DNA from: a virus
Lineage: Duplodnaviria; Caudoviricetes
Direction: 5' to 3' (one strand)
Length of the DNA stretch: 27,405 bases
IMG/VR virus record: IMGVR_UViG_3300028585_000058
Coordinates: 1 to 27,405 of that record
Part shown: piece by piece, positions 1 to 27,405 of the stretch
Position numbering within the stretch: position 1 is the first letter of the stretch
Layout: each line of letters starts with the position of its first letter
The notes under the pieces: generated by a model
Database searches by the model: none
The model's input: only the letters and a program-made list of their open reading frames with translations
Told to the model about the DNA's origin: nothing
Program-made: the position numbers and the translations under genes

Positions 1-328
1 GGTGCGCGCCGTAGAACTCGGTCACCGCGCGTCGGCTGTTGCCGCCATACGCCGACACGCTGAATTCATCGTGGTCGTGCTTGACGCTCACGCCGCGGCG
101 GATGCACAGCTCACCGGCGTCGCGCGGCTCGCGGCGGTACTGGGGCAGAGGCGTTGCGGTCAGCCCGCCGTAGCCGCCCACCGGCGCGCGGCCCGTTGAG
201 TGCCATACCTGAGAGCCGCGACCGGCGCCGGCTGGCTTTCTGCCGCGCAGGTTCTTGTCCAGGCGCGCCAGTTCGATCTCTTCGTCGAGGGCTTGGCTGA
301 TGTATTCGTCGTCCCACTGCTTGCTCAT
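1..328 (-). CDS. Hypothetical phage protein, first gene of the leftward early operon (runs off the window edge)
   Basis: Not in the ORF track. Read manually: ATG at 328 with GGAGAG RBS just upstream, open to position 1 (MSKQWDDEYISQALDEEIELARLDKNLRGRK...). Lies downstream of the predicted PL. Confidence 0.7.
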   Translation of the reverse strand, partial: MSKQWDDEYISQALDEEIELARLDKNLRGRKPAGAGRGSQVWHSTGRAPVGGYGGLTATPLPQYRREPRDAGELCIRRGVSVKHDHDEFSVSAYGGNSRRAVTEFYGAH

Positions 329-382
329 GTAGCTCTCCAGTTCTACGGCTCAAGGGGTGCTGAGCTCGCTGCGTTGGAGGCA

Positions 383-411
383 ACTTTAGCCTAAAGCTAA
401 GAACGTCGCAA
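383..411 (-). promoter_or_regulatory. PL-like leftward sigma70 promoter
   Basis: Minus strand reads TTGCGA (411-406), 17 bp spacer, TAAAGT (388-383). Operator OL1 lies between and over the two boxes. Confidence 0.7.
386..400. promoter_or_regulatory. Repressor operator OL1 (TTAGC-N5-GCTAA)
   Basis: Perfect palindromic arms TTAGC CTAAA GCTAA. The same motif occurs three times between cI and cro. Confidence 0.8.
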
Positions 412-420
412 GAACTATTT

Positions 421-435
421 TTAGCCTAAGGCTAT
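421..435. promoter_or_regulatory. Repressor operator OL2
   Basis: TTAGC CTAAG GCTAT, one mismatch to the consensus. Confidence 0.78.
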
Positions 436-450
436 TTTCGATGTTATGAT
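422..450 (+). promoter_or_regulatory. Rightward extended -10 promoter divergent from PL, predicted start ~457
   Basis: TGt-TATGAT at 442-450 (extended -10). Its -35 position (422-427) is covered by OL2. Confidence 0.55.
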
Positions 451-456
451 GCGCCC

Positions 457-765
457 ATTGGCCGAGTCTGGCTGATTGCATGCCTGGAGTAGGGAGGGGA
501 AACCGCCGACGCCCAGGCCTAAGAGCCCAAGGACGACCGAGAGGGGCAACGCGTGGGTGGATCGTAGAGCGCGCCGGGGGCAGGTGGAAACACCTGGAAA
601 GTCTGCGAACAAGCGAAAGTGTCCGAAGGCGAAAGCATGGGATGCAGTAGCTCTCCACACAGCCGATTCCTTGTCGGCCTATAGGGAGGGTTACGCTCTG
701 GAACCGAGGCTCTGCTGGGATAAATCGAAGCCAGTAACTTAGAAAGATCTTCTTCGAACAGCCAA
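457..765 (+). ncRNA. Putative large structured non-coding RNA of unknown family
   Basis: Nested helices read by eye: 468-477/723-734, 482-487/513-518, 522-527/708-713, 565-571/694-700, 581-586/591-596, 647-656/685-694, 662-666/674-678. GNRA tetraloops at 499-502, 539-542, 587-590, 615-618 and 631-634. G-U wobbles indicate plus-strand RNA. Confidence 0.6.
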
Positions 766-818
766 GAACAACACCTCAACAGTACCTGATACGGGTGCGT
801 GGGAAAAAAGGCCCGAAA

Positions 819-1196
819 ATGTCGCAAAAACTGACGCTGGCGCGCTACCTGGAGGGCAGGGGCGAAGTAAAGTCGCTGACCCGAATCGAGGCCGAGGCAT
901 TTGGCGTCCCGTACCCTCTCGTGTCGGGCTGGCCGGCGCGCTTTGGGGCTGTGGAAATTACGACGGCAATGCTCGAAGACCTGGCGGCACGCATCACGAC
1001 GGCCAGGCAGTCAACCGCAACCAAGGCGCGCCGCGGGCTGGAGGGCGTCGAGGGGCGCGCGTCACAGGGATCGGAGCAGGCCGAGCCAATTCAGGCTGCA
1101 GATCATGTGTCCCGCTGCCCGTCGCCAGCCCGGGTACTTCAGGGGTTCGTGCTGCGCAAGGCGCGGCGCTATTGCCTGCGTGGGCCGGCGCTCTGA
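819..1196 (+). CDS. Hypothetical protein immediately downstream of the structured RNA
   Basis: ORF MSQKLTLARYL...EAEAFGVPYPLVSGW. ATG 819 preferred over GTG 795. A hairpin follows directly. Confidence 0.6.
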   Translation: MSQKLTLARYLEGRGEVKSLTRIEAEAFGVPYPLVSGWPARFGAVEITTAMLEDLAARITTARQSTATKARRGLEGVEGRASQGSEQAEPIQAADHVSRCPSPARVLQGFVLRKARRYCLRGPAL

Positions 1197-1200
1197 GCGT

Positions 1201-1223
1201 AAAAAAGCCCGCTCTCGGCGGGC
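1201..1223 (-). terminator. Intrinsic terminator between convergent genes (possibly bidirectional)
   Basis: Stem GCCCGC/GCGGGC (1207-1223) with A6 at 1201-1206, which gives a U-tract on the minus strand. Confidence 0.75.
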
Positions 1224-1243
1224 ATCGTTGGTCGTCGTTCCCG

Positions 1244-2191
1244 CTATTGCGGGATCAGCTTCAGTAAAGCGGGCAAGACTTGAGCCAGTATAACAACCCC
1301 AGCCACCCATAAAATGATTGAGGTCTTGGCCTCTGATACAACCGCTTTGGTATCAGCTATATCACTTTTCGTTGCGCCATTGACCTTGATTACCGCAACA
1401 TCAACCTTGATGGCGGCGACATCTTTTTCCAGCGCTGTGATTCGAGCTTCCATCTCGCCATCATCCCCGCCTTTGCCTGGGGTGTCAACCGGGCCACGCG
1501 GAGGCGTGCCACCTGAAGCTCCCTTTTGCATGACTGCCGTCATGGTTATGTCGAGGAGCTGCTTCAAAACTGGAAGCAACTCGTCTTTTAGTGCCGGATG
1601 GCTATTAGCGATTTCATTCAGGCGCGCGGTGGCAGCGGCGAGCACAGGCCCTGCATCAGAGAGTAAGTCCCCTGGAATCGTTGGTGATTGCGAAGATTCT
1701 TCCGCGGCGTTTTCTGCTTTCAAATATTTGGCCGGTGCTTCTTGCACTTGGAGCCACTGGTTATCTGACTGCTTTTGTGCATACGTATCACGGCCAGCCG
1801 AGGTCGCACATGATTCGAGTTCTGCCCGCTGCGAATCTAGTGAGGCAAGTTTTCGTTGCGCGTCACGCATGAAATCCTTAGCCCTATCTAGAATAGCGCC
1901 AATTCTTTTGTGAAGCAGGTGCTGAAGACGTTGGACATTCTCGTCTTGCGTGCCACGAGCAGCAACTACCCGAGCCTGCTGTGCTTTAAGTTCTCCCAGT
2001 AGTGATTGGACTTCACTCTGATATATATTGAGTCGATCAGGGTTGGGGTCGCCGCTATCGAACTCTTTTTCCATCCTGTTCACAGCGGACTCGAGTAAGA
2101 CGATATTTTGCGTAAACGAGCCTAGCTCGAAATTTTCGTTTTCGGTTTCTGCTCCAGCGAATGAAGCCCTGTCAGTTGTGCGAGTAGGCAT
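1244..2191 (-). CDS. Coiled-coil protein with C-terminal membrane anchor (CCDC90/DUF1640- or XhlA-like tail)
   Basis: 315 aa. Heptad-rich N-terminal half. C-terminal MEARITALEKDV..ATKSDI..K followed by hydrophobic IILWVAGVVILAQVL. Lower GC than the phage core. Confidence 0.7.
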   Translation of the reverse strand: MPTRTTDRASFAGAETENENFELGSFTQNIVLLESAVNRMEKEFDSGDPNPDRLNIYQSEVQSLLGELKAQQARVVAARGTQDENVQRLQHLLHKRIGAILDRAKDFMRDAQRKLASLDSQRAELESCATSAGRDTYAQKQSDNQWLQVQEAPAKYLKAENAAEESSQSPTIPGDLLSDAGPVLAAATARLNEIANSHPALKDELLPVLKQLLDITMTAVMQKGASGGTPPRGPVDTPGKGGDDGEMEARITALEKDVAAIKVDVAVIKVNGATKSDIADTKAVVSEAKTSIILWVAGVVILAQVLPALLKLIPQ

Positions 2192-2206
2192 ATTTCAACC
2201 AGTCAG

Positions 2207-2482
2207 CTAAACACATTTAAATGTGATTTCAGCTTTCGGGAAATTCCCAAAGATAAAAGGCGGCTGCGCTTCCTTTTCACTGGTAACGGTCGCCGTCTTG
2301 CCTCTACCAGAGCAGAACTTGCCGGCCTCGCTCATCGCTTCCGCCTTCAGTGTGCCGGATCCAGAGAAGCCGGTAGCGGCCTGTCGGGATACGAAGAACA
2401 TGTCTGGACCCATGGCCACGACACCAGAATTACTGGCACAGCCCGTCAAAGCGAGCGCGAACACCAAAATCAACTTCTTCAT
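2207..2482 (-). CDS. Small lipoprotein (91 aa)
   Basis: MKKLILVFALALTGC signal peptide with lipobox, plus two further cysteines. Start trimmed from the ORF-track call. Confidence 0.8.
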   Translation of the reverse strand: MKKLILVFALALTGCASNSGVVAMGPDMFFVSRQAATGFSGSGTLKAEAMSEAGKFCSGRGKTATVTSEKEAQPPFIFGNFPKAEITFKCV

Positions 2483-2718
2483 GAAACTCATCAGTTCGGC
2501 ATCTAAGCGTGCCGTTTCGCTCGCGCGAGTATAGCTCGACCGCGGACGTCGAAATCTACCCAATAATCACTGCTATTGCAACGCCGCCACGCCGTCTTTG
2601 CTGGTTAACCTCAGGTGGTGGGTCTCGCCGGCCGAGCGCTACTCAGGTGTAATTGGCGGGAATGATCGCCAAGGCGTTGAAGCTGTCCTTGAGGTGGAGC
2701 ATGCCACGCGGTGGAAGT

Positions 2719-2741
2719 AAAAAAGCCCGCTTGTGCGGGCT
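2719..2741 (-). terminator. Intrinsic terminator
   Basis: AGCCCGC-TTGT-GCGGGCT stem preceded by an A-run on the plus strand, 18 bp past the stop codon at 2760. Confidence 0.75.
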
Positions 2742-2759
2742 AGTATAGTTCGGCGGCGA

Positions 2760-3371
2760 TTATTTTTTGGTGTAACGGCCGTAAGCCTCGTACAACGACC
2801 CTTTGGGCAAAAGCTCGTAGAACACGTTGCTCTGAATATACAGACCGCCCACAATGCCGCTCTGGGCAGGATCCGTTCCTTCATCCAGAACGCAACTCTG
2901 GCTACCATTGCCGAAGTTGATGCACCACTGAGGCTGACCATTGGCAACTACTCGAGTAACGCCCGTGCCAGTGATCGACCTGGTAGATGCGGTCCTGCTT
3001 GCCGTGATCTTGTCGACTTTACCGGGGGTCGCCACTGCGCCGTTGGATAGCACAATGGATGAGTCAATAGTCTCGACGTACGTCGCAGTAATCTCGCCGC
3101 TTTCAGTTTCGGTAGCGACAATGGCTCCAGTGCAGTTCGCTCCGGCGTAATAGTCCGAGCGCGACGCGATTTTGAGGGTGTTTATTGCAGGGCTGGTAAT
3201 CGTAGCTTCCATCAACTCGTGGTCATCGCACCTAGCTACCCAGGTACCGACATAGGCAGCGAGTTTGTTGACTGGGGCCGAAGTGACTGGGGCTGCAGGG
3301 CTACTGTCACCGCCGCCGCCACATCCCGAGACCATCGCCGCTACGGCGCAGGTAGTCAGTAATTTTTTCAT
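2760..3371 (-). CDS. Lipoprotein (203 aa), beta-rich with several cysteines
   Basis: MKKLLTTCAVAAMVSGC-GGGG lipobox and linker. Start trimmed to ATG 3371. Confidence 0.8.
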   Translation of the reverse strand: MKKLLTTCAVAAMVSGCGGGGDSSPAAPVTSAPVNKLAAYVGTWVARCDDHELMEATITSPAINTLKIASRSDYYAGANCTGAIVATETESGEITATYVETIDSSIVLSNGAVATPGKVDKITASRTASTRSITGTGVTRVVANGQPQWCINFGNGSQSCVLDEGTDPAQSGIVGGLYIQSNVFYELLPKGSLYEAYGRYTKK

Positions 3372-3698
3372 GTTGTCCCATAGATATCTGACATTCAGGC
3401 GTGCCAGTTCGCTGCAGAAGTATAGCTGAGCGCTTTGCGCTGAAATCTCGCCAATATTCACCGAGTCGCCGATCGTGCCGCGTCCTTCGCTTTTCTTTCG
3501 GCCAGTTCCCTCAAATGGGCCGCGTGCGCCACACTGGATACAAATTTTGTGTTGCAGCCAATGCTTGCAGAGCAAAGTAACTTGATGTGCACGTCCTCAT
3601 GCGTCCAGTCCGCTGCCATGATCGCGGAACCTGGTCGCGATTCGCGTTGGGGTTGGCCGAACCGCCCGCTTTATCAGTAAGTTCTGGGCGCGGCGGAG

Positions 3699-4163
3699 CT
3701 ACAGGCGCCCGGTCAGCAGCCTGCCAAGCTGATACACCACGCGGCCAACCACTTTCATCTGGCCGCTGCGAGCATTGATCGGGTTGAAGTCCGGGTTAAG
3801 GAAGTTGAGATACCACTGGCCGCCGCGTTGGATCAGCTGCGCCACAACCGCCTCGCCATCCCAGTTCACCGCATATACCTCTCGGTTTCGCTTCGCCGTA
3901 TCACCAGTGTCGATCACCACCCAATCGTCCTCGAAAATTAAAGGTTCCAGGCCTCGATCTGCAACCTGCAGGGCCAGCAGGCGCATCGAATCAGCTCCCA
4001 GGTCGTGCACCACAGCAGCCGGTACCGGAATGGAGTTCGCGCCGAACATTTCAGGCTCAACTTCGAAGCCAGCAATACCGGCGCGCAGCCGTAGCTTCAC
4101 TGCTCGTACTGCGATGGTGCCGGCCGAGGCGTCGACGTCGGGGAAAGCTTGGCCCCGGGTCAT
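3699..4163 (-). CDS. Stand-alone S24 (LexA/CI C-terminal)-like domain, apparently catalytically inactive
   Basis: The pattern LQVADRGLEPLIFEDDWVVIDT...YAVNWDGEAVVAQL...NPDF..I...VVGRVV matches S24 except at the catalytic Ser and Lys. No HTH. ATGA overlap with the cI stop codon. Confidence 0.75.
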   Translation of the reverse strand: MTRGQAFPDVDASAGTIAVRAVKLRLRAGIAGFEVEPEMFGANSIPVPAAVVHDLGADSMRLLALQVADRGLEPLIFEDDWVVIDTGDTAKRNREVYAVNWDGEAVVAQLIQRGGQWYLNFLNPDFNPINARSGQMKVVGRVVYQLGRLLTGRL

Positions 4164-4870
4164 CCGCGCGAGCGCCGGTACCGCTTACGGTGCTCGACCA
4201 TCACGCCAATCACGACCAGGTGGTCAGTGTCGCTGCGCAGGGTAGCGTAGTCGTCATTGAGCGGCACCAGCTCGAACACCGTGTTTCCGCGCGCATCCAT
4301 GCCGCGTGGGCGATACTTCTTGAAGGTCGCCTGCTCACCACCGTTTTTCGCGACGACGAAGTCGCCCGGGTTCGGTGCCAGATCTGGGTCGATAATTACA
4401 CGGTCACCAGGGCGGAAATCCGGCGTCATCGACTCGCCCTCGACCTCGAGGCTGAACGCCCAGCGGGAAAGATTCTCATCGTCCGTGTACTCGACCGCAA
4501 AGCCAGCCCCTGGTGAGTACGGCGTTTCCATGTCTTTGAGCGCGCCAGCTTGCACGGCCGAAATCACGGGAATTGGACGGCCGCCGAGGCGCGCCGGTGA
4601 AACGTTCTCATCAAACTTCTTATCTTCCTTGGGAATACCGTGATCTGCGTCTAGCCAGCCAACAGGCTTCAAGCATCGCGTTTCAACGAGTCGGCACGAG
4701 CTGGCAGCCATGCCGCGTGGCTTGCCTGTGCCTGAGTTGATGGAGCCATTGATCCACTGGCTGACCTGAGCCTCGGATCGATCGACCTGTTCAGCAAGTG
4801 CCTTCACCGAGCCCAACTCGGTGACGAGTACGAGCAGGTTCTCTCGGCGAATCTGTTCTGTTGTTTTCAT
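4160..4870 (-). CDS. cI: CI-like prophage repressor (HTH plus S24 autopeptidase)
   Basis: N-terminal HTH, A-G cleavage site (VQAGA), catalytic Ser (GESMTP) and Lys (TFKKY). Divergent from cro. ATG 4870 preferred because the ORF-track extension runs into the operators. Confidence 0.93.
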   Translation of the reverse strand: MKTTEQIRRENLLVLVTELGSVKALAEQVDRSEAQVSQWINGSINSGTGKPRGMAASSCRLVETRCLKPVGWLDADHGIPKEDKKFDENVSPARLGGRPIPVISAVQAGALKDMETPYSPGAGFAVEYTDDENLSRWAFSLEVEGESMTPDFRPGDRVIIDPDLAPNPGDFVVAKNGGEQATFKKYRPRGMDARGNTVFELVPLNDDYATLRSDTDHLVVIGVMVEHRKRYRRSRG

Positions 4871-4881
4871 ATGGGCATTAA

Positions 4882-4943
4882 ATAGCGAAAGGCTAAAAAA
4901 ATACATGAGCCAAAGGCTTGTTAAATATTTAGCCTTAGGCTAA
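4882..4943. promoter_or_regulatory. OR region: three operators with divergent PRM and PR
   Basis: ATAGC-GAAAG-GCTAA (4882-4896), TGAGC-CAAAG-GCTTG (4906-4920) and TTAGC-CTTAG-GCTAA (4929-4943), spaced 24 and 23 bp. PR: TTGTTA 4918-4923, 17 bp, TAATAT 4941-4946. Confidence 0.85.
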
Positions 4944-4952
4944 TATCGTCAC

Positions 4953-5276
4953 ATGGACCTCAAAACTTATCTTTCTCAGGAGCGCGGCCGGGCAGCGGCA
5001 CTGGCGAAGGCCATCGGCGCCCACTCTCCAGATGTAAGCCGCTGGGCCGATGGCACGCGACCGGTGCCGGTTCACTTCGGAGCGCCGATCGAGAAGGCCA
5101 CCGATGGCGCAGTCACGCGGCAAGAGCTCTTTCCGATTGACTGGGCAACCATCTGGCCCGAGCTCGCTCATGAGAACCGCCGTGCCACGGATCCTGTTGC
5201 CGGTCCTGGCCGCGCCGGACGCAGTCCGCCGAACGCCGAGAAGCTGCTGAGCTTTGCGCCGGCGCCGCCCGAGTAG
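4953..5276 (+). CDS. cro: Cro-like regulator (YdaS/Cro family)
   Basis: HTH AALAKAIG..SPDVSRW and the IEKATDGAVTRQEL.P.DW..IWPEL motif. Divergent from cI. Confidence 0.88.
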   Translation: MDLKTYLSQERGRAAALAKAIGAHSPDVSRWADGTRPVPVHFGAPIEKATDGAVTRQELFPIDWATIWPELAHENRRATDPVAGPGRAGRSPPNAEKLLSFAPAPPE

Positions 5277-5336
5277 ATCGCTTGATCGTCACATCGATTC
5301 ACCCTTTCCTGTAACCCGCATCACTAGGAGAAAACC

Positions 5337-5621
5337 ATGAACAACCCGAACGCCAAAACCATTTCCGTCAAGGGCTATCTGTCGCCGGATGTCTATCTCG
5401 CCAACAAGGCCGTGTTCGATCCAGTTGGCCTGTCGATGAGCGCCGCAATCGGCCTGGGGCTCCAGCAGCTGGCGGCTTCCATCCGTGGACTCGACCCTGC
5501 ACATCGTACCCGGACGGTCGGGGTAGGGCATATGCCTAAACCGGGCCTGCCGCGGGCATGGCCAGCGGCGAACGGTCGCCGGGGCCGTGGCGGCGCCGTC
5601 AAGCCTCCAATGCGGGTTTAA
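5337..5621 (+). CDS. Hypothetical protein (at the cII position)
   Basis: Strong AGGAG RBS, 94 aa, directly after cro. Confidence 0.65.
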   Translation: MNNPNAKTISVKGYLSPDVYLANKAVFDPVGLSMSAAIGLGLQQLAASIRGLDPAHRTRTVGVGHMPKPGLPRAWPAANGRRGRGGAVKPPMRV

Positions 5622-5672
5622 AGGATTCCGGGTTTTGGGTGCATCGAAAAGCGAATTACAAGAGGTGAAAGC

Positions 5673-5873
5673 ATGGACGAGGAGAGCGATCAGAAAGAGC
5701 GGGACAAGGTGGTAGCGAAGGCGCGCAGCTGGGCGTCGAGCCGGCGCGCGAAGGCGGCTGCTACTGGCCCGGGTCGTGAGCGCGCGCAGTCGCGCCACCG
5801 GCAGGACGGGAACGAACTGGCTGAAGCAGTGGAGAAGCTCGAGAAGGGTTTTCTCCAGCACAGGTCGACGTAG
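5673..5873 (+). CDS. Hypothetical protein
   Basis: GAGGTG RBS, 66 aa, charged and helical. Confidence 0.6.
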   Translation: MDEESDQKERDKVVAKARSWASSRRAKAAATGPGRERAQSRHRQDGNELAEAVEKLEKGFLQHRST

Positions 5874-5926
5874 GTAGTACCCAGGCGGCGGGATGGCGCC
5901 GCCACCAACAACACCAGGGAAACGAC

Positions 5927-6130
5927 TTGAAAAACGTATCGAAGCTGCTGGACACGCTGCGTGAGCGCTTCCAGATCAAGAGCGACGCGGCGCTGGCGCG
6001 GGAGCTGGACGTGAACCCGAGCCAGATCAGCAAGCTTCGCGCCGGCGCCGACCTGGGCCCGACCCTGATTCTGAGTATCCACGAGCACTTGGGCATGCCC
6101 GTGAAAGAGATTCGCCAACTGGCGGAGTAG
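5927..6130 (+). CDS. Small HTH DNA-binding protein
   Basis: KSDAALARELDVNPSQISKLR helix-turn-helix pattern. TTG start. Confidence 0.75.
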   Translation: MKNVSKLLDTLRERFQIKSDAALARELDVNPSQISKLRAGADLGPTLILSIHEHLGMPVKEIRQLAE

Positions 6131-6203
6131 TCGATTCCCCACCGATACCACGATACCGCGGCGCGAGGCCACAGGCCTGCGCCGGATCACATGAGGAGAG
6201 TAG

Positions 6204-6317
6204 ATGGATCAACCCGAGACGAATGAAACCGCGGCACCGCCGCTCGAGCCAAGCCACGTGATGAGCCCCGAAGCGTGGGCACGCATCCAGGCAGAGATGG
6301 CTGAAAGCCAGAAGTGA
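6204..6317 (+). CDS. Small hypothetical protein (37 aa)
   Basis: GAGGAGAG RBS then ATG: MDQPETNETAAPPLEPSHVMSPEAWARIQAEMAESQK. Below the ORF-track cut-off. Confidence 0.5.
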   Translation: MDQPETNETAAPPLEPSHVMSPEAWARIQAEMAESQK

Positions 6318-6341
6318 AAAAGCCCGGGTGCAACCGGGCTT
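6317..6341. terminator. Terminator-like hairpin in the early operon
   Basis: AAGCCCGG-GTGCAA-CCGGGCTT stem with a 5' A-run, so the U-tract is stronger on the minus strand. Confidence 0.5.
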
Positions 6342-6370
6342 AGTGAAGCGAATCCTTGAGAGGAAACCAA

Positions 6371-6619
6371 ATGTTAGCACAATCAAATCCGCCGGCGGTG
6401 CACGCTGGTGAAGATCATTCTTCGCCTGGCGCTGCGCCGGTGACCTTCTACACGGTCGAGCCGATCGAGCCAGAGGCTGCGACGCTCAATGAGCTGGTCA
6501 TCGAAAACGACTGGCTGCGCGCCGGCGACGTCGTCTACATCACCGAGACCCGCCGCCACACCCTGACCGATGCAGACCTGAATGCGGCCGCGCGCGCCGT
6601 GATCGGCGGTGCGGCATGA
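6371..6619 (+). CDS. Hypothetical protein
   Basis: GAGAGG RBS, ATG 6371, ATGA overlap with the next gene. Confidence 0.6.
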   Translation: MLAQSNPPAVHAGEDHSSPGAAPVTFYTVEPIEPEAATLNELVIENDWLRAGDVVYITETRRHTLTDADLNAAARAVIGGAA

Positions 6620-7305
6620 GCGAGGACAAACACGCCAAGCTTCGCCTCACGGCAAAGCTGCTTCCCCTGATTCTTCCATTCATGGCGAAGGCCGACATCC
6701 GCTACTACCTGAACGGCGTCAACGTGCGCCCGCACAAGGACGGCGGCGCGATCATCGTTGCAACGAATGGCCATGCGCTCGGTGCCATCCATGATCGTCA
6801 CGCGGTGTGCGAGCACGAAGTAATTCTGCGCTTCGACTCGCGCATGCAGCAGGCCTGCGCGGTCGGCCTGGCTGGCGAGCGCGAAGTGGTGATGATCGGC
6901 GGCCGCTTGGCAATAATCGATAAGACCGGGCAGGAAGTGTACATCCAGGCCGGAAAGCCCGACATCGAAGGCACTTTCCCGCGCTATGAGCGAGTGATCC
7001 CGAAGATCGAAACCCTGCAGCCCGGGCTGCTCGGCACGTACAGCGCTTCGGTGTTGGCGCCAGCAGAAAAGGCTGCGCTCGCTGCTGCAAAACAGAGCGG
7101 CCGGACGATCTACTGCGGCATGCAGTTCTTCAACGTGAATGGCGATCCGAACGGAAGCGCCGTGATCCGCTTGCCGGTGGAGCCCGACTTCGTTGGCGTG
7201 CTAATGCCGATGCGTGACGACGTGCTCAAGTCAGCTACGCCAGCCTGGGTGGCCGACCTTCATGTCGCCGATGCCGCTGCCAATCAAGCAAGGAGCGCAG
7301 CATGA
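6616..7305 (+). CDS. DNA polymerase III beta-clamp-like protein (partial, central-domain homolog)
   Basis: DIRYYLNGV, IVATNGHAL, IEGTFPRYERVIP and VLMPMR echo the DnaN motifs (E. coli DVRYYLNG, VATDGHRL, DGRFPDYRRVLP, VVMPMRL). Only 229 aa. Confidence 0.75.
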   Translation: MSEDKHAKLRLTAKLLPLILPFMAKADIRYYLNGVNVRPHKDGGAIIVATNGHALGAIHDRHAVCEHEVILRFDSRMQQACAVGLAGEREVVMIGGRLAIIDKTGQEVYIQAGKPDIEGTFPRYERVIPKIETLQPGLLGTYSASVLAPAEKAALAAAKQSGRTIYCGMQFFNVNGDPNGSAVIRLPVEPDFVGVLMPMRDDVLKSATPAWVADLHVADAAANQARSAA

Positions 7306-7751
7306 CCCGCGCCCGCTACGTCACCCCTGGCCAGACCGCCGAGCGAATCGAGAAGATGCGCCGCCTAGTGGCCGCGCTGCTGGTGCGCTCGCTGCGCCGC
7401 GACGAAATTGGCGACCTGCTGGCGATGGGCCCATCGGGCGTACGCAAGTACGTCAAGGAGCTGGGTGATCGCGTGTCGATCGTGCGCACCCAGGATGGCC
7501 CGGTGTACTTCATCGCCATGACGCCGGCGCAGGCCCAGGCCTACCTGGCGCAGCTGGCGGCAATGCCGGTGTCGCGCCCGACCGGCGTGCCGAAGCGCGC
7601 GCAGGACGTCGCCGCGGGAGACCCGGCGCGCCACATCCACATCATGAGGGACGACGTGCACTACTCGGTGCGGCTGCACTCGGCGCCGGTGGCGCGCGAT
7701 CCGCTGGTGGCTGCGCTGTTCGGCGCCCGCGCACCGGAGGCGCGGGCATGA
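7302..7751 (+). CDS. Hypothetical protein with a possible winged HTH
   Basis: RDEIGDLLAMGPSGVRKYVKEL pattern. Translationally coupled on both sides. Confidence 0.65.
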   Translation: MTRARYVTPGQTAERIEKMRRLVAALLVRSLRRDEIGDLLAMGPSGVRKYVKELGDRVSIVRTQDGPVYFIAMTPAQAQAYLAQLAAMPVSRPTGVPKRAQDVAAGDPARHIHIMRDDVHYSVRLHSAPVARDPLVAALFGARAPEARA

Positions 7752-9910
7752 AGCGCGACCTCATCACCATGCAGCTGGACCTGGGTCACGAGCTGATCAT
7801 TGACAACTTCGCCGGCGGCGGTGGGACCAGCACCGGTCTGGAAGCCGCATTCGGCCGCCCAGTCGACATCGCGATCAACCACGATCCCGAGGCGCTGGCC
7901 ATGCACGCAATCAACCACCCGCGCACCAAGCACCTGTGCGAGAGCGTGTGGGACATCGACCCTATTGAGGTGACCGGCAACCAGCCGGGGGCCCTGGTGT
8001 GGCTCAGCCCCGACTGCAAGCACTTCAGCAAGGCCAAGGGCGGCAAGCCGGTCGAAAAGCGTATTCGCGGCCTGGCCTGGGTGACGCTGCGTTGGGCGGC
8101 GAAATGCAAGCCCCGGGTGATCATGCTCGAAAACGTTGAAGAATTTAAAACGTGGGGCCCGCTGATCCAGGATGAGCACGGCGCCTGGAAACCGGATCCG
8201 GCTAAGCGCGGCAAGACGTTCGAATCGTTCGTCCGTCAGCTGGAGGCGCAGGGCTACAAGGTCGACCACCGCGAGCTGCGCGCCAGCGACTACGACACGC
8301 CGACCATCCGCAAGCGCTTCTTCCTGGTGGCGCGCCGCGACGGACTGCCGATCATCTGGCCGGCGCCGACCAACGGCGCGCCGGACTCGCCTGGCGTCCG
8401 TGCCGGCAAGCTGCAGCCGTACCGCACCGCGGCGGAGTGCATCGACTGGTCGCTGGCGTGCCCCTCGATCTTCACGCGCAAGCGCCCGCTGGCCGATGCC
8501 ACGCTGCGCCGCATCGCGAAGGGCATCATGCGCTACGTGGTCGACGCGGCCGAGCCGTTCATCGTGGGACAGGGCGGCCCGATCTACGCCGGCAAGCCGG
8601 TGTCGGCGCGCCAGCCGTTCGGCACCCTGACCACGGAGAACCATCGCGCTGTGGTCGTGCCGTCCATCGTCCCGGTCACGCACCAGGGCAGCGACCGCAG
8701 CGAGTCCGTGCACGAGCCGTTCCGCACGATCACCGGCGCGCAGCGCGGCGAGAAGGCGTTGGCCACGGCCACGATGGTTCAGGTCGGCTACGGCGAGCGC
8801 GAAGGCCAGGCGCCGCGCGCGCTGGACATCGAGAAGCCGCTCGGCACCGTGGTCGGCTCGACGAAGGCTGCGCTGGTCACCGCGTTCCTCAACGAGCACG
8901 CCAACGCGAGCAATCAGCGCGTGATGCCGGCCGATGCGCCGCTTCGCACGGTCTGCGCCCAGGTGAAGGGCGGGCACTTCGGTCTGGTCTCGGCCGCCCT
9001 GGTGGGTGTCGGCGGCCGTGCCGGTGACAGCCGCCCGCGCGGCGCCAACGAGCCGGCGGCCACGATCACGGCCAAGGCCGACACGGCGATCGCCACCGCC
9101 TTCCTGGCGAAGCACTACACCGGAGTGGTCGGCTCGGACCTCGACGATCCGATCGGCACCGTCACCAGCTCGGACCACCACAGCCTGGTCATGGCCCACC
9201 TAACCAAGTTCCGCACCGGCTCGACCGGCAGCGACTTGGCCGAGCCGGTGCCGACGATAACCGCTGGCCCGAAAGAGAATCCTGCTGGCGCGCCGCACGC
9301 GCTTGGCATCGTCACCGCGCACATCCAGCGCGACATGGGGCAGAGCGTTGGCCACGCCGCCAGCGCCCCGCTCGGCACGGTCACGGCCGGTGGCGGAGGC
9401 AAGTCGGCCTTGGTGTCGAGCAGCCTGGTGAAGCTCCGCGGCACGAGTACGGCAGCCGGCGCCGACGAGCCGCTGCACACGATCAGCGCCGGCGGCCTGC
9501 ATCACGCAGAGGTGCGCGCCTTCCTGCTGGCTTACTACGGCACCGACCAGGATCAGACACCCGGCACGCCGCTCGCGACCGTTACTAGCCGCGACCGCTT
9601 CGGCCTGGTCACGATCCACGGCCAAGACTACGAGATCGTGGACATTGGCTTGCGCATGCTGGCGCCGCACGAGCTATATCGCGCACAGGGCTTCCCAGCC
9701 GACTACGTCATCAACGAAATCCCGGACCCGGAGCTGCTGTTCGTGGGCGGTGAGCAGGTGGACGGAGACCCGCTGTCGCTGCCGCGGATCCCTCTGACCA
9801 AGTCGGCCCAAGTGCGCATGTGTGGCAACAGCGTCTGCCCGCCGCTGTCGGAAGCGCTCATCCGCGCGAACTTTGCTCACGAACGCCAGATCGCTGGGGT
9901 GGCCGCATGA
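7748..9910 (+). CDS. C5 cytosine DNA methyltransferase with a long repeat-containing variable region
   Basis: Motif I FAGGGG, motif IV SPDCKHFS, motif VI ENV, motif VIII RKRFF, motif IX ELYRAQGFP, motif X GNSV. Confidence 0.92.
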   Translation: MKRDLITMQLDLGHELIIDNFAGGGGTSTGLEAAFGRPVDIAINHDPEALAMHAINHPRTKHLCESVWDIDPIEVTGNQPGALVWLSPDCKHFSKAKGGKPVEKRIRGLAWVTLRWAAKCKPRVIMLENVEEFKTWGPLIQDEHGAWKPDPAKRGKTFESFVRQLEAQGYKVDHRELRASDYDTPTIRKRFFLVARRDGLPIIWPAPTNGAPDSPGVRAGKLQPYRTAAECIDWSLACPSIFTRKRPLADATLRRIAKGIMRYVVDAAEPFIVGQGGPIYAGKPVSARQPFGTLTTENHRAVVVPSIVPVTHQGSDRSESVHEPFRTITGAQRGEKALATATMVQVGYGEREGQAPRALDIEKPLGTVVGSTKAALVTAFLNEHANASNQRVMPADAPLRTVCAQVKGGHFGLVSAALVGVGGRAGDSRPRGANEPAATITAKADTAIATAFLAKHYTGVVGSDLDDPIGTVTSSDHHSLVMAHLTKFRTGSTGSDLAEPVPTITAGPKENPAGAPHALGIVTAHIQRDMGQSVGHAASAPLGTVTAGGGGKSALVSSSLVKLRGTSTAAGADEPLHTISAGGLHHAEVRAFLLAYYGTDQDQTPGTPLATVTSRDRFGLVTIHGQDYEIVDIGLRMLAPHELYRAQGFPADYVINEIPDPELLFVGGEQVDGDPLSLPRIPLTKSAQVRMCGNSVCPPLSEALIRANFAHERQIAGVAA

Positions 9911-10008
9911 CCTGCATCCGCCACTCATCGCTGGACTGCGCCGTCTGCGGTTGCCCGGAGCAGTCAGTGTCGACCGCATCGCAAAAATCACTTTTCGGAG
10001 GGCCGACC

Positions 10009-10434
10009 ATGGCCAGTACCAACACCACCGGCCGCGCCAAGCGGGGCACTGCCTCGTACGTCGCCGGCGAACACCTGCACAAGCATGGCCCGATGAACCA
10101 GCACGAGCTGTTCGCCAAGGTCGACATGGGCCACAAGACCGGTCATCAGCAAGACACGCTGCAGCGCGCAATCCGTAGCGGCTGGCTCATCGAGCAGATT
10201 GACGGCAAAGTCAACATCAGCGCGTACGCGCGCGCGCACTACGACCAGCTGGAGGGTGAGAGGGTTCGCCCTGTCGGCCAGATCGCCGCCATGCGTGAAG
10301 CAGACGACGTATTCAAGCGCCCGACGCTGAGCAAGAAGTACATGCCGAACTCGCGCGGCATCCGCCAGGACATCCCGGCGTGGTCAGTGCGTGAGAAAGC
10401 GTCATTCAAGAGCCTGGGCGGAGGTCAGTCGTGA
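10009..10434 (+). CDS. Hypothetical protein (alternative in-frame start at 9907)
   Basis: GGAGG RBS before ATG 10009. GTGA overlap with the next gene. Confidence 0.65.
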   Translation: MASTNTTGRAKRGTASYVAGEHLHKHGPMNQHELFAKVDMGHKTGHQQDTLQRAIRSGWLIEQIDGKVNISAYARAHYDQLEGERVRPVGQIAAMREADDVFKRPTLSKKYMPNSRGIRQDIPAWSVREKASFKSLGGGQS

Positions 10435-11138
10435 GCAGCCAGGTGAAAGAGCGCCCGATTCTGTTCAGCGGCGCCATGGTGCGCGCGCTGCTCGACGGCA
10501 GCAAGACGCAGACGCGGCGCGCCTTGAAGGTGCGGTGTCAGGAGATCGGCGAGCGCGCCGATGGTAGTCGCTGGCCCTGGTCCGAGCACCCGGACACCGC
10601 CGCCGACCACTGGCATGCCTGCCCCTACGGCCAGCCCGGCGACCGGCTCTGGGTGCGCGAGACGTTCCAAGGGCCGCTGTTCGACGGAGACCGCGAGTCC
10701 GAGTACCGGGCCGATCCGGAAGTGTTCAACAGCCCGGAATTTTGCCAGTACGCAGCCGACGGCGGCGCTGCGCCCGAGTTCATGACCATGGACGATGAGT
10801 GGGTCTGCCGCTGGCGCCCCAGCATCCACATGCCGCGCTGGGCCAGCCGCATCCTGCTCGAGGTGGTGTCGGTGCGCGTCGAGCGGCTGCAGGACATCAG
10901 CGAGGTCGACGCGATCGCCGAGGGTATGGCACACGTCCGCAGCCAAGCGTGGGACCGCGAGCACTTCCCGGCGTGGAGGTGCCTGTTCGAGGAAGCCGTG
11001 ACGGCCGGCACCAAGCCGCCGATTGGGCCGTCGCCAGCGCAGGCATACGAAAAGCTGTGGGATTCGATCAACGGCGCCGGAAGCTGGGACGCCAACCCCT
11101 GGGTGTGGGTGGTCGAGTTCAAGCGGGTGGCGTCATGA
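10431..11138 (+). CDS. Conserved phage protein, ASCH/PUA-like
   Basis: ERPILFSGAMVRALLDGSKTQTRR, CPYGQPGDRLWVRET, WRPSIHMPRWASRI and WDANPWVWVVEF family motifs. Confidence 0.85.
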   Translation: MSSQVKERPILFSGAMVRALLDGSKTQTRRALKVRCQEIGERADGSRWPWSEHPDTAADHWHACPYGQPGDRLWVRETFQGPLFDGDRESEYRADPEVFNSPEFCQYAADGGAAPEFMTMDDEWVCRWRPSIHMPRWASRILLEVVSVRVERLQDISEVDAIAEGMAHVRSQAWDREHFPAWRCLFEEAVTAGTKPPIGPSPAQAYEKLWDSINGAGSWDANPWVWVVEFKRVAS

Positions 11139-11146
11139 CGTTGCTT

Positions 11147-11392
11147 TCAGTCAGTTCGCCGATCAATCCAAGAAACTGCGCGCTCCCATGCATCGTGCTC
11201 GGCCTGTGCTGCCGTTTCGCACACCATCCCGCCTTCACGGCCCTCTTGGTGCACTTGAGGGAGGTGCTGTGTCTCACTGCCCGGCTGCATTTTATGCACA
11301 GTAAAAGACGACTGGTGCATGTTAGCCGAGGCGGGCCAAACCTTGGTGACGATGACGTATTGCCCGTAGTGGCGAGGTTTTGCATCAAGCAT
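11147..11392 (-). CDS. Counter-oriented small hypothetical protein (81 aa, moron-like)
   Basis: GGAGAAG RBS then ATG 11392. Fills the gap between two plus-strand genes. Lower GC. Confidence 0.6.
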   Translation of the reverse strand: MLDAKPRHYGQYVIVTKVWPASANMHQSSFTVHKMQPGSETQHLPQVHQEGREGGMVCETAAQAEHDAWERAVSWIDRRTD

Positions 11393-11427
11393 GTTGTCTT
11401 CTCCGAATTTGGGATTGGAATCGTAGC

Positions 11428-11973
11428 ATGATGCGCCGCTCACCCCTCAAGCAGGGTAAGTCCCTGCAGCGCAAGGCGCCGATGGCGCGCGGCACCGGCT
11501 TCAAGGCGGCGGCCGCCGGCGCCGGCATGCTGCGCGTCGCCGCGGTGCAGGCACAGGCCCGGGCGCGCGAGCCGAAGCCCAAGAAGCCACCGAAGCTGGC
11601 GAAGCCGAGCCGCCCGAAGATGACGCCGATCCGCGCATCCGCGCGCGATCAGGACTGCACACTGCGCTTCCCGGGCATCTGCAACCGCAACCCCGAGACC
11701 ACCGTTTGGTGCCACTCGAACCGCCTGGCGGACGGGAAGGGCATGAGCCTGAAAGCGCCGGACGAGCAGGGCTGCTACGGCTGCTCGGACTGCCATGCAT
11801 GGCTGGACGGCGGGTACGCCGCTGGCGGCGGCAGCCGGGCGGCGGTCGACGCGCGCTTCGACGCGGCCAGGGTGGAAAGCCAACAGATCTTGCGGGCCAT
11901 GGGCCTGCTCTCGAATAGCGAGGCCGCGACGGTTGCCGCCGGCACGGCCTCTGAACAAATCACTACGGAGTAA
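11428..11973 (+). CDS. DUF1364/YbcO-like zinc-binding putative nuclease
   Basis: SARDQDCTLRFPGICNRNPETTVWCH...GMSLKAPD...GCSDCHAWLD. Confidence 0.82.
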   Translation: MMRRSPLKQGKSLQRKAPMARGTGFKAAAAGAGMLRVAAVQAQARAREPKPKKPPKLAKPSRPKMTPIRASARDQDCTLRFPGICNRNPETTVWCHSNRLADGKGMSLKAPDEQGCYGCSDCHAWLDGGYAAGGGSRAAVDARFDAARVESQQILRAMGLLSNSEAATVAAGTASEQITTE

Positions 11974-11975
11974 TT

Positions 11976-14591
11976 ATGTCTGCCAAGATTTTAAGCGAAT
12001 ACAACGAGTTCCTCCGGAAGAAGATCAAGCTCGCGCCGCGCAAGGGTTTCGACGTGGCGCTCGAGCAGATCAACCCGGCGCTCAAGCCGCACACCCGCGA
12101 CATCGTCCGGTGGGCGCTGCAGGGTGGCCAGCGCGCCATCTTCGCCTCATTCGGCCTGCACAAGACCAGCACCAACCTCGAGGTGATGCGCCAGATCGGC
12201 ATCCACCGGCCGTGCCTGCGTCTGATTGTGCTGCCGCTCGGCGTGCGCCAGGAGTTCACCCGCGAGGTGGCGAAGCGGTTCACCGGCGACTGCGCGGTCG
12301 ACCTGAAGTTCATCCGCTCCGATGACGAAATCGGCGGCACCGAAACCGTCTACATGACGAACTACGAGAGTGTGCGCGATGGCAAGGTCGACGTGCGCCG
12401 CTTCGGCGCCGCATCGCTGGACGAGGCGAGCATCCTGCGCAGCTTCGGGAGCAAGACCTACCAGGAGTTCCTGCCACTGTTCGACCAGGTCGAGTTCAAG
12501 TTCGTGTTCACGGCCACGCCGAGCCCGAACCGATTCAAAGAGCTGATCCACTATGCCGGCTTCTTGGGCGTCATGGACACCGGCCAGGCCCTGACGCGCT
12601 TCTTCCAGCGCGACAGCGAGAAGGCGGGCAACCTGACTCTGTACCCGCACAAGGAAACCGAGTTCTGGCTGTGGGTGGCCAGCTGGGCGTGCTTCATCCG
12701 GCGCCCGAGCGACCTGGGCCATTCGGACGAGGGCTACGACTTGCCGCCGCTCGAGGTGCACTACCACGAGGTGCCGAGCGACTACGAGGCCGCTGGCAAC
12801 GAGAAGAATGGGCAGGGCCTGCTGATCCCGAACGTGGCTATGGGCCTGTCGGCGGCCGCCGGCGAGAAGCGGCAGAGCCTGGCCGCGCGCGTCGCCAAGG
12901 TGGCAGAGATCGTCGGCGCCGCGCCGGACGACCACTTCGTGATCTGGCACGACCTCGAGGACGAGCGCCACGCTATCCAGGCGGCGCTGCCGGAAGCGGT
13001 CAGCGTGTGGGGCACGCAGCAGCTGGACGAGCGTGAGCAGCGCATCGCGGACTTCAGCGACGGCAAGTTCAAACTGCTGTCGACGAAGCCGATCATCGCC
13101 GGCAGCGGCTGCAACTTCCAGGTGCACTGCCACCGCGAGATCTTCGCCGGCATCGGCTTCAAGTTCAACGACTTCATCCAGGCCATCCACCGCGTGCAGC
13201 GCTTCCAGCAGACGCACCCGGTGCGCATCGACATCATCCACACCGAGGTCGAGCGCGCCGTGCTGGCCGAACTGCAGGAGAAATGGCGCCGGCACGACGA
13301 GATGCAGGAGAAGATGGGCGAGATCATCCGCACCTACGGCCTGGACCAGCTGTCGATGCAGGACAGCCTGGCGCGCACCATCGGCGTCGAACGGCACTTG
13401 GTCAAGAGCGAGCGCTTCACCGTAGCGAACAACGACTGCGTGCTGGAAGCGCTCGAGCAGCCGGACAACTCGGTCGGCCTGATCGTGACCAGCATCCCAT
13501 TCGCGAACCACTACGAGTACACGCCCAGCTACAACGACTTCGGCCACACCCAGGACAACGCTCACTTCTGGGAGCAGATGGACTTCCTGACGCCGCAGCT
13601 GCACCGGATCCTGCAGCCTGGCCGCATCTACGCCTGCCACGTGAAGGACCGGATCAACTTCGGCAACGTGACCGGCGCTGGCATCCCGACCGTCAGCCCG
13701 TTCCATGCAGAGGCGTTGTTCCACGGCATGAAGCACGGCTTCGACTACATGGGCATGATCACGGTCGTCACCGACGTGGTGCGCGAGAACAACCAGACCT
13801 ACCGCCTGGGCTATTCCGAGGTGTGCAAGGACGGCACGAAGATGGGCGTCGGGTCGCCCGAATACATCCTGCTGTTCCACAAGCCGCAAACGGACCGCAG
13901 CCGCGGCTATGCCGACGTGCCGGTCACCAAGGCGAAGCCGCTTTGCCAGAACGACGACGGCGCGCCGGTCGACTTCGATCGCCGCCTGGCGCCGCTCCCG
14001 GGCACTGGCTACAGCGTGGCACGCTGGCAGGTTGACGCGCACGCATTCTGGCGCTCGAGCGGCGACCGCCTGCTGAGCGCCGAGGAGCTGGCCAGCTACG
14101 GGCCCGGCAAGCTGGCCAAGATGTTCACCGAGCTGTCGCTGGCCAACGTCTACGACTACGAGTTCCACGTTCGGGTAGGCGAGGCCATGCTGGCGAACAA
14201 GACGCTGCCGGCCACCTTCATGAGCCTGGCGCCCGGCAGCGCCGATCCGATGGTGTGGCACGACATCGCGCGCATGCGCACCCTGAACGGCGAGCAGTCG
14301 GCGCGCGCGGTCGAGAACCATGTGTGCCCGTTCCAGATCGACATCGTGGACCGCCTGATCAGCCGCTACAGCAACCCGGGCGACGTCGTCTTCGACCCAT
14401 TCTGCGGCCTGGGCACGGTGCCGGTGCGCGCCATGAAGCTGGGCCGGCGCGGCGCCGGGTCGGAGTTGAACCCCGCGTACTTCGCCGACCAGGTGCACTA
14501 CTGCCGTGCGATGGAGCGCGAGGTCAGCATGCCGTCGCTGTTCGACATGGAGGCGATGGACGCCGCCCAGCCAGAGCGGGAGGCAGCGTGA
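11976..14591 (+). CDS. SF2/SNF2-like helicase domain fused to an N4/N6 amino-methyltransferase
   Basis: N-terminal ASFGLHKT (Walker A-like), DEAS, TATPSPN and QAIHRVQRFQQ. C-terminal VTSIPF (motif IV-like), HVCPFQ and FDPFCGLGT (motif I), i.e. beta-class order. Confidence 0.88.
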   Translation: MSAKILSEYNEFLRKKIKLAPRKGFDVALEQINPALKPHTRDIVRWALQGGQRAIFASFGLHKTSTNLEVMRQIGIHRPCLRLIVLPLGVRQEFTREVAKRFTGDCAVDLKFIRSDDEIGGTETVYMTNYESVRDGKVDVRRFGAASLDEASILRSFGSKTYQEFLPLFDQVEFKFVFTATPSPNRFKELIHYAGFLGVMDTGQALTRFFQRDSEKAGNLTLYPHKETEFWLWVASWACFIRRPSDLGHSDEGYDLPPLEVHYHEVPSDYEAAGNEKNGQGLLIPNVAMGLSAAAGEKRQSLAARVAKVAEIVGAAPDDHFVIWHDLEDERHAIQAALPEAVSVWGTQQLDEREQRIADFSDGKFKLLSTKPIIAGSGCNFQVHCHREIFAGIGFKFNDFIQAIHRVQRFQQTHPVRIDIIHTEVERAVLAELQEKWRRHDEMQEKMGEIIRTYGLDQLSMQDSLARTIGVERHLVKSERFTVANNDCVLEALEQPDNSVGLIVTSIPFANHYEYTPSYNDFGHTQDNAHFWEQMDFLTPQLHRILQPGRIYACHVKDRINFGNVTGAGIPTVSPFHAEALFHGMKHGFDYMGMITVVTDVVRENNQTYRLGYSEVCKDGTKMGVGSPEYILLFHKPQTDRSRGYADVPVTKAKPLCQNDDGAPVDFDRRLAPLPGTGYSVARWQVDAHAFWRSSGDRLLSAEELASYGPGKLAKMFTELSLANVYDYEFHVRVGEAMLANKTLPATFMSLAPGSADPMVWHDIARMRTLNGEQSARAVENHVCPFQIDIVDRLISRYSNPGDVVFDPFCGLGTVPVRAMKLGRRGAGSELNPAYFADQVHYCRAMEREVSMPSLFDMEAMDAAQPEREAA

Positions 14592-15073
14592 AGAAGCCGC
14601 GCAACAAGAAGTACCGCCCGCGCCTGGTGGCGCAGGCAGGCGGCCTGGCCGCCATTGCCAAGTGCGTCGCGCGCGGCCAGGATGCCGCGCCGCTGGCCGG
14701 TGACCAGCTCTCCGACCTGGGCCTGGCGTACTGGCTCAGCTTGGAGCAGCTTCGCACCGGCGCGGCCACCGAGGAAGCCTGGTCGTGCGTGGTCACGGCA
14801 CTGAACATCGCGATGGCCATGACCGAGGCCGACATCGGCGCCGAGCACGAGCAGACCGTCGTCCGCGCGCTGGCCGGCGCGTTCCGGGCCAAGACCCGGA
14901 GCGCCAGCAGCGGCAACTTCCGCCTCGACGGCGACGCGCTGCGCGACATCGAGGCCGCCCTGACGATCCACGACGCCCAGATGCAGGTGGCGACGCGCGC
15001 CGAAACGGTGGCTGCGCTGCAGCTGGTGCGCCGGCGGATCGATGAAGGGCACGTCTACAGGGATGCCGCCTGA
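14588..15073 (+). CDS. Hypothetical phage protein
   Basis: GTG 14588 overlaps the upstream TGA. MKKPRNKKYRPR..., with phage-like codon usage. Confidence 0.7.
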   Translation: MKKPRNKKYRPRLVAQAGGLAAIAKCVARGQDAAPLAGDQLSDLGLAYWLSLEQLRTGAATEEAWSCVVTALNIAMAMTEADIGAEHEQTVVRALAGAFRAKTRSASSGNFRLDGDALRDIEAALTIHDAQMQVATRAETVAALQLVRRRIDEGHVYRDAA

Positions 15074-15102
15074 GGCGGCGCCAAGGATAGAAAGGAAACA
15101 CC

Positions 15103-15831
15103 ATGGGAAGCATGCTCACACTGCATACTACCGGCGGCGCCGACGTCACGATGTCGAGCCGCGAGATCGCCGACCTGGTCGAGAAGCGGCACGACAACGT
15201 GCTGCGCACGATCGAGGGCCTGGCCGCGCGCGGCGCGATCACACCCCCTCAATCTGAGGAAGTCCCGAACGACGGCCCTGGCCCGAAGACCATCCGGCAA
15301 TACCGCGTCGGCAAGCGCGACTCGTATGTGATCGTGGCGCAGCTGTCGCCTGAGTTCACCGCGCGCCTGGTCGACCGCTGGCAGGAGTTGGAGTTGGCCG
15401 CGCCGGCGCCGGCTCTGCCGCGCACGTTCGCGGAAGCGCTGCGTCTGGCGGCCGACCAGCAGGACCTGATCGCGGCGCAGGCCGAGCAGCTCGCCGCCGC
15501 CGCGCCGGCGGTGGAGTTCGTCGAGCGCTACGCCGACTCGACTGGCACGAAGGGTTTCCGCCAGGTGGCCAAGCTGCTGGCCGCGAAAGAGAACCTGTTC
15601 CGCGAGTTCCTGATCGACCAGAAGATCCTGTACCGGCTTGGCAGCGAGTTGACGCCGCACGCCCAGCACATCGACGCAGGCCGCTTCTGCGTGAAGGCCG
15701 GCACGGCGGAGAGCGGTCATGCGTTCAACTCGGCGCGCTTCACCCCAAAGGGAGTGACCTGGATCGCGGGGGAGTGGGCAAAGCACCAGGTGGCGCAGCG
15801 CCAGCGCCAGGGGGAGGTGGCCCATGCGTGA
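15103..15831 (+). CDS. Rha-family/antirepressor protein with a KilAC (ANT) C-terminal domain
   Basis: TMSSREIADLVEKRHDNVLRTI, LVDRWQELE, PRTFAEALRLAAD and RFTPKGVTWIA. Confidence 0.88.
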   Translation: MGSMLTLHTTGGADVTMSSREIADLVEKRHDNVLRTIEGLAARGAITPPQSEEVPNDGPGPKTIRQYRVGKRDSYVIVAQLSPEFTARLVDRWQELELAAPAPALPRTFAEALRLAADQQDLIAAQAEQLAAAAPAVEFVERYADSTGTKGFRQVAKLLAAKENLFREFLIDQKILYRLGSELTPHAQHIDAGRFCVKAGTAESGHAFNSARFTPKGVTWIAGEWAKHQVAQRQRQGEVAHA

Positions 15832-16510
15832 TTACTCCCCACTGCGTGGCCTGGCTGCCGGTGCGCCGAGCGTGCACTTGAAGTCGTCGACAGTTATCCA
15901 GCTGCTGGACGAGCTGGACCGCCTGCGCGCCGGCGGCGCCGCGCCGACCAAGCTGAAGCGCAACGACTACCCGGCGGACTTTGAGGCCGCCTGGGAAGCA
16001 TACCCGGACCGGCCCGGCGACAGCAAGAAGGCCGCGCACAAGGCCTGGGCCGCCCGGCTCAAGGACGGCGCGACTGTGGCGGAAATGCTGGCCGGCGCCC
16101 AGGCATACGCCGCCTACGTCAAGGCGATGAAGATCGAGCCGGTGTTTATCAAGCAGGCGGCGACGTTCTTCGGGCCGGGCGAGCACTTCGCGGCCGACTG
16201 GACCGCGCCGGCCAGCCAGCCCAAGCTCGCCGCCGGCGGCGCCTGGTGGGCGTCGGATGCCTCGATCCTGGCTAAAGGCGCCGAGCTGGGCCTGGCACCG
16301 CGTTCGGGCGAGTACATGGGGCAGTTCAAGGCCCGCATCGAGGTCGCCATGGATCCTGCACTCGCGCCCCCGGCCGCCGTCTCGCCGATTCGGCCGGTGG
16401 CCACGCCGCCCGTGCCCGCCCAGCCGGAGCAGCGCGCGCGCAAGCCTGACGGCATCGGCTCACTGAAAGACCTGGTGCGCCGCGAGCCGCCGCCGGCGAG
16501 GGCCGCGTGA
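15824..16510 (+). CDS. Protein resembling the C-terminal domain of phage replication initiators, with a short atypical N-terminus
   Basis: YPADFEAAWEAYP.R....K.AA.KAW...Y.....FIKQAATFFGP..HF...W motif starts at about residue 48. No room for an N-terminal winged-helix domain. Confidence 0.7.
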   Translation: MRDYSPLRGLAAGAPSVHLKSSTVIQLLDELDRLRAGGAAPTKLKRNDYPADFEAAWEAYPDRPGDSKKAAHKAWAARLKDGATVAEMLAGAQAYAAYVKAMKIEPVFIKQAATFFGPGEHFAADWTAPASQPKLAAGGAWWASDASILAKGAELGLAPRSGEYMGQFKARIEVAMDPALAPPAAVSPIRPVATPPVPAQPEQRARKPDGIGSLKDLVRREPPPARAA

Positions 16511-16737
16511 GCAACAAAACCTGCGCGCTATGCGGCCACTTCAAGGTGAAGGAATACCCGGAGCACGCGAAGGTCGGGATCGGGCGCTGCGCCAGCCGCG
16601 CTGGCGCCCGGGCCGACCAGATCGCTCCGTTCTTGCCATGGAAGACGCCGGCATGCGAGCGCTTCGTGCCGGCGCCGAACGTGGCTGAGCGGCTGGCATG
16701 GGTCGAGAAGAAGCAACCGAAAAACGAGAAGGGATGA
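16507..16737 (+). CDS. Small cysteine-containing hypothetical protein
   Basis: CALCGHF...C...C pattern, GTGA coupling. Confidence 0.65.
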   Translation: MSNKTCALCGHFKVKEYPEHAKVGIGRCASRAGARADQIAPFLPWKTPACERFVPAPNVAERLAWVEKKQPKNEKG

Positions 16738-16738
16738 T

Positions 16739-17080
16739 ATGCGACAGCAGGAACTGGATGCAAACCGTCGCCTGGCCGAGGCGCTGGGCTGGACAGGGAT
16801 TTTTAACGTGGGCGGCGCGCTGCTCGGCACGCCGCCGACGGGCGCACCGCAGTGCCGCAACCAAGCGCGCGTGCCGGACTGGACCGGCAGATGGGAGGAT
16901 TGCGGGTCGCTGATGGCCGAGCACGTGCTCGCGTTCCAAGTACACGACAGCTGCGCGGTTATCACGGCGCTGCCAGACTTCAACATGGTGCGCGCCCGAT
17001 CGGAAGGGGAGGGGGACGACAGGCTGCTGCGACACGCCATTGTCGACGCCGTAACCGCCAAGCTGCTGGTGCAGCGATGA
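16739..17080 (+). CDS. Hypothetical phage protein
   Basis: 113 aa, tightly packed in the operon, ATGA overlap downstream. Confidence 0.65.
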   Translation: MRQQELDANRRLAEALGWTGIFNVGGALLGTPPTGAPQCRNQARVPDWTGRWEDCGSLMAEHVLAFQVHDSCAVITALPDFNMVRARSEGEGDDRLLRHAIVDAVTAKLLVQR

Positions 17081-17427
17081 CCCGCCAGCGCGCGCTCCAG
17101 GCGCTGGGCCGGCTCAAGACCGGCACGATGAACAAGACCGAAGCCGCGTACGCCGCCACGCTCGACCAGCGGCGCTACGCAGGCGAGGTGGCGTGGTTCA
17201 AGTTCGAGGGCGTGAAGTTGCGGCTGGCCGACAACACCTTCTACACCCCAGACTTCGCCGTCATGCTAGCCGACGGCGCGCTGGAGATGCACGAGGTGAA
17301 GGGGTTTTGGCAGGACGATGCACGCGCGAAGATTAAGATTGCCGCCGACCTGTATCCAATACGATTCATTGCAGTGCAGGTCAAGGCAAAAAAAGATGGC
17401 GGCGGATGGAGATTCGAGGACTTCTAA
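17077..17427 (+). CDS. DUF1064-like PD-(D/E)XK nuclease/resolvase
   Basis: MNKTEAAY...YTPDF...HEVKGFW motif. Start trimmed to ATG 17077. Confidence 0.82.
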   Translation: MTRQRALQALGRLKTGTMNKTEAAYAATLDQRRYAGEVAWFKFEGVKLRLADNTFYTPDFAVMLADGALEMHEVKGFWQDDARAKIKIAADLYPIRFIAVQVKAKKDGGGWRFEDF

Positions 17428-17444
17428 TAGTCGACTGTAGGTTG

Positions 17445-18335
17445 CTAACCTGCGTCCTTCAACCTTTCCAAATGGACTTTAAGTGAATATGTAATCAAAT
17501 GTGCGCTGCTTAATAGGTCCCTGCAATAGTTTTCCATTACGTCGTGATATATAGGGATGCGTGATTCGCTATCAATTTCCTGCTCTAAGAGAGTAATAAT
17601 ATTATCGTAAGGAGGAATAAGGCCAAACAAGCTGTTTATTTCGTATCTTAGCTCGGCAACTTTATCTTCACTTGGCCTGATAGATGCATTTATTATCTTT
17701 TCTGAAAAGGCTTCGCGATTTCCAACTGTTCCGCCCGTATGCACGATGTGGTGCCGCGTTTGAGTAATCAGAGCAATACGAAAGCGGAGATCATACCCAC
17801 ATTTGTTATTGCGCTCTGCCTCTTCAAATTCCGGCAAATATTTCCTAAAATTCGCCAAGATTTTTTCTGGGGTTATGCGATTTGCAGAATTTTTAACAAT
17901 TGATAAATACCATTCTAGAGTTCTTCCTTTTAAATCTTCTAGCCTATTGTTGCCGTAATGCGAAAGCGGCCAGAAGTTCGGGTCTAAAAAAGCTGCCGTG
18001 GCATATATCAGCTCTAAGAAATCTTCGTATTCTTCATAAGCTTCCGCTAGAAGCCACTGGTATTGTTTGTTCTGGTGAAGTTGAAGGCTCTGAATTTCCT
18101 TTTCCACGTCTTTCTTAATTGCTCCGTAGAATATTTTATTCCCTGTCAGCGGGTCGCCGTAGAAAAAGTTCATTCCGCTAATGAAAGAATCTTTCGGTAG
18201 TGGGTTATCCGGGTCGTTTAAGAGTTGGTGAAGATGGCGGTTTCGAGCGCTTGCTAAATTCTTAGCATCGTTCTTATAGGAAAGGATCAAAATCAGGCGT
18301 TCATACAACTTTTTTAATGGCTCTAGGGTATGCAT
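17445..18335 (-). CDS. AT-rich moron protein with a HEPN-like RxxxxH motif; candidate defence RNase
   Basis: 296 aa, helical. LAEAYEEYEDFL upstream and TRHHIVHTGG downstream. Opposite strand and markedly AT-rich. Confidence 0.65.
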   Translation of the reverse strand: MHTLEPLKKLYERLILILSYKNDAKNLASARNRHLHQLLNDPDNPLPKDSFISGMNFFYGDPLTGNKIFYGAIKKDVEKEIQSLQLHQNKQYQWLLAEAYEEYEDFLELIYATAAFLDPNFWPLSHYGNNRLEDLKGRTLEWYLSIVKNSANRITPEKILANFRKYLPEFEEAERNNKCGYDLRFRIALITQTRHHIVHTGGTVGNREAFSEKIINASIRPSEDKVAELRYEINSLFGLIPPYDNIITLLEQEIDSESRIPIYHDVMENYCRDLLSSAHLITYSLKVHLERLKDAG

Positions 18336-18492
18336 GTTGAACCGATCGCAGGTATTTGAGTTGTGTCATCATGGCTTGGTGCACTTCTAAGAATCATATA
18401 CTACCCCTCACGATTGCTAATTGGAAAATCTCGGGCACGCGCAGGAAGTTATTGCCGCTGGTAATCTACTGTGCATTGCCACGGAGAAAACC

Positions 18493-19035
18493 ATGTTCGC
18501 TGACCGATACCTGCACGCGCTGAGCACTTCCAACCTGAAGGACGACGCCCAGCACCACCAGACCGAGGCGCTGGCCGCTGCCGCGCTTGCTGACCTGTCT
18601 GGCGGATCGGGTGAGCTGTTCGGCAGCATGCTACTTCGCGCGAAGATCAATGGCGTGCCGCGCCAAGCCATCGAGAGTGCGGCGCAGGAGCTGGGCGTGC
18701 TGCTGCGCGTCTGGACTGGCGAGGTGGCGCGCAAGGGCTTCGAGCGCAAGTGGATGAACATCAAGGCCGAGTGGGACATCAAGGCCGCCTACGCGATGTA
18801 TGCAAAGATTGCGCGTGTCAGCTTGGCGCACTGGCTGGGCGGTGAATGCGAGTGTTGCCATGGCACGAAGATCGTCGAGAGTCGCGCGTGCACGCATTGC
18901 GGCGGCACTGGCCGCGAGCCGGTGCAGGGTGGCGCCATTGAGCGGGAGAAGGTGCTCGACATGGTCAGCGAGCTGGAAGGCCTGTACCAGGCGCACAGTG
19001 CACGTGCCGCCGCGAAGATGCGGAAAGCAGCATGA
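18493..19035 (+). CDS. Q-like late antiterminator with a zinc finger
   Basis: CECCHGT...CTHCGGTG zinc motif. Sits at the end of the early operon before a late promoter and terminator. GGAG RBS. Confidence 0.65.
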   Translation: MFADRYLHALSTSNLKDDAQHHQTEALAAAALADLSGGSGELFGSMLLRAKINGVPRQAIESAAQELGVLLRVWTGEVARKGFERKWMNIKAEWDIKAAYAMYAKIARVSLAHWLGGECECCHGTKIVESRACTHCGGTGREPVQGGAIEREKVLDMVSELEGLYQAHSARAAAKMRKAA

Positions 19036-19424
19036 GGCGCGTGGTCCTGGTTGGCGAGGGCGCATCAGCGGAGTCACTGCGGCGACTGCTCGCCGATGCA
19101 GGCGCTGAGGTGACTCTCTGCGCACCTCGAGATGAAATTTTGGGCCGCGACTGTTCGATGATCGTCGTGGATGAGCTGCACGCGAAGATCGATGCAGCAA
19201 TGCGGAACGCGGCCTTGACGGAGCGAGTGCCTGCCGGACTTCTCCCGTCGCTCACGTCGACTGCCCTGCGATCGGCGCGCGAACTTGTAGTGGTGGGACT
19301 GCCGCAGGCGCGTCCCGATGCGCGCACCTATCTCAAGCGGAAAAAGGGGCGCAGCGGCACTGGCGCTGGCCGTTGTGCGAGCACGCCATACAACGGACTT
19401 GCAAAGCGAAAATTCCGGGCGTAA
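19032..19424 (+). CDS. Hypothetical protein
   Basis: ATGA overlap with the Q-like gene. The C-terminal part overlaps the late promoter. Confidence 0.5.
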   Translation: MRRVVLVGEGASAESLRRLLADAGAEVTLCAPRDEILGRDCSMIVVDELHAKIDAAMRNAALTERVPAGLLPSLTSTALRSARELVVVGLPQARPDARTYLKRKKGRSGTGAGRCASTPYNGLAKRKFRA

Positions 19425-19427
19425 ACT
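19399..19427 (+). promoter_or_regulatory. pR'-like late promoter
   Basis: TTGCAA (19399-19404), 17 bp, TAAACT (19422-19427). Confidence 0.6.
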
Positions 19428-19557
19428 ACGGTCTTCACATATCCCTCGATCCACGTAATGCGCGCTTCGGCGCCAACGTCACCCGAGGCAGTCGAGCAGT
19501 CCAGCCAGCAGTAAAGCCGGCGCTCGCCCTGAAAATGTGTAGCAGTTCCATCAGATG

Positions 19558-19586
19558 GCCCGCCACTTCGGCGGGCTTTGTCGTTT
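19558..19586 (+). terminator. tR'-like terminator
   Basis: GCCCGCC-ACTTC-GGCGGGC followed by TTTGTCGTTT, about 130-150 nt after the late promoter. Confidence 0.7.
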
Positions 19587-19745
19587 ACCGCCCACTTGTG
19601 CAGATAGCCTTGGGGCTGGTCGCCTGACTCCTGTCAACGAGTCACCACACTGCTGCCTCTTGCTTCTAGGGCATAGCCCGCGAGGTCGACGTGTGCGGCT
19701 GGTAGGTGGCAGCAGTGTGGTAAGGCCGACGCGCAGCGTTCGGCA

Positions 19746-20066
19746 TCAGAAATCGAGCTGCTCGAACGTGATGCCCAGCGCGGCCGCGATCTTCTCGATA
19801 CTGGAGCGGCGCAGCGAATCGCTGGCCTCTTGCTTCGCGTAGGACGACTGGGCGATGCCGAGGCGCTCGGCCACCTCGGACTGGGTTAGCCGCAAGTATT
19901 CGCGCCATGCGCGCACCGGCGTGGCGCCATCAACCGTGGCGCTCACGACCTCATGCGGGATGGTGCCTTCGGAACGGGACTTCCGATACTCCTCGTAGGG
20001 GATGACGACAAAGGCCGGTTTCCCGTCCGGCCCGTTGATGATCTGGATATTAGTAGGTGCGTTCAT
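19746..20066 (-). CDS. HigA-like XRE-HTH antitoxin
   Basis: N-terminal IQII..PDGKPAFVVIPYEEY, then VRAWREYLRLTQSEVAERLGIAQSSYAKQE HTH. Downstream of and overlapping the toxin gene. Confidence 0.85.
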   Translation of the reverse strand: MNAPTNIQIINGPDGKPAFVVIPYEEYRKSRSEGTIPHEVVSATVDGATPVRAWREYLRLTQSEVAERLGIAQSSYAKQEASDSLRRSSIEKIAAALGITFEQLDF

Positions 20067-20304
20067 CTCGTTTGCTCACTTCGTTGATTTCGACAATCTT
20101 GATCTGACCGTCCCAATCGAACAACACCCTGTAGTTGCCAACCCTGAGTCTGTAGCCGCTTGAGTGGTTCGTCAGCGCCTTGACGTTCTGGCTGTTTGGC
20201 ATCGCTGCCAGCTTCTCCACCGCATCGCGGATCGGGGCTTGCGCCTGCTTGTCCAGTTTGCGGAGTTGCTTGGCTGCTTTCGGGGTCCAGTTGATCGAGT
20301 TCAT
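20050..20304 (-). CDS. RelE/ParE-superfamily (HigB-type) toxin
   Basis: I.WTPKAAKQLRKL...YRLRVGNYRVLF, 84 aa, toxin-first gene order. Confidence 0.9.
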   Translation of the reverse strand: MNSINWTPKAAKQLRKLDKQAQAPIRDAVEKLAAMPNSQNVKALTNHSSGYRLRVGNYRVLFDWDGQIKIVEINEVSKRDERTY

Positions 20305-20311
20305 GGATAGT

Positions 20312-20351
20312 ATTATAGCCTAAATATAGCTTATGTAAAGTGAAAGCTATA
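20312..20351 (-). promoter_or_regulatory. TA operon promoter with inverted-repeat operator
   Basis: Minus strand TTTACA (20339-20334), 16 bp, TATAAT (20317-20312). Inverted repeat TATAGCTT (20325-20332)/AAGCTATA (20344-20351) flanks the -35. Confidence 0.75.
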
Positions 20352-20393
20352 ACGATTCCCCGCGTCTCCAGCCCCGGCTAACCCCGGGACTTC

Positions 20394-20431
20394 GCCGCCT
20401 GTCGCAGCAATGCGCCGGCGGCTTTTTTATT
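20394..20431 (+). terminator. Terminator-like hairpin
   Basis: GCCGCC...GGCGGC stem followed by TTTTTTATT. Confidence 0.6.
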
Positions 20432-20527
20432 CAAGAGGTGCGCGATGCGCATGACCGTCGAAGACGAGTTGGCTTGGCTGCGATACACGGTCGAGCGCCA
20501 TCGGGCCGCCAGCGAACAGGCATCAGC

Positions 20528-20788
20528 ATGAATAACATTGCACGCATCTACCGCGCCGAGATCCTGCGCGCTGCCTTCGGGCCTGGTGCTGGGCCAGCGC
20601 AAGCAGTTGACTTGAACCGCCTCAACCAGATTGCCGAGCGTCTCGCCGAGTGCGAAGAAGTGCACGGCATCCTGCGGGCCAAGGGTCACGGCCGGTCGGG
20701 GACGACCATCGTCGACAGCGCGCGCCAGGTGCCGCCCAATGTCCGCGAGGTTGTCCGCGCTCTGTTTGCGCCAGCGAGGGCTGGCTGA
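20528..20788 (+). CDS. Hypothetical protein
   Basis: MNNIARIYRAEILRAAFG...; coupled to a possible 28-aa ORF (20445-20531) upstream and to the next gene. Confidence 0.6.
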   Translation: MNNIARIYRAEILRAAFGPGAGPAQAVDLNRLNQIAERLAECEEVHGILRAKGHGRSGTTIVDSARQVPPNVREVVRALFAPARAG

Positions 20789-20949
20789 TGGCGACCCTAA
20801 CTGTGAAGCTGCGCACCCGCATCGCCTGGTGGGTTCGCCCTGCGCTGGCTGCCGTGGTCATTTGCGCTGCCATTTGCCCGTCTCGAGTTGAGAAGTTGAT
20901 CGATGCAATCGTTGATCGCGGCATTAAGTTCGACACACACGTTTCCTAA
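20788..20949 (+). CDS. Small hydrophobic hypothetical protein (53 aa)
   Basis: TGATG overlap at its start and TAATG at its end. MATLTVKLRTRIAWWVRPALAAVVICAAIC. Confidence 0.55.
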   Translation: MATLTVKLRTRIAWWVRPALAAVVICAAICPSRVEKLIDAIVDRGIKFDTHVS

Positions 20950-21269
20950 TGGTCTGGGGCACGAAATCGCGCCATGAGCGTGGCTACGACAGCGCTTGGG
21001 TAAAGGTGCGCAACGAAGTAATGAAGCGAGACGGCGGCCAGTGTCAACCCTGCAAGCGCGCCGGTCGCATGACTCTAGCGCATGCGGTCGACCACATCGT
21101 CAGCAAAGCGAAGGCCACGACTCTGCGCTGGACGCGCGCCAAGACTGACCATCCATCGAATTTGGAAGCCATCTGCAACTCCTGCCATGCGGTAAAGACT
21201 GAGGTCGAGCAGGGGAAGACGAAACGGAAGGCGAGGCAGGGCGTTGCGCCTGATGGTTGGCCGATTTGA
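20949..21269 (+). CDS. HNH endonuclease (HK97 gp74-like terminase cofactor)
   Basis: CQPC...VDHI...NLEAICNSCHAVKT, immediately upstream of terS. Confidence 0.9.
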   Translation: MVWGTKSRHERGYDSAWVKVRNEVMKRDGGQCQPCKRAGRMTLAHAVDHIVSKAKATTLRWTRAKTDHPSNLEAICNSCHAVKTEVEQGKTKRKARQGVAPDGWPI

Positions 21270-21432
21270 TGTGCCTACGGCAACGCCCCTCGGTTTTGAT
21301 GCTTCGCTACAACATTGCCTAAAAAATAGGCAGGGGGGGGTATCGAATCTCTGGAGCTTTCGTCCAAAGGGACCGGCTCCCCCCTCTTTGCGCAGAACCG
21401 CGAAATGAAACTTTTTTTCTGGGACCGAAATC
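21270..21432. other. Probable cos/packaging region
   Basis: Intergenic stretch between HNH and terS with a G8 run (21333-21340), a downstream C-run and a T-run, the usual position of cos in HK97-like phages. The exact cut site cannot be determined. Confidence 0.5.
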
Positions 21433-21906
21433 ATGGCCGGAAGGCGCCCGATACCCAGTGCGCTCAAGCTGGTCACGGGTAACCCGGGCAAGCGGCCACT
21501 GAACAAAAAGGAGCCAAAACCACGCACAAAAGCGCTGGTTTGCCCGCCGCACCTTGATGCGAAGGGCAAGGCGGTGTGGAAGAAGCTGTGCACGCTGCTG
21601 AGGCGAATGGGAGTAATGACCGAAGCGGACGGCCTGGCGCTCGAGCGATTGTGCGACTGCTACGCCGACATCTTGGCATGCCGCGACCTTATCGAGCGCG
21701 ATGGCCGCACGTACACGACCATTGACCAAAACTCCAACACCCTCATCAAGAACAACCCTGCGGTCAACCAGCTACGCGCGGCCGACGCGCAATTCAAAAG
21801 CTACCTGGTGGAATTCGGCCTGACGCCGGCCGCGCGGTCAAAAGTGAACGTGGACCTACCGGATGGCGACGAGAAAAAAGACCCGCTCGCCGGATACTTC
21901 GGCTGA
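21433..21906 (+). CDS. terS: Terminase small subunit (P27 family)
   Basis: GRRP.P..LK...GNPGKRPLN, NPAV and EFGLTPAARSK. Confidence 0.93.
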   Translation: MAGRRPIPSALKLVTGNPGKRPLNKKEPKPRTKALVCPPHLDAKGKAVWKKLCTLLRRMGVMTEADGLALERLCDCYADILACRDLIERDGRTYTTIDQNSNTLIKNNPAVNQLRAADAQFKSYLVEFGLTPAARSKVNVDLPDGDEKKDPLAGYFG

Positions 21907-23590
21907 CCCGGTTACCGAATATGCCCAGTCAGTTGTAGACGGCGTGCGCATCGCCGGACCACATGTACGCAATCAGTGCGCGCGGCACATGGCCGACATT
22001 GCGACCGGCGGCGCGCGCGGCTTGGTGTGGGACGTCGCTGAGGCGCTGAAGGCCATTGGGTTCTACCGCGACATCCTGAAGTTGAACGGCGGCGACTTCG
22101 AAGGTCGACCGTTCGAGTTGCTGCCGTGGCAAAAATTTGTCGTCGGCAGCATCTTCGGATGGAAGGGCGCCGACGGGTACCGGCGCTTCCGTGTCGTCTA
22201 CGTCGAGACGGCCAAGGGCAGTGGCAAGTCGCCGCTTGCCGCCGGAGTCGGCATGAAGGGCCTGGTTGCAGATGGCGAGCCTCGCGCCGAGATTTATTCG
22301 GCAGCGACGAAAAAAGATCAGGCGATGATCCTGTTCCGGGACGCGGTCGCGATGTACGACCAGTCGCCTGAGCTGGAGAAGCGGCTGACCAAGAGCGGCA
22401 CTGGCGAGAAGGCCTGGAATCTGGCGTTCCTGCAGACGGGGTCGTTCTTCCGGCCGATCAGCAGCGACGATGGCCAATCCGGCCCGCGGCCGCACGTCGC
22501 GCTTGTCGATGAATACCATGAACATAAGACGGCTACCGTCCTTGAGATGCTGCGGGCCGGCACAAAGAGCCGGCGCCAAGCGCTGATCTTCGTGATCACG
22601 AATGCAGGCGCGAGCCGCAAGTCGCCGTGCTGGAACTCACACGAATATGCCGCAAAAGTTGCATCTGGCGAGCTGATCGATGATGCGTTCTTCCCCTACG
22701 TCTGCGCGCTAGACGAGGGTGACGATCCGTTCGAAAGTGAAGAATGCTGGCCGAAGGCCAATCCAAGCCTTCAGGACGCGGACCTGCCCGGATACAAATA
22801 CATTCGGGAGCAGGTGACCGAAGCGAAGGGCATGCCGTCGAAAGAGGCTCTGGTCCGCCGGCTGAATTTCTGCCAGTGGACGGATGCTGAGTCGCCCTGG
22901 ATTAGCCACGAAGTCTGGAAGGGCGCCAAGCTCGATTACGACGTCGAATCGCTGCGTGGGCGCCGGGCCGTTGCTGCGCTCGACTTGTCGAGCACAACCG
23001 ACCTTACCGGTATGGTCTTTCTGGTGCAACCAGTAGAGCCGGGTGAGCCGTGGAAGCTAGTGCCGTACGCCTGGCTGCCCGATGCTGACCTCGCGCGACG
23101 CGCGCAGCAGGACATGGTTCCGTATGTCGACTGGAAGGCGGAGGGCCTGCTCGATACGACGCCGGGCCGTGCGATCAGCAAACGGATCATCTTGCAAAAG
23201 CTGTCGGCGATGTGCGACTTCTTCGATCTCACCCTATGCGGATATGACCGCTGGCGAATCGAAGACCTGCAGCAAATGGCGTCCGACGATGGCATCAGTC
23301 TGCCGCCGATGGAGGCGTTCGGGCAGGGCTACAAGGACATGAGTCCAGCCATTGAACAATTCGAAACGATGCTGCTCAACGGCGAGCTGGCGCACAACGG
23401 GCACAAGGTGCTGACGATGTGCGCCGGTAACGCAGTGACCGTCCAGGACGGAACGGGCAGCCGAAAGCTCGACAAGGAAAAGGCCACCGGGCGCATCGAC
23501 TTGATAGTTGCGGCCGTGATGGCTGCCGGGCTGATCAACCGTGTGGAATCCAAGAGCACCAAAATTACTCAGGGCTTCGTTGTCCTATAA
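21863..23590 (+). CDS. terL: Terminase large subunit
   Basis: LLPWQ Q-motif, Walker A AKGSGKS, Walker B LVDEYH, nuclease motifs LDLSSTTDLT and RIDLIVA. Confidence 0.96.
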   Translation: MATRKKTRSPDTSADPVTEYAQSVVDGVRIAGPHVRNQCARHMADIATGGARGLVWDVAEALKAIGFYRDILKLNGGDFEGRPFELLPWQKFVVGSIFGWKGADGYRRFRVVYVETAKGSGKSPLAAGVGMKGLVADGEPRAEIYSAATKKDQAMILFRDAVAMYDQSPELEKRLTKSGTGEKAWNLAFLQTGSFFRPISSDDGQSGPRPHVALVDEYHEHKTATVLEMLRAGTKSRRQALIFVITNAGASRKSPCWNSHEYAAKVASGELIDDAFFPYVCALDEGDDPFESEECWPKANPSLQDADLPGYKYIREQVTEAKGMPSKEALVRRLNFCQWTDAESPWISHEVWKGAKLDYDVESLRGRRAVAALDLSSTTDLTGMVFLVQPVEPGEPWKLVPYAWLPDADLARRAQQDMVPYVDWKAEGLLDTTPGRAISKRIILQKLSAMCDFFDLTLCGYDRWRIEDLQQMASDDGISLPPMEAFGQGYKDMSPAIEQFETMLLNGELAHNGHKVLTMCAGNAVTVQDGTGSRKLDKEKATGRIDLIVAAVMAAGLINRVESKSTKITQGFVVL

Positions 23591-23598
23591 GGAACCCT

Positions 23599-24891
23599 AT
23601 GGAACTATTCGACGCGCTAGCCGCCACTGAGCACTGGCGAAAGGCCGTGACGGATCCGACGTACGGGAAAGTAAGCAATCAGGCCCAGTACAGCTCGAAT
23701 GTGATGGAGGCATTCGGCGTAGCGCAATCCGGCGCTACCGTGTCGGCCACTTCTGCAATGCGTGTGTCAGCGGTCGCGGCCTGCGTGGCGAAAATCGCCG
23801 GCGCAATCGTCAGCATGCCGATTCACGAATATAGTCTCGACGGGGGGGAGATCCCTGCCAGAATGGCGCGCAGCGACCTCTGGTACCTGTTGAATGAGCA
23901 GCCGAGCCCGCAATACACCGCCGCTTCCATGTGGGAGGGTGTGAGTATGGCACAGCTGCTGCGTGGCGACGCCTACGGCCTGCTGCGCTGGCGCATGAAC
24001 GGCACGCTGCGCGAAATCCTGCCGCTGCCATGGGGCTCGGTGTCGCCAATGCGCATTCCTGGCGAGGGTGTGCGCTATTACGTGAACCTACCATCGCATG
24101 GGATTTCGACCTGGTTCGACCCGTCCGACATTCTGCACTTTCCTGGTTTGGGCTTCGACGATTCGACCATGCGGTCGATGTCCGTGATCCAGTTCGGCGC
24201 GCGCAGCGCGATCGGTAACGCCCTGGCGATGGATGAATACAGCGGCAAATTTTTCGAAGGCGGCGCGCACCCATCGATTATTCTGCAGGCAGCCGGAACA
24301 ATGGATCCGGACCAGGTAACTCAGCTGCAGGCGGCTTTCGCCAGCCGTTACGCCGGCTTGGCCAACGCGCACCGCTTGCCGCTGGTCCTGACTGAGGGAC
24401 TCACGGCCAAGGAGCTCAGCCTCTCAGCCGAAGATGCTCAGTTGCTGGAGGCTCGCAAGTTTCAAGTCATGGATATCTCCAGGGCGTTCGGTGTCCCGGG
24501 CTTCATGATCAACGAATCGACAGGCTCCACGAGCTGGGGCACGGGCCTGGAATCGATCGGCCGCGCCTTCGTGCAGTACACGCTGCAGACCTGGCTCCGC
24601 AAGATCGAGCAGGAGCTGAATCGAAAGCTCTACCCGCGAAATAACGGTCGCTTCCTCGAATTCCATCGTGAGGCACTGTACGCCGGCGATATCAAGGCCC
24701 AAGCCGAGGCCGACCGATCGGCCCTCGGTGGGCCGGGGTCGGGGGATGGCTACAAATCCGTGAACGAAGTTCGGCGCGGGCACCGACTACCGCCGATCGA
24801 CGGTGGCGACGAGATTTACCGAGCGCCGCGTGACGGCTCCGCGCCGACGAACAAACCGAACAACCCGCCAGACAACAAGGTAGCTGAATGA
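23599..24891 (+). CDS. Portal protein, HK97 family
   Basis: AVAACV..IA, LL..QP, LRGDAY, ILHF, DAQLLE.RKF...DI.R.FGVP and IEQELNRKL. Confidence 0.95.
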   Translation: MELFDALAATEHWRKAVTDPTYGKVSNQAQYSSNVMEAFGVAQSGATVSATSAMRVSAVAACVAKIAGAIVSMPIHEYSLDGGEIPARMARSDLWYLLNEQPSPQYTAASMWEGVSMAQLLRGDAYGLLRWRMNGTLREILPLPWGSVSPMRIPGEGVRYYVNLPSHGISTWFDPSDILHFPGLGFDDSTMRSMSVIQFGARSAIGNALAMDEYSGKFFEGGAHPSIILQAAGTMDPDQVTQLQAAFASRYAGLANAHRLPLVLTEGLTAKELSLSAEDAQLLEARKFQVMDISRAFGVPGFMINESTGSTSWGTGLESIGRAFVQYTLQTWLRKIEQELNRKLYPRNNGRFLEFHREALYAGDIKAQAEADRSALGGPGSGDGYKSVNEVRRGHRLPPIDGGDEIYRAPRDGSAPTNKPNNPPDNKVAE

Positions 24892-25688
24892 ATCCATTTT
24901 TCCAACTCTGCCTCGACAATGCGGCAACCGCCACCGTGGCTGGAAGACGCGCCGTCCTTGTGACGAACGCCGCCGGCCAGACGATCTTCGTCCGCGGAGT
25001 GATCGCGCCTGGGTATGAGGCCAACGCGGCGGACGTCGTCGCCGCGATCGATCAGGCCGACCCGACCAAGGACCTCAACGTCCATTTCAACACGCCCGGG
25101 GGCAGCGTTTTTGAGGGCAAGGAAATCGCCGCAGCGATTCGCAACTTCCCCGGCAAGACCATCGCCAACATCGTCAGCATGTGTGCCAGTGCCGGGACCA
25201 GCATCGCGGTCGCCTGCAACGAGGTCGTCATGCAAAAGGGAGCGTTCTTCATGATCCACAACGCCCAGGGCGCAGCGTTCGGCGACAAGTCCGCGCTGCG
25301 CGATACGGCTGACTTGATGGAGAAGATCGAGCTGTCGATCGTGGAGGACTACACCGCCAAGACCGGGAAGCCGGCCGAGGAAGTGATCGCCATGATGGAG
25401 GCGGAAACCTGGATGACGGCAGCCGAGGCGCTCGAGCACGGCTTCATCGACAGCATCGCTGGCGAAACCGCTGTTTCGAACGCATGGAATCTGTCGGCCT
25501 ACTCCAAAGCGCCGGCGGCGCTGGCGACCGCACCGGCGGCGGTCGAGCCGCCGAACCCGGCACCGGCGGCAGTCATGGTGCCAACTTCCGAAACCGCTCC
25601 GGAACCCGCTGCGGCGCCAGCCCCCGTCGTCAACTCGATGGCCCAGGCGAACCGCAACCGCCTCGCACTGATTCAAGCAACGACGTAA
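24888..25688 (+). CDS. Head maturation protease, ClpP-like
   Basis: NTPGGSVFEG, CASAGT (Ser), FMIHN (His) and ETWMTAAEALEHGFID. Pro/Ala-rich tail. Confidence 0.93.
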   Translation: MNPFFQLCLDNAATATVAGRRAVLVTNAAGQTIFVRGVIAPGYEANAADVVAAIDQADPTKDLNVHFNTPGGSVFEGKEIAAAIRNFPGKTIANIVSMCASAGTSIAVACNEVVMQKGAFFMIHNAQGAAFGDKSALRDTADLMEKIELSIVEDYTAKTGKPAEEVIAMMEAETWMTAAEALEHGFIDSIAGETAVSNAWNLSAYSKAPAALATAPAAVEPPNPAPAAVMVPTSETAPEPAAAPAPVVNSMAQANRNRLALIQATT

Positions 25689-25733
25689 CGCTTCTCGCGC
25701 TACACCCGCAGAGGCCGGACGCCTCAAACTTCT

Positions 25734-25762
25734 GGGAGCCCGTGTGGCTCCCTTTTCTTTTT
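25734..25762 (+). terminator. Terminator-like hairpin just upstream of the capsid gene
   Basis: GGGAGCC-CGTGT-GGCTCCC followed by TTTTCTTTTT. Confidence 0.55.
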
Positions 25763-25772
25763 AAGGACCCAC

Positions 25773-26966
25773 ATGGTTACGATCCAATCCCTGCGCGAGA
25801 AGATTTCCAATTTCGCACAACAAGCCCAACACCTGATCAACGAGAAGGGCGACCAGATCTGGACTGCCGACGACCAGGCTAAGTTCGACGGTTTCACGAA
25901 CGAAATCAACGGCGCCCGCCAGCAGATCTCGAACCTCGAAAAGATGCGCGAGATGGAAGCTGACAAGTTCTTCCAGAACGCCACCCCGAAGAAGCCGGAA
26001 GACGGCGTGGAGGTCACCGCCCTGGTCGCATGTGCGCTCTACCTGCGTAATGGCACTAACCTGACCGCCGAGCAGGCCGCCCAGATCCGCAATGCGATGT
26101 CGACCACCACTGGCTCCGAGGGCGGCTTCACCGTCCCAGCCGAAGTGGCCTCGATGGTCATCGAACGCCTGAAGGCCTACGGAGGCATGCGCGACGTCGC
26201 AACTATCATGCCGACCAACACCGGCGACCAGATGAACTGGCCGACTTCGGACGGCACCGGCGAAGAGGGTGAGATCGTCGCTGAGAACATCCAGACCAAC
26301 GTTCTAGACGTCTCCTTCGGCACCGTCGCTCTTCCGGTTTTCAACTACTCGTCGAAGGCCGTGGCCTTGCCGCTGCAGCTGATCAACGACAGTGCCGTCG
26401 ACGTCGTCGCGTTCGTGGTAAATCGCCTGGCAGTGCGTATTGCGCGCATCCAGAACCGCCACTTCACCGTGGGCACGGGCACCGGCCAGCCGCTCGGCAT
26501 GCTGACCGTTGCGGGCGTGGGCAAGATTGCCACTACCGGCCAGACCCTGACCGTCACCTATGACGATCTGGTCGACCTGAAGCACTCGGTCAACCGCGCG
26601 TATCGCAAGGGCGCCAAATACATGATGAACGACACCACCGTCCAGGGCGTGTCGAAGCTCAAGGACACCGTCGGCCGCCCGATCTGGATCCCGGCCATCA
26701 CTGAAGGCGCTCCGGACATGCTGAATGGCCATTCCGTGGCCATCAACGACGACGTGCCGACCATGGCCGCGAATGCCAAGTCGATCGCGTTCGGCGACTT
26801 CACCCAGTATACGATCCGCGATGTCAAAGGCAGCACCATCATGCGTCGCTTCGACGACTCGCCATTCGCGCTGAAGGGTCAGGCTGGCTTCTGCGGCTGG
26901 ACCCGCTCGGGCGGCAACCTGCTCGAGCCGGCGGCCGTCAAGGTCTTCCAAAACTCGGCGACCTAA
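25773..26966 (+). CDS. Major capsid protein, HK97 fold
   Basis: N-terminal coiled-coil delta domain, GGFTVP, GTGTGQPLG, LKDTVGRPIW and FGDF. Confidence 0.96.
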   Translation: MVTIQSLREKISNFAQQAQHLINEKGDQIWTADDQAKFDGFTNEINGARQQISNLEKMREMEADKFFQNATPKKPEDGVEVTALVACALYLRNGTNLTAEQAAQIRNAMSTTTGSEGGFTVPAEVASMVIERLKAYGGMRDVATIMPTNTGDQMNWPTSDGTGEEGEIVAENIQTNVLDVSFGTVALPVFNYSSKAVALPLQLINDSAVDVVAFVVNRLAVRIARIQNRHFTVGTGTGQPLGMLTVAGVGKIATTGQTLTVTYDDLVDLKHSVNRAYRKGAKYMMNDTTVQGVSKLKDTVGRPIWIPAITEGAPDMLNGHSVAINDDVPTMAANAKSIAFGDFTQYTIRDVKGSTIMRRFDDSPFALKGQAGFCGWTRSGGNLLEPAAVKVFQNSAT

Positions 26967-27017
26967 TCGAAACAGGCGGCCGGCGTGGTGCTGGCCGCCA
27001 ACACAGGAGATTCAAGC

Positions 27018-27182
27018 ATGGCAGAAGCCAAAAAAGTCAAAGCGCGCGTCCTGATCGACTGCGTGCACGGGAAGTGCAATGACGTGGTCGAGATCGATGC
27101 CGCCCAAGTAAAGTCGCTTGAAGGCGTGGTCGATGCAGATCCGGCTGCCATCGAATACGCGCAATCGACCGCCTCGAAGTAA
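27018..27182 (+). CDS. Small protein following the capsid gene
   Basis: AGGAG RBS, ATG 27018 (MAEAKKVKARVLIDC...). Confidence 0.7.
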   Translation: MAEAKKVKARVLIDCVHGKCNDVVEIDAAQVKSLEGVVDADPAAIEYAQSTASK

Positions 27183-27185
27183 TCC

Positions 27186-27371
27186 ATGAGCCCCGCGACC
27201 ACCGCCTGGCTCGCCAACGTGCGCGCCGAGGCGGAGGTCCCGGGCGCTTTCATGATCGCCATCCAGTCCGGCAAGGGCAGGGTGGTTATCTTCCCTGATG
27301 AAGTAGTCGGCAAGTCCGACGAGGAGCTGCTGGCGTTTGTCCGCGAGCGCACTTCGAACCCTGACCGGTAG
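27186..27371 (+). CDS. Hypothetical protein
   Basis: 61 aa, in operon order. Confidence 0.6.
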   Translation: MSPATTAWLANVRAEAEVPGAFMIAIQSGKGRVVIFPDEVVGKSDEELLAFVRERTSNPDR

Positions 27372-27379
27372 GCCGCCAC

Positions 27380-27405
27380 ATGATCAAACTCGACCGCGCC
27401 GCCGG
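27380..27405 (+). CDS. Start of the next gene (head-tail connector expected by position), truncated by the window
   Basis: ATG at 27380, open to the end of the window. The identity rests on synteny only. Confidence 0.35.

Follow-up and report, generated by a model that had tools for sequence, protein, structure and literature searches.

The window, the whole 27,405-nt stretch of DNA analyzed here, is a 27.4-kb, about half-complete record of a temperate lambdoid phage. It carries an element that, judged from its homologs, is a conserved, pseudoknotted, noncoding unit, and in fold and motif order the 3' core of ColE1-type RNA II is present in it in remote form. We consider it likely that this element is a CI-gated, ColE1 RNA II-like replication primer at which replication of the phage DNA would start. 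This reading draws on the conservation of the element, its covariation-based fold, its likeness to RNA II, the operators at its promoter, and the truncated initiators of its carriers (Table 1).

Table 1. Positions of the features of the window discussed in the text
Feature	Position	Strand	Basis or remark
Operator 1, palindromic 13-mer with one mismatch	387..399		Same motif at the cI/cro region, 4883-4942
Operator 2, across the expected -35 of the rightward promoter	422..434		13-mer motif
Extended -10 box (TGnTATGAT) of the predicted RNA promoter	442..450	+	Sequence; TAnnAT in homologs
P1, local 5' hairpin	457..476	+	Variable sequence with compensatory changes
P2, invariant GNRA-capped inner motif	482..518	+	Also in RF02932-bearing elements of the same slot
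P4 helix, loop carries the 5' strand of the pseudoknot	550..573	+	Invariant pairs, without covariation
Pseudoknot 562-568/602-608, encloses GCGC, G-run, and hairpin 581-596	562..608	+	Core common with ColE1-type RNA II
Helix	574-579/696-701	+	Part of the revised fold
P7 module, GAAA hairpin, helix 619-624/640-645	619..645	+	Pair counts in homologs
P8 long helix, inner hairpin, G-rich 3' strand	647..694	+	Corresponds to the final helix of RNA II
End motif, predicted RNA-to-DNA switch near 720-724	695..725	+	Placed by the colinear A-run of ColE1
Conserved tail, hairpin 782-786/794-798 and A-run	780..811	+	Motif in 36/44 elements
125-aa ORF, family unknown	819..1196	+	Follows 37/44 elements
Terminator for minus-strand transcripts running into the element	1202..1223	-	Terminator scan
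cI-like repressor, S24 peptidase domain	4160..4906	-	Domain match
cro	4953-5276
O-like replication gene, C-terminal domain only, without N-terminal initiator domain	15824..16510	+	PHROG match

Conservation and coding potential of the element

Homologs were collected by scanning viral and metagenome contigs for sequence patterns and by searching genomes. Besides the window, 54 distinct elements of its type were found, and the first 27 homologs were 61 to 98% identical. The conserved stretch begins at about position 457 and ends at about 721; a tail motif up to about 812 is conserved as well, and conservation falls from 0.92 at 697-716 to 0.72 at 717-736 and 0.63 beyond. The RNA strand is G-rich, with a skew of +0.17 to +0.32 in 34 homologs, which speaks for the primer reading. 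An earlier note on this DNA had proposed a plus-strand, noncoding structured element, and this is supported by the homologs: the frame of the ORF at 476-742 is open in only 2 of 39, and this ORF was rejected as the conserved unit.

BLAST searches with the element gave no match in cultured phages and only chance matches in plasmids, and a class-wide sample of 151 genomes returned only G005, already in the set. Four weak genome matches (L084, L088, L090, and L091) were dropped, as they lie in coding-like DNA. Positions 1471-1616 of L087 (genome G382) hold part of the core in diverged form, with the P2 motif missing. In the noncarriers L067, L069, and L072, another repeated, structured-looking motif lies in the leader upstream of a shared leftward gene. 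Our literature search, which left subscription papers mostly outside, found no paper on the element or on a ColE1-type phage primer; the motif may be catalogued without function in the alignments of PMC10690425, which that search did not cover.

Besides cI and cro, the window encodes methylases, an antirepressor, and head genes. Because the nearest relatives of its cI repressor (62 to 68% identical) lie in Massilia and one Burkholderiaceae genome, the hosts of this phage are probably Massilia bacteria.

A revised fold with a covarying pseudoknot

The earlier note had described a nested fold inside a long closing helix. The structured element proved real, but the outer parts of that fold were wrong. 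All the listed helices can pair in the window, but C694 was claimed by two of them at once. Helices 482/518, 581/596, and 647/694 are kept with compensatory changes in 39 homologs, and loops of GNRA pattern were found at 499, 539, 587, 615, and 631, matching the five that had been claimed. The closing helix 468-477/723-734 was paired in only 64.8% of the cells in the same homologs; helix 522/713 reached 80.6% and contains one column that is unpaired in 22 of the 39, and in helix 565/700 no pair was altered on both sides. The closing helix and these two inner helices were rejected on the pair counts. The homologs align poorly over the inner hairpin 662-678, which is 26% paired in either structure, so that the counts give it no support.

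Over the 39 homologs, 90.1% of the cells were paired in the revised fold versus 79.4% in the earlier structure, a margin that is partly built in because the revised fold was derived from those same homologs. Covariation was strongest at the pair 563-607 of the pseudoknot, which was paired in 41/41 sequences (CG in 26, GC in 10, AT in 2, GT in 2, and TA in 1). This pseudoknot is also kept in the distant members L105, L089, and L356. The folding energy was not above chance relative to shuffled sequences (z of -0.94 on the plus strand and +0.66 on the minus strand).

Two stretches of the window, 623-643 and 704-721, form similar modules (CC-GA(A)G-GC...GC-(A)TGGGAT), and positions 642 and 720 change together (AA in 32 and GG in 7, and likewise in L105 and L301). 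They may represent a repeated internal-loop motif or an alternative pairing.

Likeness to ColE1-type RNA II

A scan of the window against Rfam gave no family match, including group I and II introns, RNase P, tmRNA, riboswitches, and known ribozymes. The earlier note had not recognized the RNA as a group I or II intron, RNase P, tmRNA, or riboswitch, and this is borne out; the idea that it resembles nothing known fails, as its core matches the 3' part of RNA II. This likeness was tested by alignment, sequence HMMs, and covariance models. A plain local alignment to the whole of ColE1 was uninformative (score of 160 versus 153.5 ± 6.3 for shuffles). Sequence-only HMM profiles, run in both directions, linked the window to no plasmid; only L356 was matched (E of 0.013). 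Because such profiles miss the link, the homology to RNA II is remote.

The phage covariance model, built on the core at 480-612, placed its best match within the RNA II region in 8/9 enterobacterial ColE1-type loci. The scores (8.5 to 11.7 bits) did not stand out from control phage DNA, of which 97 kb gave up to 11.1 bits. On ColE1 itself, a match in the mobC region ranked above the one in RNA II. A closer likeness was seen in pAsa2 of Aeromonas, described as ColE1-type (PMC5736529) and picked before its sequence was viewed. There, the best match (13.5 bits) fell in the intergenic origin region and overlapped the best match of the enterobacterial ColE1 model. The same place was matched in 6/6 further plasmids of the pAsa2 group, with 13.3 to 19.1 bits.

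The reciprocal model was built from the seven pAsa2-group plasmids only, with an automatic structure and over a region delimited after the likeness had been noticed. In 84,422 bases, it ranked positions 545-664 of the window, plus strand, first (21.1 bits; E of 2.4e-4, a rough value, as are all our covariance E-values, from a short calibration), and the next match scored 14.7 bits. At the elements of other carriers it scored 26.1 (L356), 24.3 (L058), 22.3 (L142), and 20.3 bits (L042). Over 18 type-1 loci, four exceeded 20 bits, six more lay between 13.8 and 17.3 bits, and the rest were weak or missed, among them L101, L105, L111, and L143 with 8 to 10 bits and L089 with no match at its element. 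The enterobacterial ColE1 model gave 8.2 bits on the window (E of 1.1).

By hand comparison, eight segments are colinear in the window, pAsa2, and ColE1. The order is the same in RNA II and in the phage element: a pseudoknot-type pairing around GCGC, a G-run, and a hairpin, followed by a long helix with a G-rich 3' strand. The matching long-range pairing shows a compensatory change both within the ColE1 family (L519 versus eight others) and among the phage elements. A motif descriptor found 16/16 plasmid loci and 54/54 phage elements, with no match in 349 kb of control strands; we do not count it as a test because it was written after both sets had been seen. As a side observation, RNA II contains a six-pair long-range helix (L092, 1067-1127; L519) with a compensatory change in one Serratia plasmid, of which we found no description in the literature consulted.

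The ColE1 A-run at 1193-1197, which we take to be the RNA-to-DNA switch, maps to about 720-724 of the window, where conservation drops. The predicted switch site is placed by enterobacterial ColE1, because the end motif of the pAsa2 group is unlike that of the phages. The conserved -10 box of the phages lies about 270 nt before this site; the length to the switch is predicted to be about 265 nt, compared to about 550 nt in ColE1 (PMC5043065). Two further traits may be common to both: the phage element has a predicted promoter of its own, and most phage carriers lack an intact initiator. The two RNAs also differ. For the 5' region of ColE1 RNA II whose stem-loops are bound by the antisense RNA I, no counterpart was found in the phage element, and the model matches cover the 3' core only; the phage element has repressor operators at its promoter, where ColE1 has RNA I control. 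The P7 module is extra in the phages, without a counterpart in the plasmid RNAs compared by hand. We liken the element to ColE1 RNA II but do not call it a member, because the long RNA I-bound 5' region is absent.

Predicted promoter and operators

The earlier note had placed an extended -10 box just upstream of the first helix and an operator across its -35 region. The box is present, and a TAnnAT box lies just before P1 in 48/54 homologs; operator 2 covers the expected -35 region. A promoter-consensus scan of the window called no promoter at this box, and no antisense promoter was called at the element. The operator 13-mer has 11 matches in the window versus 2.45 expected, including both upstream sites and the cI/cro region.

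cI could be located in 8/23 carrier regions examined. In all eight, 13-mers from upstream of the RNA recur at cI/cro, seven of them with at most one mismatch. Their sequence differs between phages, and the recurring 13-mers show 0 to 2 mismatches versus a mean of about 3 in shuffles. Because they recur at the cI/cro region, it is reasonable to infer that the RNA promoter is under repressor (CI) control.

Truncated initiators in carrier phages

The O-like gene of the window matches PHROG profiles over positions 134-228 of 272 and 169-259 of 383, and Pfam finds no HTH in it. Among the 24 type-1 carriers whose right early region was read (window included), 20 have initiators reduced to the C-terminal part; full-length initiators occur in the remaining four, G407, G468, and G471 (one clade) and G461. 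The carriers of an RF02932-type RNA (see below) were C-terminal-only in 4/4 cases (G413, G457, G434, and G429, the last scoring 45.7 bits, below the cut-off). The truncated genes span three PHROG families (270/26426, 391, and 678); start sites of the initiators were inferred by homology. Neither RNA occurs in eight records that have full initiators and a completeness of at least 70%, among them the two close relatives G410 and G412. The association between RNA presence and initiator type gave a Fisher p of 1.6e-5, to be read with the rows being related and several noncarriers distant.

Left out of this count were G418, G419, G421, and G425, with a truncated initiator and no RNA match, whose contigs stop 2.5 to 6 kb before Ant (the window element lies 14.6 kb before Ant), and G420, G432, G439, and G444, with a full initiator but at most 53% complete. 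The remaining noncarriers of the 49 records, with unclassified initiators, are also outside it.

The window shares with a lambda-type O/P origin the lambdoid layout, the CI/Cro control, and an O-like gene after the antirepressor. Unlike a lambda-type initiator, its O-like protein lacks the N-terminal DNA-binding domain. In lambda, the iterons lie inside O; the proposed origin of the window would lie beside the left operators, 15 kb from the O-like gene. The truncated forms have a short new N-terminal segment. The window protein begins with MRDY (15824-15840), like the full-length proteins of G407, L432, and L451, which hints at an internal deletion.

In two distant members, G282 and G414, our searches found no O-like gene, and the element lies beside helicase and Toprim primase genes, directly behind them in G282 and 1.5 to 3.5 kb ahead of them in G414, a placement that speaks for a role in replication. 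Against such a role, the cumulative GC skew did not change direction at the element in any of 6 near-complete records. The position of these distant members would also fit an origin activated by transcription but not primed by the RNA, which would open the DNA as an R-loop and leave it to a helicase loader and primase to start both strands. So would the C-terminal O-like domain kept by carriers, some with a DnaC-like loader, and the report that in ColE1 the displaced strand alone, if at least 40 nt long, can admit helicase (PMC5043065). Against such an origin stands the likeness to RNA II, which reaches the last helix and the end motif, beside the ColE1 switch site, and we regard this alternative as unlikely.

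An alternative core in the same slot

RF02932 (Betaproteobacteria-1) gave no match on the window at E values up to 10 (cut-off of 49.4 bits). In the sister phages L066, L145, and L161, a different core, flanked as in the window by P1/P2 on one side and by the tail and the ORF on the other, scores 84 to 87 bits on this family. The core, in the slot of window positions 520-780, is replaced by an RF02932-type RNA in L066, L068, L071, L145, L161, L271, and L266; L068 lacks the inner P2 motif. The RF02932 and window elements share slot, P1/P2, tail, and ORF, as well as the truncation of the initiator. Unlike the window element, RF02932 cores are not singled out by the plasmid covariance model, and RF02932 may be a second, unrelated-looking core.

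The main text of PMC5737381, its supplement aside, does not contain the RF02932 motif. It describes ARRPOF, PAGEV, and GEBRO, structured motifs of 223 to 349 nt linked to plasmid replication, with ARRPOF lying within a region that replicates without a rep gene (PMC5737381). Like these, the proposed element is structured and would be linked to replication; the window has no Rfam match to any of them.

That an unrelated-looking core can occupy the same slot could also be expected if the element descended from an RNA II-like primer and were now trans-acting or a relic, for example, a phage small RNA or a ribozyme. The full initiators kept in four carriers and the many invariant loop bases point the same way. 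We nevertheless find this distinctly unlikely, since the positions common with RNA II are strongly conserved, the element occurs once, always at the same place next to the operators, and Rfam has no matching ribozyme family. Among the three roles offered by the earlier note, the replication primer or origin RNA is the one favored by the evidence.

Conserved tail and downstream ORF

The tail is a candidate single-strand loading signal or ribosome-binding region. The purine-rich stretch at 755-781 looks like the linker that encodes Gln and Glu in full-length O-like genes (G407, G468, and G471), a likeness that may be low-complexity chance. The ORF downstream has 63 homologs, none of them named, and no Pfam, PHROG, or Atlas match; in the predicted model, the N-terminal 80 residues are helical and the tail is disordered.

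The third role offered was that of a scaffold for this ORF. Such a scaffold, a cis-acting leader, or an antiterminator RNA, none with a role in replication, would account for the presence of the ORF behind most elements, RF02932-type included, for the A-run and short GG just ahead of its start, and for the lack of a called plus-strand terminator between RNA and ORF. In 7 of the 44 elements, the core is kept although the ORF is missing, and a leader would leave both the likeness to RNA II and the truncation of the initiators unexplained. We hold this to be very unlikely.

Proposed mechanism and implications

RNA priming of the ColE1 type is familiar from small plasmids, and protein-initiated origins have their textbook case in lambdoid phages. 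If confirmed, a CI-gated primer would join both worlds, as a temperate phage origin that is turned on when a repressor leaves the promoter of an RNA. For transcription, R-loop formation, processing, priming, and the role of the truncated protein, we infer the following course, with the ColE1 pathway behind it (PMC5043065, PMC5935869). Once the operators are free of CI, transcription by host RNA polymerase would begin at about position 457, and the folded RNA would remain paired with its template near position 720 in a persistent R-loop. After cleavage by RNase H, the RNA would serve DNA polymerase I as a primer for synthesis to the right, in the direction of cI. Helicase would load on the displaced plus strand, probably with the help of the O-like protein that is reduced to its C-terminal domain. 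The off switch would be CI where ColE1 has RNA I; a prophage would need such a switch so that no origin fires within the chromosome.

It seems to us an even chance that, across this lambdoid group, the protein initiator has been swapped for a CI-controlled ColE1-like primer RNA, with only the helicase-loading half kept in initiators of three families; the short RNA would then represent the minimal priming core of RNA II, and RF02932 a second, interchangeable primer core in the slot. For ColE1, what triggers the persistent RNA-DNA hybrid is still described as speculative (PMC5043065). A half-length natural version with a covarying pseudoknot would point to the critical bases and make this question testable. 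If confirmed, our reading would also suggest a role for RF02932, and vector work would gain a small origin that can be induced.

Other observations in the window

A second S24-peptidase gene (3699-4163) directly follows cI, and the same pair occurs in G408. Between the RNA unit and cI, positions 1244-3575 hold minus-strand, low-GC genes of unknown family, and the content of this cargo slot differs from carrier to carrier. Finally, positions 11976-14591 encode an 871-aa helicase-methylase fusion (phrog_16 and an N6/N4 methylase domain).
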